Shown here one piece after another: positions 1 through 64,000 of a stretch of 64,000 nucleotides of DNA. How positions within the stretch are numbered: position 1 is the stretch's first letter; each line of letters starts with the position of its first letter. The stretch is taken from NCBI GenBank assembly GCA_029259115.1, contig JAPDJO010000018.1, forward strand, positions 17,937-81,936, read 5' to 3'. The DNA is from Thermoplasmatota archaeon (lineage in GTDB: Archaea; Thermoplasmatota; E2; DHVEG-1; B18-G2). A model generated the notes under the pieces. The model saw only the letters and a program-made list of their open reading frames with translations. It searched no databases and was not told the DNA's origin. The position numbers and the translations under genes were made by a program.

Positions 1-534
1 CATATTAGATTTCCACAAAGTAGGCAGAGCTTTTTCCATGACTCTTCCCATCGTTTTGGTTTTTATAACAGTCTGTCTTCCTACACCTGGAAATGACGGA
101 ATGATTGGACCGGATACTATCTCTATATAAAACTCCACATTCTCTAGCGATTTTTGGCTTTTCAACATATCGATGCACTCTTTAACTGCTTTTTGAGGAT
201 TTCTTTTGGTGTTACGACCTATGCCAGTTGATACCACCATGTCTGGATAGTGTATAGCTAATCCAGTAACACCTCTCGTAAAGCATCCATAATTATTCAT
301 AAATCCAGCCACAGTTCCTCCAATCAGAGGTGTTCCATCTGGTAAAACTTCCCAGACTCCGTTGAGGAGTTCTTGAAAACCTCCATAATTTTCGTAATGG
401 ATTGTTGAAAATAACAAGAAGAATTTTGGCTTCTCGCCATCGAGTTTTTCTAAAGCAGTCTCAGCCACCTCTCTACCAGCCTCTCTCGCATCCCATTTTC
501 TTGATAGTCCAACTCCAGCTTTTAATTCGCTCAT
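1..534 (-). CDS. FIST N-terminal domain signal transduction protein (partial, runs off the left window edge)
   Basis: Not in ORF track. Hand translation from ATG at 534 (ATGA overlap with upstream stop): MSELKAGVGLSRKWDAREAGREVAETALEKL...PKFFLLFSTIHY...TPLIGGTVAG. The G-x-S...A..AG and PLIG-G-T-AG motifs are typical of FIST_N. Open to position 1. Confidence 0.75.
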   Translation of the reverse strand, partial: MSELKAGVGLSRKWDAREAGREVAETALEKLDGEKPKFFLLFSTIHYENYGGFQELLNGVWEVLPDGTPLIGGTVAGFMNNYGCFTRGVTGLAIHYPDMVVSTGIGRNTKRNPQKAVKECIDMLKSQKSLENVEFYIEIVSGPIIPSFPGVGRQTVIKTKTMGRVMEKALPTLWKSNM

Positions 535-908
535 TTCTTACCTTCTAAGATCTCAACTATTCTTCTCCTCGCATTTTCCATCTCTACCTCAATCAATCCC
601 TTGTTTGCCAAGGATGGGATGATTGCTACGAGAGCATTGTCTGTATTTGGAATAACAAAGAAAAGAACAGAGTGATTCTTCAACCTGAATTCCATAACAT
701 CCAGACCAACACTTGCATACTCCTCTATAACTGCGAAGACATTTTTCATAGCAACAGATACTATATCCCAAACATCCATAATTTTGGGGTTGAATTTGGA
801 AGTATCCGGCATTACACTAACCATATTTTTCCTTGCAACCATACAAGCGTAGATATCATCTAATTTAAGCAAATCCTCCAGTACCTCAAGTATAGGATCA
901 TCGTTCAC
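531..908 (-). CDS. roadblock/LC7-like small protein
   Basis: 125 aa with helix-beta-beta-helix-beta-beta-beta-helix pattern and C-terminal ANKGLIEVEM helix as in roadblock domains; translationally coupled to both neighbours. Confidence 0.6.
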   Translation of the reverse strand: MNDDPILEVLEDLLKLDDIYACMVARKNMVSVMPDTSKFNPKIMDVWDIVSVAMKNVFAVIEEYASVGLDVMEFRLKNHSVLFFVIPNTDNALVAIIPSLANKGLIEVEMENARRRIVEILEGKK

Positions 909-1690
909 TTGATCTCAATCCCCCTCTCGGTTATTGTTATATCAACAGGTCTAAGAGAATGTTTTGTTCCCCTCATCTTCCAGATTGTGAGCTTTCTTCT
1001 ATCCATCATCGGATCGATGGCTAAGAGTATGACTCCATCCGCAAGAAATTCGGATATGGTATCTCTGGATAATCCAGATCCACCTTCTGTAAGTTCAGAT
1101 GTGACCATAGACGTAGCATTCACGCTGTGCAGAAAGTCAAATATCTTTCTGATATGGTATCTTATAACTGGTCTGGAATCTGATGGATAAGAACTTAGTT
1201 TCTCTATAACTGGAACCTTTTCAAATTCCACGGATCTACCGAGTACTAGTGGGGTATCTGCGAATGGAGATAGGGAGTCAAGAACTATCCTGTCAAAATC
1301 TCCAGTTAAGACTAGATCACCCATCTCGTGGTATGCCCCAGATCTTTCAAGGTCTATGTGAGACAATTTGAGTAGACCTTTTTCTATGGCTGGCAAGAAG
1401 TTAAATCCAGCAGCATTTGCATGTATTAGTAAACTCTCTATCTTTTGGTCAACAGATATATACAAGCATCTTTCACCATTTTTTATACCAGCATTTATGA
1501 AATGAAAACAGAGTATACTTTTTCCAGATCCCGGAGGACCGGATACAAGGGTTACACTATTCTTGGGCAAGCCACCTTGAAGGAGCTCGTCCAATTTTGG
1601 TATGCCAGTGGATACTCTCTCTATAGTCAGATCTTTTTTCTCTACAGCTCTCTCTATATAGTAAAATGATCTGTCATTCATCATGTGCAT
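905..1690 (-). CDS. KaiC-like RecA-superfamily ATPase (single domain)
   Basis: STGIPKLDELLQGG, Walker A GPPGSGKS, Walker B RIVLDS, EFLADGV and KMRGTKH. Confidence 0.9.
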   Translation of the reverse strand: MHMMNDRSFYYIERAVEKKDLTIERVSTGIPKLDELLQGGLPKNSVTLVSGPPGSGKSILCFHFINAGIKNGERCLYISVDQKIESLLIHANAAGFNFLPAIEKGLLKLSHIDLERSGAYHEMGDLVLTGDFDRIVLDSLSPFADTPLVLGRSVEFEKVPVIEKLSSYPSDSRPVIRYHIRKIFDFLHSVNATSMVTSELTEGGSGLSRDTISEFLADGVILLAIDPMMDRRKLTIWKMRGTKHSLRPVDITITERGIEIK

Positions 1691-1739
1691 CCCATCCTCG
1701 GCAAATTATAAAACGTGAAGCAATTATAAAAGTTTATCG

Positions 1740-2873
1740 CTATACACCTATAGCAACTCTCAACAAATCCCTTAAACCTGGAGAGAATCCCAGTATAAAG
1801 ATCGCTATCTTGAGGAGATTTAGCAAGCTGGAATAACTTTTCTCTTTTTTTGAAACATCTTCGAATATCAGAATTATGAGAACTATCAATATCACTTTAA
1901 CAATTGGAAAAAGAACTCCAGACGATATATCCATAAAGAGGAAAGAAACGGGGTGCTTTTCTCCATACGAAGGGATCCCCATATTGAACGGATCATATAT
2001 AGATATGTAGCTGGTAAATCCATCCAAAGAATGACCAAACAGCATAGCTAGATTCAAAGGTTTTGAAAAGAATTCCAGTTTCTTGATGTATTTACTGAGC
2101 AGATAAGCTATTGCGGTGATTGTTATTGGAAAAGATATGCAAACTAGAAGTACATCTATTCTGAAGATTTTATCATATGAAGCATAGCCAAATGAAATCA
2201 GACCTGATGCACATAGTGTCAAACCTATAGAGAATGTTATAGTTAGAATGGATAGATCTTTCTTGAAATAGAGAGAAGTAAAAACTATTGCAACTAGAGT
2301 TGCGAAGATTATGGGGTTTACAGGATTAACAATTAGATTTCTAAATGCAAACCAGAAAAGCGTGTAAAGTAAAATTAAGATAAATGCGTAAATAATTAGG
2401 AGGGATTTCTTCTTCCTATTTTCGAAAATCCAGCCAAGAATTATGGATACCAGAGCATAAGCAGCTACCTGAACATATATCAAAGGAGATATAAACCAGA
2501 AAGATAGAGGTATCTTAAAATATCCAGCATCTTCGAGTACTCTAGATACAGACCCAAATATGATGAATGGAAAAAGGGATTTGCATAGATTCCAGTTAAT
2601 ATCTATGTTCAATTTCTTAAGGAGTCTATAGATGTAATAGAGGGAGAGCAGAGCTATGATACCATATGTTATCTCAGATACTATGGTATAGCCTTCATGA
2701 GCGACTACACCATGATACTCAACCTCTCTACCCAAAGCATCCGCAACAACTGGACCCCAGTAATATTTCCATATCCATCTATCATAAACTATTGATGGAA
2801 AGAAGATGTATCCTACCATTACAGAGAAAAAGAAAATTACCAAGGCTAAGAGAATTAAATGATCTCTCCTCAT
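1740..2873 (-). CDS. DUF63 family multi-pass membrane protein
   Basis: Many TM segments; GYT..SE.TY, R.LED, GH.LDG..S, EKHP and LG..PGLRD motifs. Confidence 0.75.
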   Translation of the reverse strand: MRRDHLILLALVIFFFSVMVGYIFFPSIVYDRWIWKYYWGPVVADALGREVEYHGVVAHEGYTIVSEITYGIIALLSLYYIYRLLKKLNIDINWNLCKSLFPFIIFGSVSRVLEDAGYFKIPLSFWFISPLIYVQVAAYALVSIILGWIFENRKKKSLLIIYAFILILLYTLFWFAFRNLIVNPVNPIIFATLVAIVFTSLYFKKDLSILTITFSIGLTLCASGLISFGYASYDKIFRIDVLLVCISFPITITAIAYLLSKYIKKLEFFSKPLNLAMLFGHSLDGFTSYISIYDPFNMGIPSYGEKHPVSFLFMDISSGVLFPIVKVILIVLIILIFEDVSKKEKSYSSLLNLLKIAIFILGFSPGLRDLLRVAIGV

Positions 2874-2929
2874 TCTTCAACTCGAAGGCAAAAATAATAT
2901 ATTAATCTCTCGTTTACCGCTAGCTGATT

Positions 2930-3988
2930 ATGACGAAGTTTCTAAAGATCAAGGAAATGATCTTCCCTAGAGACATAATAGTTGGGCATGAAGCCCTAGA
3001 AAGATTACCTGATTTGTGTGAAAGATTGTTAGAAGGTAAAGCTTTGATTGTTGAAGGAAAAAAGACAAAAAAGATAGCGGGAGATAGAGTAAAAAAACTC
3101 TTGCAAAAGTCCAAGTTTGAAACGTTCGAGATCGTCGTAACATCATCAACGATGAGAGAGGTTAAGAAGGTTCAGAGAGTTATAGAAAAGGAAAAGATAA
3201 ACTTTGTCGTCGGCGTCGGCGGAGGCAAAGTGATTGATGTCTCGAAGCTTTCATCATATCGAAGCAACATACCCTTTATCAGTGTACCAACTGCTGCGTC
3301 TCACGATGGGATAGCATCTCCAATGGCTTCTATAAAGGATAAGGATTCTCAGGCATCAAAGAAGGCTGTATCCCCTTTAGCTATAGTAGCAGATACATCT
3401 ATAATAAAAAAAGCTCCTTATAGGATGCTATCCTCTGGATGCGCAGATGTCATATCCAATCTCTCTGCAATAAAGGATTGGGAACTGGCTCATCGACTTA
3501 GGAATGAGGAATTCAGCACCTATGCCTACTCTCTATCAAAAACATCGGCTGAGCTCATCATGGAGAATTCTGATCTGATTAAAACGTATACGGAAGAAGG
3601 GGTATGGATAGCTGTTAAAGGGATGATAGTTTCTGGAGTAGCCATGAGTGTGGCAGGAAATTCCAGACCCGCATCTGGAGCTGAGCACATGTTTTCTCAT
3701 GCCCTCGATGCAATAGCACCTGGCAAAGCTTTACACGGAGAACAATGTGGGGTTGGAGCAATAATGATGTTATATTTGCATGGTGAAGATTGGAAGAGTG
3801 TAAGAGATGTGCTTAAAGAGATTGGAGCTCCCACAAATGCAAAAGAGCTCGGAATACCTAAGAAAAAGATAGTGGAGGCTCTTGTTAGGGCACATTCCAT
3901 AAGACCTGATAGATACACGATTTTGGGTGAAGGCGGTCTCACGAAGGAGGCCGCAAAAAGCATAGCAAAAAAGACTGGGGTGATATAA
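2930..3988 (+). CDS. egsA: glycerol-1-phosphate dehydrogenase [NAD(P)+]
   Basis: GVGGGKVIDV, PTAASHDGIAS, SRPASGAEHMFSHALD, LHGEQCG. Confidence 0.95.
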   Translation: MTKFLKIKEMIFPRDIIVGHEALERLPDLCERLLEGKALIVEGKKTKKIAGDRVKKLLQKSKFETFEIVVTSSTMREVKKVQRVIEKEKINFVVGVGGGKVIDVSKLSSYRSNIPFISVPTAASHDGIASPMASIKDKDSQASKKAVSPLAIVADTSIIKKAPYRMLSSGCADVISNLSAIKDWELAHRLRNEEFSTYAYSLSKTSAELIMENSDLIKTYTEEGVWIAVKGMIVSGVAMSVAGNSRPASGAEHMFSHALDAIAPGKALHGEQCGVGAIMMLYLHGEDWKSVRDVLKEIGAPTNAKELGIPKKKIVEALVRAHSIRPDRYTILGEGGLTKEAAKSIAKKTGVI

Positions 3989-4416
3989 TGCCTATAGTAA
4001 CTCTTGTTGGAGAAAGAGTGGCCAAGAAAGGGAATGAGTTTATCTATTTAGGACCAAGTCCCGAATGTAAGAATTGTAAGCTGAAAACGGTCTGTTTCAA
4101 CTTAAAGAGATTCAGAAGATACAGGATAGTTGGAATAAGAAACAAAAGGCATAGCTGTAATCAACATGATGGTGGAGTAAGAGTTGTAGAAGTAGAGGAG
4201 TTGCCAATAGTATCAAGCTTGGAAGGAAAGATAAAAGAGGGAAGCAAAACAAAGGTCAAGATTATAGATTGTAAAAGATTGGACTGCGAAAACTATGATA
4301 TATGCCACAATCCAGCTGTTGAAGAGAATAGAGATTACAAGATATCGAAGATTATTGGTGAGATGAACTGTAAGATTGGAAAAAATCTGATGAAGGTAGA
4401 GTTGTCAGAGATCTAG
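3988..4416 (+). CDS. UPF0179 family protein
   Basis: TLVG..AKKG.EF, CxxCxxxxxC, then second Cys cluster; coupled to egsA. Confidence 0.85.
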   Translation: MPIVTLVGERVAKKGNEFIYLGPSPECKNCKLKTVCFNLKRFRRYRIVGIRNKRHSCNQHDGGVRVVEVEELPIVSSLEGKIKEGSKTKVKIIDCKRLDCENYDICHNPAVEENRDYKISKIIGEMNCKIGKNLMKVELSEI

Positions 4417-5000
4417 TGGCATACAACATTATATATCAGTCCATCATCCCCAACTATACCATCTATGCTTCCTTCTGGATCAGCCACTATTCTATGCCAA
4501 CCTTCTATACCATCTATTTCACTTAAATCGGAATAGCCCATGCATATTACAGAGATTCCTGATTTGCTACAGCTCCATACCTCTCCTATAATTCTATAAT
4601 TATGGGTACCTTTTATTCCATCATAAATGATAAAAAGAGTTTTGTGTCCTTTCAGAATCTCTCTTTCTCCATATGTTTTGTTGCTCTCGATAATCTCTAT
4701 ATCATACTTCTCTGCCTGATTTTTTATGTCTTTCTCAACCATATCCAATAGCTTGTCTTTACTCTGCATTATCAGAAATTTCATAGATGTGACGCTAAGA
4801 TAGGATACATCTCCATTTTTATAAATCTTTGTTGACCATTTACCTATACCGAGAAATCCTGATCCCTTCTCCTCGCTTCCAAAATCTTCATACCATCCAT
4901 TTGTGAGTAGGCTTTGCGGTATATAGGCTTCCTTTAGAGATAGGCATCCAAAATTAAGAAAGATGAGAATAAAAATTGTTATGATTGCTATCTTTTTCAT
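4413..5000 (-). CDS. hypothetical lipoprotein
   Basis: MKK + hydrophobic stretch + lipobox-like FGC; 195 aa; directly downstream of metK. Confidence 0.6.
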   Translation of the reverse strand: MKKIAIITIFILIFLNFGCLSLKEAYIPQSLLTNGWYEDFGSEEKGSGFLGIGKWSTKIYKNGDVSYLSVTSMKFLIMQSKDKLLDMVEKDIKNQAEKYDIEIIESNKTYGEREILKGHKTLFIIYDGIKGTHNYRIIGEVWSCSKSGISVICMGYSDLSEIDGIEGWHRIVADPEGSIDGIVGDDGLIYNVVCH

Positions 5001-5002
5001 TT

Positions 5003-6148
5003 TTATTTAGTGGCTTTTTTCAGGATCTCTACTTTATCTGTTCTCTCCCATGTGAAGTCAGGATCCTCTCTTCCGAAATGCCCATAGGCTGCGGTTTTCT
5101 TATAGATCGGTCTTCTGAGATCTAAAACCTTTATTATCTGTGCAGGCTTCAATGGGAAGTAATGCCAAACAATCTCTTCTATCTTCTCAACAGGAATCTT
5201 ATTTGTTCCGAAGCATTCAATATCTAAAGATATTGGCTCTGGTACACCTATAGCATATGCTAGGCTTATCTCACATTTCTCTGCAAGTCCAGCGGCAACT
5301 ATGTTTTTGGCTATGTATCTGGCTGCATAGGCTCCGCTTCTATCTACTTTGGTTGGATCCTTTCCAGAGAAGGCGCCTCCGCCATGTCTGGCTACCCCTC
5401 CATAGGTATCAACCATTATCTTTCTACCAGTTAAGCCTGCATCAGCGTAAGGTCCACCTCTCACGAAAGAACCGGTTGGATTAACATATATCTTTGTATC
5501 ATCATCCATCCATTCTTTGCATACCGGCTTTATCACTTCTTGAACTATATCTCTCTCAAGTTTTTCCTTTGATATTCCTGGATCATGCTGTGTAGATACA
5601 ACTATCGCATATGCTCTCACAGGCTTACCATCTTCGTATTCTATAGATACCTGTGACTTACCATCTGGCCTTAGATAAGGTACTCTTCCTTCTTTCCTGA
5701 CAGTGGCTAATCTTTTTGTTAATTTATGAGCAAGCATTATTGGTAAAGGCATAAGTTCTTTTGTTTCTTTACATGCATAACCGTACATCATTCCCTGATC
5801 TCCAGCCCCGAGCTCTTCATCATTGAGAATTACGCCTCTCGATATATCTGGACTCTGCTCTGTTATCTGAACCCATACTGAGCAGGTCTCCCATTCTATT
5901 CCATATTCTGCTTTTGTGTAACCTATCTCTTTTATAGTCTGTCTGACCACATGAGGAACATCAACATAACCTTCTGTTGTCATCTCACCAAAAACCAGCA
6001 CTCCTCCATTCTTAGTTGCGGCTTCTATTGCTACTCTAGAAAATTTGTCCTGTCTCAAAGCATCATCGAGAATAGCATCAGATATGAGATCGCACATCTT
6101 GTCTGGATGCCCCTCTGTTACTGATTCAGACGTAACTATCTTTCCCAT
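5003..6148 (-). CDS. metK: S-adenosylmethionine synthetase, bacterial/eukaryotic type
   Basis: [48 protein letters not shown]; start placed at ATG 6148 after GGTGGT. Confidence 0.95.
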
Positions 6149-6236
6149 CTTTACCACCAGCGATTTAAGTGGAAGGTCTAATTCGCTTATAACCTTTTTC
6201 TCTAAGTTTTTATATGAGATTGATATTCGCTATTTG

Positions 6237-6311
6237 GGGCCCGTAGCTTAGCCTGGTTGGAGCGCCCGGCTGATAACCGGGAGGTCAGGAGTTCAAATCT
6301 CCTCGGGCCCA
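6237..6311 (+). tRNA. tRNA-Ile(GAT)
   Basis: Cloverleaf: acceptor GGGCCCG/CGGGCCC, anticodon arm CCCGG-CTGATAA-CCGGG, T arm AGGAG-TTCAAAT-CTCCT; CCA not encoded. Confidence 0.97.
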
Positions 6312-6361
6312 CTTCTGCAGATAAGTTTTTTATTAGGTTTATCTCTTTTAGCTAGAGAGAC

Positions 6362-6640
6362 ATGAAGAGGAAAATATCAAAGTTTAAACTTTCTCTGCTA
6401 ATAATAGGTCTAGCTCTCGTATTTACAAGTGTTATACTTATGTTCCATGGATATGATATTCTTAAGGAGTCGAAAGCAGGATCGATGGGTAATATGTTCT
6501 CAAAAACTCTCGATTCACTTATGTATCTCTTGGGAGGTAGCCTGCTTTTGGTTTTTGGAATAGCATTTGTCTATTATAGTCAAATGAATGGAATGTTTAT
6601 TTATGAAGAGAAATCCAAGTCTGAGAATGAAGAATTTTAG
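6362..6640 (+). CDS. hypothetical two-TM membrane protein
   Basis: 92 aa, two hydrophobic segments, fills gap between tRNA and hsp20. Confidence 0.55.
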   Translation: MKRKISKFKLSLLIIGLALVFTSVILMFHGYDILKESKAGSMGNMFSKTLDSLMYLLGGSLLLVFGIAFVYYSQMNGMFIYEEKSKSENEEF

Positions 6641-6642
6641 GG

Positions 6643-7200
6643 TTATTCTATGCTGACGTGATAAGCTTCTCCTTCTTTCTTTTTGCTTTTCCTCTTTATA
6701 ACAATATCGAGGATGCCGTTTTTGTATGTAGCTTTTGTTGTCTTTGGCTTTACCTTACACGGTAACTCTATCAACTTGTGATATTTTTTCTTTGGATTGT
6801 TAACCTTTATCTCTACCGTATCCTCGGTTACCTTAAGATCTATGTCTTTCTTTTCAACTCCTGGAATCTCCATGGTTATCGCAACATCCTCGTCACCTTC
6901 TATCACATCTGTTAAGGGTTCTATCTCATCTGATACAATAGCCTCGCCATCTGGAGTCTCTATGGCTTTGTTTCCAAACTCTTCCAGTCTTGGTCTTCCG
7001 TCTGGACCTATGGTGAGTTTGAATCCTCTGACAATAGGTTTACCTGGCTCTGCATTTGTCAGCATCTTGAATAACTCTTCTGCCATCCTCTCTATATCTT
7101 CCAGAAATCTCTCGTCGAAGAACTTATCTAAAATATCATCGTCTATACCTAGGAATCTGAAAGGATTTTTTCTTCTTCTATCTCTTCTGAATGGATCCAT
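6643..7200 (-). CDS. hsp20: archaeal small heat shock protein (Hsp20)
   Basis: GF..TIGPDG.P..EEFGN, EPLTDVIE, EIPGVEK.DI, KATYKNGILDI. Confidence 0.93.
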   Translation of the reverse strand: MDPFRRDRRRKNPFRFLGIDDDILDKFFDERFLEDIERMAEELFKMLTNAEPGKPIVRGFKLTIGPDGRPRLEEFGNKAIETPDGEAIVSDEIEPLTDVIEGDEDVAITMEIPGVEKKDIDLKVTEDTVEIKVNNPKKKYHKLIELPCKVKPKTTKATYKNGILDIVIKRKSKKKEGEAYHVSIE

Positions 7201-7286
7201 GGTATCTGAATATTATAAGCAGGGGTTAGGATTTAAAGTATTCGGTCTTTATGATTGCTGTGAAGTTGTCCGGGATTATAAACTCC

Positions 7287-8228
7287 CTATTTGATTGTTA
7301 TTATGTGACCGTTTAGTATAGATTCTCCGTTGCTTATTATCCGGTCAGAATTGCTATCACTGCTTCTTCTCCTTACTATCTTGACGTAGAGAGGTTCTGA
7401 CCAGTCACTTACTTCATGATAGAATGTGTCTCTAGCCCTTACTTTTATTTCTATTGTTTTACCCACATAGTACCTTGGAAAACTTTCTTTTATAGTTATA
7501 GACTTTCCTGACTCTAACGGTGAGCTCCACTCTGTATTTACGCCATCGATACAAAATTGATATTGTATGTCGTCCCCGTCGGGATCATTGGAGCATGCGG
7601 TAAACTCCCCTTCCTCATATGCTTTGAGTGTATTTGGACCTTTTAGAGTGGGTGTCTCTGGAGCCTCGTTCTCTACTATTATGGTGCGGATCTTTTCACC
7701 CTCTTTCTCCCATTTATCATCAGACCTTTTGTATATTATACTTATCTCAAGAACGATATCGTATGATTTGTGATGTCCAAATATACTAAATGCATCTTTT
7801 CTGGGTGAAAATTTCATAACTAGTTTTCCATGACCTGCATCATCATGCCCAGCTTTGTCGTTTTTTTCGAGGTTTTCGTACGCCAAAGTGACTCCTCCAC
7901 CACGTAGCTCAAAATAGAATCCCCAGAACTCATCGGTCCACAGAGGGCAGTCGTCCTTTATCTCCCAGTTTACAATAAGGGTCATTTTTTCTTCATGTGG
8001 TGCGTACAGTTTTTTTGGTAATTTGCTGTTGAATTTAATCTGAAGTTTGGGACTATAAGTGGGAAAACTTCCTGGATGTATAGCCAGAGTACCTACGTAG
8101 TATGTGTAGTTGCCACAGGTATTTAACGTTGGGTGGTTTATTATTTTGTCACTCTGGGCGGACTGTGGAATTGCTGTCAAACTAGCTAAGAAAAACACGC
8201 CTATTATAATAATCTGCTGCAATTTCAT
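7287..8228 (-). CDS. secreted protein with C-terminal PKD/Ig-like domain
   Basis: Signal peptide; N.AP.TP.L.GP...DPDGDDIQYQF...IKVRARD...SDWSEPL.V. Confidence 0.6.
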   Translation of the reverse strand: MKLQQIIIIGVFFLASLTAIPQSAQSDKIINHPTLNTCGNYTYYVGTLAIHPGSFPTYSPKLQIKFNSKLPKKLYAPHEEKMTLIVNWEIKDDCPLWTDEFWGFYFELRGGGVTLAYENLEKNDKAGHDDAGHGKLVMKFSPRKDAFSIFGHHKSYDIVLEISIIYKRSDDKWEKEGEKIRTIIVENEAPETPTLKGPNTLKAYEEGEFTACSNDPDGDDIQYQFCIDGVNTEWSSPLESGKSITIKESFPRYYVGKTIEIKVRARDTFYHEVSDWSEPLYVKIVRRRSSDSNSDRIISNGESILNGHIITIK

Positions 8229-8305
8229 ATTTTACATAGTATAAATTTTAATTTAAAAATTTTACGCCTCTACTAATTGGAAAATCTAGATTGTTCTCAT
8301 TATGG

Positions 8306-9022
8306 TCACTTCAACAGGATATGTATAATGGTGAATAGGATATCCCCATAAAGATAAGCTGCTATGAATCCTATAAGTAGAGGAATCATAAAGGGTATCT
8401 TTGGAGTAACCCATATCCTTTTAAGGCCTTGTTTTTCTAGCTTTTCTAAATGTTCAGAGGTATCAAAGTCCTCAGGCATTATCACCAATTTTCTTTTTCC
8501 ATCCACTATTTTCTCCAAAGGCCAAACGAATTTTTTCTTTGCCTCTTCTATGTCCATCTTGTAACCGATTAAAGCAAAAGGAAACTCAACCTCTCTTTTT
8601 ATAGCGTTATATATCAGTAGAGATGGAGGAATTAGCAGAAATATAATTACAGAGTTGCAGAAGATGGTCCAAGGGAAAGGCATTACGGATAAATGCTGGG
8701 GGAAGCCGAACAGCGATGGCCAGAATGGACTCAAGATAGCTAATGACATTATCGCTTTAGCATCCGCTCCACCAAAGATTAGACCTATGTAAAAGAACAC
8801 ATACACTATGGCTATAATCAGAGGTATAAAGAGGAGATACAATGGGTTTTGAATGTTGCCAGTCAGGTATTGAATTATTAAGAGGATTGCCCCAACTCCT
8901 CCCATTATTATCCATAGGATGTTTGGTGCCATTCTCGTTTTTAGATCTGTGTAGCTTGCATATCCTAAAATTATCGTACCAACGACCAATCTTATGATAT
9001 CGAGCGTAGTTGGTATATCCAT
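8306..9022 (-). CDS. prepilin/prearchaellin peptidase, A24 family (FlaK/PibD-like)
   Basis: ASYTDLKTR, FGGADAK catalytic Asp motif, C-terminal WVTPKIPFMIP; adjacent to pilins. Confidence 0.92.
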   Translation of the reverse strand: MDIPTTLDIIRLVVGTIILGYASYTDLKTRMAPNILWIIMGGVGAILLIIQYLTGNIQNPLYLLFIPLIIAIVYVFFYIGLIFGGADAKAIMSLAILSPFWPSLFGFPQHLSVMPFPWTIFCNSVIIFLLIPPSLLIYNAIKREVEFPFALIGYKMDIEEAKKKFVWPLEKIVDGKRKLVIMPEDFDTSEHLEKLEKQGLKRIWVTPKIPFMIPLLIGFIAAYLYGDILFTIIHILLK

Positions 9023-9101
9023 GCTTTTCGGTATGAGATTTCTATTTTAGTATTTTTGGTAAACCATCTATCCCTTGTCACATTTATGAAATTTGATTCT
9101 G

Positions 9102-9158
9102 ACTAAAATTGAAACACATTCCAATTTTAGTATGACTTTTATTGAACTTCATTTCAAT
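9102..9158. repeat. two adjacent inverted repeats between pilin 1 and peptidase
   Basis: ACTAAAATTG(9102-9111)-N10-CAATTTTAGT(9122-9131) and ATTGAA(9141-9146)-N6-TTCAAT(9153-9158). Confidence 0.6.
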
Positions 9159-9166
9159 TTTTCTCC

Positions 9167-9529
9167 TTACGTAAAGTCCCAAGTTCCGAGCAAAACATTC
9201 GCAGGTATGTAGGAGATCTTTACTTCTTTCCCGGTGCAGTTGTATATATACTCGCCAGCATCAAGGAAGCCATCGTTATCTTCATCATAGATTTCTACTG
9301 TATCCGGATTTATCAATAAGTCACTCCATTTCACTTCTTGTTGTCCGCCTGTATAGAGAACAAGAAGTTTTCCATCTTCCCTTTGCTGGGAAAAGGTTGG
9401 AAATTTTGGCATAGTCTGCGTTGTTGCGGTCATACTCGTAAGGACAACAAATATGGCTGCAGCAAGTGCTACAACAATAGCAACCATAAGGACAACACCT
9501 ATAATCTCAGATACAGCATAGTCTCTCAT
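9167..9529 (-). CDS. archaeal type IV pilin (pilin 1)
   Basis: Class III signal MRDYA|VSEIIGVVLMVAIVV; start moved to ATG 9529 to avoid overlap with pilin 2. Confidence 0.85.
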   Translation of the reverse strand: MRDYAVSEIIGVVLMVAIVVALAAAIFVVLTSMTATTQTMPKFPTFSQQREDGKLLVLYTGGQQEVKWSDLLINPDTVEIYDEDNDGFLDAGEYIYNCTGKEVKISYIPANVLLGTWDFT

Positions 9530-9555
9530 TAGATTTGAGAAAGTGGTAGGACTAT

Positions 9556-9963
9556 TTAAAACTTGATTGTTCCTAGAACCTGATTTGTGGGTTTCCATAC
9601 CATTGTATAAGTTATTCCTTCGTTGAATCCTGTTATCATGTCTCCTCCAGATATCGTTGTCTGCCTGAGATTAGATGTTCCTGTTCCTATGCTTAGATCA
9701 GCCTGAACATAGTACTCGTTTCCACTTTCATCTTTGAATACAAGATTCGGAGTTGTTCCATCTGCGTATTTGTATGAGCTTGAACCCTTAACTATGATAA
9801 TGGAGTTTGTTACTTTGTCAACATTATAGGAGATATCAACTGTTGCTTTAGAGAACCTTAACATTCCATTAGAATATGCGTAAACACCAACAGCTAGCAT
9901 AATAACTATGGCTACCATAAATACTACTCCTACCACTCCAGACACTGCGTTATCGCTACCCAT
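9556..9963 (-). CDS. archaeal type IV pilin (pilin 2)
   Basis: Class III signal MGSDNA|VSGVVGVVFMVAIV; RBS GGTGAGGAG upstream. Confidence 0.85.
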   Translation of the reverse strand: MGSDNAVSGVVGVVFMVAIVIMLAVGVYAYSNGMLRFSKATVDISYNVDKVTNSIIIVKGSSSYKYADGTTPNLVFKDESGNEYYVQADLSIGTGTSNLRQTTISGGDMITGFNEGITYTMVWKPTNQVLGTIKF

Positions 9964-9997
9964 CTCTCCTCACCATATTAATCTCTGTAACTCATAC

Positions 9998-10032
9998 TAT
10001 TTAAACATTTTGCGACATTTTGACATGTCGCA
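9998..10032 (-). promoter_or_regulatory. TATA box plus palindromic operator upstream of pilin 2
   Basis: Minus-strand TTTAAATA at 9998-10005; perfect TGCGACAT-N6-ATGTCGCA at 10011-10032. Confidence 0.55.
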
Positions 10033-10224
10033 TTCTAGCAAAATAGATTTGATTTCAAGAGTTTGGGTAACATCTAGATGCAATGATTCTTTTAAATCAG
10101 GGTTGCGAACACATTAACTTATTAGCTAACTCTAATATACAGACATATAGATCTCTATAATAATTGAATCAAAAAATAAAAGGAGAGAGATGTTTTTAGG
10201 TTTGTAGATTTGTCTCTTCTATGC

Positions 10225-10638
10225 CTAGCTCACATCTGAAAGTGTGTATGTTCCCATGAGAGAATTAGTGGGCTCGTATCTGATTGTTATTGTTATATCT
10301 CCGCTACAGGTTGTAGTTTCGTCGTCAAAATCGATTGTATCCCCTGCTGTTACTGTTCCCGATTTCTCTATATACTCTGTATTGGTTCCATCCGTGACCG
10401 TTATATTTATGTCGCTCCACGAGATTCCTGGATCTGCCGAAGAGACTTTGAGTGTGTTTTCTGACTCGTCTTTTATGAAGGTAACATTTGGTGTGCTTTG
10501 GGTTGTTCCAGATATCATACCAGACACGTAGACATACACTGCAGCAGCGATGGCTACTGTTATCGCTACCATCAGTATTACGCCTATCACTGCTGATACA
10601 GCCTCTTCTCCCTCTACAAATTTCCTATTCGCCTTCAT
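10225..10638 (-). CDS. archaeal type IV pilin (pilin 3)
   Basis: MKANRKFVEGEEA|VSAVIGVILMVAITVAIAA class III signal and pilin N-terminal helix; RBS GGGGTGA. Confidence 0.92.
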   Translation of the reverse strand: MKANRKFVEGEEAVSAVIGVILMVAITVAIAAAVYVYVSGMISGTTQSTPNVTFIKDESENTLKVSSADPGISWSDINITVTDGTNTEYIEKSGTVTAGDTIDFDDETTTCSGDITITIRYEPTNSLMGTYTLSDVS

Positions 10639-11106
10639 GTTTCGTCACCCCTATACGTTGACTGTCCAGGTTCCTAGCAATGTGTTTGTCGGTATGTATG
10701 TCAAAGTTACTTCTACTTCTCCGCTACCAACTACCTGTATGTAGTCTCCCGCTGTAACCTCATATTGATTAGCTGAGGATGCGCAGTGATCTAGGTTCCC
10801 TCCGCCCGTGTTCTTACCTATGTTAGCACCTGCCGAACTATTCACATATACCTTGCTAGCAGTACTTGTCAGTTTTATATCATACCAATCGATTCCAGGC
10901 TCTGCACTATTTATTATTATCTTATCTGCATCATTGTCAACTATACAAGCTATCGTCGGTGTGTGCTGAGTTGTCCCCGCTAGCATACCAGAAACATAGA
11001 CATACACTGCAGCAGCGATGGCCACTGTTATCGCTACCATCAAGATTACGCCTATCACTGCTGAGACAGCCTCTTCTCCTTCTACAAATTTCCTATTCGC
11101 CTTCAT
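10516..11106 (-). repeat. 123-bp direct repeat encoding identical N-termini of pilins 3 and 4 (10516-10638 and 10984-11106)
   Basis: Hand alignment: 7 differences in 123 nt, all synonymous; 41 identical residues. Confidence 0.9.
10651..11106 (-). CDS. archaeal type IV pilin (pilin 4, first in operon, probable major pilin)
   Basis: Same N-terminus as pilin 3; strong RBS AGGAGGAG upstream. Confidence 0.92.
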   Translation of the reverse strand: MKANRKFVEGEEAVSAVIGVILMVAITVAIAAAVYVYVSGMLAGTTQHTPTIACIVDNDADKIIINSAEPGIDWYDIKLTSTASKVYVNSSAGANIGKNTGGGNLDHCASSANQYEVTAGDYIQVVGSGEVEVTLTYIPTNTLLGTWTVNV

Positions 11107-11122
11107 ACTCTATCCCACTCCT

Positions 11123-11242
11123 CCTAGCCTTGCGGCAGCCTCTTTCAATTGCATAGGCTTTATGGTATTTATACGTTTCGTTTCGCTGCCACAAGGCTTG
11201 GTTTTTCATTGGAGAAAAAGGATATTAAAACCTATATATAAA
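11123..11242 (-). promoter_or_regulatory. pilin promoter and structured 5' leader
   Basis: TTTATATA at 11242-11235; 14-bp inverted repeat 11126-11139/11185-11198 with a single G-U pair in the mRNA, ending at the RBS. Confidence 0.65.
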
Positions 11243-11291
11243 TCTTACCATTTAAATTAAAATCATATTTATAAAATTTAGTGAATTTTGA

Positions 11292-11717
11292 TTACTCCAT
11301 AAGATAACTTCTCCTTATCTCCTCCATGAACATCTCTATATCTGTAAGATGATCTCTGACTATTTCTACTATTCTGTTAGAATCGAGTGTTCCATATCTA
11401 TGAATCAAAAGATTTCTGAATCTCGCCATAAGAGATAACCTCTCGGCAAGATCTTTAGGAATAACCTTGCTCTCTCCAAGCACTTTAAACATATCGGCAT
11501 AACTTTCTGCTCTCCTGAGTCTTTCTGAAGAAATTATGTGATTAGCTATATCTATGCATGCCTCTATCATCTCAAATAAAGAGAATTTGAGTGCCTGATA
11601 ATCCTTGTAACTATTCTCTAAATCCTCTGGTTCTATGTCGGAGTAATTATCTCTGATAAAGTCAAGATTTCTCTCTATTATATCAAACTTCCCCTCTATG
11701 AGATCCTTATCAACCAT
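11292..11717 (-). CDS. HepT-like HEPN ribonuclease toxin (DUF86)
   Basis: IEACIDIANHII, RNLLIHRY (RX4HXY motif); downstream of MNT. Confidence 0.9.
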   Translation of the reverse strand: MVDKDLIEGKFDIIERNLDFIRDNYSDIEPEDLENSYKDYQALKFSLFEMIEACIDIANHIISSERLRRAESYADMFKVLGESKVIPKDLAERLSLMARFRNLLIHRYGTLDSNRIVEIVRDHLTDIEMFMEEIRRSYLME

Positions 11718-12096
11718 CTTTAAACCTCATCCTATCATACTCTAGAAAATAAGGTTTCATATCGATGTAGGTTTTTGTGATATATGTCTCGAATCTCACC
11801 CTCTCTTTTTCATCCCTTGAAAATATCAGTTTTCCATACCTCAAAACCTGATTTAGGAATCTTATAGGTTTGTTGTTTAATATTACCACTTCAACATCTT
11901 TGAGTTTTGCGTTCTTCTCTATCTCCTCAGCCAATTTTACTTCATAGAAGATGTCTGGTTTGAAATCTTTTGATAGATATACTCCTATATCCACATCACT
12001 TCTTTCATTATAATCTCCTCTTGCTTTCGAACCATAGAGATACGCAAATAGTATCTCGCTGTGTTTTCCTAGTATCTTCCTTAACTTTTTGATCAT
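11710..12096 (-). CDS. minimal nucleotidyltransferase antitoxin (MntA-like)
   Basis: YLYGS.ARG......SDVDIGV (GSX10DXD). Confidence 0.9.
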   Translation of the reverse strand: MIKKLRKILGKHSEILFAYLYGSKARGDYNERSDVDIGVYLSKDFKPDIFYEVKLAEEIEKNAKLKDVEVVILNNKPIRFLNQVLRYGKLIFSRDEKERVRFETYITKTYIDMKPYFLEYDRMRFKDG

Positions 12097-12204
12097 TCAT
12101 CAGTAAAGGTTTTTGTTCCTGTAAAAATATTTCGGTGAAATCTCAAAGATTGAGAAAATCATAATGTATAGAAATCATTTTAAACTACCGCCAAGTTATG
12201 TAGG

Positions 12205-12567
12205 ATGATGGAAGAAATCAAAAAGATGGTTGATTCTATCAAAACTTATCCTGAAGTTGTCGCTATCATTTTATATGGTTCTCACGCAAAGAATAAAGCT
12301 AATCCTCTATCTGATATCGATATAGCGGTTATAGTAAAGGACGAGAAGATAGAAGCAGAGATTGGAAGTTTTTCCTCAAACAAGTTTGATGTGGTTCCTT
12401 TTCATAGATTGCCTCTCTACATACAGTTCGAGGTGCTAAAAGATGGAAAGATACTATTTTTGAGAGATAGAAACTACTTTAACAGGATAAAGAGGAGAGT
12501 AATAAGAAATTATCTTGAGATGTCTGAAATGTACAGAAGGTTTGAGAGGAGGGTAATGTCAAGATGA
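12205..12567 (+). CDS. minimal nucleotidyltransferase antitoxin (MntA-like)
   Basis: ILYGSHAK......SDIDIAV (GSX10DXD), LPLYIQFEVLKDGK. Confidence 0.9.
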   Translation: MMEEIKKMVDSIKTYPEVVAIILYGSHAKNKANPLSDIDIAVIVKDEKIEAEIGSFSSNKFDVVPFHRLPLYIQFEVLKDGKILFLRDRNYFNRIKRRVIRNYLEMSEMYRRFERRVMSR

Positions 12568-12965
12568 GGTTATCTATCATCATATCCAGAATAGAAATAC
12601 ATGTAAAAAGAGCCAATGAATTGATGAATAGAGATCTATCTGACGATGTGGTATTCAGTGCTCTATCCATGGAATGTTTTCAAGCCATAAACTCAGCCAT
12701 AGACTTGGGAGAGCATCTTGTATCTAAACACAATCTCGGGATACCCTCTACATACAGAGAGATATTTGAGATACTTCACAAAAATAAGATAATAAACGAG
12801 GAAATTCTTAATGGAATGAAGAAACTCATCTTTTACAGAAATCTCATAGCCCACGAGTATTATACCATAGAAGTGAAGGATTTGAAAGAGATTGTAGATA
12901 TGCTCAATATTCTTCTCGATCTTGTGGAAAGTGTGAAAAGGTATGAGAGTGGTTTGGGTAAATGA
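12564..12965 (+). CDS. HepT-like HEPN ribonuclease toxin (DUF86)
   Basis: P.TYREIF.IL, RNLIAHEY (RX4HXY); ATGA overlap with MNT. Confidence 0.9.
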   Translation: MRLSIIISRIEIHVKRANELMNRDLSDDVVFSALSMECFQAINSAIDLGEHLVSKHNLGIPSTYREIFEILHKNKIINEEILNGMKKLIFYRNLIAHEYYTIEVKDLKEIVDMLNILLDLVESVKRYESGLGK

Positions 12966-13061
12966 ATTTAGGGGGAGCGTTATTCTACCAAGATTTTTCC
13001 TCATTAATAAACTCTAACGAAATATTTATAGACGAAAATCTCCTTCTAGTTTTGGGATGGG

Positions 13062-15185
13062 ATGCTAAACAGAGAATTAGATGATTTAGAGGAAAAGTTA
13101 AGATTTATTCACGAAACAATAGATAACTTGTTTAGAGAAGAGACCACACCAAAACCTCCATCCTTTGATGATATCACAGAAGAGATAGATAATGTTATAT
13201 CAAGAGGAGAATATGGAGCATTTCTAAGAGAACCTGATCTAACTCCAAAACTTCCATCTCCATTTGAGAGAAGACCAAGGTTACCGAAACCTTCGAGAAT
13301 AAAGGAAGAAACGTTTGTTCCAACTGTACAAACAGAACTTCCCTTCCTTATATGCGAGAACTTTGATAGGGTTGAAGAACTGCTGCTAAATCCTTCCTTC
13401 TCTGCTGTATCACTCAATAGAATAGAAGAAATCTCTACATCTGATTTTCTCACCTTCGAATCAAAGATGTTCAGCTTTAGCGAGTCCAAACAGATTCTGA
13501 AACCAAGAAGAGAAAAAGCTACAAAAGCTATAGATGGGTTACTTAAAGAGAGGGAAGAAAGAGTAGAAGAGGTTCCGACTCCACCAGATAAAGAAGTTGT
13601 AGAGGAAAAGAAAGGTTTTGGATGGAAAGGGCTGGGAACTAGATTGATAGTTTACGACAAAAAGTTGAAGGAATACAAGTATGTGGTAAGAGAGCCAGAG
13701 CTTACCGAAGAAGAGGAGAAGATCAAAAATGAGTTGATCAAATTATTCAAACTTCTTGCTGATGTGCCTGTCTTTGATGTTGATGAAAAGGAAAAACAAA
13801 AGATACTGGAAGAATCTTTGGATCAAATCATAAAGGATAACGGGATAAAGATTCCAGAGGAATCAAAGGATAAGATATTCTACTACATAATGAGGGATTT
13901 TGTTGGTTATGGGAAGATAGACATACCGATGAGAGATGGAGAAATAGAGGATATCTCCTGCGACGGTTATAGTGTACCAATATTTGTACATCATAGAAAG
14001 TATCAGTCTATAGAAACGAATATCAGGTTCAAAGATGGAGAAGAACTCGATTCCTTTGTTGTAAGGTTAGCTCAGATCTGTGGTAAGCAGATATCTGTGT
14101 ATTCTCCCATTGTTGACGGAAAACTACCAGATGGTTCAAGATTACAGGCTACTCTATCAAAGACTGTAACGAAAGAATCAACATTTACTGTTAGAAGATT
14201 TAGAGAGGATCCATTAACTCCTATAGATCTAATAGAGAGTAACACCATGTCCCTCGAGATGGCAGCCTACTTCTGGTTAGCAATAGAACATGGAGCTTCT
14301 ATCCTATTCTGTGGTGGCACAGCGAGTGGAAAGACCACTACTCTAAATGCCCTCTCTCTATTCATACCACCATCTCACAAGATAATCTCTATAGAAGATA
14401 CCAGAGAAGTAAATCTCCCACACAAGAACTGGATAGCTGGAACAACCAGGGAAGGATTCTCGACTGCCGAGACAGAAAAGACAGGTAAAGATATAGACAT
14501 GTTCGATCTACTGAGAGCTGCTTTAAGGCAGAGACCTAGGGTTATAATAGTCGGAGAGGTCAGAGGAAGAGAGGCTTACGCTCTCTTTCAAGCGATGGCT
14601 ACAGGTCATACTTCCTATGCAACCATACACGCTGGTAGCATACATACCTTAATCCAAAGATTAGAGAATCCACCCATCTCTCTACCAAGAGCTTTGCTCA
14701 CATCTCTAGATATCATTGTTTTCATCAATGCCATACCCGTTGGAGATAAACTCATAAGAAGGATTACAAGTGTAACCGAGATAATAAAGATGGATCCTGA
14801 CACCAAGCAACTCATCTTCATGCAACCTTTCAGATGGGTATCCAAAGTAGATGATAGATTTGAATGTACAGGTAGCAGCAAGGTTTTGATGGATATAAGA
14901 TTAGTAAATGATTGGGATGAAAAGAGATTGCAGGAAGAGATAAAGAATAGGATGAAGGTCCTGGAGTGGATGGTCAAGAATAAAGTCAGATCGTACAAAG
15001 AAGTTGGTGCGATAATAGCTGAGTACTACAAAGATCCAAAATCTGTACTTAAGAATCCAGGGGCTGTACTAAAAAGACTGAAAAAAGAGGAAGAAAAGAG
15101 AGAGGAGAAAAAGGAGGAGGAAACAGAGATAACCGGAAAGAGATCATTCCTTGATATCTTTAAATTTAGGAGGAAGAAGAAATGA
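13062..15185 (+). CDS. type IV pilus assembly ATPase (archaeal VirB11/FlaI-like)
   Basis: IEDISCDG, LPDGSRLQ, Walker A GGTASGKTT, SIEDTRE, ALRQRP..IIVGEVRG, TGH..YATIHA. Confidence 0.95.
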   Translation: MLNRELDDLEEKLRFIHETIDNLFREETTPKPPSFDDITEEIDNVISRGEYGAFLREPDLTPKLPSPFERRPRLPKPSRIKEETFVPTVQTELPFLICENFDRVEELLLNPSFSAVSLNRIEEISTSDFLTFESKMFSFSESKQILKPRREKATKAIDGLLKEREERVEEVPTPPDKEVVEEKKGFGWKGLGTRLIVYDKKLKEYKYVVREPELTEEEEKIKNELIKLFKLLADVPVFDVDEKEKQKILEESLDQIIKDNGIKIPEESKDKIFYYIMRDFVGYGKIDIPMRDGEIEDISCDGYSVPIFVHHRKYQSIETNIRFKDGEELDSFVVRLAQICGKQISVYSPIVDGKLPDGSRLQATLSKTVTKESTFTVRRFREDPLTPIDLIESNTMSLEMAAYFWLAIEHGASILFCGGTASGKTTTLNALSLFIPPSHKIISIEDTREVNLPHKNWIAGTTREGFSTAETEKTGKDIDMFDLLRAALRQRPRVIIVGEVRGREAYALFQAMATGHTSYATIHAGSIHTLIQRLENPPISLPRALLTSLDIIVFINAIPVGDKLIRRITSVTEIIKMDPDTKQLIFMQPFRWVSKVDDRFECTGSSKVLMDIRLVNDWDEKRLQEEIKNRMKVLEWMVKNKVRSYKEVGAIIAEYYKDPKSVLKNPGAVLKRLKKEEEKREEKKEEETEITGKRSFLDIFKFRRKKK

Positions 15186-16048
15186 GGTCAACCCCTTACA
15201 GCAGGATGTGTAAGAGGATCTTCAAGAAAATTTTCGAGAAGCTCAACATAGAGGAAGACGAAAAAAACCATCTTCTGGAAATGGCTGATATAAGAATGAC
15301 CTATGAGGAATACTACTCTATGGCAATCATGAATATGATAATAGCCTTTGTGTCATCTATCATTGTTTCTTTCGTCATCTATAATCTCTTTCCTTCGAAT
15401 ATTACAGCACTTGTTGTGTTCCTTCTTCCATCCATGTTGACCTTGATTGTATCAAGCTACTATCTTTCTCTACCAGATTCTAGGGCAAAAGCCAGGGCAA
15501 GGAAGATAGATATCCTTCTTCCTTATGTCACCAATTTCATAGCAACTATGTCCTCGGCAGGCATATCTCCAGGTGAGATTTTCAAAAGACTATCCACGGT
15601 TGATCTCTATGGAGAGATACAGAAGGAAGCTAAGAAGATAGCCAAAGAGATATACATCATGGGAACAGATACCGTAACTGCATTAAAGCATGCGATAGAG
15701 AGATCTCCATCGAGAAAATTCAAGGATTTTATCCAAGGGATAATATCTACAATTCAATCCGGTAGTGATCTAAATGAGTACTTTAAAAACATCGTTGATA
15801 AGTACATGCAAGAAGATTTGTTAGAGAGAAGGAAGAATTTGGAATCTCTAGCGATAATAGCTGAGATTTTCGTTATCTCGGTGATAGCCTTTCCATTATT
15901 TCTAGTGATAATAATATCAACCATGAGTTTGACATCGAGTGGAGGAGCTATTCCTTTCGATTTTCTCTATATACTATCCCTACTTATTCTTCCTATGGCA
16001 TACTTTGGATTTTATGTTCTCATGAAATCAACAGCGGTGGAGGTATGA
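15182..16048 (+). CDS. type IV pilus membrane platform protein (TadC/T2SS F family)
   Basis: TM pairs, ID..LP....F.A.MSSAG, RSPS..F..FI.G; coupled to ATPase. Confidence 0.9.
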   Translation: MRSTPYSRMCKRIFKKIFEKLNIEEDEKNHLLEMADIRMTYEEYYSMAIMNMIIAFVSSIIVSFVIYNLFPSNITALVVFLLPSMLTLIVSSYYLSLPDSRAKARARKIDILLPYVTNFIATMSSAGISPGEIFKRLSTVDLYGEIQKEAKKIAKEIYIMGTDTVTALKHAIERSPSRKFKDFIQGIISTIQSGSDLNEYFKNIVDKYMQEDLLERRKNLESLAIIAEIFVISVIAFPLFLVIIISTMSLTSSGGAIPFDFLYILSLLILPMAYFGFYVLMKSTAVEV

Positions 16049-16929
16049 TAGGAAAAAAGTATAACCTGAAGAAGATATACAAGGAAGGGAGGCAAGATCT
16101 ACCAGTTATACTGATAAGTGCCTTTCCAACAACTATTTTTATCATCATAGCCTTTTTTTCTCTTATGGGAATGACTAGTTTTTCCAAAGATAATGTAGTA
16201 GATTTTATTCTCTTAGCGATCCTTTCCTCGCTGGGTCCAATAGGGTTTTATAACTATCACAAGCTAAGAATAAAAAGAAAGATAGAGGAAAAGCTACCCG
16301 ATTTCCTTAGAGAGATAGGCAGCTCCACATCATCTGGAATGACTGTATTCGATGCTGTCAGATCTGCATCAAAGAGAGATTACGGGCCATTAACCAAGGA
16401 GATAAAGATGATGAATGCTCAGCTTTCCTGGGGAATATCTGTAAAAGAAGCTCTTGTAAATTTCTCCAAAAGATTAAAATCCCCACCTGTAGAGAGAGCT
16501 GTTCTCACCATAAATCAAGCTTTGGATATGGGCGGCAACACCTCAGAAACTTTTTTCGCTGCAGCCAAGGAAATAGAGCAGATAAAACTCATAGAACAAC
16601 AAAGGCGAACAGAGATGTCAATGTACAGTATAGTGATTCTTCTGAGCTTCTTCGTTTTTCTTGCTGTGATCTTGATAATCAATCAAACAATCTTTGCCGA
16701 GTTTTTCAAACTTCAAAAAGAAATCGGTGGAGCAAGCATGGGAGGATTTGGTTTGGGGCATATAGACAAAGATGCTCTTAGGTATGCTTTTTTCTCTTTT
16801 ACCTTTGTCCAGAGTATAGGAGCTGGATTGCTTGGAGGATTCATGATGGATGGTAACCTTTCGTCGGGCGTGAGATATAGCTTTATTCTTCTGCTAACTT
16901 CTTTCATAGCTCTCAGGTTCTTGATGTAG
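16045..16929 (+). CDS. type IV pilus membrane platform protein (TadC/T2SS F family)
   Basis: IEEKLPDFLREI, DYGPLTKEI, LSWG.S..EAL, GG. Confidence 0.9.
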   Translation: MIGKKYNLKKIYKEGRQDLPVILISAFPTTIFIIIAFFSLMGMTSFSKDNVVDFILLAILSSLGPIGFYNYHKLRIKRKIEEKLPDFLREIGSSTSSGMTVFDAVRSASKRDYGPLTKEIKMMNAQLSWGISVKEALVNFSKRLKSPPVERAVLTINQALDMGGNTSETFFAAAKEIEQIKLIEQQRRTEMSMYSIVILLSFFVFLAVILIINQTIFAEFFKLQKEIGGASMGGFGLGHIDKDALRYAFFSFTFVQSIGAGLLGGFMMDGNLSSGVRYSFILLLTSFIALRFLM

Positions 16930-16973
16930 AGAGGTTTAAATAATAGGAGGGACAAAGATATATCTGAGGAGGG

Positions 16974-18314
16974 ATGAAATTCAGATCCATACTCAGAGAT
17001 AACTATGCATTATCATCCCATGTACTAGATACAGCTCTGCTTCTAGGTATAGCTATAATAGCGTTTGGTGTTGTATCCTCAAATTTTTTTCCCTTAATTC
17101 TCCCAACCCATCCTCCAAATGTTGATCTATCTGCTTACATAAGAGGAGATTATGTATTTATAGAGCACATGGGTGGAGAGAGCTTAAAGTATAATAAAAC
17201 GAGAATAATCGTAAGTATAGGCGATGAAGCTAAGAATAAACCACCACTTATCGAAAAGAATAACAACGGTTTGTGGGAATGTGGTGAGTATGTATGCTAT
17301 TTTTACAATACCACCGATTTAGTGAGTATACTAGTTATAGACGAAGAGACAAATTTTATACTCTTGCAAGGTAATCTGAAGAGAGGAGAGGTTTCATGGA
17401 TAGGAGCAACACCTCCTATCTTGGTATCTAGTTTAAGAACCAACAGCGATGATGAAGATCTCATATGCTATGCTTTGCCTCAGGAAAACTTCAACGCAAA
17501 AACATATATTTACAACTGGAAGAAGAATGGAGAATCCATATTCGAGGTTCTCCTCCCATTTGACAGTCAAAGCAATAGCCTTGCAAAGGACTACTCTGGA
17601 AATGGTTATGATGGCACAGTAGATGGTGCAACATGGATAGCCGATGGCAAAGTGGGTGGAGCCTACAGTTTTGATGGTATAGACGACAAGATAGGAATAT
17701 CTTTACCAAACGTATTCAGGGATTTAAGCAATAACTTCACGATCTCTCTCTGGATAAGAAGTAGGGATATAGTAACGAATAGCACCAAAATAAAAACAAT
17801 AGTTGAGATATACATAGATGAAAACAACTCCCTACAGATATTCCAATACAACTCTTCCTTCCAATTTGGATTTAAGGTAAATGGGGACAAAAAACAGGCT
17901 TTGAGAACGTCAGAGTTGCAAGAAAACCAGTGGTATTTCTTGAGCATAGTATGGAACTCTGGAAGTCCTTTGGTATATCTGAATGGCACCTTGAATATGT
18001 CGCCTGGCGCAAGAGAATATCCAGAAGGAAATAAAAGTAGTCTTGTCATTGGTCAATTGAGTAATGGAAATAATAGCTTCAATGGAGACATAGATGAGTT
18101 CTATATCTATAGATATGCCAGATCTTCTCAACAGGTGTACCAAGATTATCTGGACACGAAAGATGGATCATCTGATCACAGAACCTTGGTTGCAAGTGAA
18201 ACTAGCTTGGGTGATGCTTGGTCATGCACAATTACACCTAACAACTCATTAACAGATGGGGACACCATAGATTCTGAGGTTCTGGTTATCCAAGCATATG
18301 GGGGTGGGACATGA
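16974..18314 (+). CDS. pilin-like protein with LamG/concanavalin-like domain (probable minor pilin/adhesin)
   Basis: Class III-like N-terminus, IEHMGGESL and WECGE pilin-domain motifs, then DYSGNG..GT..GATW..G..GGAYSFDG.DD and FNG.IDEF.IY LamG motifs. Confidence 0.8.
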   Translation: MKFRSILRDNYALSSHVLDTALLLGIAIIAFGVVSSNFFPLILPTHPPNVDLSAYIRGDYVFIEHMGGESLKYNKTRIIVSIGDEAKNKPPLIEKNNNGLWECGEYVCYFYNTTDLVSILVIDEETNFILLQGNLKRGEVSWIGATPPILVSSLRTNSDDEDLICYALPQENFNAKTYIYNWKKNGESIFEVLLPFDSQSNSLAKDYSGNGYDGTVDGATWIADGKVGGAYSFDGIDDKIGISLPNVFRDLSNNFTISLWIRSRDIVTNSTKIKTIVEIYIDENNSLQIFQYNSSFQFGFKVNGDKKQALRTSELQENQWYFLSIVWNSGSPLVYLNGTLNMSPGAREYPEGNKSSLVIGQLSNGNNSFNGDIDEFYIYRYARSSQQVYQDYLDTKDGSSDHRTLVASETSLGDAWSCTITPNNSLTDGDTIDSEVLVIQAYGGGT

Positions 18315-20287
18315 GGATCAAATACTTGCTTCTTCTTGGATTTTTACTCTTCTGCTCGGCTATCATACTAATGGTCACAGATAGTGCAAAAGCAGGATCT
18401 TATAATGGCACAGACATAGCTCTAGCGATACTTCATGATCCTTCAACATTGATATCTTCATATTATGAAGATAGCGATCCAACCAATCAGTTCAGACAGA
18501 GAGCCATACTTGACTCCCTAGGGATACTGAGCCCAACAGATGGGGATACGTTTGCTATGCTAAGCACTGGAATAGCTGGAGCTACACCAGTAACGACGAA
18601 TTCTGAAGACCCTGGAAGTGAAGAGGGAACATGGTTCGGACCTCATTCTCCAGGTCCAAGGGGACCTTTCGATCACGCAAAATTGATACTCAATCTCACG
18701 GTACCTGAAGGCATGCATAATGTATCTTTCGATTTGCAATTTTTCAGCATGGAATATCCTGACTTCGTAGGTACTATCTACAACGATAAAGTCAATGTTA
18801 CGGTTATATCTCCTTCTAAAGGTATAGGATACTATCAGTTCGATGTTAACAGTGGAGATTTTGTCATGAAATCTAGAGATATACCCGGAACAGGTTTTGA
18901 TCTATTTGCTGTAAGGTGGAGCTGGTGGTATAGGAAATGGGTACCAACGTCGCCGTCGGGAGTAGATACAGTAACCACTACTCCTTATTGGAGTGATGAT
19001 GCAGGAGCTGGCGCTCTCATAACAAGAGTATTTCCGGTATCTCCAAACGAAAACATTACTATAATATTCCAGATATGGGATGCTGGAGACAATATATTTG
19101 ACAGTGCTGTCTTCATAGACAATGTGAGATTTTCAGGATATGGCTATCCTGATGTCAAAGCTGTTAAAACTTGGCAAGATGTGAATGGTGATACCCTCCA
19201 ACCTGGAGATAGGATTAAATATACCATAACTTTGAGTAACATAGGCAACGTTTCCTTACCGGATAATCCAGGTTATGAGTTTGAGGATCCCATTCCAGAC
19301 AACACAACTTTCGTTCCAGGCTCTATATACTGTAGCTCTGGTACTTGCACCTATTTAAGTGATGAAAACAAGATAGTTTGGAGTGGAAGCATACCAAAAG
19401 AGAGTAGCGTACTTATAACATATCAAGTCGAGGTTTATTCCAATCTTACCGAGACTTCCATAATATCGAATCAGGGTACGATGTACTGGGATAAAGATGA
19501 AGATGGAACAAACGAAGCAACCGAACTCACAGATGATCCAAGTATAGATGATGGGATAGATCAAGACGGAGATGGTGAAACATGGGACGATGATCCTACC
19601 ATAGCTGTTGTTCTACTAGAGAACCTTTCTGAACTATCAGAGGACTTCTCAGATGATACGCCTGGCGCGGGAGCGAGTCAAGACTTTTATGGATTTGATT
19701 GGTTTGATACGAGCTTCTCTGATGATCAGGGATACTTTGGTGTAGCAGGTGGCTATTATTACTCCACACCCAATTCCTTCAAAGTGCAGATGAGATCGAA
19801 CATGAGTAAACAGTATTGGAATTACAGCTTTGGTTGGCTATCATCGGAGCCGAACGTAAGTTATTGGGAAGTATATTTTGCATGCGGGAACAACAGCGAA
19901 GAATCTGATCTCATCTTATCATTCAAAGATTCTGAAGGAAATGAGATCGCTAGGTTGAAATTTGATTATGAAAACACTGGTAGCGATCTTCCAAATAACT
20001 TTGCGCCTTGCCTGTATTACATGAATAGAGATGAACAATGGGTTAAGATTTCTACAGATTATCAAAATGGATATCTCTACAATGGATGGTATAAACTAAG
20101 GATAGAAACAAACGGTACCAAACTTGATTACATACTCTACAGAAATGATAACATTACCGATAGAAAGACCGATTATTATCTGGAGGTTGAACTTTCTGGG
20201 CTATCAAAAGTAGAATGGTACTCTACCAAGAATCCTGTCGTCTGTCCAATGTTTTTCTTTGATGAGCATAAAATAGGATTTTCCTAG
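18311..20287 (+). CDS. secreted multidomain surface protein (choice-of-anchor L-like plus DUF11-like domain)
   Basis: Signal peptide; LSTG, F.S.EYP.FVG..YND, DAGD.IFDSAVFID; PGD.I.YTI.L.N.G...DPIP..T.FVPGS; Asp-rich DxDxDG loops. Confidence 0.7.
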   Translation: MRIKYLLLLGFLLFCSAIILMVTDSAKAGSYNGTDIALAILHDPSTLISSYYEDSDPTNQFRQRAILDSLGILSPTDGDTFAMLSTGIAGATPVTTNSEDPGSEEGTWFGPHSPGPRGPFDHAKLILNLTVPEGMHNVSFDLQFFSMEYPDFVGTIYNDKVNVTVISPSKGIGYYQFDVNSGDFVMKSRDIPGTGFDLFAVRWSWWYRKWVPTSPSGVDTVTTTPYWSDDAGAGALITRVFPVSPNENITIIFQIWDAGDNIFDSAVFIDNVRFSGYGYPDVKAVKTWQDVNGDTLQPGDRIKYTITLSNIGNVSLPDNPGYEFEDPIPDNTTFVPGSIYCSSGTCTYLSDENKIVWSGSIPKESSVLITYQVEVYSNLTETSIISNQGTMYWDKDEDGTNEATELTDDPSIDDGIDQDGDGETWDDDPTIAVVLLENLSELSEDFSDDTPGAGASQDFYGFDWFDTSFSDDQGYFGVAGGYYYSTPNSFKVQMRSNMSKQYWNYSFGWLSSEPNVSYWEVYFACGNNSEESDLILSFKDSEGNEIARLKFDYENTGSDLPNNFAPCLYYMNRDEQWVKISTDYQNGYLYNGWYKLRIETNGTKLDYILYRNDNITDRKTDYYLEVELSGLSKVEWYSTKNPVVCPMFFFDEHKIGFS

Positions 20288-20288
20288 T

Positions 20289-20948
20289 TCACTCCCTTAT
20301 GCCGTAGTAGAATTTTATCTCTCTCATGTAGTTTTCCATCTCTTGATCAAACTGATTGTAATATGGACTCAGCTCGTTAAATATATCCATCTCATGACTA
20401 GCTTTTGCATTCTCGCCATCTTGATAATAAATAGATGCATTCTCTAGGTGCCAACTCATAAGATTGCCATAATAAGTAAGATTGATAGCAGAGTGAGTGT
20501 AGTTGATATAAAGCTCTAAGATCACGCTGTATTCCTCGGTTGATGAATTTGTAGATAATAGCATGTAGTGAAGAGCTTTTTTAAATACATAGTTGGATCT
20601 GTTGAAATAGAACTTTGCATCAAAAGTGAGATTCTTGGTTTTCTCGTAATCTTTCCTTTCAAACCAGAAGTTTGCTTTTTCTAGATTAATCTTTGCATTC
20701 TTTAGATCATCTCTAGCTGTATCCAAGTAAGTTAAAGCCATGGACATGTTGTCAACGAATTTCTTTGCCTGAGATGTTACAAACTCTATCTTTTCTTCAT
20801 AGACCACCCTTACTTCTTGTAACCTGATCCTGTTTTGATAATCTGCAATAATATAGGTCATGGTTATCACAACAATCATTATGGATACCATTCCCAAAAA
20901 TAGTGTTAAATCAAACTCTCTTCCAGCGAACTTCACCCTCCTCATCAT
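20289..20948 (-). CDS. hypothetical membrane-anchored helical protein
   Basis: One N-terminal TM then helical repeats; 219 aa. Confidence 0.6.
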   Translation of the reverse strand: MMRRVKFAGREFDLTLFLGMVSIMIVVITMTYIIADYQNRIRLQEVRVVYEEKIEFVTSQAKKFVDNMSMALTYLDTARDDLKNAKINLEKANFWFERKDYEKTKNLTFDAKFYFNRSNYVFKKALHYMLLSTNSSTEEYSVILELYINYTHSAINLTYYGNLMSWHLENASIYYQDGENAKASHEMDIFNELSPYYNQFDQEMENYMREIKFYYGIRE

Positions 20949-20961
20949 TTGAAAGAATAGA

Positions 20962-21546
20962 CTAAGGATATAAAGAGTTGTTGTTTCTTAAAGAGATTCT
21001 GTAGGAGTATAAATCCTCAAAAAATATGTGCCTCTTCGTTATCACCTCAAATTCATAGATACTGTTATATTTTTCTTCTAAAAACTCTCTATTGGTCAAG
21101 CTGCTCATAACCATATAAATCTCCCCACCAGTTTCAAGATATCTCCAGGCATCTCCAAGAAATCTGTCAATAACCTCTACTCCTCCTTTGCCTCCGTCCC
21201 AAGATATATCCTCTCCTTTGGTGGGAAGATAAGGTGGGTTGAATGTTATCAAATCAAATCTTTCATCAATATTTCTAAACAGATCAGTTTTTACAACTCT
21301 AAGCCTAATGTTGTTTATTTCCGAGTTGAGTATGGTATTCTCTATAGCTTTTTCACTAATATCAGCAGCCACTACATCCAGACCAGATTTTGCTAGATGT
21401 AATGCTACTATTCCAGTTCCACAACCCATGTCAAGCGCTTTTTCGTGCTTCTCTATGTTTATAGACTCTATGAGAAGATAGCTATCATCAGCTGGAGGGT
21501 AGACGCCAGGCAGCACCCTTATTTTTATATCCTGATCTATTTTCAC
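20962..21546 (-). CDS. HemK2/MTQ2 family protein N5-glutamine methyltransferase
   Basis: VYPPADDSYLL, LDMGCGTG, FNPPYLP, WDGG..G. Confidence 0.9.
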   Translation of the reverse strand: MKIDQDIKIRVLPGVYPPADDSYLLIESINIEKHEKALDMGCGTGIVALHLAKSGLDVVAADISEKAIENTILNSEINNIRLRVVKTDLFRNIDERFDLITFNPPYLPTKGEDISWDGGKGGVEVIDRFLGDAWRYLETGGEIYMVMSSLTNREFLEEKYNSIYEFEVITKRHIFFEDLYSYRISLRNNNSLYP

Positions 21547-21591
21547 GGGAAAAGTATAAGTTCGGGTATTTTATATATGAATTGGGATGGG

Positions 21592-23355
21592 ATGAAGGTA
21601 AAGATAGCACTGATTGGTCTACTAGCTTTCATCGTGTTCATAATAGTTCTCATCTCCTCTAATGCAAAAACTATAGTTGTAGACAAAACTGGAGGTGGAG
21701 ACTTTTCGAGCATAGGAGAGGCTATAGAAAATGCAAGTGATGGAGATATAATATTTGTAAAGTCTGGTGTGTATCAGGAAAATCTAATTATCGAGAATAA
21801 AAGCATATCTATAATGGGGGAAAATAAGGAAGAGACAATAATAGAGGCATTGAACAATGGTCATGTTTTGAGACTCTACAATGTCAGTAGCTCCAGCATA
21901 TCTGATTTAACTATCAGAAAGGCAAAAGGCACAGGAAATGACTGCATATTTCTAGAGTACTGTACCAATGTAACTATAAGTAACTGTGTAATAGAAAACA
22001 GCCAAGATAGTGATGGCATATCTATGTATAGATGTTCAAATATAAGCGTAAGAGGATGTGATATAAGGTATAATTCTCAAGGTAGCGGGATAATAATGAT
22101 GTTTTGTTATAACAACACTGTTACTGGAAACACAATATACGAGAATCAGAAAGGTATAACTATACAGTATCTGTCCTCTAACAATAAGATAATCGAGAAT
22201 ACAATCAAAGACAATACCCTGTATGGTATATGGATAATAAGCTCTTCTTCAGATAACATAATGTCCAAGAATACCTTCCAAAACAACAACCCAAATGCTG
22301 AGGATAAATGTTCAAATTTCTGGTATGATCCTATCGAGAAAAAAGGAAATTATTGGGACGATTACCAAGGCAAAGATTCCAATCATGATGGAATAGGAGA
22401 TACACCGTATCAGATACCTGGGGGAGATAACCAAGATATCTATGTTTTAGGTTTTTTTGCTCAAGAAGAGCCATCTCAACCTAAGAATCAAAAACCTGTA
22501 GCTGATGCAGGAGGAGAGTACCATGGAATGGTGAATTCAAGTATAACCTTTGATGCTTCCCAGAGCTATGATCCTGATGGAGAGATCGTTGAATATATCT
22601 GGGATTTTGGAGATGGAAGCATAGGAAAAGGTAAAGTGGTTACCCACTCGTATTCTTCTCCAGGGGATTACACAGTAACTCTAACCGTAAGGGATGAAAG
22701 AGGAGCAGAGGATGATGATGTTACAACTGCTCACATATCTGAATATGTAGAGAACAAGGAGCCTGTTGCGATCATAGAGTTGAAGGATTATGCAATAGTC
22801 GGAGAGATCCTAGAGTTTAACGCTTCGAAAAGCTATGATCCTGATGGTGAGATAGTCAACTATGTTTGGAAATTTGGAGATGGGAAGGTTGCATATGGAA
22901 AGGTTGTTGAGCATGCATACTCTGAGTCTGGAACTTATAATGTAACTTTAGAAGTGGTGGACGATCTTGGATATACGAACTCGACCAAGAAATCTATAAC
23001 TGTATTGCCTGAGGGAGGAGAGATAAAGGCAGACTTCTCTGTAGAAACTAATCTACTATTTGTTGGCTCAGATATAGTATTCAATGCCTCCAAAAGCTCA
23101 GGAAGTATAATCTCGTACATATGGAGCTTTGGAGATGGAGAAAACATAACAACCTCTCTACCCATATGCAATCACACCTATCTCAAACCAGGGATATATC
23201 AAGTGAATTTAACAGTTGTCGGAGCTAACGGGGAGAAAGATACAAAATCCATTACTATAGTAATCGAGGGTGCATGGAAAAAGGATACGCCTGGCTTTGA
23301 ACTAATATTCGTAATACTTTCTATCGCAATATTCTATGTGGTGAGGAGGAGATGA
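21592..23355 (+). CDS. cell-surface protein: NosD/CASH beta-helix, three PKD domains, PGF-CTERM-like anchor
   Basis: Signal peptide from ATG 21592; DF.SI.EAI..A..GD.I.V..G.Y.E; GNYWDDY.G.D...DGIGD.PY; WDFGDG/WKFGDG/WSFGDG; C-terminal TPGF-TM-RRR. Confidence 0.85.
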   Translation: MKVKIALIGLLAFIVFIIVLISSNAKTIVVDKTGGGDFSSIGEAIENASDGDIIFVKSGVYQENLIIENKSISIMGENKEETIIEALNNGHVLRLYNVSSSSISDLTIRKAKGTGNDCIFLEYCTNVTISNCVIENSQDSDGISMYRCSNISVRGCDIRYNSQGSGIIMMFCYNNTVTGNTIYENQKGITIQYLSSNNKIIENTIKDNTLYGIWIISSSSDNIMSKNTFQNNNPNAEDKCSNFWYDPIEKKGNYWDDYQGKDSNHDGIGDTPYQIPGGDNQDIYVLGFFAQEEPSQPKNQKPVADAGGEYHGMVNSSITFDASQSYDPDGEIVEYIWDFGDGSIGKGKVVTHSYSSPGDYTVTLTVRDERGAEDDDVTTAHISEYVENKEPVAIIELKDYAIVGEILEFNASKSYDPDGEIVNYVWKFGDGKVAYGKVVEHAYSESGTYNVTLEVVDDLGYTNSTKKSITVLPEGGEIKADFSVETNLLFVGSDIVFNASKSSGSIISYIWSFGDGENITTSLPICNHTYLKPGIYQVNLTVVGANGEKDTKSITIVIEGAWKKDTPGFELIFVILSIAIFYVVRRR

Positions 23356-24161
23356 ACAGATATGGAGTAGTTGGAGTAATAGAAGCTATTTTGCTTGTAG
23401 CTTTATTTGCTATCATCTTGGCTACCATCCAACTTACCTATATCCCGAGTCTCATGGAAAACAGAGAAGCTGAACATATGTCTACTGTTAGCAATCAGTT
23501 CTCCCAACTCAAATTAGCTATAGATCTTCATTCGGTAAGCAGATCAAATTTCTCTATAAGTGTTCCATTAACACTTGGTAGCAGGGAAATACCTTATCTT
23601 GTGACAGCAAGATCTCTAGGAGAGGTTTCTATTGTAGAGAATGCTTTCAAGATTTCTGTAAAAACAGCTTCAGGCTATAGCAATTTTTCTCTTGGAATAA
23701 TAAGATATAATGCGAATAATGTCTACTATGTCAGACAGTCATACATTCTTGAATGCGGAGCTGTTCTATTAAGACAGAGTGGAGGTTATGACTCTATGCT
23801 TTCTCCGCCTACATTCTCTGCCAAAAAATCTGGAAACACCATATCTCTAAGCTTGCTGGCAGTTAATATAAGCAGCTACGCAAACAGAACGACAGAATCT
23901 GGATTAGATACAACATATATAAGAACAAATTACTCTTCCATGTCATCCTTTGATTTTCATGATATAGAGAGTTTGACCATATACACTTATTATCCTGATC
24001 CTTGGTTTAGGTTTCTAAATTACAGCATAGATAACTGCACAGTTACTGAGTATGATAACAGAGTTGTTGTTGAGCCTGAAAGTGGCTATCAAATGAATCT
24101 CCATCTCGATGTAATAAAGATTTATGCCCAGATAGGAAGAGGATGGATAGGTAATTTATAA
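23352..24161 (+). CDS. pilin-like protein with class III signal peptide (minor pilin)
   Basis: MNRYG|VVGVIEAILLVAL, then P......EAEHM..V..QF and Y..Q.YI.E.GAV...Q. Confidence 0.7.
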   Translation: MNRYGVVGVIEAILLVALFAIILATIQLTYIPSLMENREAEHMSTVSNQFSQLKLAIDLHSVSRSNFSISVPLTLGSREIPYLVTARSLGEVSIVENAFKISVKTASGYSNFSLGIIRYNANNVYYVRQSYILECGAVLLRQSGGYDSMLSPPTFSAKKSGNTISLSLLAVNISSYANRTTESGLDTTYIRTNYSSMSSFDFHDIESLTIYTYYPDPWFRFLNYSIDNCTVTEYDNRVVVEPESGYQMNLHLDVIKIYAQIGRGWIGNL

Positions 24162-24193
24162 AAATAAAAATATGATGTAGAAGAGGAGATCTT

Positions 24194-24976
24194 GTGGAGC
24201 CTGAGGTGTATCCTCCAGATACAAAAGAGATTCTACCGAGTGATGTCCTAAAAACAGGTATACCTGGATTTGATGAACTCTTTTCCATAGGGGGCATACC
24301 AAAAGGAAATATAGTTATAGTCGCAGGCGGACCAGGCGTAGGGAAAAGTACATTTTGCAGACAGATATGCAACAATCTTGCCTCAAAAAAACACCCCTGT
24401 CTCTATGTGAGTTTTGAAGAAAGTGTGGAGAGAATAGAAAAAAGCATGATAAGTTTTGGATGGGATGTCGAGAGATACGAGAGAGAAGGAGTATTTGTGA
24501 TTCAGAAGATGAATCCTCTCGATATACTAAGAATCAAATTTGGATCCATAGGTGGAGGAGAATCCGCAGCAGAAATAACTGCGAAGATAGAACCAATAAC
24601 CATACCAAGAGGTTTTAATCCGGAGGTTATAGTTGTAGACTCTTTGACAGCAATAGTAGCAGCTACAATAAGCAAAGCTAAAAACTATCGTATATACCTC
24701 CAACAGTTGTTTAGCTTCTTTGAAGAAACAAAAGCAACCACATTCTTGATCACAGAGACAGATGAGATTCCAAAGAGATACAGCTCTACAGGTATAGAGG
24801 AGTTTCTTGCTGACGGAATAATAGTTCTCTATAATATACAAAAGGGCAGTGTCAGGGAGAGTGCGTTAGAAATTGTAAAGATGAGATACACCAGACACGA
24901 AAAAAGGATAGTTGCCTTCGAAATCACAGATAAAGGTATAGTTGTCCATCCGAACAGGCAGGTGTCTATAGATTAG
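24194..24976 (+). CDS. KaiC-like RecA-superfamily ATPase (single domain)
   Basis: TGIPGFDEL, GGPGVGKS, YVSFEE, IVVDSL, EEFLADG, KMRYTRH. Confidence 0.9.
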   Translation: MEPEVYPPDTKEILPSDVLKTGIPGFDELFSIGGIPKGNIVIVAGGPGVGKSTFCRQICNNLASKKHPCLYVSFEESVERIEKSMISFGWDVERYEREGVFVIQKMNPLDILRIKFGSIGGGESAAEITAKIEPITIPRGFNPEVIVVDSLTAIVAATISKAKNYRIYLQQLFSFFEETKATTFLITETDEIPKRYSSTGIEEFLADGIIVLYNIQKGSVRESALEIVKMRYTRHEKRIVAFEITDKGIVVHPNRQVSID

Positions 24977-25268
24977 ATAGTTTGCTTAAGAATCTCATTA
25001 TTTCTTCTTTTCCACAGTCCCTCGAGATTTCTATATCTAAAGGTAAAGTTTTATCATCTCTTCTAATAAGAGGAACAAAGACCTCTCTTCCATCTGGCAT
25101 TTTTGTGTGTAAAAGAACTGCATCTATCGATTTCTCCTTTTCCAGTATCTCCATCGCCTCCCTATTTGTTCTTGCTGTTGTTACATCGATATTTTCTTCT
25201 TCAAGCAGAGATCTAATCTTTTCTAGAATGCTGTTATCCTCATCAACAATCATAACAGATTTTGTCAT
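24966..25268 (-). CDS. atypical truncated receiver (REC) domain protein
   Basis: VMIVDED...A....EA...L....D.VLL-H-TKMP: REC N-terminal half with His at the phosphoacceptor Asp position. Confidence 0.7.
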   Translation of the reverse strand: MTKSVMIVDEDNSILEKIRSLLEEENIDVTTARTNREAMEILEKEKSIDAVLLHTKMPDGREVFVPLIRRDDKTLPLDIEISRDCGKEEIMRFLSKLSNL

Positions 25269-25312
25269 GGATAAACAAAAAGGGGTAAAAGATTATTAAA
25301 GTTATGGTAAAA

Positions 25313-25768
25313 CTATAAGACCTTTATCTGGAGAGTATCCTGAGCCGTCGGCGCAAATCCTGCGCCTTCCCAGACTATTATCAGATAATCTCCTCTCTTT
25401 ACACCTCTGAATGTGAAGCTAAACGAACCTGTTCCAAAGTCACTCTTAGATTGGCGATGCTTGATTTCCCCTGTTCTGAGATCCTTGATTAAACATTCTA
25501 ACAAGTTGATATTCTGTGCATACCCTCTAACATAAAGTGTAGAACCTATTATCACCGTCTTTCCGTAGGGTAATATGGGTCTCCCAAATATGTGGAGCCA
25601 TCCTCTTCTCGGCATAGTGATTCTTATCTCGCTACCCGAGAATGATTCTATACTATCGTCTTTCTTATCTTGAACATCTCTTCTGATTTCTACAGCATTG
25701 GACAATATAGGCAGTAGTATCACTATAGCTATGGAAATGGCAAACACGGGGATTATCTTTCTTTTCAT
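25313..25768 (-). CDS. secreted hypothetical protein (Ig-like domain)
   Basis: Signal peptide; I.I..P..G.L.I.G..I......T.IIG motif shared with 27849-28577; RBS AGGTGA. Confidence 0.65.
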   Translation of the reverse strand: MKRKIIPVFAISIAIVILLPILSNAVEIRRDVQDKKDDSIESFSGSEIRITMPRRGWLHIFGRPILPYGKTVIIGSTLYVRGYAQNINLLECLIKDLRTGEIKHRQSKSDFGTGSFSFTFRGVKRGDYLIIVWEGAGFAPTAQDTLQIKVL

Positions 25769-25807
25769 TCTCTCACCTTTTAATTCTTTTCAACACATAA
25801 TAAATTT

Positions 25808-26035
25808 CTATATAAATACGAATGGATCGCTCTGCGCGTGCAATCTCTTTCCACCTTTATCCTCTATCTCCTTCTCCATCGCTTTTAGTTGCTTTTGACC
25901 CAAACCTGTTCTTGTATATATTAAGCGGTCATTCTCATAAACAGTTATACTACCTTTTGTATAATCGATTACCGCTTTCATCAGATTTTTTCCATCTTGA
26001 AGCCAAACCCATATGTGTATCCCTGGTTTCAACAT
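25808..26035 (-). CDS. small hypothetical protein
   Basis: 75 aa from ATG 26035 (MLKPGIHIWVW...DPFVFI); protein-like composition. Confidence 0.55.
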   Translation of the reverse strand: MLKPGIHIWVWLQDGKNLMKAVIDYTKGSITVYENDRLIYTRTGLGQKQLKAMEKEIEDKGGKRLHAQSDPFVFI

Positions 26036-26129
26036 ATTATCAAGTAAAATTCTATTAATTTGAATTAATAAATATTTGTGGACAACTCTTATCCAAAACA
26101 ATAAAAATGATTCACTCTTTCCCGTATCG

Positions 26130-26621
26130 ATGAGATTCAGAGGTTATAAACCTCCAAAGGAGTTGAGGGTTTTGTTTATTGTACATTACGCTCCTCTGCT
26201 CCTGATTATACTAATAGGTCCTTTAACACCTATATGCAAATTCTGGTATCACTACGATCTTTGGGAGATCCCTCTTCCTATGCTACCAACGATAATTGTA
26301 GGTCTTCTAATATTTCTAGGAGGAGCAATATTCTTTATGAAGTGGGAGATGTTCTGGGATAAGACTTACAAAGGTCAGCTGGTAACAGATGGTTTTTTTA
26401 AATACATAAGGCACCCTCATTATTCCTCTTTACTCATCATAGGCTTAGGTTTAGCTCTCTTTTTCTACTCTATCGCTGCGCTAGCAATTGCTCTGATTGC
26501 ATTTCCAATAATGGCGTGGAGCGTAATAGATGAGGAAAAAAGATTATTGAAACAGTATGGTAAAGAATATGAAGAATATATGAAGAAGGTAAAATGGAGG
26601 CTCATACCAGGGATATTTTGA
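26130..26621 (+). CDS. isoprenylcysteine carboxylmethyltransferase / PEMT-like membrane methyltransferase
   Basis: LVTDG.FKYIRHP.Y, EE..L...YG.EY..Y...V.WR.IPGIF; start placed at ATG 26130. Confidence 0.85.
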   Translation: MRFRGYKPPKELRVLFIVHYAPLLLIILIGPLTPICKFWYHYDLWEIPLPMLPTIIVGLLIFLGGAIFFMKWEMFWDKTYKGQLVTDGFFKYIRHPHYSSLLIIGLGLALFFYSIAALAIALIAFPIMAWSVIDEEKRLLKQYGKEYEEYMKKVKWRLIPGIF

Positions 26622-27628
26622 TAGACGAACTTGCAAGAAAGAAGGCGGAGCTCATATCTTACGGCTCCATAGAGATACCGAGATCTCTTCTCTCCAAGCT
26701 ATCTGTAGAGAGATCGAAGTCTGGTCCATCTTCTGGAAAGTCTATGGTTGGTTTTGAATTTGGAGGGAAAAGAGTTAAGTTGGAAGCATCGAGGAAAAAC
26801 GAGAGATTTGACTTGGTCGAAGTTGATGGGAGATTCATTATAAGAGATAGAGGAAAAAATTTCCTTGAGGTTAGACCATTAGATGTCTCAACGCATGCCC
26901 CAGATCAAATCTTTATATCTCTAGAAAATAGATGCATCTATAATTGTCTCTTTTGTAAGAAAAGCAGTATAAAGATAGATGATGATAGATTGTTGAATTT
27001 TGTGAAAAGAATCATGGATAGTAAAGGTATAAGATCTGTGGCTATAACATCTGGAGCTTATCCCTCGGTAAAAAAGCAGATCGACAGGATAGAGAAATTC
27101 ACTAAAATGTTAAAAGAAAGTTATGATGATATATCTATTGGTGTTGAGCCTCTAGTCGAATCCAAAGAAGATGTCTCTAGATTAAGATCTGCTGGAGCAG
27201 ATGAGATAAAGATAAATATCCAGTTTCCAAGAAAGGATCTCTTTGATAAGATCTGTGGCTATATGGATCATGAGAGGATCTTCGATCTTCTGGATCATGC
27301 AGTAAACGAGTTTGGAAAAGGTAAAGTTACAAGCAATGTGATCTTTGGGATTGGAGAGAGAGATGAAGATATCGAGTATGCTATTGAAAGATTGACTGAC
27401 AAAGGAGTGGTGCCGAATCTGAGATTGATAAGGCTATATCCGGAAACAAAGAAACGCTTAGAGAGTAGACTTGGTTACAAGATAGAAAAAACCGCTCCAT
27501 CTCGGATATTAAAACTTGCTATTATTCATAAGAGAATACTCGAAAGGAAAGACCTAACAACTAGGAGCTTCAAGACCATGTGTTTTGCATGTGGATGTTG
27601 TGATATTATACCATTCTGGGATGTGTAA
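26594..27628 (+). CDS. radical SAM protein (biotin synthase-like fold, unknown function)
   Basis: CIYNCLFC CxxxCxxC motif, AITSG, SN.IFG.GE, C-terminal CFACGCCD; true start may be TTG 26618. Confidence 0.85.
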   Translation: MEAHTRDILIDELARKKAELISYGSIEIPRSLLSKLSVERSKSGPSSGKSMVGFEFGGKRVKLEASRKNERFDLVEVDGRFIIRDRGKNFLEVRPLDVSTHAPDQIFISLENRCIYNCLFCKKSSIKIDDDRLLNFVKRIMDSKGIRSVAITSGAYPSVKKQIDRIEKFTKMLKESYDDISIGVEPLVESKEDVSRLRSAGADEIKINIQFPRKDLFDKICGYMDHERIFDLLDHAVNEFGKGKVTSNVIFGIGERDEDIEYAIERLTDKGVVPNLRLIRLYPETKKRLESRLGYKIEKTAPSRILKLAIIHKRILERKDLTTRSFKTMCFACGCCDIIPFWDV

Positions 27629-27848
27629 ATCTGCATACCAGCACTGCTTAACTGGAGGAATAACGATAGATTACCAAAAGATATTGACTAATTGGATTTT
27701 GCTATCTCTCTAGCTCTCTTGCCAACAATAAATAATCTCGCTATAAACTCAATCTCTCTAGCCTCGTTTTTGTTGTGGACATTTCCTACTATGATCATCG
27801 GTATTATTTTTGTATTGAGAATTTAAAGGAATTGTTGTACAACTCTTG

Positions 27849-28577
27849 TCACGCTACAGGCAATCTTTCAAGTGCTATCTTTATCCTGGTCTTTGATAGG
27901 GATCTTACATTTACGTATACCATCTTATCTTGATAGCCAGGCGCACTCACATGTATCATATACATGCCTGGTTTCACTCTAGCCCTGAACATTCCCTTGT
28001 TAATCAATGGTATCCTACCCGTAGTCAGATTTATCATCGTAGAGTTTGATGGATCATCATCATAGTTTACAGATACAACAGTAACATTTGCTTTCTCCAC
28101 CTTCTTGCCAGTTGAGTTATCTATTACGCTACCTATCAACTTCCCTTTGAACTCAAATATCTTTGGTATAAGATTCAGGAAGGTTACGTTTAGAGTATCT
28201 TTGTCTAGGAGCTTCCATTTAGAAGAGTAGAGCCTGACCTCTATTACATGTGTGCCATAGATTCTCTCATTCATCCTGTACACATATGGAGGGTGGCTAT
28301 CTATGAACAAAGTCTCGTTGTCTATGAGAAAAGCTACCCTACAGCTTGCACAGTTATCTACTATAGCTTTAACAGTCAAAGGTCCTATCACGATCGTCCT
28401 ATTTCTCAATGACGGAAACTCCTTATCATTTATGTAGAGCTTTCCAGGCTCTGGTCTTTCCATCCTTATGACTGGAAAATGATCAACATGGTATGCGAAG
28501 CTCGCAAGTTCTAGACAACTCAATAGCACCAATATTCCTACGACTGTCCCAACAATCCTCCTCATACTATCAAACAT
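27849..28577 (-). CDS. secreted protein with Ig-like and carboxypeptidase-regulatory-like domains
   Basis: Signal peptide; G.L.G.VID..TG..V..A.V and PG.Y.I.VSAPGY. Confidence 0.65.
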   Translation of the reverse strand: MFDSMRRIVGTVVGILVLLSCLELASFAYHVDHFPVIRMERPEPGKLYINDKEFPSLRNRTIVIGPLTVKAIVDNCASCRVAFLIDNETLFIDSHPPYVYRMNERIYGTHVIEVRLYSSKWKLLDKDTLNVTFLNLIPKIFEFKGKLIGSVIDNSTGKKVEKANVTVVSVNYDDDPSNSTMINLTTGRIPLINKGMFRARVKPGMYMIHVSAPGYQDKMVYVNVRSLSKTRIKIALERLPVA

Positions 28578-28635
28578 TAAATCAAAATACGTATTATAAA
28601 ATTTTTCAAAATATTAAATTCCAGCAGAGGTAACC

Positions 28636-28757
28636 TTTATATACAGTTTTTTATATCCTCCCCTAACAGTTTCCTTTACCAGACCCTTTGGGATAAGATA
28701 TCCCACCGGCAGGCGATCGAAGTTTTGATTGCCTGCCGAAGGGTCACGGTAGAGGAA
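28636..28757 (+). promoter_or_regulatory. promoter and folded 5' leader of the ribosomal protein operon (candidate r-leader)
   Basis: TTTATATA 28636-28643; nested helices TTCCTTTACC/GGTAGAGGAA, GACCCTT/AAGGGTC, TGGGATA/TATCCCA, CGGCAGGCGATCGA/TTGATTGCCTGCCG. Confidence 0.75.
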
Positions 28758-28774
28758 GGAGAGGTAGATATCCT

Positions 28775-29764
28775 ATGCCAAAATATCACAGGCCAAGAAG
28801 AGGTTCCCTTGCGTATTCACCGAGAAAGAGAGCTAGATCGGAAGTACCGCATATCAAAAGCTGGCCAGAAGGAGGAGACAAACCAAAGGTTCAGGGATTC
28901 GCAGGATATAAGGCTGGAATGACGCATGTATTCGTAGTCGATTACAGACCAACATCCACAACCTCGGGGAAAGAGGTTATGGTTCCAGTTACGGTAGTAG
29001 AGACTCCTCCAATGAAGGTATGTGCGGTTAGAGCATATAAAGAAACGCCCTATGGATTACAAACTTTAACAGAAGTATGGACAGATAATTTAGATAAAGA
29101 ATTAGAAAGAAGAATACCGATGCCAAAGAAGTTCAACCAGGATTGGGATAAGTTTAATGGATGTGCTGATGTTAGGATTCTTGCTTACACTCAACCCAGG
29201 CTCGTTCCTTCTATTCCAAAGAAGAAGCCTGAGATAATGGAGATAAGGATAGGTGGAGGAACAATAGAAGAGAGAATAGAGTATGCAAAATCTCTACTTG
29301 GTAAGGAGCTAAACGTGAAAGATGTAATAAAAGAGGGGGACATGATTGATGTAGTTGCAGTAACAAAGGGCAAAGGTTTTCAAGGTCACGTTAAGAGATG
29401 GGGTGTAAAACTTTTATCTCACAAAAACTCGAAGCACAGAAGGATGATAGGTACCGCAGGCTCTTGGCATCCCAGCTTTATACAACCAACAGTACCCCAA
29501 GCTGGTCAGATGGGATATCATCAAAGGACAGAGTTTAACAAGAGGATTCTCAAGATAGGAGATAATGGCGAAGAGATCACGCCAGCCGGAGGATTTCCTC
29601 ACTATGGGATTGTAAGGAATCAGTATGTGATAATCCATGGCTCTATACCTGGTCCAGTTAAGAGATTGGTAAGATTTAGAGATGCTATTAGATATTTGAA
29701 GGGAGTAAAGGTAGAGAAACCTGAAATAACCTATATATCTACGATGAGTAAACAGGGTGTATAG
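28775..29764 (+). CDS. rpl3: 50S ribosomal protein L3 (uL3)
   Basis: HRPRRGSLAYSPRKRA, GYKAGMTH, TKGKGFQG.VKRWG, GQMGYHQRTE. Confidence 0.98.
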   Translation: MPKYHRPRRGSLAYSPRKRARSEVPHIKSWPEGGDKPKVQGFAGYKAGMTHVFVVDYRPTSTTSGKEVMVPVTVVETPPMKVCAVRAYKETPYGLQTLTEVWTDNLDKELERRIPMPKKFNQDWDKFNGCADVRILAYTQPRLVPSIPKKKPEIMEIRIGGGTIEERIEYAKSLLGKELNVKDVIKEGDMIDVVAVTKGKGFQGHVKRWGVKLLSHKNSKHRRMIGTAGSWHPSFIQPTVPQAGQMGYHQRTEFNKRILKIGDNGEEITPAGGFPHYGIVRNQYVIIHGSIPGPVKRLVRFRDAIRYLKGVKVEKPEITYISTMSKQGV

Positions 29765-29766
29765 AG

Positions 29767-30525
29767 ATGAAAGTCAATGTCTATGATCTGGATGGTAATG
29801 TAAAAAACAAGACCGAACTTCCAGAGATATTTGAAACTCCGTATAGGCCTGATGTTATCAAGAAAGCCTTCTGGATAGCGATGTCCAATAAAAGACAACC
29901 ATATGGAGCCGATCCTTTAGCGGGAAAAAGACATGCATGCGAGTGGCCTGGCAAAGGCAGAGGGATGGCAAGGATACCAAGATTGAATGGAGGTGTAGGT
30001 AGAGCTGTTCAAGCTCCTAACACTGTAGGAGGTAGAAGGGCTCATCCTCCAAAAGCTGAAAAGAACTGGAAAGAAAAGATAAATAAGAAGGAAAGGAGAC
30101 TAGCTATACTATCCGGTATAGCCTGCACCAAAGATGTAGAGTTAGTTAAGGCTAGGGGTCATAGGTTTGATGAGAAGATAACCTTACCTGTTGTTGTGGA
30201 TGATAAGTTTAAGGATCTATCAAAAACCAAAGATGTCATAGAGGTTCTAGAGAAGATAGGAGTATACGATGATATCATAAGGGCAAAGAATGGTAAGAAG
30301 ATAAGAGCTGGAAAGGGAAAGAGAAGAGGGAGAAAATATAGAGTGCCAAAATCCCTTCTTATAGTCTCTCAAGAGGGAAATATCCATAAGAGTGCAAGAA
30401 ACTTGCCAGGCGTAGATGTTGTTGAACCCTCTCAGCTCAACATAATGCACCTTGCTCCAGGAGGTGTGGCTGGAAGATTAATGATTATAACCGAAACAGC
30501 TTTGAAGATGTTGGGAGGTAGTTAG
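29767..30525 (+). CDS. rpl4: 50S ribosomal protein L4 (uL4)
   Basis: RPDVI, GRGMARIPR, GGRRAHPPK, LAPGG. Confidence 0.98.
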   Translation: MKVNVYDLDGNVKNKTELPEIFETPYRPDVIKKAFWIAMSNKRQPYGADPLAGKRHACEWPGKGRGMARIPRLNGGVGRAVQAPNTVGGRRAHPPKAEKNWKEKINKKERRLAILSGIACTKDVELVKARGHRFDEKITLPVVVDDKFKDLSKTKDVIEVLEKIGVYDDIIRAKNGKKIRAGKGKRRGRKYRVPKSLLIVSQEGNIHKSARNLPGVDVVEPSQLNIMHLAPGGVAGRLMIITETALKMLGGS

Positions 30526-30527
30526 CC

Positions 30528-30794
30528 ATGCTCTCCATAGATCCTTACGAGATAATACTTCATCCATACGTCACTGAGAAGACCCTCGAGGCTATAGAGA
30601 AGAATAACACCTTGGAATTTATAGTTAATATCAAGGCCAACAAACAACAGATTAAGGAAGCTGTTGAGAAAGCTTTCAATGTAAAAGTGGAATCCGTAAA
30701 CACTAAGATAACGAAGAGAGGAAAACATGCCATGGTTAAGCTCAAGCCAGAGTATAGTGCAGAAGAGGTTGGAATGAGGATAGGTATATTCTGA
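30528..30794 (+). CDS. rpl23: 50S ribosomal protein L23 (uL23)
   Basis: P.VTEK, N.LEFIV..KANK.QIK.AVE..F.VKV..VNT. Confidence 0.97.
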   Translation: MLSIDPYEIILHPYVTEKTLEAIEKNNTLEFIVNIKANKQQIKEAVEKAFNVKVESVNTKITKRGKHAMVKLKPEYSAEEVGMRIGIF

Positions 30795-30802
30795 GGGAGA
30801 TT

Positions 30803-31507
30803 ATGGGTAAAAGGATATTGTCTCAGAGGAGAGGAAGGGGAACATCAAAATTCAAGATACCCTCTCATAGATATCTTGGAGAGATAAAGTATCCATATGA
30901 TAAAGAATTTGAAGGAGTTGTGGAAGACATAGTAAGAGATGCGATTCATTCTGCTCCGATAGCGGTTGTGAGGTCACAAGAGGGTAAAAGCTTGATGTTT
31001 TTAGCTGCTGAAGGGATAAAGGTTGGAGACAAGATCAAGATCACAGACAGCGAGATAGCTATTGGAAATGTTTTGCCCATAGGAAAGATACCGGAAGGTT
31101 ATCCAGTATATAATATAGAGATGGAACCCGGAGACGGGGGTAAACTTGTGAGGGCTGCAGGATCATATGCTACCATAGTATCTCATACTGGAGACAAAAC
31201 CGTCATTCAGCTCCCATCTGGTGCATTTAAAACTCTATCATCGCAATGCAGAGCTACAATAGGCATACCCGCTGGTGGTGGAAGAGGAGAAAAGCCTTTC
31301 GTTAAAGCTGGAAAGAAGTACCATTATGCAAGAGCTAGAGGGAAGGTCTATCCTCTCGTTAGAGGTGTAGCTATGAATCCTGTTTCGCATCCTCATGGAG
31401 GAGGATCTCACCAGCATGTTGGTAGACCATCTACAGTTAGCAAGAATGCGCCTCCAGGGAGAAAGGTAGGATCTATTGGAGCTAGGAGAACTGGTAGGAG
31501 GAGATAG
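30803..31507 (+). CDS. rpl2: 50S ribosomal protein L2 (uL2)
   Basis: [39 protein letters not shown]. Confidence 0.98.
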
Positions 31508-31509
31508 AG

Positions 31510-31953
31510 ATGGCAGAGGAAAGATTATCTAGGAGACAGAGGAAGAGGAAAAAGAAGACCGAGATCGTAGGAAGAGAGTTCAGATACAGAGGTAAAACAC
31601 TTGAAGAACTGAGAGAGATGAGACTGGAAGAGTTAATAGAACTCCTACCAGCTAGAGCGAGAAGAACATTGAAGAGAGGTTTAACAAGGGTACAGTACAA
31701 ACTTTTAAAAGATGTTGAAAAGGCAAAGGAGGGAGAGGTAGTAAAAACCCATTGCAGAAATATGATCATTCTTCCATCCTTTGTAGGAAAAACAATAGGT
31801 GTTCACAATGGGAAGGAGTTTGTACCCGTAACTATTCAACCCGAGATGATAGGTCATTATCTTGGAGAATTTGCATTGACAAGGAAGAGAGTGAAACACT
31901 CTGGACCTGGAGTTGGAGCTACTAGAAGTAGTAAATACATGCCTCTGAAGTGA
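31510..31953 (+). CDS. rps19: 30S ribosomal protein S19 (uS19)
   Basis: [34 protein letters not shown]. Confidence 0.98.
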
Positions 31954-32408
31954 TGAATATGAGAAGGTACTCTGTAAAGGATTTAAACCCTGAAAAAACC
32001 GCAAAAGCCTATGGCTACGAGCTGAGATGCTCACCAAAGCATTCCATGAACATAGCCAGAGCCATAAAGGGAATGAAGGTACCCGATGCCAAAAAATATC
32101 TGGAAGAAGTCATAAAGATGAAGAGAGCCGTCCCCTTCTTTACCCACAGAAGAAAGATGGGTCACAGAAGAGGCATGTGTTCTGGAGCATATCCACAAAA
32201 GGCTGCAAGATTCATTTTGAGAGTGCTAGAAAATGCTGAAAACAATGCTGAATATAAGGGCTTAGATCCAAACAACATGATAATATCTCATATATCAGCT
32301 TATAAAGGTAGGGAGATCGAAGGTATAATGCCCAGAGCATATGGTAGAGCAACGCAAAAAAATGAACAGACAACAAACATAGAGATTGTACTCGAGGAGG
32401 TGGAGTGA
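31953..32408 (+). CDS. rpl22: 50S ribosomal protein L22 (uL22)
   Basis: SPKHS..I.RAIKGM, YP.KAA, NAE.KGLD, PRA.GRA. Confidence 0.97.
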   Translation: MNMRRYSVKDLNPEKTAKAYGYELRCSPKHSMNIARAIKGMKVPDAKKYLEEVIKMKRAVPFFTHRRKMGHRRGMCSGAYPQKAARFILRVLENAENNAEYKGLDPNNMIISHISAYKGREIEGIMPRAYGRATQKNEQTTNIEIVLEEVE

Positions 32409-33271
32409 TGGCTACGGAGAAGAAGTTCGTCAGAGAAAATGTGAAGAGATTAATGATAAAGGAATACCTCAGAGAGAGAATCGCAGGCGCAGGATTCGGA
32501 GGAATGGATATACAGCGAACGCCTATGGGAACCAGGATATCCATACTCGTGGAAAGGCCAGGATTAGTCATAGGTAGAGGTGGATCAAACATAGCTAAAC
32601 TCACAGAAGAGATTAAAGAAAAGTTTGATGTTGACAATCCTCAGATAGAGATCATAGAGGCTGGAGATAAAGCTGCACTTAATGCTCAGATAATGGCAGA
32701 AAAATTAGCCGAGGCTTTAGAAAGAGGATGGCACTTCAGAAGAGCTGGACATTCAACAGTAAGAAGAATAATGGAGGCAGGAGCAAAAGGATGTCAGGTA
32801 ATAATATCAGGGAAGCTTACAGGAGAAAGACATAGAACAGAGAAGTTTACTCAGGGCCATGTAAAGTACTGTGGAGATATAGTGAAAGATGTTATGGATG
32901 AAGGATTTGCTGTAGCAAAGCTTAAACCTGGAGTTATTGGAGTAAAAGTTAGGATAATGAAGCCTGATGCAAAGCTGCCAGATGAGATATCTATAGTGGG
33001 TCCAGAGGCAGAAAAGAAAGAGGAAGCTGAAGAAGAGGCAAAGGAGGAAGAAAAGGAGGCCAAAGAGGAAAAGAAGGAGGAGGCAAAACTGACCGATCTC
33101 AAAGGAGTTGGAGAATCGATAGTCAAAGAATTGGAGAAACTAGGAATAAAATCCATAGAAGATCTCAAGGATATGTCCATCGAAGAATTAGAAAAGATAA
33201 AAGGTATAGGTAAGAAGACAGCTAAGGAAATCAAAGAACAACTCAAGAAAGTCTTAAAAGAGGTGGAGTAA
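32408..33271 (+). CDS. rps3: 30S ribosomal protein S3 (uS3) with C-terminal Glu/Lys linker and HhH domain
   Basis: RTP.GT.I.I..ERPG.VIGRGG, ALERGWHFRRA, SGKLTGER; tail LTDLKGVG...L.KIKGIGKKTA. Confidence 0.97.
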   Translation: MATEKKFVRENVKRLMIKEYLRERIAGAGFGGMDIQRTPMGTRISILVERPGLVIGRGGSNIAKLTEEIKEKFDVDNPQIEIIEAGDKAALNAQIMAEKLAEALERGWHFRRAGHSTVRRIMEAGAKGCQVIISGKLTGERHRTEKFTQGHVKYCGDIVKDVMDEGFAVAKLKPGVIGVKVRIMKPDAKLPDEISIVGPEAEKKEEAEEEAKEEEKEAKEEKKEEAKLTDLKGVGESIVKELEKLGIKSIEDLKDMSIEELEKIKGIGKKTAKEIKEQLKKVLKEVE

Positions 33272-33471
33272 TGGCGCTTAAGATTAAGGATATAAGAGAG
33301 ATGTCTCCCGAAGAGAGGGAGGAAAAACTTAAGGAATTGAGAGAAGAGCTCATGCATGAGAGAGGAGTAGCTGCTATGGGTGGATCTCCTCCCAATCCCG
33401 GAAAGATAAGGCAGCTTAGAAAATCTATATCTAGACTGCTTACCGTGATTAGGGAGGAAAAAGAGAAATGA
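33271..33471 (+). CDS. rpl29: 50S ribosomal protein L29 (uL29)
   Basis: IREMS.EER..KL.EL..EL, NPGKIR.LRK.I.R.LT. Confidence 0.97.
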   Translation: MALKIKDIREMSPEEREEKLKELREELMHERGVAAMGGSPPNPGKIRQLRKSISRLLTVIREEKEK

Positions 33472-33767
33472 GTGAGATATGCCCAAAATGTGGTCTGCCT
33501 AAAGAGATATGCGTTTGCGAAGAAATAGCAAGAGAGCAGCAGATAGTGGAGATAAAGATAGACAAGAGAAGGTATGGCAAAACAATGACCATAATAGAGG
33601 GTATAGACGAGAAGACCGCTGATATGAAGTCTCTGGTGAGTAAACTTAAATCGATATGCGCAAGCGGCGGGACCGTAAAAGATGGAAGAATAGAGCTGCA
33701 AGGAGATCATAGGAACAAGGTAAAAGAGTATCTCGAAAGCCTTGGCTACACGGTAAAGGTATCCTGA
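33468..33767 (+). CDS. sui1: translation initiation factor SUI1/aIF1 homolog
   Basis: CPKCGLP.E.C.C, RRYGK..T.IEG, LK..CA.GGT.K...IELQGDH. Confidence 0.95.
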   Translation: MSEICPKCGLPKEICVCEEIAREQQIVEIKIDKRRYGKTMTIIEGIDEKTADMKSLVSKLKSICASGGTVKDGRIELQGDHRNKVKEYLESLGYTVKVS

Positions 33768-33768
33768 G

Positions 33769-34044
33769 GTGATAACAGTGAAAGAAGAGACACTCTTGGT
33801 TAAAGGAGAGCTTATCGGGAAAGAAGTTAGGATAAAGGAGTGCAAAGATCCCTCATGGGTAGGTAAGATAGGAAAGATAGTGGATGAAACGAAAAACACA
33901 TTCAAAATAGAAATAGATGGAGAAGAAAAGATCATAGCTAAAGATATTGCGGTGTTTGAATTTAAGATAGGGAATAAAACATACGAAGTTGAAGGCTCAA
34001 GATTAAAATTCAGACCTGAAGAAAGGATAAAGAAAGCGAGGTAG
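33769..34044 (+). CDS. rnp1: ribonuclease P protein component 1 (Rpp29/Pop4)
   Basis: [25 protein letters not shown]; conserved operon position. Confidence 0.92.
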
Positions 34045-34048
34045 GAAA

Positions 34049-34396
34049 ATGGCCGAGAAAAAAGGAAGAGATATAGGTTTGGGCGTTCCAATACCAGAGA
34101 AGACATGCGATGATAAAAATTGTCCATTCCATGGAAGCTTATCGGTTAGAGGACAAATTATAACCGGAGAGGTTGTATCAGATAAGATGCAGAAGACCGT
34201 CGTTGTAAAGAGAGAATATCTATATTACATTCCAAAGTACGAGAGATATGAAAAGAGGACATCAAAGTATATGGCTCATTGCCCTCCATGCTTAGAGGTT
34301 AAAGTTGGGGATAAGGTGAAGATTGGTGAGTGTAGACCTATAAGTAAAGGAGTTTCATTTGTTGTCATCCAGAAATTAGAAGGTGAAAAGAGATGA
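34049..34396 (+). CDS. rps17: 30S ribosomal protein S17 (uS17)
   Basis: [35 protein letters not shown]. Confidence 0.98.
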
Positions 34397-34791
34397 AAGG
34401 AATTCCTGGAAGAACTCATAGAGGTTTGCCAGTAGGAGCAAGGTTGGAATGCGTAGATAACACAGGTGCAAAGGAGTTGCAGATAATTATGGTTCCAAAG
34501 ATAAAGGGAGTGCATCGAAGATATCCTGCTGCTGGAGTTGGTGATTTGGTCGTTGCTAGCGTGAAGAAGGGAAAGATAGAGATCAGGAAACAAGTAGTAT
34601 ATGCGGTTATAGTTAGGCAAAGAAGACCTTACAGGAGACCAAATGGAGTTATGGTTCAGTTTGAGGATAATGCTGCTGTCATAGTAACACCAACTGGAGA
34701 AATGAAAGGATCGATGATAAAAGGGCCGGTCGCTCTCGAAGCAGCAGAAAGATGGCCCAAGATAGCTGCTAATGCATCTATGATTGTTTGA
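34393..34791 (+). CDS. rpl14: 50S ribosomal protein L14 (uL14)
   Basis: [31 protein letters not shown]. Confidence 0.98.
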
Positions 34792-34801
34792 GGTGATAGA
34801 A

Positions 34802-35308
34802 ATGATAGAATCAAAGCAACCCAGAAAACAAAGGAAATTCCTCTTCAATGCACCACTTCATGTAAGGAGAAAATTCCTATCTGCCCATCTCTCAGACGAT
34901 CTCATAACAAAGTATAAGAGAAGGAGTTTTCCTATTGCAAAGGGAGATACCGTTAAAGTCGTGAGAGGTGACTTCAAGGGTCACACAGGAAAGGTTGCAG
35001 AAGTGGATCTTAAGAAAGGCATCGTTAAGGTTGAAGGAGTGTTGATAACAAAGGCTGATGGAAAGAGAGTGATGAGACCTCTACATCCCAGTAATCTCAT
35101 AATAACCAAGCTCAACCTTACAGATCCTGTAAGAAGGAAGAAACTAGAGAGAGGTGTATCAGAAGAGGTGAAAGAGGAAATAGAGAAGGAAGCCGAAGAG
35201 CAGATTAGAGAGATGGAAAAGGAACAGGAAGAGGTTAAAGAAAAAGAAGAGGAAAAGGAAGAAAAGGGTAGTGAAAAGGAGGTAAAAGAGAATGAGCAAA
35301 CATCTTAA
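34802..35308 (+). CDS. rpl24: 50S ribosomal protein L24 (uL24) with acidic C-terminal extension
   Basis: SKQPRKQRK...NAPLH, KGD.V.V.RG.F.G..G.V, HPSN; ATG 34802 after GAGGTGA. Confidence 0.97.
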   Translation: MIESKQPRKQRKFLFNAPLHVRRKFLSAHLSDDLITKYKRRSFPIAKGDTVKVVRGDFKGHTGKVAEVDLKKGIVKVEGVLITKADGKRVMRPLHPSNLIITKLNLTDPVRRKKLERGVSEEVKEEIEKEAEEQIREMEKEQEEVKEKEEEKEEKGSEKEVKENEQTS

Positions 35309-36017
35309 GAGATTAGCAGCACCAAGAGCCATGCCCATACCAAGAAAGATTGCAAAATTTACCATAAAACCATCTCCAGGTCCACATCCAGCAGATAGAG
35401 CTTTACCTCTCGGAATAATTGTCAGAGATCTATTGAAGTTATGCGATACCGGAAAAGAAGCTAAGAAGATCATAAAGAATGGAGACATACTTGTCGATGG
35501 TAGAGTCAGGAAAGATATCAAATTCCCCTGTGGATTGATGGATGTCATATCTATTCCAAAACTCAAAAAATCTTACAGAGTTTTGTTTGATCAAAGAGGG
35601 AAGTTAACGCTTGTTCCAATAGATGAAAAAGACGCAAAATGGAAGTTGTGTAGAGTAGAAAATAAAACGACTGTGAAGGGAGGGAAGACTCAACTGAATC
35701 TCCACGATGGCAAGAATCTATTGATAGAGAATGATGGTTATAAGACAGGTGATGTGATAAAACTATCTCTTAAAGATAACAAGGTCATCGATCACTATCC
35801 CTTAGAGAAAGGAATCTTAGCCCTGATAACTGGAGGAAAGCATATAGGAGAAGTCGCAACCATCGAAGAGATAACAGTAACCAAATCATCAAAGCCAAAC
35901 ATAGTCTCCCTAAAAGGAAAAAGCGGAACGTTTTCGACGATAAAGGATTATGTTTTCCCTGTTGGAAAGGAAAAGCCTGCTATCAATCTGCCAGAGGTGA
36001 GGATCGATGGAAGCTAA
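35292..36017 (+). CDS. rps4e: 30S ribosomal protein S4e (eS4)
   Basis: HLKRLAAP, PSPGPH, FP.GLMDVI, QLNLHDG.N, GG.H.G. Confidence 0.98.
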   Translation: MSKHLKRLAAPRAMPIPRKIAKFTIKPSPGPHPADRALPLGIIVRDLLKLCDTGKEAKKIIKNGDILVDGRVRKDIKFPCGLMDVISIPKLKKSYRVLFDQRGKLTLVPIDEKDAKWKLCRVENKTTVKGGKTQLNLHDGKNLLIENDGYKTGDVIKLSLKDNKVIDHYPLEKGILALITGGKHIGEVATIEEITVTKSSKPNIVSLKGKSGTFSTIKDYVFPVGKEKPAINLPEVRIDGS

Positions 36018-36513
36018 GTTCGAGCCCAGAGTCGCAAAGGTTACGATAAACATAGGCGTAGGAGAGGCTGGAGAAAGATTGGAAAAGGCTGAAAAGGTGC
36101 TGGAGATGCTCACCGGCAGAAAACCTGTAAAAACTATAGCAAAAAGAACAAACAAGGAGTTTGGTATAAGGAAAGGTATGCCTATAGGCTGTAAGGTTAC
36201 TCTTAGAAAGAAGGAAGCGGAGGAGTTTCTGAAAAAAGCTTTTGGTATATTGAATAACAAGATTCCGTCTTATTCTTTCGATGATGAAGGTAACTTCTCA
36301 TTTGGAATACCTGATTATACTCTTTTCCCCGACCAGAAGTATGATCCTGAGATAGGGATTTTTGGCATGGATATTTGTGTCACTCTAGAGAGGATAGGAT
36401 ACAGGATAAAACACAGAAAGATAAGGAGGAGGAAGATACCAGCAAAGCACAGGATAAAGAGAGAGGAAGCTATGGAGTTTGTTAAAAAGAGGTTCAACGT
36501 AGAGGTGATTTAG
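36007..36513 (+). CDS. rpl5: 50S ribosomal protein L5 (uL5)
   Basis: [45 protein letters not shown]. Confidence 0.98.
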
Positions 36514-36668
36514 TGAAGATAAAGGAAAGGAAGAAGATCTATGGTAGAGTGAAGGGATGCGAGAGGTGCGGTAGAAAGAGAGGTATCATTAGAAGATATG
36601 GTTTACATCTATGTAGGCAATGCTTTAGAGAGGTTGCTGAAGAGTTAGGTTTTAAAAAGTATTCCTGA
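36513..36668 (+). CDS. rps14: 30S ribosomal protein S14 type Z (uS14)
   Basis: Below ORF-track cutoff; GTG start, 51 aa [51 protein letters not shown]; expected position between uL5 and uS8. Confidence 0.95.
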
Positions 36669-36681
36669 TTCGGGTGATAAG

Positions 36682-37071
36682 ATGCAGCACGATCCATTAT
36701 CAGATGCTCTCTCAGCAATAAAGAATGCAGAGATGAAAGGAAAGAGAAGATGTACAATAAAGCCTGCATCTAAACTCATAGGAAATGTACTTAGTCTAAT
36801 GAAGGAAGAGGGCTACATAAAGGAGTTTGAGTTTATCGATGATCACAAAGCAGGTTACTTTGAGGTGGAGTTAAAAGGAGCTATAAATGATTGTGGAGCT
36901 ATTAAACCCAGATATCCAATAAAGAGAGATGAGATGGAAAAATGGGAGTCTAGATACCTACCAGCGAGAGATTTTGGGATATTGATACTAACGACAAATC
37001 AGGGTGTGATATCAAATAAAAAAGCAAAGGAGTTGGGCATTGGCGGAAAACTTTTAGCTTATGTGTATTAG
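36682..37071 (+). CDS. rps8: 30S ribosomal protein S8 (uS8)
   Basis: DPL.DAL..IKNAE, GYI.EFE, G.IN.CG.IKPR, GG.LLAYVY. Confidence 0.98.
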
Positions 37072-37080
37072 GTGTCAACC

Positions 37081-37629
37081 ATGGCAAGGAAGAGACTTGA
37101 AGAGATAAGAAAAGTCCTTGAGATTCCGGATAACGTCGAGGTTAGAGTAGAAGAGGGGAATAAAGTATATGTTAAAGGAGAGAAAGGAGAGTTATTCAGA
37201 GAATTGACCCACCATAAGGTCGAGATAAGAAAAATCGACAACAAAGTAGAGATATACTGCAAGAAACCAAGGAGAAAAGACCTTGCGATGGTCGGAACAT
37301 GTTATGCCCACATAAAGAATATGATAAAAGGTGTAACCGAAGGTTTTGAATATAAGATGAAGGTTGTCTACTCTCACTTCCCTATAAAAACGTCAGTAAG
37401 TGGAGATCAATTCTTAATTCATAACTTCTTGGGGGAGAAAAAGCCAAGGGTTGCAAAGATACTAGATGGTGTGAGTGTTGAGATAAAAGGGGATCTGATC
37501 CTTGTTAAGGGTATAGACAAGGAAAAGGTTGGACAGACTGTAGCGAACATAGAGCTAGCTACAAGAGTTAAGAACAGGGATGTCAGGGTATTCCAAGATG
37601 GAATATACAGGATATCGAGAGGTGATTAA
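37081..37629 (+). CDS. rpl6: 50S ribosomal protein L6 (uL6)
   Basis: [35 protein letters not shown]. Confidence 0.98.
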
Positions 37630-37631
37630 GG

Positions 37632-38300
37632 ATGGAGAAGGAGGAATTTCTAAAGTTCCTAACGAGTATTCAAGGTATAGGCAAAGCAAAAGCTGAAGCA
37701 ATATACAATAGCGGTTACGATTCTATAGAGAAATTGAAAAAAGCAAAGATAGAGGATCTTACCAATATAAAAGGTATAAACGAGGAGTTGGCTAAGAAGA
37801 TAAAAGAAAAAGTGGGCACAGAGGAAGAAGAAAAGAAGGAGGAGAAAAAAGAAATAAAGGAAGAAACTAAGGAAGAAAAACCAAAGAAAATGATTCCAAG
37901 GATTAAGCCCAAACTTGACGAAAGGATAAAGGATGCCTTGGAAAAGAGAAGGATAAGAAAGGAAAAAGAGCCTGAATTTCTGAGACAGGAATGGTTCAGA
38001 TACAAAAGATTGGAAGAATGCTGGAGGAGGCCCAAGGGTTTGCATTCGAAGATGAGGAAAGGACTCAAGTATAGACCTGCTAGGGTTAAAATAGGTTACA
38101 GAGGACCAAAACTAGCTAGAAACCTTCATCCTTCAGGATTTGAAGAAGTCTTAGTATATAGAGTTGAAGATCTTAACAATATAAATCCGGAGAAACAAGC
38201 CGTCAGAATAGGTGGAACTGTTGGAGTTAGGAAAAGGATAGAGATAGTAAAAAGAGCTGATGAGTTAGGTATAAGGGTATTGAATAGGGGTGAACTATGA
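37632..38300 (+). CDS. rpl32e: 50S ribosomal protein L32e (eL32) with N-terminal HhH domain
   Basis: P.F.RQ...YKRL...WRRPKG..SKMR, GY.GP...R.LHPSG.EEV; N-terminus LTSIQGIGKAKA...L.NIKGI. Confidence 0.96.
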   Translation: MEKEEFLKFLTSIQGIGKAKAEAIYNSGYDSIEKLKKAKIEDLTNIKGINEELAKKIKEKVGTEEEEKKEEKKEIKEETKEEKPKKMIPRIKPKLDERIKDALEKRRIRKEKEPEFLRQEWFRYKRLEECWRRPKGLHSKMRKGLKYRPARVKIGYRGPKLARNLHPSGFEEVLVYRVEDLNNINPEKQAVRIGGTVGVRKRIEIVKRADELGIRVLNRGEL

Positions 38301-38758
38301 CAGATTTAAGGCATCAAAGGAGAATGGCTGCAGAGGTACTGAAATGTGGGGAGAACAGGGTATGGATGGATCCAGATAGATGCGAAGAGATAGCAAAAGC
38401 TGTAACAAGATCAGATATAAGGCTCCTGATAAAAGGTGGTGCAATAGCAAAGAAGCCAGTAAAGGGTATATCGAGCGCAAGAAAGAAGAAGCTCAAGATG
38501 CAGAAAGAAAAAGGCAGGAGGAAAGGTCCTGGTTCAAGGAAAGGAGCAAAGAATGCAAGGTATCCGAGAAAGAGGAAATGGGTTGTCACGATAAGAGCAA
38601 TAAGAGCATATCTAAGGGAATTAAGAGATGAAGGAAAGATAGACAGACATACCTATAGGATATACTACAGAAGAGCTAAAGGAGGAGTTTTCAGAAGTAA
38701 GGCTCACTTGAGATCACATCTAATAGATGAAGGAATAATCAAGGAGGAAGAAAAATGA
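38297..38758 (+). CDS. rpl19e: 50S ribosomal protein L19e (eL19)
   Basis: QRR.AA.VLKCG.NRVW.DP, GR..G.GSRKG, YRRAKGG.F. Confidence 0.98.
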   Translation: MTDLRHQRRMAAEVLKCGENRVWMDPDRCEEIAKAVTRSDIRLLIKGGAIAKKPVKGISSARKKKLKMQKEKGRRKGPGSRKGAKNARYPRKRKWVVTIRAIRAYLRELRDEGKIDRHTYRIYYRRAKGGVFRSKAHLRSHLIDEGIIKEEEK

Positions 38759-39261
38759 GTCAAGGACCAAGATACAGATTGCCATTCAAAAGAAGAAGAC
38801 TAGGTATAACAGACTACAGGAAGAGAAAAAATTTACTTAAATCCAGGAAAATCAGAGCAGTGATAAGGAGATCTTTGAAATATATAACTATACAGTTTGT
38901 GAAATACAACGAAAAAGGGGACGAGGTTTTAGTAGCTGTAACATCAAAGGAACTAGAAAAATATGGATGGAACGGTACTAAAGATTCAACACCCGCAGCG
39001 TATCTAACTGGAATAATCGCTGGAATAAAAGCTAAGGAAAAAGGTATCAATGAGTGTATAGCAGATATAGGAAGATACACGGCAAGTAGAGGAGCCAGGG
39101 TCTTCGCTGCGATCAAGGGAATCATAGATGCAGGCGTAGAATGCCCATGCGATGAGTCTATGTTTCCAAGTGAGGAGAGGATAAGGGGAGAACATCTCCA
39201 GAAGAAACTCAATGTTGATGTTTTTGAGATCAAAGATAAGATAATGGGTGGAGAGAAATGA
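38755..39261 (+). CDS. rpl18: 50S ribosomal protein L18 (uL18)
   Basis: GPRYR..F.RRR.G.TDY..R, PAAYLTG, RVFA..KG..DAG, RI.GEH. Confidence 0.97.
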
Positions 39262-39917
39262 ACGAGATCGATTGGGAACCAAAGACAAAGCTGGGAAGAT
39301 TGGTGAAAAGTGGAGAGATAAGAACAATGGGAGAGGCTCTTAGGACAGGATTGCCTTTGAAAGAGCCTGAGATAGTTGATATACTTCTACCTGATCTGAA
39401 GGATGAAATCTTGGACGTTAATATGGTTCAGAGGATGACAGATTCTGGAAGAAGGGTTAAGTTCGCTATCACAGCTGTCGTTGGAAATGAAGACGGTTAT
39501 GTTGGATTAGGGCATGCAAAAGGTAAAGAAGTCGGAGCAAGTATAAGGAAAGCGATTGAGAATGCAAAGCTCAACATCATAGAGATAAGGAGAGGATGCG
39601 GTTCCTGGGAGTGTAGATGTGGAAAACCTCATACTCTGCCTTTTGCTGTCATGGGAAAATGCGGATCTGTAGAGGTGTACTTCAAGCCGGCGCCACAAGG
39701 TTTGGGTTTGGTTGCAGGAGAAGTCGCAAAGAAGATACTCAGATTAGCTGGAGTGAAAGATATATGGGCATTCACAAGAGGAACTACAAGAACTACCGTT
39801 AATTATGCACAGGCTGTTTACAACGCTTTAAAGAAGAATGCTGAAGTTAGATTAACTGAAGATGAGATAAAGAGATTAAACATAATCTCTGGATCAGCAG
39901 GCGTAGAGGAGGAGTAA
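39258..39917 (+). CDS. rps5: 30S ribosomal protein S5 (uS5)
   Basis: [37 protein letters not shown]. Confidence 0.98.
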
Positions 39918-39918
39918 G

Positions 39919-40383
39919 ATGGTCTATGCTGTCGTGAGAGTAAGAGGCACCGTGAATATTAGGCACGATATAAAAAAGACTCTAGAGATGCTAAGATTGA
40001 ATAGGGTGAATCATTGTGTTCTGGTAGAAGAGAGCGAGAGTTACAAAGGGATGCTCCAAAAGGCTAAAGATTATATTACCTGGGGTGAAATAGAGAAAGA
40101 CACGCTTGTTGAACTGATAAAGAAGAGGGGTAGATTAATCGGAGATAAACCTTTGGATGATGATTATGTTAAAAGTGCAACATCTTACAAATCTATAGAA
40201 GAGCTTGCTGAAGCAATAATCGAAGGTAAAATAAAGTATAGGGAGCTACCAGAAATAAAACCTGTATTCAGATTATCTCCTCCAAGAAAGGGATATGAAG
40301 GGATAAAGAGGGCATACACTGTAGGTGGAGCTTTGGGTTACAGAGGGAAAGATATAAATGATCTGATAAAGAGGATGTTGTAA
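39919..40383 (+). CDS. rpl30: 50S ribosomal protein L30 (uL30)
   Basis: AVVRVRG, L.R.NHC, TWGEI, FRL.PP.KG, LGYRG..IN.LI.RM. Confidence 0.97.
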
Positions 40384-40435
40384 ATTTCAAAAAGTTATTA
40401 AATATGGAGGAAGTAAAATTATATAGAGGGATAGT

Positions 40436-40651
40436 ATGGAGGAAACCCTTTACAGCATAGAGATCCATAAGGAGAAGGGGATGTACATAGGAAAGATATA
40501 CTCTGATGTAGACGGAGTAAAGGAGTTCAGGAATCCAAAGATTGAGGGGCTATTGAGAGAGATAACTTTCGATATACAGCTTGCTCTGGATACATTTTCA
40601 GCGAGATCCATGGAATTTGCCGAAGGAGAGCACATCGAGGAAGAGATATAG
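40436..40651 (+). CDS. small hypothetical protein (paralog of 50428-50586)
   Basis: 71 aa; KEFRNP.IE.LL.EI..DIQ shared with the 50428 ORF. Confidence 0.65.
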   Translation: MEETLYSIEIHKEKGMYIGKIYSDVDGVKEFRNPKIEGLLREITFDIQLALDTFSARSMEFAEGEHIEEEI

Positions 40652-40658
40652 CTAACTC

Positions 40659-41615
40659 TCATTCCAAACTATTCTTCCCACTTTGATTATACCACCTAAT
40701 CATATCTTCCACGGTTTTCTCCAAATCGAAGGTTGGTTTGTAACCTAAAACCCTTCTTGCCTTCTCACAACTTATTATTCTATTTGATGCTAAAGCCCTC
40801 ACACGGAATCTCGTTATCTTGGGATTAGAGGATATAAATTCGTGCAGAGTAGCTAATGTGTATGCGATCCAGAAAGGAACTCTCTTCTCGGGTTTCTCAA
40901 CTCCCAATCTCTCTACCAATTTTTCTATGAACTCTCCAATTTTTACTGTAAAGCTAACAACATTGAAAGTCTCTCCTCTATCATCCCTCTCCAATGCCAA
41001 TCTGAGGCATCTTGCAACATCTACTGGATGGACGATGGATATAGTGTTGTTGCCATCTCCAACCAATACCATAGATTTGCTAGTAAGCATGTCCAGTAAA
41101 ATCTTTGTTGTCTGCCCTCTGGCTCCAAAGACCAGTGGAGGTCTTATGATGGATGTCTTGATCTCTTCATACTCCCCGAGTATCTTTTCTCCCAACAATT
41201 TGGATTTTTGGTAAGCGTTCATGGGTTTCTTGGGAAAATCTTCAGTTATAACTGTATCGGTCTTTGGAAAACCATAAACTCCTGCTGAGCTAGTATACAC
41301 TATTCTATCTATATCATTCCTGATGCATGCCTCTGCAACATTTTTAGTTCCATTAACATTAACATCATAGATTATCTCTTTCTTGCCAAAATCTATAGCA
41401 TAGGCAGCGTTATGGAAAACAGCATCAATACCTTTGAAGGCTTTATCCAAAGTCTCTGGTTTAGTTATATCCCCCCTAAAAATTTCTACCTCGTTTTTCC
41501 ATCTAGTAGTAGATTTCCTTGATAGAATTCTTACTTCATAACCGTTCCTTAGTAATTCTTCAACGAGATAAGAACCTATAAAACCTGTTCCACCTGTAAC
41601 TAAAACCTTCATCAT
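40659..41615 (-). CDS. NAD-dependent epimerase/dehydratase (extended SDR, 3-beta-HSD-like)
   Basis: TGGTGFIG, H.AA, NV.GT.N, TSS..VYG, Y..SK. Confidence 0.9.
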   Translation of the reverse strand: MMKVLVTGGTGFIGSYLVEELLRNGYEVRILSRKSTTRWKNEVEIFRGDITKPETLDKAFKGIDAVFHNAAYAIDFGKKEIIYDVNVNGTKNVAEACIRNDIDRIVYTSSAGVYGFPKTDTVITEDFPKKPMNAYQKSKLLGEKILGEYEEIKTSIIRPPLVFGARGQTTKILLDMLTSKSMVLVGDGNNTISIVHPVDVARCLRLALERDDRGETFNVVSFTVKIGEFIEKLVERLGVEKPEKRVPFWIAYTLATLHEFISSNPKITRFRVRALASNRIISCEKARRVLGYKPTFDLEKTVEDMIRWYNQSGKNSLE

Positions 41616-41728
41616 AAGCAGATTGGTCTCATGTTTAATTATTTTCTCTTGTTATCCATCATAATCTTTTTAAATAGCTCTTATATTCTCTGGTTCATCC
41701 CAAAATATCCTTAATTGGAGGTTCAAAT

Positions 41729-41929
41729 TTGCGTTACACAAGATTTGAAAAGGCTAGAATCATAGGTGCAAGGGCTCTGCAGATATCTATGGGAGCACCT
41801 ATCTTGATAAAGGTTCCGAAAGGTGTTATAGATCCAGTGCAAATAGCAATGTTGGAATTTGAAGAAGGTGCGATTCCAATAACGGTTATAAGAAAATCGG
41901 ACATCAAACCCAAGGTTGATTGGGAGTGA
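41729..41929 (+). CDS. rpoK: DNA-directed RNA polymerase subunit Rpo6 (K)
   Basis: [22 protein letters not shown]; TTG start after GGAGGT. Confidence 0.96.
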
Positions 41930-41933
41930 TTAG

Positions 41934-42551
41934 ATGGCGGAAGAGCAGAAATTAGAGGAGCAGATGCTTGTACCAGAAGAGATATACCTTACCTCTGGAG
42001 TCCATATTGGAACAAGGCAGAAAACTTCGGATATGATGCAGTTCATCTACAAGGTTAGAAGTGATGGTCTTTACATAATTGATATCAAGAAGACGGATCA
42101 AAGAATAAGATTTGCTGCAAAATTTTTAGCAAAGTATGAACCAGAAAACATACTTGTGGTATCTGCGAGACAGTATGGTCAAAAACCCATACAGCAATTT
42201 GCAAATCATACCGGAGCTATAGCTATACCTGGAAGATTTTTGCCAGGGACACTTACAAATCCAAACTCAAAAGTCTATCTAGAGCCTGATGTCATAGTAA
42301 TAACGGATCCACTTGTAGATAATCAAGCTCTCCAAGAAGCAAAGAATGTTGGTATTCCTTGTGTCGCTCTTTGTGATACCAACAACGAGTTGAGATATGT
42401 TGATCTCGCTATCCCAACAAACAATAAGGGTAGAAGAGCTTTGGCTCTCGTTTATTGGCTGCTAGCCAGAGAATTTTTGAAAGAGAAAGGAAAGATTAAG
42501 GATTATTCTGAGTTTACTCCAAAGGTAGAGGAGTTTGAAGCCGAGATATAG
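41934..42551 (+). CDS. rps2: 30S ribosomal protein S2 (uS2)
   Basis: [29 protein letters not shown]. Confidence 0.97.
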
Positions 42552-42553
42552 GT

Positions 42554-43258
42554 ATGGAGAGAAAGATATATTTCTCGTTCCACGACATACCGTTTTCTGA
42601 GCATAACTATTCTTACCCATCTAAGCCTCCCCTGACAAGCAAGACGGAGATTATCCATCTTGGTATAGCTATGATAGTTTTGTCTGTAGCTTTTGCATTC
42701 GCCATGGCAGAAGGGATTTTTGGATTAATTTATTCTAGTGACCCTCTCGGAAACATTCTCTACTACCTCCAATTCTCTTCTCTAGGAATACTAACAGGTT
42801 TCTTTTTTCATGAATTATCTCATAAGCTAATGGCTAGAAGATACGGACTATGGGCAGAATTTAGGATGTTTTCTCAAGGTTTAATGCTAGCCCTGATATT
42901 TGGTATATTTTTTGGCTTTGTTATAGCTGCGCCAGGCGCAGTTAACGTGTGGGGAGGAGCAAGGAGATTTGAGTTTGGAAGAATAGCAGCCGCAGGTCCT
43001 CTTGCAAATATAGTGATTGGTGCACTTGCTATGCTGGGATATATAGAGTTGGGTTTGGACAGTTTTTATGGGAGTGTACTGGGTTTCATTTGTATGGTGA
43101 ATGTATTTCTTGCATTCTTCAATCTCATTCCATTTGGTCCCTTAGATGGTAGAAAGATCATTGCATGGAACTCTATAGTTTGGGCTGTTATGTTTATTAT
43201 CTCCATCTTTCTTTTGGTAGTCTATATGGGTAGAGGAATAGTTATCCCTGGATTTTAG
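42554..43258 (+). CDS. site-2 protease family (M50) zinc metalloprotease
   Basis: HELSH, AAPGAV, AGP.AN, FNLIP..PLDG. Confidence 0.9.
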   Translation: MERKIYFSFHDIPFSEHNYSYPSKPPLTSKTEIIHLGIAMIVLSVAFAFAMAEGIFGLIYSSDPLGNILYYLQFSSLGILTGFFFHELSHKLMARRYGLWAEFRMFSQGLMLALIFGIFFGFVIAAPGAVNVWGGARRFEFGRIAAAGPLANIVIGALAMLGYIELGLDSFYGSVLGFICMVNVFLAFFNLIPFGPLDGRKIIAWNSIVWAVMFIISIFLLVVYMGRGIVIPGF

Positions 43259-43796
43259 CTCTCCTTTTGATATCTTCATAAAGGTTGTTTCCCTCTGAGT
43301 CTATCGATACGATAAGAGGGCCAAATCTTTTTACCTCGAAGATCCAAATAGCTTCGGGCATACCCATGTCTAACCAGAAAACATCCTTAACTTTGGCTAT
43401 GGATTTTGCAGCCACAAGGGAGGCTCCTCCTGTAAAGCTACAGTATACTGCTCCATAATCTTTACAGGCTTTGGATGTTTTAGCTCCCATCCCTCCCTTA
43501 CCTATGATCATCCTTACACCTGTACATTTTATAAAATCAGCCTCTATCCCTTCTAACCTATAACTAGTCGTTGGCCCCGCAGATAAGATTTTCCATTCAT
43601 CGTTCCCTCTTTTTGCTATTGGACCGCAATGATACACCGCAAGATCTCTCATATCTATAGGGATGTCTTTACAACTAGATACTATCCTTCTGTGTGCTTT
43701 ATCTCTAGCTGTGACTAACGTTCCTGATAGATAAACTACATCTCCAACTTTCAATTCTCTTATCTCCTCTTCCCTTAAGGGTGTCTTTAGATCCAT
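43242..43796 (-). CDS. class I fumarate hydratase / tartrate dehydratase beta subunit
   Basis: LSG...TARD.AH, YHCGP, GPTTS.R, IGKGGM, LGMPEA-like, D..GN. Confidence 0.9.
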   Translation of the reverse strand: MDLKTPLREEEIRELKVGDVVYLSGTLVTARDKAHRRIVSSCKDIPIDMRDLAVYHCGPIAKRGNDEWKILSAGPTTSYRLEGIEADFIKCTGVRMIIGKGGMGAKTSKACKDYGAVYCSFTGGASLVAAKSIAKVKDVFWLDMGMPEAIWIFEVKRFGPLIVSIDSEGNNLYEDIKRRAKIQG

Positions 43797-44641
43797 TCCA
43801 CTTCACCATCTTCTTTTATAACAACAGTTGCTCTACGGTTTGCCCAGCATTGAATAGACACAGCAACAGGAAAACTCGCAGGGTGTCTGGATGCATATTC
43901 TATATGCACATCCAGAGCTGTAGTCTTTCCTCCTAACCCCATGGGTCCTATTCCTGTCTCATTTATTCTCTTTAGCAGCCTTTCCTCAAGATCAGCCAAG
44001 GTTCTGTTCTTGCTTCTCTCGCCAACAGATCTAAGTAAGGATCTTTTTGCTAGCTTCATTGCTATGTCAGCGCCGCCGCCTATACCTATGCCTACAATCA
44101 CCGGAGGGCAGGGTTTACCACCACATTCTATAATATGGTTAACAACAAAATCCTCTATCCTCTCAATGCCATCAGACGGATTGAACATTTTAAGAGTTGA
44201 GCAGTTCTCGCTTCCTCCGCCTTTGGGCAAAACCGTTATCTTGCAATCTTTACCCTCAATGAGATTCCATTCTATCCAAGGAATTTTTTCTCCTACATTT
44301 CCAGTATTCTTTTCTGTAAATGGATTTACACAGTTCGGTCTGAGAGGAATTTTTTCGGTTGCAATTTTCACAGCTCTGTGGATGGAACTTTGAATTTCGT
44401 GTTTGTAAGGAAAATCTATTCCAACATCTACGAAGAATATCAATGTTCCTGTATCCTGGCATATCGGTAACTTTTCTTTCCTAGCTATCTTTATGTTCTC
44501 CAAGATAGTTTTTAGTTGGAGTTTCGCTATATGATTTGTTTCTTTTCTATATGCATCTTCTAATGCTTTTTCTGTGTCTTTTGGGAGATCCGTTTCTGCT
44601 TCTTTTATCAGATTAAATATGTGTCGAGATAAATCTTCCAT
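43787..44641 (-). CDS. class I fumarate hydratase / tartrate dehydratase alpha subunit
   Basis: PICQDTG, PKGGGSEN, PCPP..VG.GIGG, GPMGLGG.TT, CWA.R. Confidence 0.9.
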   Translation of the reverse strand: MEDLSRHIFNLIKEAETDLPKDTEKALEDAYRKETNHIAKLQLKTILENIKIARKEKLPICQDTGTLIFFVDVGIDFPYKHEIQSSIHRAVKIATEKIPLRPNCVNPFTEKNTGNVGEKIPWIEWNLIEGKDCKITVLPKGGGSENCSTLKMFNPSDGIERIEDFVVNHIIECGGKPCPPVIVGIGIGGGADIAMKLAKRSLLRSVGERSKNRTLADLEERLLKRINETGIGPMGLGGKTTALDVHIEYASRHPASFPVAVSIQCWANRRATVVIKEDGEVEWI

Positions 44642-44674
44642 ACAAAACCGAGAGTAGAGTGAGAATATATAAAA

Positions 44675-45889
44675 CTAGAGTCTGAGCTTCCTTCTTTGTT
44701 TCTCTTGCTCCTTGCGTATTTTCTCAATCAGTTTCAATTTTGTTAATTCATCTCTTGATATTCTTCCCCTCCTTGGTTTTCTCTCTACTTCCTTTTTAAC
44801 TTCGAGGGGGTGCTCTTTTGTCTCCTTTTCTGGTATCTGCACTCTTTTTGGTTTCTCTATCCTTGGCCTCCTCCTTATTTTAAGGGATAGTATCGTCTTA
44901 GCTGCAATGAGAATCAGTATAAGGATTACGATTATGAAAACTATGTAAAGTCCTCCCACCTGAGGATTTGAGGAAATGCCTTCGACCATCACTATAAAGC
45001 TTCCGAGATACGTTTGGTTTGGATTAAGAACAGATGTTGCATATACTTTTACTTCATAGGGCTTCCCATATTCGAATAATTTTCTTGGAGATGAGACAAC
45101 GAAAGTTACTTTCTTACTCTCCCCAGGCTTTATAACTAATTGTTGCTCCTTTGCTTCAGCTTTTATACCGCTCTCTCCTTCCAATGTAAAATGCAGAGTG
45201 TCTTCATAATATCCTTTATTTGTGACTGTAGCAGTAACGGTAGAAGTAGACCATGGTGGTAGATATATTCTAGGTTGATCGACTACCATCTCAATATAGG
45301 GGTATTTCTGTAATTTAACTGGCACGTATATGTAAGAAGTTCCTATGTTTTTTCCATTGTAACTATATCTAATGCATTTTATACCAATGGTAACCGAATA
45401 ATCCATAGCTGTTTTATCTGCCCACACATAGAGTTTTATATGATGAACTACTCCATCGGTAGTTGGCGAAACCGATGGTGGTATAACTTTCATTTTCCAA
45501 CCTCTGGGATTTCCTTCTACGATTTCTGGATAAAAAGAGAGAGTATTATAACCAAAGAAATCAGCATAATCTTTAAACCTAATTTTTGGCCATATTACCC
45601 AAACCAATAGTTTACCATACCATCGTAAGCCAGGGATATTAAGAAACTCTTGAGAAAAGTAAGTCCAATTAAAACCGTTCTTATCAATTACCGTTATGTT
45701 GATGGAGGTCCATTTTCCCGGTTCTACTGGAGGTATATCACCATCTATAGTAGCAACCACATAGGCGCTCTCTTCCTCTTGCGCTTTTGCTGTAATGAAG
45801 CAGTAGATACTACTAAATAGAATGAGGAAAAGGAATACTAAGATTACTGATGTATTTTTCCTAGACACTATCATTCCCACCCCTTTCAA
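44675..45889 (-). CDS. membrane-anchored surface protein of unknown function
   Basis: Signal peptide, beta-rich Ig-like repeats (VTN.G...DT..F), C-terminal TM and basic coiled tail. Confidence 0.65.
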   Translation of the reverse strand: MKGVGMIVSRKNTSVILVFLFLILFSSIYCFITAKAQEEESAYVVATIDGDIPPVEPGKWTSINITVIDKNGFNWTYFSQEFLNIPGLRWYGKLLVWVIWPKIRFKDYADFFGYNTLSFYPEIVEGNPRGWKMKVIPPSVSPTTDGVVHHIKLYVWADKTAMDYSVTIGIKCIRYSYNGKNIGTSYIYVPVKLQKYPYIEMVVDQPRIYLPPWSTSTVTATVTNKGYYEDTLHFTLEGESGIKAEAKEQQLVIKPGESKKVTFVVSSPRKLFEYGKPYEVKVYATSVLNPNQTYLGSFIVMVEGISSNPQVGGLYIVFIIVILILILIAAKTILSLKIRRRPRIEKPKRVQIPEKETKEHPLEVKKEVERKPRRGRISRDELTKLKLIEKIRKEQEKQRRKLRL

Positions 45890-45934
45890 ATATATTGAGA
45901 TGGTAATGGAAAGCTCTGTACCCTGTAGATCCTT

Positions 45935-46927
45935 TTACTCCCTTTTTGTTCCCATCTTAAAGAATATAGCTACCACGGCTATTATTATGGCAATAATCAC
46001 TATTATCGCCGCTAGCAGCGGTACAGGCATGTAGAATCCGACGTTCTGAACAGTTATATCAACATTGAACTTGTAAGGTTCTATCTGCTCTGCTGTTAGT
46101 TCCGGTTTAGGTGTAACCTCTAATTGAATGGTTAGTGTCTTGATCTCTTCGTGCCATCCTAGATCATACGGTCCGACTATCGAGAAGTGAAATATGGCTG
46201 TCTGGTCAACTGGTATTTCCACAAACGATGGCTGAACAGATGCACCCCATCTTTCTTTTGCCTCACCTATTGGTTCTGCTCTCACCATAACATTTCTGTT
46301 ACAGATGTTCTTTACCTTTATCTCTACCTCTCTAGTTTGATGAGGAGAGATGTCTATCTTAGCAGGTGCTTCAACAGCTATACTTGCAATGAAGTTCGGT
46401 GTAAACGATATTGTGTATCTGTATTTTGCTCCACCAACCAATCCGAGTTTTCCACATGTAGCAACTATCGTTATGTCTGTTGGCTCTGATGGTGCTTCTC
46501 TAAGTGGAGATATTGTTAGGGTAACATTTTTAACTTCTTTCTCTCCTTTATTAGGCACATCTACGATAATATCAGGCTCTGAGAAATATATGGTTGCCCA
46601 ATCTGGTTTTCTCTCTATTTCTAAATGGATTGTCTGCTGAGGTACAGGAGTTCCAAAAATCAGTATTTTTGCCATCATACCAAGGTTTATGGGTATATCA
46701 TGCCAGTAAGATATTTTCAACTGAATTGGAGTTGCAGCGAAGAGGGGCAAAGGTTGACTGAGTTTATCTATATCACTCCCACTAACTTCTATGGAGAGGT
46801 ATGAGGGGAATAATCCACCCTTGGGTTCCTCATCCTGTAGAGGTTTGGCATATGCCAAAGTGGCTACTGAAGATAGGAGGGAAAGCACAACCATTGCGTA
46901 TAGGGCTTTTTTAAACATCTTTTTCAC
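45935..46927 (-). CDS. membrane-anchored surface protein of unknown function
   Basis: Signal peptide, beta-rich repeats (I.V.N..N), C-terminal TM; same architecture as neighbour; RBS GAGGTG. Confidence 0.65.
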   Translation of the reverse strand: MKKMFKKALYAMVVLSLLSSVATLAYAKPLQDEEPKGGLFPSYLSIEVSGSDIDKLSQPLPLFAATPIQLKISYWHDIPINLGMMAKILIFGTPVPQQTIHLEIERKPDWATIYFSEPDIIVDVPNKGEKEVKNVTLTISPLREAPSEPTDITIVATCGKLGLVGGAKYRYTISFTPNFIASIAVEAPAKIDISPHQTREVEIKVKNICNRNVMVRAEPIGEAKERWGASVQPSFVEIPVDQTAIFHFSIVGPYDLGWHEEIKTLTIQLEVTPKPELTAEQIEPYKFNVDITVQNVGFYMPVPLLAAIIVIIAIIIAVVAIFFKMGTKRE

Positions 46928-47060
46928 CTCAGTCGATTTTTATTTTCCATTTCATTATATTTAAATCTTGTTGTACACCTCTTGTTTTTATTTCCTACGC
47001 TCTAATATATATTCTTCTTTATATAAAAAGATTTCCTGACAAAGATAGAAAATTAGAGGA

Positions 47061-47390
47061 TCACTCCCTCAAAATTGGCTCATCTATAGTCTCAATCTCT
47101 GCACTTTCTGGAGTTGTCTCAGCACTGGACTCTATCTCTTCCTCACTTTCTAATTTAACCTTTTTCGGAAAATATGAAAGTATAACTATATCACCAACCG
47201 CATTCACCCATCTGTAAGGCACAGCAACGTCTACGCCCCCTTCTACGAGATTTGGGTTCGTTTTCGTTATAAGCAGGCTAGCTACCTTTTTCTGTTCTAC
47301 ATCTAGAAGAACGTTCTTTACATTCCCAACAAAGATTCCATCTCTAGTGTATACAGGGAGCTTATTCAAAGATGTGACCAAATCCTCCAT
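47061..47390 (-). CDS. PRC-barrel domain protein
   Basis: L...PVYT.DG.FVG.V.NV.LD, VPYRWV.AVGDIVIL; start ATG 47390 after GGAG. Confidence 0.85.
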   Translation of the reverse strand: MEDLVTSLNKLPVYTRDGIFVGNVKNVLLDVEQKKVASLLITKTNPNLVEGGVDVAVPYRWVNAVGDIVILSYFPKKVKLESEEEIESSAETTPESAEIETIDEPILRE

Positions 47391-47816
47391 CTTCCTTCCA
47401 CTCCTTTTCTTACTGCTTAACAAAATAGAATATCTGGTATTAAAATGTGATGGTGGAAAGACAGAAAATCCTTGTTCCCAGATTATAAAAAAGAGTAATA
47501 AATGCAGTAACTCGACTTTTAACACCTTTCTTTCGAGCGGTGAAAAATCTGTTCAATATCTCTCTAAAAGTATTGAATCATCTCCTTACAACATTCCTTC
47601 CTCCAAATATCTCATATTTGTGCTTTAACCCCAATCTTTGCAATGTTCACCTATACCAAGAACTTTATCTGTTTTTGTAAAGGATCCCAATATAGCGGAG
47701 AATAACGGCTGTCAACTTTATCCACACTCCTTTTAGATCAGGAGGTATCAACAATTAACTTTGAAATGTAATTGGTCATTAACTTTTTAAATAAATAGCT
47801 GATTATATATAGATAC

Positions 47817-48185
47817 ATGACTAACATGGGAAAATCCTGGTTAATAGCAGGAATATTTGTGATAATATTGCTATTGGTGGGGATAGGAGCAATAGCAACA
47901 GCAGAAAAATCGAGAGAGAAAGCGTCACCCTTATACAAAGTAAGAATAAAACTGTCAACTGGAAAAACATATGAGATTAAGCCAATTTTCCTAAAGGGAA
48001 GATTAACTATCCTAAGTTGGTTCTGGTACAAACTAGAAAGAATGAGGTATGGGCAAAGATATATATATGAGATACCAACATGCTTTAAAAATCCAACATG
48101 CTATGGATACCCCTATCCAACTTGTATAGGCTTTGACACTTGTTATCCAATGTGTCCAAAAGGTATATCTCCTCCTAAACGATAG
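47817..48185 (+). CDS. small secreted protein with C-terminal Cys-rich (P/D)TC repeats
   Basis: Signal peptide; tail PTCFKNPTCYGYPYPTCIGFDTCYPMCP. Confidence 0.7.
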   Translation: MTNMGKSWLIAGIFVIILLLVGIGAIATAEKSREKASPLYKVRIKLSTGKTYEIKPIFLKGRLTILSWFWYKLERMRYGQRYIYEIPTCFKNPTCYGYPYPTCIGFDTCYPMCPKGISPPKR

Positions 48186-48200
48186 ACGAGATTGAGATAA

Positions 48201-48368
48201 GGATTGAGAGGAACAAACGGTTCTTACGCAGCATGGAGCTACAATAGAAGAGAATGATCCACTGGAAAGAAATTCGATATCAATACAAAATTCTTAAGGA
48301 GAAGATGGGATTTATTCAACACAGCACACATATACTGTAAAGGATTCATCAAGTATCTTGCTAGTTAG
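48201..48368 (+). pseudogene. possible decayed paralog of the 47817 gene
   Basis: Frame from 48201 reads ...SYNRRE*STGKKFDINTKFLRRRW..., similar to RIKLSTGKTYEIKPIFLKGRL upstream; internal TGA at 48255, no start. Confidence 0.4.
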
Positions 48369-48502
48369 AATAAGATGATATGAAGTTGCATGAGTTCAGA
48401 AATAACTCTGTTATCAGGACTGTTTTTAGAAATATAGGTGAGTAATCGCTGAAATATCAGTGACATAGCAAAAATTATTTCCCTCCCAGATATACAGGAA
48501 AC

Positions 48503-49651
48503 ATGAAATTTCCAGAAAAAAAGAAAAATCTAATGGAGCTTTTAAATGAAATCAGGATTTTCAGAGAAAGAGACTTCGAGTACTCTAGGATACTCGGAAC
48601 CATGTGTTCCAAACCAGACAGAGAATTGATCCAGATATATTCCGATTTCTTGGAAACAAATCTTGGAGATCCAAAGAATTTTCCCGGGACAAAGGAAATC
48701 GAGGATCATTTGATTGGCATGATCTTAGATCTCTTTCATGCACCATCTAGTGCAGGTGGGAGAATTGTAAGTGGAGGTACTGAAGGAAATATGCTAGCGA
48801 TTGCTATAGCAAAAAATCTCAGTAGAGGAAAAGAAGTAATAGCTCCAGATCATGTTCACTTCTCTTTCCAGAAGATAGCGAAGATCATGGGTGTAAAGTT
48901 GAAGATTGTTGAAACAAAAAATCATGTTATGGATGTGAATGTATTGTCGAGAAACATAACCAAAGATACTTTGGCTGTTGTATCTGTCGCTGGAACAACC
49001 GAGCTTGGACTTGTAGATCCTATACCAGAGATATCGGACGTATGCTATGATAACAATATCTTTTTCCATGTTGACGCCGCCTTCGGCGGATTTCTCGTAC
49101 CCTTTTTGAAAGATTTGGGCTATGATCTGCCTGATTTCGATTTTAAACTCAAAGGCGTAAGCTCACTATCTGTCGATGGACACAAGATGGGAGGATGCGC
49201 TATTCCTTTAGGTTTTTTCCTAGCAAGAAGAGAGGAATGGTTCAAGAAGATTGGGGTAGAGACTCCCTATGTGAGTACAGAATATCAATCTACTATACTT
49301 GGAACGAGATCCGGTGCTCCCGTAGCTTATGGTTATGCAAGATTAAAACTCCTTGGTAGAGAGGGTTTCATAGAGCAAGCAAAGAAGTGCATGGAGCTGA
49401 CAAATTACGTCAAAGAGAAATTAGAAGAACACGGTTTTACGTTATTCACAGAACCTACCCTAAATGTTATAGCGGTCAAAGTAAAGGATCTGGATAAAGT
49501 AGTCAAAGAGTTGTACGATAGGGGCTGGAGTGTTAATCCTATTAGGAGATTCTCTTCTTTCAGATTGGTGATAATGCCTCATCTGGAGAAAGAAATAATA
49601 GATAGATTTATCGATGATTTAAGGGATGCATGTAAAGAGGTGACAAAATGA
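48503..49651 (+). CDS. mfnA: PLP-dependent tyrosine/aspartate decarboxylase
   Basis: ILGTMCS.P, TNLGDP..FPGT, SGGTE.N, GTTELG.VD, HVDAAFGG, D.HKMG, GTRSG. Confidence 0.9.
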   Translation: MKFPEKKKNLMELLNEIRIFRERDFEYSRILGTMCSKPDRELIQIYSDFLETNLGDPKNFPGTKEIEDHLIGMILDLFHAPSSAGGRIVSGGTEGNMLAIAIAKNLSRGKEVIAPDHVHFSFQKIAKIMGVKLKIVETKNHVMDVNVLSRNITKDTLAVVSVAGTTELGLVDPIPEISDVCYDNNIFFHVDAAFGGFLVPFLKDLGYDLPDFDFKLKGVSSLSVDGHKMGGCAIPLGFFLARREEWFKKIGVETPYVSTEYQSTILGTRSGAPVAYGYARLKLLGREGFIEQAKKCMELTNYVKEKLEEHGFTLFTEPTLNVIAVKVKDLDKVVKELYDRGWSVNPIRRFSSFRLVIMPHLEKEIIDRFIDDLRDACKEVTK

Positions 49652-50208
49652 ATCTGCTTGAAAAATCCATACTGGAAGCACCGATTGTAAAGAAGGGGGA
49701 TTACAACTATATAATACATCCCTTAACTGATGGAATACCAAAGATAGATCCTGATCTTTTGGAAGAGGTAGCTCAGAAAATGCTTAGATTTATACCTCCA
49801 GATATAGAAAAGATTGTTACTATAGAAGCTATGGGTATTCCTCTAGCAACAGCTATATCATTAAGAATGGGAAAGCCTTTTACCATAATAAGGAAAAGAC
49901 AATATAATCTGCCAGGAGAAGTATCGGTAGAGCAGGTCACAGGTTACTCTAAATCGAAACTATTTATAAATGGTCTCAAGAAGGGAGACAAAGTGGTAAT
50001 AGTCGATGATGTTCTCAGTACTGGTGGAACATTAAGAGCTGTTCTTAAAGCTTTGAGAGAGATTGGAGTGAAAGTAGAAAATGTCTTGATAGCAATAGAT
50101 AAAGGTAAGGTCGCAGAGGAAATAGAAAATGAGTTCGGTGTTCCCATAATATCTATAGCAAACATAGAAGTCTCAGAGGGTAAGGTTACTATAAACTCTA
50201 TAAGGTAA
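49648..50208 (+). CDS. purine phosphoribosyltransferase (archaeal hpt/apt family)
   Basis: Y.Y.IHP.TDG.P, EAMGIP, RKR.Y, TGYS, VDDVLSTGGT. Confidence 0.9.
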   Translation: MNLLEKSILEAPIVKKGDYNYIIHPLTDGIPKIDPDLLEEVAQKMLRFIPPDIEKIVTIEAMGIPLATAISLRMGKPFTIIRKRQYNLPGEVSVEQVTGYSKSKLFINGLKKGDKVVIVDDVLSTGGTLRAVLKALREIGVKVENVLIAIDKGKVAEEIENEFGVPIISIANIEVSEGKVTINSIR

Positions 50209-50239
50209 GCTTTTTACAATATGAAATGTATTCGAAAAT

Positions 50240-50431
50240 ATGCCTCTCGAAATTCCAGAACATCGACACTGTCAAATGTGTGGAAGGGCTATTCCTCAAA
50301 ATGAGATATTCTGTTCCCAAGAATGTAAGGAAAAGTTTGAGAAGTTTGTGAGGAGAAGAAGGATTTTACTCCTGATAATGTATGCGATTATAATGGCTAT
50401 ATTCTTGGCTGTGGTTCTAGTAAATCTCTAG
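50240..50431 (+). CDS. DUF2116-like Zn-ribbon protein with C-terminal TM
   Basis: HRHC.MCG..IP....FCS.EC then TM helix. Confidence 0.8.
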   Translation: MPLEIPEHRHCQMCGRAIPQNEIFCSQECKEKFEKFVRRRRILLLIMYAIIMAIFLAVVLVNL

Positions 50432-50586
50432 TCTGCAAGTTCTTCTTGCAAGTCATTTATCATCTCTGTTAAAACATCTTCAAGAATAGGGTTTCTGTAC
50501 TCTCTAATGGATCCATCTGCTAATCTAGCCCTTATGACGAAATCCTTACCCTCCTTGATCACATCGATATGACATATCAGTGGCAT
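50428..50586 (-). CDS. small hypothetical protein (paralog of 40436-40651)
   Basis: 52 aa from ATG 50586, MPLICHIDVIKEG...REYRNPILEDVLTEMINDLQEELAD. Confidence 0.6.
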   Translation of the reverse strand: MPLICHIDVIKEGKDFVIRARLADGSIREYRNPILEDVLTEMINDLQEELAD

Positions 50587-50675
50587 CTTATCCCTACCAA
50601 AGCCAATCCCGTATTCAATATCTCTATTTATAACTTTTCGTGAAAGGTTAAAGAGTGAAAATCCTATTTCAAACC

Positions 50676-51548
50676 ATGCAGAGACTACCCGCGGTGGCTG
50701 GTCAATTCTATGCAGGATCAAGAAATAGATTGCTTGAGGAGATTAAGGATTGTTTCCTAGATGATAGGGGACCAAAAACTCTACCCGAGCTTGGAGAATA
50801 TAAAGGACTGAAAGGTGTAGTTGTTCCCCATGCAGGCTATGTATATTCTGGTGCAATAGCTGCCCACTCATACAAGGAGATAGCAGAGAATGATCTAGCT
50901 GACGTTTATTTCATACTTGGGCCAAATCATACTGGCATGGGATCTGGAGTCTCTGTTTATCCTTCAGGAAGATGGGTAACACCCCTCGGAGAAGTAGAGA
51001 TAAATGAAAAGTTAGCAAAAAGAGTAGCTGGAGGAATAATAGACATTGATGAATCTGCACATAGATACGAGCATAGTATAGAAGTTCAGTTACCTTTCCT
51101 TCAGTACATAAGTAAAGAGAGGAGATTTTCAATCGTACCAATCTGTATGGCGATGCAGGATTATGAAACTTCAAAGGAAGTTGGAGAGGCTATCGGAGAA
51201 ATTATCAAAGAGAGTGACGAGAAAATCGTGGTCATAGCAAGTTCAGATTTCTCGCATGTTGGCTTCCATTATCTCGATTACCCGCCAGCCGGAAAAAGAG
51301 TGGATATCTATGCAAAGGAGCAGGATGAAAAAGCTATAGATGCAATACTTAGACTAGATGAACAACTGCTTATAACAAGGGTGCAAAGAGAAAGAATAAG
51401 TATGTGTGGATATGGTTGCGTGGCCGCCATGCTGGTAGCAACAAAGAAAAATGATGCCAAGAAAGCTAAACTTCTAAAATACGGAACATCTTACGAAGTT
51501 TCACCTGCAGATTCATGCGTTGGCTATGGAGCAATAGCTGTATACTAG
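50676..51548 (+). CDS. MEMO1 family protein
   Basis: R.PAVAGQFY, PHAGY.YSG, GPNHTG, EHSIEVQLPFLQ, ASSDFSH, MCGYG, VGY. Confidence 0.93.
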   Translation: MQRLPAVAGQFYAGSRNRLLEEIKDCFLDDRGPKTLPELGEYKGLKGVVVPHAGYVYSGAIAAHSYKEIAENDLADVYFILGPNHTGMGSGVSVYPSGRWVTPLGEVEINEKLAKRVAGGIIDIDESAHRYEHSIEVQLPFLQYISKERRFSIVPICMAMQDYETSKEVGEAIGEIIKESDEKIVVIASSDFSHVGFHYLDYPPAGKRVDIYAKEQDEKAIDAILRLDEQLLITRVQRERISMCGYGCVAAMLVATKKNDAKKAKLLKYGTSYEVSPADSCVGYGAIAVY

Positions 51549-51558
51549 GTGTTCTATC

Positions 51559-52494
51559 ATGAGGAAGGTAGAGGACATGGATCTGGAGAAAGGCATCAGT
51601 GTAAACGAGTTAATAAAAGAAATGGATAAATCTGGAGGGTTTGTTGCAAAGAAATTAGCAAAGGCAGTAGATATAGCAGAAAAGATGATTGCAGATAAAG
51701 AATGTAAAGTGTTTTTATCATTTCCTGCATGTATAGTTGCAACAGGAGTTAGAGGAGTTATAAGAAAGCTGATAGAGAAGAAGTGGGTTGATGTCGTAAT
51801 AACGACATGTGGAGCTTTGGATCATGATCTCGCTAGAATATGGAGAGATTATTTCCATGGATCCTTTTTTGCAGATGATAGGGAACTTTACAGAAAGGGG
51901 ATTCACAGGATTGGAAATATCTTCGCGCCGGTAGATTCCTATGGGAAGATCCTAGAAGAAAAATTACAGCCTATGATAGGAAAGCTCTACGAGAAAAGGA
52001 AAGCTTGGTCATCTAAAGATATGATATGGGAGATAGCGAGTATGATCGAGGATGGAGATAAAGAGAAATCGATCATATTCCAAGCATGGAAGAATAAGAT
52101 ACCTGTATTTGTTCCTGGACTTACAGATGGAGCATTCGGCTCTCAATTATGGTTATTCTATCAAGATCACAGAGATTTTGTTATAGATTCTCTAAAAGAT
52201 GAGCAAGAGCTATCCGATATTGTTTTTACGTCAAAGAAGACAGGAGGTATCGTTATAGGTGGCGGTATATCTAAGCATCACCTGATATGGTGGAATCAAT
52301 TCAAAGGTGGATTAGATTATGCTATATATCTAACTACTGCAGTTGAATACGATGGAAGCTTGAGTGGAGCTCAAACCAGAGAAGCAATCTCCTGGGGAAA
52401 AATAAAGGAAGATGCTGATCATATTACTGTAGAAGGAGATGCAACCATAACTTTACCACTAATTGTTGCTGCCCTTTTGGAAAGGATTGATTAA
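51559..52494 (+). CDS. dys: deoxyhypusine synthase
   Basis: GGF.A..L, RIGN, TDG..G, GGGISKHH, DGSLSGA...EAISWGK, GDATI. Confidence 0.95.
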   Translation: MRKVEDMDLEKGISVNELIKEMDKSGGFVAKKLAKAVDIAEKMIADKECKVFLSFPACIVATGVRGVIRKLIEKKWVDVVITTCGALDHDLARIWRDYFHGSFFADDRELYRKGIHRIGNIFAPVDSYGKILEEKLQPMIGKLYEKRKAWSSKDMIWEIASMIEDGDKEKSIIFQAWKNKIPVFVPGLTDGAFGSQLWLFYQDHRDFVIDSLKDEQELSDIVFTSKKTGGIVIGGGISKHHLIWWNQFKGGLDYAIYLTTAVEYDGSLSGAQTREAISWGKIKEDADHITVEGDATITLPLIVAALLERID

Positions 52495-53291
52495 TATTTT
52501 CGTTGAAGAAATAGCGGCAGATACCTTAGAGGTTTTGGCAAGTGATTCTCGTATTTAGATTCTAGAAGTTCCTGAGCTGTCTCAACGCATAAGTTCACAA
52601 TATAATTGAAAAGTTTCCTTCCTAATTCCATAGTTGCCTTTGATGGATCACCAACATAACCCTCTCTGGCGCCGAGTTCTTTCAAGGTTTTTCTAAAGTC
52701 GAAGAGAGAAGTAGACAATCTAATCTCCTTTAGAGATTTATAACTTTTATCAACAAGATATGGATACAGGTACAGCATTATCGATGTTTCCTCCTTTCCA
52801 CTGTGATGAATGTTTCTTCCTTCGTAGAAGATTTTAGACAGTGGCTCTGCAACTCTGATATCCCTATTTTTCTCTACCTTCTTTATGGCTTCATGTATAG
52901 CCTTTATGTAAAAGGGATCAGCATGGAAGGTCAGTATCATAACATACCTAAAACCATGATTCGCGATGGATTTCAAAGTGTCAAGAATTATTTTCCTAAA
53001 GGCCTTAACATCCACAGATACACTCCCTGGTAGATCTAAATTCGCTCCGCAGTATCCGATTGCGAGAGTTGGATAGAGAAGCACAGTTATGGTTCTCTTC
53101 TTTTTTTTCAACCTGTTAATTACTTCTTTACTTATTTCCTCTGTGATAAACAAATCTGTCCCAATAGGTAGATGAGGACCATGAGCCTCTAAAGGACTTA
53201 TCGGAATTAGGACCAACGTTCTTTCCTTATCTAAACCCTCTATCTCTTTCCAATTCAACTCCTCCAATCTAAGAAGTTTCCTTTTCCTCAC
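52491..53291 (-). CDS. creatininase/creatinine amidohydrolase family protein
   Basis: E.HGPHLP.GTD, PG..S, H.G..ETS, G..GDP..AT.E.G. Confidence 0.85.
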   Translation of the reverse strand: MRKRKLLRLEELNWKEIEGLDKERTLVLIPISPLEAHGPHLPIGTDLFITEEISKEVINRLKKKKRTITVLLYPTLAIGYCGANLDLPGSVSVDVKAFRKIILDTLKSIANHGFRYVMILTFHADPFYIKAIHEAIKKVEKNRDIRVAEPLSKIFYEGRNIHHSGKEETSIMLYLYPYLVDKSYKSLKEIRLSTSLFDFRKTLKELGAREGYVGDPSKATMELGRKLFNYIVNLCVETAQELLESKYENHLPKPLRYLPLFLQRKY

Positions 53292-54172
53292 GTTATTACC
53301 TCACAACCATCTTTAGTGATAATAACAGTATGCTCATGCTGGCTCACTATACCATCATCCACCAATCTTGGGTAATGATATACACATCCTAAAGATATCA
53401 ATTTATTGAGATTTTCTCTCATATTTGGAAAATTCCTTGTGAACCATCTATCAGCAAATGGAAGGGTCCTAAATTTTTCTTTTATCCTTTTAGCCAAAAA
53501 TCTTAATCTTAAATCTCTGAATACAGGAGAGTGAACGTATCTATAAATGTTGCTCCAGCCTCTTGATTTGACATATCCAGAGCCTGTGCTTGCAAAAGGC
53601 TCTATAGCTACAACCATTCCTTCCTTCAATTTGATTTTGTCAGTAGTGAGAATGTTCGGTATGGATACCCCTGCATGTAGAATATATCTATTCAGGCTAT
53701 GGCCAGATAGATTACTAATTGGCCTAAAACCTTTTGATTCTATAGTTTCAGATATTACCTTGCCTAGAATTCTTACCTCTATACCATGTCTAGCAACATC
53801 TATTACTTTTTCGAGTGCTTCTTTCGATGACTCTATTAGATCGCTGTATTTATCTGTCTCGACCTCTATAGTTGACGCAGTATCAGCTATGTATCCATCT
53901 ACATGTACGCCCACGTCTATTTTTACAACATCCCCTTCCTTAAACTCCAAATGATCATCCTCATATCTTGGAGAAAAGTGAGCAGCAACCTTATTTATAG
54001 AAATGTTAACAGGAAAAGCTGGTTCTCCTCCTAATTCGTATATCTTCTTCTCTATCTCCTCTGCAACATCTAATAATCTAACTCCAGGCCGTATCATTTT
54101 GATTCCTAGCTCTCTAACATCTCTCGCTATCCTTCCAGCCTTTCTGTACTTTTCTAGTATTTCCTCATCCAT
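53288..54172 (-). CDS. map: methionine aminopeptidase type II
   Basis: PAFP.N.S.N..AAH..P, KID.G.HVDGY.AD.A, NL.GH, AIEPF, Q.EHT. Confidence 0.96.
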   Translation of the reverse strand: MDEEILEKYRKAGRIARDVRELGIKMIRPGVRLLDVAEEIEKKIYELGGEPAFPVNISINKVAAHFSPRYEDDHLEFKEGDVVKIDVGVHVDGYIADTASTIEVETDKYSDLIESSKEALEKVIDVARHGIEVRILGKVISETIESKGFRPISNLSGHSLNRYILHAGVSIPNILTTDKIKLKEGMVVAIEPFASTGSGYVKSRGWSNIYRYVHSPVFRDLRLRFLAKRIKEKFRTLPFADRWFTRNFPNMRENLNKLISLGCVYHYPRLVDDGIVSQHEHTVIITKDGCEVIT

Positions 54173-54755
54173 CCTGTATCGCCTTCCTTATCTCTTTTTC
54201 TGGTATTGCCCCTTCCCTCAATATTTTAATCTCACCAGATGTACAATCGACTATGGTTGAAGGTTTAGATCTTAATTCCCCTCCCTCTATGTAGAGTAAG
54301 TCTTTGCCAAATAACTTCTTTATCTCTTTTATACAAGAAGGGACTTTCTCTCCATGAATATTTGCACTAGTAACTGTAAGAGGAGAATAGTTTCTCAATA
54401 TTTTTAGGGCTATCTCGTTGTTTGGTATCCTAACGGCAACTTTATCCGAGTTTGCTGTAACAATATCAGGAACATCTTTCTTGTAAAGGATCAATGTCAA
54501 CTTTCCAGGCAGGAAATTTTTAGCCAGCTTTTCAGCAAGATCATTTACGTAAGCTATTCTTTTCATCTCTTGTACTGAAGGAACAGCAACAGGGAGTGGC
54601 AATGAGAAGGGTCTGTTCTTTATCTGATAGACCTTCTTCACAGCATCCTCGTTATAGATGCCAGCACCTAAAGCGTATAAAGTGTCAGTTGGATAAACTA
54701 TTAGCTTCCCCTCCCTTAGATGTTTGATTACCTCATTAATCTTTAACTCCTTCAT
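54165..54755 (-). CDS. tsaC: L-threonylcarbamoyladenylate synthase (TsaC/YrdC, no SUA5 C-terminal domain)
   Basis: YPTDTLYALG, K.RP, PG.LT, VRIP, TSAN..G, PSTIVD, LREGAI; 196 aa. Confidence 0.9.
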   Translation of the reverse strand: MKELKINEVIKHLREGKLIVYPTDTLYALGAGIYNEDAVKKVYQIKNRPFSLPLPVAVPSVQEMKRIAYVNDLAEKLAKNFLPGKLTLILYKKDVPDIVTANSDKVAVRIPNNEIALKILRNYSPLTVTSANIHGEKVPSCIKEIKKLFGKDLLYIEGGELRSKPSTIVDCTSGEIKILREGAIPEKEIRKAIQDG

Positions 54756-55224
54756 CTCCTTCCTTTTCCAGTTTTATTAAATCTCCGAGTGTTAAACCTC
54801 TGCTTGAGCCTGATCCAGAAACATGAATCTCTTCAATTTCTTCAAATAATGTGATACCTAGAACTTTCTCTATCTTCCTTGCTGTCTCATCAGATGGTCT
54901 AAGATCTCTGTTTTCCATTTTTGCAACAGCAACTGTAGGCTCTCCTATCTTCGCTCCTAACTCTTCTCTTGATAATCCTTTCCTTATCCTTCCCTCCCTG
55001 ATTCTTTCAGCCCAATCCTGAACAAGTACTTTCCTCATACTTTGGAATATCTCCTCACCGGTTTTTTCTTTCTTTCTTATAGCAACCTTTTGTATCCTCT
55101 GAGTAGGTGGCGGAGAAATCGGTTTTCCATACTTTGCACATGCTTCACAGACGACCATCTTGACTCCATCTATAATAACATGCCTCGGAGAACTTATCTC
55201 TTTTCCACACAGCTCACATTGCAT
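54736..55224 (-). CDS. mbf1: archaeal multiprotein bridging factor 1 (Zn ribbon + HTH)
   Basis: CELCG...VC..C.KYG, IR..R...G.S.EEL, E...L.P, TLGD. Confidence 0.9.
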   Translation of the reverse strand: MQCELCGKEISSPRHVIIDGVKMVVCEACAKYGKPISPPPTQRIQKVAIRKKEKTGEEIFQSMRKVLVQDWAERIREGRIRKGLSREELGAKIGEPTVAVAKMENRDLRPSDETARKIEKVLGITLFEEIEEIHVSGSGSSRGLTLGDLIKLEKEGDEGVKD

Positions 55225-55244
55225 GGATACCAATCTCCAAATAG

Positions 55245-56105
55245 CTATATCAAACCAGCTTTTTGGAGTAGGAGTAGATCCTCGGTGCTAAGCTTTTCAC
55301 CTCTTTTGAATCTCTCGAATATTTCCATTGCCTCTTTCTGAATAGCTGTTTCTTCTTTCCTTTTTCCAGCTCTCTTCATCGATGAGATCTGTCTCTCTAG
55401 CTGATGAATTTTGTCCACACATTCTATGAACTCCTTATGAATATTATCAGCATCTATCTTTGTGAAAACAATCTTTTCCTGTATCTCATCAACTTTTCTT
55501 GATAAAGCATCACATTCTTTTATCAATTTTATCATCCGTTCATGCTCTCTCTGGGCTTTTTCTGCTAATTCTTCAACTTCAGCATGTTGCTTTTCGGCTT
55601 TTTCCTTCGCTATTTTCACCTCTTCGAAGGCTCTCTTCAGTTTAATATCTTGAACTATCTTCTGTTCATACTCCTTTATCTTGGCATGCAACTTAGATAT
55701 TCTTTCTATAATCTCTTTTTCCTTTTGTGGAGACATTGGCTGGGTCATTTGTTCATGTTCCAATCTTCTAAGCTCTTTCTTCAATCTCTCAATATTAACT
55801 CCAAGAGAAACTGATTTCTTCCTTTCAAGTTCCTTCAGTTTCTTTTTAGCTCTGAGATATGCCTTATTTAGTTGTGCTCTCTTATCTTTTGCTGCCTTCA
55901 CTCTCTGATTAAGCTCGTCTCTTTTGGTTTTATGCTCTCTTATCCTTACTCTCAACTCCCTTATCTTGGCATTAAGTTCATCTCTCTCCTCAGCCAACTC
56001 CTTAGCCTTCTTGTGCAACTCGTCTCTTTTCCTCTTTAGCTCATTCGCTCTCTTCTGAAGTTCTTCTCTCTCCTTTTCCAGTTCTTCTATAGATGCATTG
56101 TTCAT
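55245..56105 (-). CDS. archaeal long coiled-coil protein (COG1340-like)
   Basis: Heptad repeats RDELN, C-terminal A.EIF.RFK.GEKLSTEDLL.LQ. Confidence 0.8.
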   Translation of the reverse strand: MNNASIEELEKEREELQKRANELKRKRDELHKKAKELAEERDELNAKIRELRVRIREHKTKRDELNQRVKAAKDKRAQLNKAYLRAKKKLKELERKKSVSLGVNIERLKKELRRLEHEQMTQPMSPQKEKEIIERISKLHAKIKEYEQKIVQDIKLKRAFEEVKIAKEKAEKQHAEVEELAEKAQREHERMIKLIKECDALSRKVDEIQEKIVFTKIDADNIHKEFIECVDKIHQLERQISSMKRAGKRKEETAIQKEAMEIFERFKRGEKLSTEDLLLLQKAGLI

Positions 56106-56238
56106 CGCTCTACCCTCTTAATAATTTGATAAGATTAAGCTTTTATAGGTAAAAGAGAGGTATTTCTTAAGTATTTCGTCTGATTCCTCTCTATAAAGGT
56201 AAAGTTTATATCCACAATCTGAATTTTACAGGCTACCT

Positions 56239-58221
56239 ATGAGAGTAAAGGTTCTGATTATCATAGCAACTATTCTACTTTCTCAAATCCCTATTTTAAC
56301 GAATGCTATCGAGGAGGGGCAAGTTCATCTGTTTTACAGATCAGTAACCGTATATGCACCAGCAGTCGCAAAAACTGAAAATGGGCTAGTCGGAACAGCA
56401 ACAATTATCACTGTCACTGTGCAAAATGGCACTGGATGTAGCGGTAAAGTCTTCGTTGAAACTGTCCCCCTTACTGAAGTAGATATGCAAGGTTCTGCAA
56501 GATTGGCTGTAAGCGTTGCTGGTTCCCTAACTGGAATCGATATATCCGACTACGATTTCTTTTTCGTCATAAAAACATCTGCTCCTATCATAGGTGGACC
56601 TTCTGCAGGTGCGATAATGACGGTGGCAACTATAGCAGCTCTGGAGGGTTGGGATTTAGATAACAGGACCATGATGACAGGAATGATAAATCCCGATGGT
56701 AGTATTGGACCGGTTGGAGGTATAAAAGAAAAGATAGATGCTGCCTATTCTGTCGGAGCAAAGAGGTTCCTAATACCAAAGGGTCAAATGATAGTCTATA
56801 CTACGATTACAAAGACCATAAAGCAGGGAGGGTGGATAAGGATAACCACAGAGAGAAAAAAGATAAACGTATCTGAATACGCCAGAGAAAACTATGGTAT
56901 AGAAGTAATAGAAGTTGAAGATGTGAATGATGCTCTCTATTACTTTACAGGGCACAGGTTCGAGGAGCCGAAGGTGGATAAGAACATAACAACAGAGAAC
57001 TATACCACCTCAATGAAACCCTTAGCTGAACATCTCCTCTCTAGAGCCAAGGAAAGTTATGAAAATGCAAGCAAACTTTTCAACAATACAAAGGAAAGTA
57101 TTCCAAACTTCTTCCCTTTTAATTATAGGGATGATATAGAAGATAGTTTGAAGGATTCCAAAGATGCATTAATCGAATCGGAAAGATCTTACAATCAGAG
57201 TTTATTTTATTCATCAACCAGCAAATCGTTCCAATCTCTGATTAACTCTCGATTCGTTAGATATGCATGTGAGTATTTCTCTTCTGATGATAAGAAAGAT
57301 TATGTCAGATCTGTACTTGAATATACAAAGAATCTGTTCAATGCAAGTAAGAGGCTAGCTGATAATGCAGGCGTATCAGGAATGGTTTCTCTTCAGTGTG
57401 TAGGCGCAGCGCAGAAGAGATTATTCGATGCAGAAGACCACATAAAGGATGCTGAGGATGATTACGCAAAAGGTAATTACCTAAGTGCTCTGTACAGATT
57501 AGCTTTTTCCATCGAGAGATGTAACAGTGTCGGATGGTGGATCAACATATCGAATAAGTTCGAAGATAAGATAAGTTTAAACAAAACTCAACTCGAAGAA
57601 ATTGCAAATAAATATTTGGATCTGGCTAGAAATTCTGTTATTTACTCCCAGATAATACTCCAAGAGATGGGAGAACATTCTTCTCTCCTTGATGATGCAA
57701 TCCAACTTTTAAGTGAGGCAGAAAGTGAAGTTGGAAGCTATCCGGCCTCGTCTCTCTTTACTTCTCTCGAAGCTTTAACGAAAGCGAATCTAGCAATAGA
57801 GATAGTGGGAGGAAACGAGCAGGAGAGATTGGAAAGGACAAAAGATAAGGCAGCAATCGAAATAGGTGAAAGCAGAAATTATGGTATAGAACCGGTACTT
57901 GCAGTGAGTTACTATGAGTTTGCTGAGACTTTAGAAAACGAATCCTTAGTTGATTCCATTGTCTATTACAGATACGCCCAAATGATAGCTGGCGCCCTTA
58001 GATTTGCATTATTCCCTGCAGAAAAAAAGGAATCTAGGTTCGAGGGAATTCCACCAATTAACCCCATGCCAAGTTTTCTACCAGAAATAGAAGAAGTTAT
58101 ATCATATATAGCTTGGATAGTCGCCTATATCGGTGCAATTCTAGTAGTAATAGTTATAGCTATTTCGATCATATCAAGTAGGAGGAAATTTAAGAGAGAG
58201 TTCCCTCCAGAGACATGGTAA
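56239..58221 (+). CDS. archaeal Lon-like S16 serine protease, secreted and membrane anchored
   Basis: Signal peptide, Q.SAR.A, GGPSAG, TG.INPDG.IGPVGG..EK (Ser-Lys dyad), C-terminal TM. Confidence 0.88.
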   Translation: MRVKVLIIIATILLSQIPILTNAIEEGQVHLFYRSVTVYAPAVAKTENGLVGTATIITVTVQNGTGCSGKVFVETVPLTEVDMQGSARLAVSVAGSLTGIDISDYDFFFVIKTSAPIIGGPSAGAIMTVATIAALEGWDLDNRTMMTGMINPDGSIGPVGGIKEKIDAAYSVGAKRFLIPKGQMIVYTTITKTIKQGGWIRITTERKKINVSEYARENYGIEVIEVEDVNDALYYFTGHRFEEPKVDKNITTENYTTSMKPLAEHLLSRAKESYENASKLFNNTKESIPNFFPFNYRDDIEDSLKDSKDALIESERSYNQSLFYSSTSKSFQSLINSRFVRYACEYFSSDDKKDYVRSVLEYTKNLFNASKRLADNAGVSGMVSLQCVGAAQKRLFDAEDHIKDAEDDYAKGNYLSALYRLAFSIERCNSVGWWINISNKFEDKISLNKTQLEEIANKYLDLARNSVIYSQIILQEMGEHSSLLDDAIQLLSEAESEVGSYPASSLFTSLEALTKANLAIEIVGGNEQERLERTKDKAAIEIGESRNYGIEPVLAVSYYEFAETLENESLVDSIVYYRYAQMIAGALRFALFPAEKKESRFEGIPPINPMPSFLPEIEEVISYIAWIVAYIGAILVVIVIAISIISSRRKFKREFPPETW

Positions 58222-58223
58222 GC

Positions 58224-59264
58224 ATGATGGCAAAGATAGAAGATGGTAAAGTGATGATATACGATGAGAGATTAGCAAACAGATTCAATATAAGAGGTTA
58301 TGGTAAACTCATAGATGAGAGATATCTTGAATTACACCCCGTTGAGGCACTTTACCTATCAGAGGAAAAGAAGTTGAAGATAGTGGATGAAGGTAATATA
58401 CTCGAAAGTGATTCTCTGTTTGACAAATTTTCTACCCTAGATAATAGATTTGAGCAAAGATTTATAGTTTATAGGGATCTGAGAAGGAGGGGGTACAAAA
58501 TAAACTGTTTTCATGAACTCAGAAGTAAAGATATAGACTATTACTTGAAACCCAAAAGAGAGGATCAGAAAGATATATTTGCCGTATCTATCAACGAAAG
58601 GGAAGAATTTTCTGTTGAAAAGATACTGTCATTCCTAGATAGTTTGGATCCATTAATCGAGGAGCTATGGGCAGGTGTAGTCGATGAGGAGGGTGATATA
58701 ACCTATTATCGAATATACGATGTGAAGCCAAAAGGTAGCTTAAAAGACGTGGGGAATATAGGATGTAGAGGGGTGTTATTGAAGCATCTCATAATTGTCA
58801 AGGATAGAGAAATAGGAAAAGAGCTATTCAAACAGGGATTCTATGGAAATCTGACAGATGGTGAGCTTACACTGTCTCTGCTAGAAGCGCTCCATCTCTC
58901 AGACATAGGTGTATTAGAAGTATATTCACGTGAAAAAAAATTAGAATACGAAGATCTTCTCACTATAGCGAAATCTTACCAACAGGACTTTGAAATAAGG
59001 TATAAAGTCTATAAGGATTTAAAAGAGAAAGGTTTGTGTGTGAAGACGGGTTACAAATTTGGAACGCATTTCAGAGCTTATGAGAGAGATCCTAATAGAT
59101 ATCATGCAGAGTATTTATTAGATGCTGTAACAGAATCTTTCAAAAGCAACTGGTCAAACATAAGTAGAGGTATAAGGCTGGCTCACTCTGTTAGAAAACT
59201 CTATGTCCTAGCTGTTGTATCTAAAAAGATAAGATACATAGGCATGGAGAGAATAAGACCTTAG
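58224..59264 (+). CDS. endA: tRNA splicing endonuclease (two-repeat alpha2 type)
   Basis: Two repeats (L..VEALYL...VY.DLR.RG); catalytic repeat KTG.KFG.HFR.Y...HA.Y, R.AH.VRK. Confidence 0.93.
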   Translation: MMAKIEDGKVMIYDERLANRFNIRGYGKLIDERYLELHPVEALYLSEEKKLKIVDEGNILESDSLFDKFSTLDNRFEQRFIVYRDLRRRGYKINCFHELRSKDIDYYLKPKREDQKDIFAVSINEREEFSVEKILSFLDSLDPLIEELWAGVVDEEGDITYYRIYDVKPKGSLKDVGNIGCRGVLLKHLIIVKDREIGKELFKQGFYGNLTDGELTLSLLEALHLSDIGVLEVYSREKKLEYEDLLTIAKSYQQDFEIRYKVYKDLKEKGLCVKTGYKFGTHFRAYERDPNRYHAEYLLDAVTESFKSNWSNISRGIRLAHSVRKLYVLAVVSKKIRYIGMERIRP

Positions 59265-59323
59265 AGAAAAATTTCGCAACCTATTTAAGTTCATAAGGAA
59301 TTGTGATAGAGGGGGAGGAGAAA

Positions 59324-59962
59324 TTGTTGCAGATAAGATGGCATGGGCATGCATGTTTCGAAGTGACTAACGACTTAACTATAGTTACAGATCCTCACGA
59401 TGGTAAATCTATTGGTTTGCCAGCTCCATCCGTTAAAGGAGATATAATCTTAGTATCTCACGACCACTATGATCATAATAGCGTTAAGACAGTTGAAAAA
59501 GAAGGAAGTATCGTTGTTAGAGAGTCTGGTAAGAAGGAGATCAAAGGAGTAAAAATAGAAGGTATAGAATCTTTCCATGATGAGGTAGGTGGAGCAAAAA
59601 GGGGAAAAAACATCATTTTCAAGTTTGAAGTAGATGATATTATATTCTGCCATCTTGGAGACTTAGGACATGTACCTGACAAGAATTTATTAGAAAAAAT
59701 AGGAAAAGTTGACGTTTTGTTCATCCCTGTTGGAGGTACTTTCACGCTCGATGCTGATTCTGCTTGGGAAACTGCGAACCTAATAAATCCGAAAATAGTT
59801 GTGCCTATGCATTATAAGATCCAGGGTCTTTCTTTGCCCATATCTGATGTGGATCCATTTTTAGCCAAAAACAAATTCAAAGTTGTGCATGTTGGGAATG
59901 AGATAGATATAGAAAAGGATGAAATACCGGAAGAAAGGGAGATCTGGGTTTTCAGTCTTTAA
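59324..59962 (+). CDS. metallo-beta-lactamase fold hydrolase
   Basis: WHGHACF, SHDHYDHN, HLGDLG, PVGG..T, PMHY; start approximate. Confidence 0.9.
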   Translation: MLQIRWHGHACFEVTNDLTIVTDPHDGKSIGLPAPSVKGDIILVSHDHYDHNSVKTVEKEGSIVVRESGKKEIKGVKIEGIESFHDEVGGAKRGKNIIFKFEVDDIIFCHLGDLGHVPDKNLLEKIGKVDVLFIPVGGTFTLDADSAWETANLINPKIVVPMHYKIQGLSLPISDVDPFLAKNKFKVVHVGNEIDIEKDEIPEEREIWVFSL

Positions 59963-60923
59963 ATACCTCCGGATTAACACAATACTTGGGTCTCCTCCCC
60001 CTCAACGCCTTTATCAGATTTTCTGCAGCAAGAATCGACATCTTTGTTCTCGTTTCAAGTGTTGCTGAACCTATATGAGGAAGAAGGACAACATTTTCTA
60101 GATTTTTCAGCTCATCAGTTATTTTAGGTTCTTTTTCATAGACATCCAGTCCAGCACCAAATATCCTCTTTTCCCTCAGGGCTTTGACAAGATCTCCTTC
60201 TTTTATTATTGCCCCTCTTGCTGTATTCACGATTATAGCATCTCTCTTCATCATACAAATCTTATCATAATCTATTAAATGATATGTCTCTTTGGTAAGC
60301 GGAAGGTGGATAGAAATAAAGTCCGACTCTCTAAGCAATGTATCCAGATCCACCTTTTTCGCTCCTAATTTGTCCTCTAGAACTTCATTCCTGCTCCTAT
60401 TGAAGTACAGGACTTTCATGTTAAAACATTTCGCTTTTAGTGCAAATGCCGTACCTATCCTACCTGCACCTATGACTCCCAGAGTTTTTCCTGACAGTTC
60501 TTTTCCAAGCAAAAGTGTTGGCGACCATCCTTTGAATCTTCCCTCTCTTGTAAACTTATCTCCTTCCACAACTCTCCTAGCAACAGCAAAAAGCAGGGCC
60601 CAAGCAAGCTCTGCAGTAGCATTAGTTAAGACATCTGGAGTATTTGTAACCACTATACCTCTCTTTGTGGCTTCATCAACATCTATGTTATCATAGCCAG
60701 CGGCATAGTTTGATATTACTTTCAAATTTGGATTTGAAGAAATAACCTCTCTATCTATCCTATCTGTAAGCAAGCACAAAAGAGCATCTTTACCTTTCAA
60801 TCCATTTATAATCTCCTTCTTACTCGGTATCCTATCGTATGGGTAGACCTCTACTTCTTCGCATTCTCTTTCCAGCAATCTTATGCCTTCTTCTGGTATT
60901 CTTCTAGTGACAAACACCTTCAT
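59952..60923 (-). CDS. gyaR: glyoxylate reductase / D-2-hydroxyacid dehydrogenase
   Basis: GYDNID, TNTP.VLT.ATAE, G.GRIG, NTARG, GLDVYE.EP, PHIGSAT. Confidence 0.85.
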   Translation of the reverse strand: MKVFVTRRIPEEGIRLLERECEEVEVYPYDRIPSKKEIINGLKGKDALLCLLTDRIDREVISSNPNLKVISNYAAGYDNIDVDEATKRGIVVTNTPDVLTNATAELAWALLFAVARRVVEGDKFTREGRFKGWSPTLLLGKELSGKTLGVIGAGRIGTAFALKAKCFNMKVLYFNRSRNEVLEDKLGAKKVDLDTLLRESDFISIHLPLTKETYHLIDYDKICMMKRDAIIVNTARGAIIKEGDLVKALREKRIFGAGLDVYEKEPKITDELKNLENVVLLPHIGSATLETRTKMSILAAENLIKALRGRRPKYCVNPEVFKD

Positions 60924-61819
60924 TTGAATTCCTCCCTAATCTTCACAAGTTCTGTCAGTAATTTATTTATCTTTGCTTCCACACCAACCTTCTTGCCCAA
61001 GTTGTATATGTAACCATTAATTGAATCTATCTCTGTTTTCCTTCCCTTGATTATACTCTGTAACATAGAAGAGAGATTCTCTGAGGTTAGATCTATAACT
61101 TCCCAAATCTCTCTCAGCATATCCTCATAATCTATTTCGATTCCAACTCCTCTCGCTACCTCTATGGATTCTCTACAGATATCTCTAACAATTTCAGATA
61201 GAACTTTGTTCTTTAAAACCCCATTCTTTATTCCGAATATAGCAGTTAAAGGATTTATGCAAGCGTTTACGATTGCTTTCCTCCATACATCTCTCTCAAT
61301 ATTATTTGATATCCTCGTTTCAAAGCCGGCTTTTACAAACTCTTGATAAAGCTGCTCTAAGAATCTGGTATTCTTCAGAGATCCAATCGTTGTTTTTCCC
61401 CTGCCAGTATGTTCTATTTCGCCTGGCTTTAAAAATAAGCTCGCTTCTGTGGTCAAACCGACGATTATTTTTTCTTCGTCAAAGAGTTTTCTCATTTTTT
61501 CCACATTATCCAAACCATTCTGCAAAGACATAACGTAAATATCCTTGCCAAAGTAATCTATTATGTTTTTAAGAGCAGTATCAGTATCATAGGATTTTAC
61601 AGTAATTATAACAATATCTGGTTCTGTTTTGTAATCCTCCAATCTGGATATAGCGTTTAGATGGAAGATAGCTCTAGTTTTTCCCCTGATGATCAAACCT
61701 CTTTCTCTTATTTTCTGTATATGTTCTTCTCTCCCAAGTAAAGTGACGTTATTGTACTTGGATAGTTTAGCTCCAAACAGAGAGCCTATCGCGCCGGCGC
61801 CGAAGACGAGGATTCTCAT
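60920..61819 (-). CDS. panE: 2-dehydropantoate 2-reductase
   Basis: GAGAIG, VKSYDT, LQNG, W.K..VNA.INPLTA, N.SSMLQ.....TEID.ING. Confidence 0.92.
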   Translation of the reverse strand: MRILVFGAGAIGSLFGAKLSKYNNVTLLGREEHIQKIRERGLIIRGKTRAIFHLNAISRLEDYKTEPDIVIITVKSYDTDTALKNIIDYFGKDIYVMSLQNGLDNVEKMRKLFDEEKIIVGLTTEASLFLKPGEIEHTGRGKTTIGSLKNTRFLEQLYQEFVKAGFETRISNNIERDVWRKAIVNACINPLTAIFGIKNGVLKNKVLSEIVRDICRESIEVARGVGIEIDYEDMLREIWEVIDLTSENLSSMLQSIIKGRKTEIDSINGYIYNLGKKVGVEAKINKLLTELVKIREEFK

Positions 61820-62673
61820 ATTCCTATCTCCCCTATCATCCTATCTATCTCTTCGTCGCTAAAAGATACTAGTGGTCTCAGTATAGGAAGATTGAAGTTT
61901 TTGTCCCTGTCAAAATCTATATCTCGCATTGATTCTCCAACAACTAAGGCTAAACATCCATTCATATTTCTCTTGATATCTTTCTCTTCAGCTATCTCGG
62001 TTTCGCTCTCAGCATACCATTTCCTTAAGAAATCTTTTAACTCTTTATCCATTCCATAGGAAATCACTTTGGCCGAACACCCTCTTTTCAACATACACCA
62101 AAGAGCCAATATATCCCTCTTGTTCCTGACTAACGACAATACTTTTCCTTGACTGCCCAAAGGTAAACCAGCAGGACCTCTTATCTTTTCAAAAAACAGG
62201 TAAGCCTTATCATCTCTCACTTCGATATAAAGTTCAAGATCGGGATCATCAAGATCTACTCTAAGATTGAATTTCTCTTTGATTTCTCTTCCAACCTCAA
62301 TAGCTATATCCTGGCTAGTAAAATCATGTTTTCCTACCCTTGTTGATCTTACAGCGAAAGTTTTGATGCCATTGATCCTTTTCTCTATCAACTCTAAAGC
62401 CTTCTCCTTGATATCTTCAATATCAGCAATAGTTTCAACAGCAGGACTTATCGAAACTATACCGAATATTCTTTTCAAAACGTTTTTGGCTTTTTCCATG
62501 TTTTTAGATCTGAGGAATATCCTGCCTCTCTCTTTTTTTATTCTCACATCTATAATACTCTCCTTACGGAAAGCCAAAATTATGTTTCTGATGAGCTTAT
62601 CCTCGAATCTTCTTCTTACACTTTCACTCTTTAGTCCTATTTCCCCATATCTGATTATTATTACATCGAACAT
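61816..62673 (-). CDS. THUMP-domain ThiI-like protein with degenerate PP-loop domain
   Basis: IRYGEIGLKS..VR..FE..L..NI, FGI.S.S, V.L..P, G..GLP.G.QG.V followed by LVRNKRD instead of SGG.DS; LRPL tail. Confidence 0.75.
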   Translation of the reverse strand: MFDVIIIRYGEIGLKSESVRRRFEDKLIRNIILAFRKESIIDVRIKKERGRIFLRSKNMEKAKNVLKRIFGIVSISPAVETIADIEDIKEKALELIEKRINGIKTFAVRSTRVGKHDFTSQDIAIEVGREIKEKFNLRVDLDDPDLELYIEVRDDKAYLFFEKIRGPAGLPLGSQGKVLSLVRNKRDILALWCMLKRGCSAKVISYGMDKELKDFLRKWYAESETEIAEEKDIKRNMNGCLALVVGESMRDIDFDRDKNFNLPILRPLVSFSDEEIDRMIGEIGI

Positions 62674-62706
62674 TCTATCAGAGGTAATGGGGATGGAATT
62701 TAAAAG

Positions 62707-62791
62707 TGCAGGGGAGGAGATTCGAACTCCTGAACCCCTCCGGGACAGGCTCCTGAAGCCTGCGCCGTTGACCAGGCTTGGCTACCCCTGC
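62707..62791 (-). tRNA. tRNA-Leu(CAG)
   Basis: Reverse complement folds: GCAGGGG/CCCCTGC-A, anticodon arm CAGGC-TTCAGGA-GCCTG, long variable arm, T arm AGGAG-TTCGAAT-CTCCT. Confidence 0.96.
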
Positions 62792-62928
62792 TTTACCATA
62801 AAAATCGTTTTCTTGTTATAAGTTTTTTACTACATGTTAGCGGAGTTCTTGTAAACTTACCATTAATCGCAATTTAAGAAGTGATTTTTTCGAAAGTTTT
62901 TTAATAATCTTACTCTTATAATAAAAGA

Positions 62929-63615
62929 GTGAAATATTCACAACAACAAGTTATCGAAGAAACGAGGAGGTTTTTTCAGAAAGTATATGGATGGATGTTT
63001 CTTGGCTTGATTATTTCAGGAATAACAGCATATTGGGTCGCAAGTGACCCCTCTCTTTATAAATTTATTCTACTTAATGAAGGGATTTTCTACTCTTTAC
63101 TGATAGGAGAACTGGCTTTAGTTTTCGGTTTAGTTTGGCTAATGAAAAGGATATCTGCAAATATTGCAATATTTATGTTTCTGCTTTATTGTTTTATGAC
63201 AGGTCTAACCCTCTCAGTTATTTTCTTAGTTTTTACAATAGAGTCGATTGGATTGGCTTTTTTCATTACAGCATGTATGTTTGGTGTAATGAGTATCTAT
63301 GGATACTTTACAAAAACAGATCTAACTCAAATTGGTCAAGTGTTGATAATGGGATTATTTGGAATTATTATTGCTGGACTGGTTAATCTTTTTCTAAGAA
63401 ATACTCTGATCGATTATATTGTCTCATTTATTGGAGTGATTGTATTTACTGGTTTAACCGCATACGACACGCAAAAAATTAAAAAAATCAACATTATAGG
63501 TAACGAAGGCACTCCTGAAGATACTAAAGAATCGATAATGGGTGCATTAGAGTTGTATCTGGATTTTGTAAATCTGTTTTTAAGCCTACTCCGCCTTCTT
63601 GGGAAGAGAAGATAA
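62929..63615 (+). CDS. Bax inhibitor-1/YccA family membrane protein
   Basis: KVY.WM..GL, TK.DL...G, G...F.GLTAYD.QKIK, AL.LYLDF.NLF..LL; 7 TM. Confidence 0.92.
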   Translation: MKYSQQQVIEETRRFFQKVYGWMFLGLIISGITAYWVASDPSLYKFILLNEGIFYSLLIGELALVFGLVWLMKRISANIAIFMFLLYCFMTGLTLSVIFLVFTIESIGLAFFITACMFGVMSIYGYFTKTDLTQIGQVLIMGLFGIIIAGLVNLFLRNTLIDYIVSFIGVIVFTGLTAYDTQKIKKINIIGNEGTPEDTKESIMGALELYLDFVNLFLSLLRLLGKRR

Positions 63616-63684
63616 AAATTTCTTTCTTTTGGCTTCGGTTTCGATTCATTTAAATATCGTATCTGTATATTGTCTTATCCCTAT

Positions 63685-63800
63685 GGCCCGGGTGGTGTAG
63701 CGGTAACATAAGGGACTGTGGAGAGGGGCTTCGCCCCTTCTAACCCTGCAGAACCTCTTGCAGAGATCCCTTGTCCCGAGTTCAAATCTCGGCCCGGGCC
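63685..63800 (+). tRNA. tRNA-His(GTG) with encoded G-1 and 44-nt intron at 37/38 (63722-63765)
   Basis: G-1 + GCCCGGG/CCCGGGC-C73; anticodon stem AGGGA/TCCCT; CTGTGG|intron|A; BHB central helix CUGU/GCAG with 3-nt bulges GG|A and AG|A. Confidence 0.9.
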
Positions 63801-64000
63801 TTATCCAATGACCCTCTCCCACTTCTTAACGTTCAGAACCTTTCCAAGAGAACTTCCCCTCTTAATCTCCTCTCTTATCCTGTCCTCATGCTCTTTGACA
63901 TCTAAAGCTCTGTTTGCTATCTCCTGTGCTATCTCCTGAGGAATCACCACAACTCCAGAATCGTCACCAACTATCCAGTCTCCCGTCCTCACGATCTGTC
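63801..64000 (-). CDS. RraA-like domain protein C-terminus (possibly hexulose-6-phosphate synthase/RraA fusion), partial
   Basis: V..GD.IVGD.SGVVVIP...A......E..IR..I..G; start lies beyond the window. Confidence 0.7.
   Translation of the reverse strand, partial: QIVRTGDWIVGDDSGVVVIPQEIAQEIANRALDVKEHEDRIREEIKRGSSLGKVLNVKKWERVIG

Follow-up and report, generated by a model that had tools for sequence, protein, structure and literature searches.

Bacterial mRNAs can carry a stabilizing stem-loop at their 5' terminus, as in the ompA, ermC, and aprE leaders, while the erm and cat genes are subject to leader-peptide translational attenuation, in which a short upstream ORF is combined with mutually exclusive pairings. 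Tandem promoters that give rise to mRNA isoforms with different leader structure are common in bacteria, and invertible promoters are known from fimS and the Bacteroides invertons. In archaea, few cis-acting mRNA elements have, to our knowledge, been described. The titles and opening lines of abstracts covered by a literature search describe no archaeal pilin leader RNA, and this search together with Rfam scans gave no cis-acting mRNA element for archaeal surface-filament genes. The sole stem-loop at an archaeal pilus locus to emerge from the same search is that of pilB1 in Halobacterium salinarum (PMC4292770), which, in the passages of that report dealing with it, is predicted to lie in the 5' UTR of the pil-1 locus and to mask the SD.

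Here, we describe the leader of a major type IV pilin gene in a stretch of DNA of 64,000 nucleotides (the window) that belongs to an uncultured Thermoplasmatota archaeon. The leader resembles the ompA, ermC, and aprE leaders in having a hairpin a few nucleotides from the mRNA 5' end, upstream of the SD of a very highly expressed gene; it differs in being archaeal, in that the helix lies against the SD and partly takes in its first base, and in that, in the lineage of the window, the helix spans a second promoter. A short upstream ORF and two mutually exclusive pairings of the SD-adjacent segment are shared with erm and cat, but the SD core and AUG of the pilin gene are never sequestered, the leader peptide is unconserved, and the upstream ORF would be leaderless. 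As in tandem promoters, an inner promoter lies within the outer leader, so that one structure exists in one isoform only; here, however, the outer helix has the inner core promoter as its loop, and the same design of a hairpin followed by the SD would conclude the leader of both isoforms. By analogy, the design would work like a bacterial 5' stabilizer hairpin and tandem promoters combined. With fimS and the Bacteroides invertons the locus has in common an inverted repeat bracketing a promoter; its spacing, wobble pairs, and gene neighborhood set it apart, as detailed below. Finally, H. salinarum also has a predicted leader stem-loop at an archaeal type IV pilus locus, yet that stem-loop lies at the ATPase gene pilB1, masks the SD together with a GUG start codon, and, as presented in the passages that treat it, is a single-sequence prediction without comparative support, unlike the pilin hairpin (PMC4292770).

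The four-pilin operon and its proximal promoter

The region under study is the promoter and 5' leader of an operon of four pilin genes with the major type IV pilin first (Table 1). All four genes (10651-11106, 10225-10638, 9556-9963, and 9167-9598) are on the minus strand and encode proteins with the archaeal Pilin_N domain in Pfam, the product of 9556-9963 scoring 24.4 bits and thus slightly below the cut-off of 25.2; a prepilin peptidase with Peptidase_A24 and Arc_PepC_II matches is encoded at 8306-9022 on the same strand. Divergent from the pilins, the plus strand encodes a PilB-like ATPase (13062-15185), two T2SSF membrane proteins, and a pilin-like adhesin. This last protein (16974-18314, 446 residues) begins with Pilin_N, also contains a lectin-like Laminin_G_3 domain, and is probably a pilus-tip or minor-pilin adhesin. 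Relatives of the first pilin are present in 35 of 41 related genomes. The relatives used for comparison are metagenome-assembled genomes of Thermoplasmata, Thermoplasmatales, or Thermoplasmatota archaeon, and the stretch occurs in sequencing runs that bear the label of a hydrothermal vent or marine sediment metagenome.

Two MNT/HepT toxin-antitoxin pairs (11292-12965) separate the pilus ATPase from the pilins. In G006, a genome of a different genus but of the same family (f1) as the window, the ATPase and pilin genes are directly divergent and only 337 bp apart (L031:1164-1500), and because of this the MNT/HepT pairs look inserted into an old intergenic region. A contig of depth 2 from an RNA library (run X20) joins 11301 to 11701, skipping 399 nt and with them nearly the whole HepT gene, and probably comes from a strain lacking HepT. 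A run of five T residues ahead of the pilin promoters is a possible terminator for the MNT/HepT genes, a role that we take to follow from archaeal oligo-T termination.

Table 1 Features of the pilin leader and operon in window coordinates (all on the minus strand)
Feature	Position	Strand	Basis or remark
Upstream TATA-like box TTTATAAA; adjoining upstream block is conserved in genus G006	11268-11275	-	Alignment; matrix score 10.8 vs 7.0 (99.9th percentile)
Distal TATA TTTATATA, candidate second promoter	11235-11242	-	Matrix score 12.0
T run, five residues; possible archaeal terminator for upstream MNT/HepT genes	11215-11219	-	Read in sequence
38-codon upstream ORF, out of pilin frame	11093-11209	-	Stop overlaps pilin codons 4-5
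5' arm of long helix	11185-11201	-	Repeat search and fold; upstream of proximal promoter; unchanged in L130 and L136
Proximal BRE/TATA, CGAAACG + TATAAATA	11166-11180	-	Order-wide conserved pilin promoter, within the 45-nt loop
Second AGCCU, alternative partner of AGGCU 11130-11126	11155-11159	-	Pairing used by covariance model R1
Predicted proximal transcription start	11140-11143	-	Inferred from leaderless calibration, not mapped
3' arm of long helix	11123-11139	-	Repeat search and fold; ends within first SD bases
Small hairpin with GCAA loop, predicted in short transcript	11124-11138	-	-5.2 kcal/mol at 37 C
Extended ribosome-binding motif, AGGAGGAG (11125-11118) then TGGGA	11113-11125	-	Near-invariant in 72 leaders
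First (major) type IV pilin gene	10651-11106	-	151 aa; Pfam Pilin_N E = 4.5e-10
Three further pilins (10225-10638, 9556-9963, 9167-9598) and prepilin peptidase (8306-9022)	8306-10638	-	Pfam

For the comparison of leaders, 99 distinct pilin upstream regions were gathered, 72 of which have the leader motif AGGAG, three or four purines, and TGGG. In most of these 72, a purine-rich element (BRE form CAAAAAG) followed by an A/T 8-mer precedes the SD by 38-50 nt. An archaeal BRE/TATA is identified by its constant place in orthologous loci and by an A/T-rich 8-mer that follows purine-rich sequence, and precisely this is found at 11180-11166, where the TATA box has a promoter-matrix score of 11.5 against a 99.9th percentile of 7.0 in the genome background. 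Thus, what the preliminary description had taken for a BRE/TATA look-alike in the loop of the long stem is the pilin promoter itself, conserved across the order. A DNA search with the leader (161 nt) against the 41 related genomes is in keeping with this position: significant matches were obtained only in G004 and G001 (81% identity), which belong to the genus of the window, and in G006 (75%), and all of them begin at ~11180 and reach the start codon, leaving out the 5' arm of the long helix.

To place the transcription start, we calibrated on this genome alone the offsets at which ATG codons of ORFs of at least 100 codons follow TATA-like 8-mers. These ATGs peak at offsets 22-25 (29, 38, 37, and 33 cases) over a background of 5-14 per offset at offsets 5-19, and ATGs of short ORFs lack the peak. 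Many genes of this archaeon are therefore probably leaderless, by contrast with the pilin gene and its long, SD-bearing leader, and starts are expected at the ~23rd-26th nt after the TATA box. The proximal start predicted in this way has both the 5' arm and the second AGCCU upstream of it. The preliminary description had named a start downstream of 11185 as speaking against its own reading, and ~11143-11140 is such a position. Because the loop contains the pilin promoter, folding of the long stem would require a longer transcript, started at a second promoter farther upstream. Sequences covering 10600-11750 come as low-depth contigs from two RNA-library runs and two DNA runs. The RNA-library contigs have a depth of 2-3.6, too thin to define transcript ends or level; one of them (depth 2) covers 11176-11301, where DNA carry-over is possible and transcription of the 5' arm is neither proved nor excluded by it. 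The pilin RNA-library contig of one relative ends at 11116, its depth being low and its ends undefined.

Other arrangements were seen upstream of related pilin promoters. In one genus (L057-L061, L043, L079, and L087), the BRE is immediately preceded by an inverted repeat, ACAGATG...CATCTGT, located ~60-100 nt ahead of the pilin start and with AAGGAGG in its variable loop. In other genera (L054, L056, L067, L076, L081, L084, L115, and others), the pilin promoter is of a second type, in which two ACCTGCA-like words ~10 nt apart immediately precede the TATA box and could be a regulator site.

A short hairpin abutting the ribosome-binding motif across the order

In 60 of the 72 leaders, a stem of at least 4 bp has a 3' strand that ends exactly at the SD AGGAG, and in 42 of the 72 this SD-abutting stem begins 24-35 nt after the TATA box, i.e. 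~0-10 nt from the predicted 5' end. An initial stem scan over a 90-nt span was noisy, with shifted-anchor controls giving stems nearly as long, and we therefore used a local scan together with a test in which 3' strands were swapped between leaders. The leaders' own stems have a mean length of 4.18 bp vs 3.16 bp after swapping, and stems of at least 5 bp make up 46% of the own pairings vs 17% of the swapped ones.

A covariance model (R1) built from 7 leaders gave 75 matches among 98 sources. In the resulting alignment, which is fitted to the model and hence biased towards the modelled structure, 96.9% of cells pair vs 85.8% in shuffles, and 29 cells are changed on both sides vs 9.5 expected; none of 500 shuffles reaches either value, and compensatory changes occur at three of the six pairs. 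The non-Watson-Crick cells of the hairpin comprise 8 G.U, 0 A.C, and 9 other mismatches, and the occurrence of G.U without A.C indicates an RNA on the sense strand. Loops of the SD-abutting hairpin span 3 to ~45 nt, a range that is a poor fit to a protein-bound DNA palindrome. Among 151 genomes of the class, R1 (E <= 0.001) hit 33, all of them in family f2 (33 of 67) and with one copy each, and the pilin leaders positive for R1 come from at least 18 genera and always belong to the major pilin gene. Family f1, which includes the window, is too diverged for R1 at this threshold; the window itself gives a weak match (11114-11169; 15.4 bits, E = 0.39) in which the alternative AGCCU is used. No Rfam match overlaps the leader in the interval 9000-13000 of the window (E <= 10), and none was found at the leaders of five related loci (E <= 1).

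In the predicted short transcript of the window, the corresponding hairpin is weak, dropping from -5.2 kcal/mol at 37 C to -1.6 at 60 C, and the short transcript of G006 is nearly hairpin-free (-2.2 kcal/mol). The spacing seen across the order recurs twice in the window: counted from the start predicted from the proximal TATA box, the small hairpin begins within 0-10 nt, and so does the long helix when counted from the start predicted from the distal one.

The bases adjoining the hairpin are conserved as well. The extended ribosome-binding motif in its leader context occurs a single time in this genome. Across genera, the segment that follows the SD, consisting of three or four purines and TGGGA, is almost invariant, which is more than an SD requires; the 16S rRNA gene, sought as a pairing partner for TGGGA, is absent from this assembly. 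Three paralogous pilin genes in relatives (L118, L116, and L074, at 1440-1506 in each) are closely preceded by a reverse complement of the SD motif, and in the predicted folds of their leaders the SD and the following GGG are fully paired (-19.6 to -21.5 kcal/mol; z = -3.6 for L074). As modelled, these leaders are cases of true SD-masking, in contrast to that of the window.

Taken together, a covarying hairpin next to the SD is present order-wide at pilin leaders and matches no Rfam family, bearing out the preliminary suggestion of an undescribed archaeal leader RNA element at the pilin gene. The hairpin found across the order is the firmer result and also the more useful one; the arrangement with a promoter in the loop is an interesting, unproven variant.

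The long helix, the distal TATA box, and the upstream ORF

Every sequence feature on which the preliminary description was built (the TATA box, upstream ORF, stem, second AGCCU, and CGAAACG block) is present on the minus strand where it had been located. In the long stem, 11198-11185 pairs with 11139-11126 to give 14 bp, of which 13 are Watson-Crick pairs and one is U.G, around a loop of 45 nt; past an A/A mismatch, two C-G pairs lengthen the stem to 11201/11123, so that it touches the AGGAGGAG motif at its first G residues. For the complete leader, the MFE is -33.8 kcal/mol (z = -2.76), a stability equaled by 2 of 200 shuffles. The duplex of the 3' arm with the segment ahead of the TATA box is far more distinctive (z = -7.1, reached by 0 of 200 shuffles), which substantiates the claim of a genuine 14-bp stem at the ribosome-binding site, beyond chance. 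The three strains have duplex z-scores of -7.1, -8.4, and -7.7, G006 has one of -6.0, and the median over the 72 related leaders is -0.04.

The long helix was found in the window and its strain-level metagenome contigs L130 and L136, and in G006. MAFFT alignments of the leaders misalign the 5' strands and so understate the pair counts of G006, for which its own fold was used instead. In that fold, the G006 helix has 18 pairs, including three G.U, with two bulges, and encloses the proximal TATA box. The helices of the window and G006 share their GCCU/AGGC and CAGC/GCUG parts and differ in the middle on both sides; the flanks of the two loci have diverged to near saturation, and a helix of 16-18 bp has been kept in both with changes on both sides. 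All five non-Watson-Crick pairs of the long helix are G.U on the pilin sense strand, with no A.C, and the sense strand folds better than the antisense strand in four of four sequences. Of six sites that vary among four assemblies, five are within the 45-nt loop and the remaining one is in the stem with pairing kept; in L136, this sole stem change (11131 A>G) converts a U-A pair into U.G.

Other lineages of family f1 (G001/G004, G002/G003, and L131/L137) are without the long helix. Both G001 and G004 have a HepT stop ~23 nt ahead of the BRE and have lost the distal region by deletion, and their arms are no longer complementary; G004 instead carries a canonical small hairpin (GGCU-GGAA-AGCU) at the same place. 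Conservation of the stem is thus divided, in that it is retained in a second genus and absent from the remaining f1 lineages. Judged from these sequences, the 14-bp stem is a lineage-specific elaboration, present in two lineages and absent from three or four, the lineages not being independent of each other. The distribution fits a role in which the RNA helix would matter only where the distal promoter exists. Counted from the start predicted from the distal TATA box, the long helix begins after 5-8 nt and so has the geometry of the canonical hairpin. The second AGCCU is present and is the pairing used by R1, as the proposal of an alternative pairing requires, but it lies upstream of the predicted proximal start; the block AAGCCTAT, in which it is found, occurs only in the two long-helix lineages.

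Around the distal TATA box, an identical block of 10 nt occurs in G006 amid diverged sequence, and in both lineages an ATG follows after 26 nt. In the window, this is the ATG at 11209, the 26th nt after the distal TATA box and within the leaderless peak of this genome. The upstream 130 nt are AT-rich and contain four TATA-like 8-mers that score alike, and from our calibration we estimate the probability that an ATG falls at the right distance from one of four such boxes by chance at roughly 15-20%. An open ORF of 42 codons starts at the equivalent ATG of G006 and ends at the same stop as the 38 codons of the window, the two peptides being dissimilar, and none of the three other assemblies introduces a stop. 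In a set of 73 leaders, none of the three frames is open preferentially ahead of the pilin start (median of 7 codons in each), and the open frame differs even within one genus; an open frame of 40 codons has an estimated chance occurrence of roughly 5%. The upstream ORF first described from the window therefore exists and its open frame is retained in G006, but neither its peptide nor, across the order, its frame is conserved.

Two proposed nested units and competing readings

We favor, at about even confidence, a reading in which the leader consists of two nested promoter-hairpin-SD units of one design, in which a TATA box would be followed ~23 nt later by the start, by a hairpin near the 5' end, and directly thereafter by the SD. 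The inner, order-wide unit would comprise the BRE/TATA at 11180-11166, a start at ~11143-11140, the GCAA-capped hairpin at 11138-11124, and the SD at 11125-11118. The outer, lineage-specific unit would begin with the distal TATA box at 11242-11235 and a start at ~11211-11209 coinciding with the AUG of the 38-codon ORF, and its helix of 14-16 bp (11201-11185 with 11139-11123), confined to the long mRNA, would loop out the inner promoter and end at the SD. By analogy with bacterial leaders, an SD-abutting 5' helix might shield a heavily used mRNA from decay at the 5' end, and the same helix might leave the SD core single-stranded for ribosome loading. We infer from these patterns where both transcripts start and that the distal promoter is used; the stabilizing function is proposed by analogy only.

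A leader of this kind would not be an SD-masking OFF switch, because GGAGGAG is free in both forms. In the predicted folds, only A/G 11125-11123 are paired, and GGAGGAG and the AUG are open in both; neither pairing masks the SD core or the AUG, leaving a switch without clear output. The idea of the stem as a translational switch is not upheld, since in an attenuator the SD or start codon is sequestered by default and here both are accessible. This bears directly on a switch coupled to the upstream ORF, a minority reading that we consider unlikely, in which a leaderless long mRNA would be translated from the AUG at 11209, the ribosome would melt the 14-bp helix, the 3' arm would pair with AGCCU 11159-11155 instead, and pilin initiation would be coupled or blocked when translation terminates at a UAG 11 nt past the pilin AUG. 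The position of the ATG at the leaderless distance of this genome from the distal TATA box speaks for such coupling, as do the same geometry in G006 with a frame open to the same stop (indels appear to have preserved the frame, because 38 and 42 codons end there), the lack of introduced stops in the three other assemblies, and the confinement of AAGCCTAT to the two long-helix lineages. What counts against it, besides an SD core and AUG exposed in both pairings with no evident output, is that the peptides of the window and G006 are unrelated, that the median of 7 open codons holds in every frame of the 73 leaders, and that a frame of 40 codons would be open by chance in about 5% of cases by our estimate. 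The same arms might also be a functionless relic, e.g. an old inverted duplication that has not yet decayed, with only the proximal promoter in use. That the 5' arm is upstream of the conserved promoter, that most f1 lineages manage without the repeat, and that the thin RNA contigs give the long transcript no direct support would all suit a relic, but we regard it as improbable in view of the 16-18 bp helix kept in the window and G006 despite near-saturated flanks and with changes on both sides, the five G.U pairs on the sense strand, and the concentration of five of six variable sites in the loop, with the single stem site still pairing.

Two further readings place the function of the repeat in the DNA. 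Archaeal regulators commonly act at or beside the core promoter, and the arms, flanking the BRE/TATA and the predicted start, could be half-sites for a regulator that loops or occludes the promoter; half-sites of 14 bp set 45-57 bp apart with a spacing that differs between the two genera, mismatches of the G.U type on one strand together with better folding of the sense strand in four of four sequences, and a shorter homologous element with loops of 3 to ~45 nt in relatives make this quite unlikely. An invertible promoter giving pilus phase variation, which had been raised as the less likely option in the preliminary description, draws on the inverted repeat flanking the promoter and is very unlikely: the spacer is only 45 bp, the repeat contains wobble pairs on the sense strand, none of the 69 ORFs scanned in the 64-kb window matched a recombinase family, as that description had itself remarked, and a single orientation was seen in four of four assemblies (the window, L130, L136, and a DNA contig of run X2), although contigs can miss rare forms. 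We also rejected a direct repeat of a palindromic operator, since the arms match at 13 of 14 positions in inverted and only ~6 of 10 in direct orientation, and cruciform extrusion, against which a 45-nt loop counts.

As a candidate new RNA family, the short hairpin is a clean case, with one copy per genome, always at the major pilin gene, and with covariation in at least 18 genera. Because the organisms are uncultured sediment and vent archaea, the leader signature also marks the major pilin gene among the pilins. The nested arrangement of two promoter-hairpin-SD units offers a natural test of whether the hairpin is needed by whichever transcript is made. A bolder proposition, which we put forward only tentatively and hold to be doubtful, is that the SD-abutting hairpin and AGGAG-N3/4-TGGGA together constitute a new cis-acting RNA family for major pilin mRNAs in this uncultured order and that, in this lineage, with the core promoter placed in the loop of a leader helix, the choice of promoter is a true two-state device. 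If so, the cell would make either a long, strongly structured pilin mRNA with a leaderless upstream ORF or a short, nearly unstructured one, and isoforms differing in stability or translation would allow graded or bistable piliation without DNA rearrangement.
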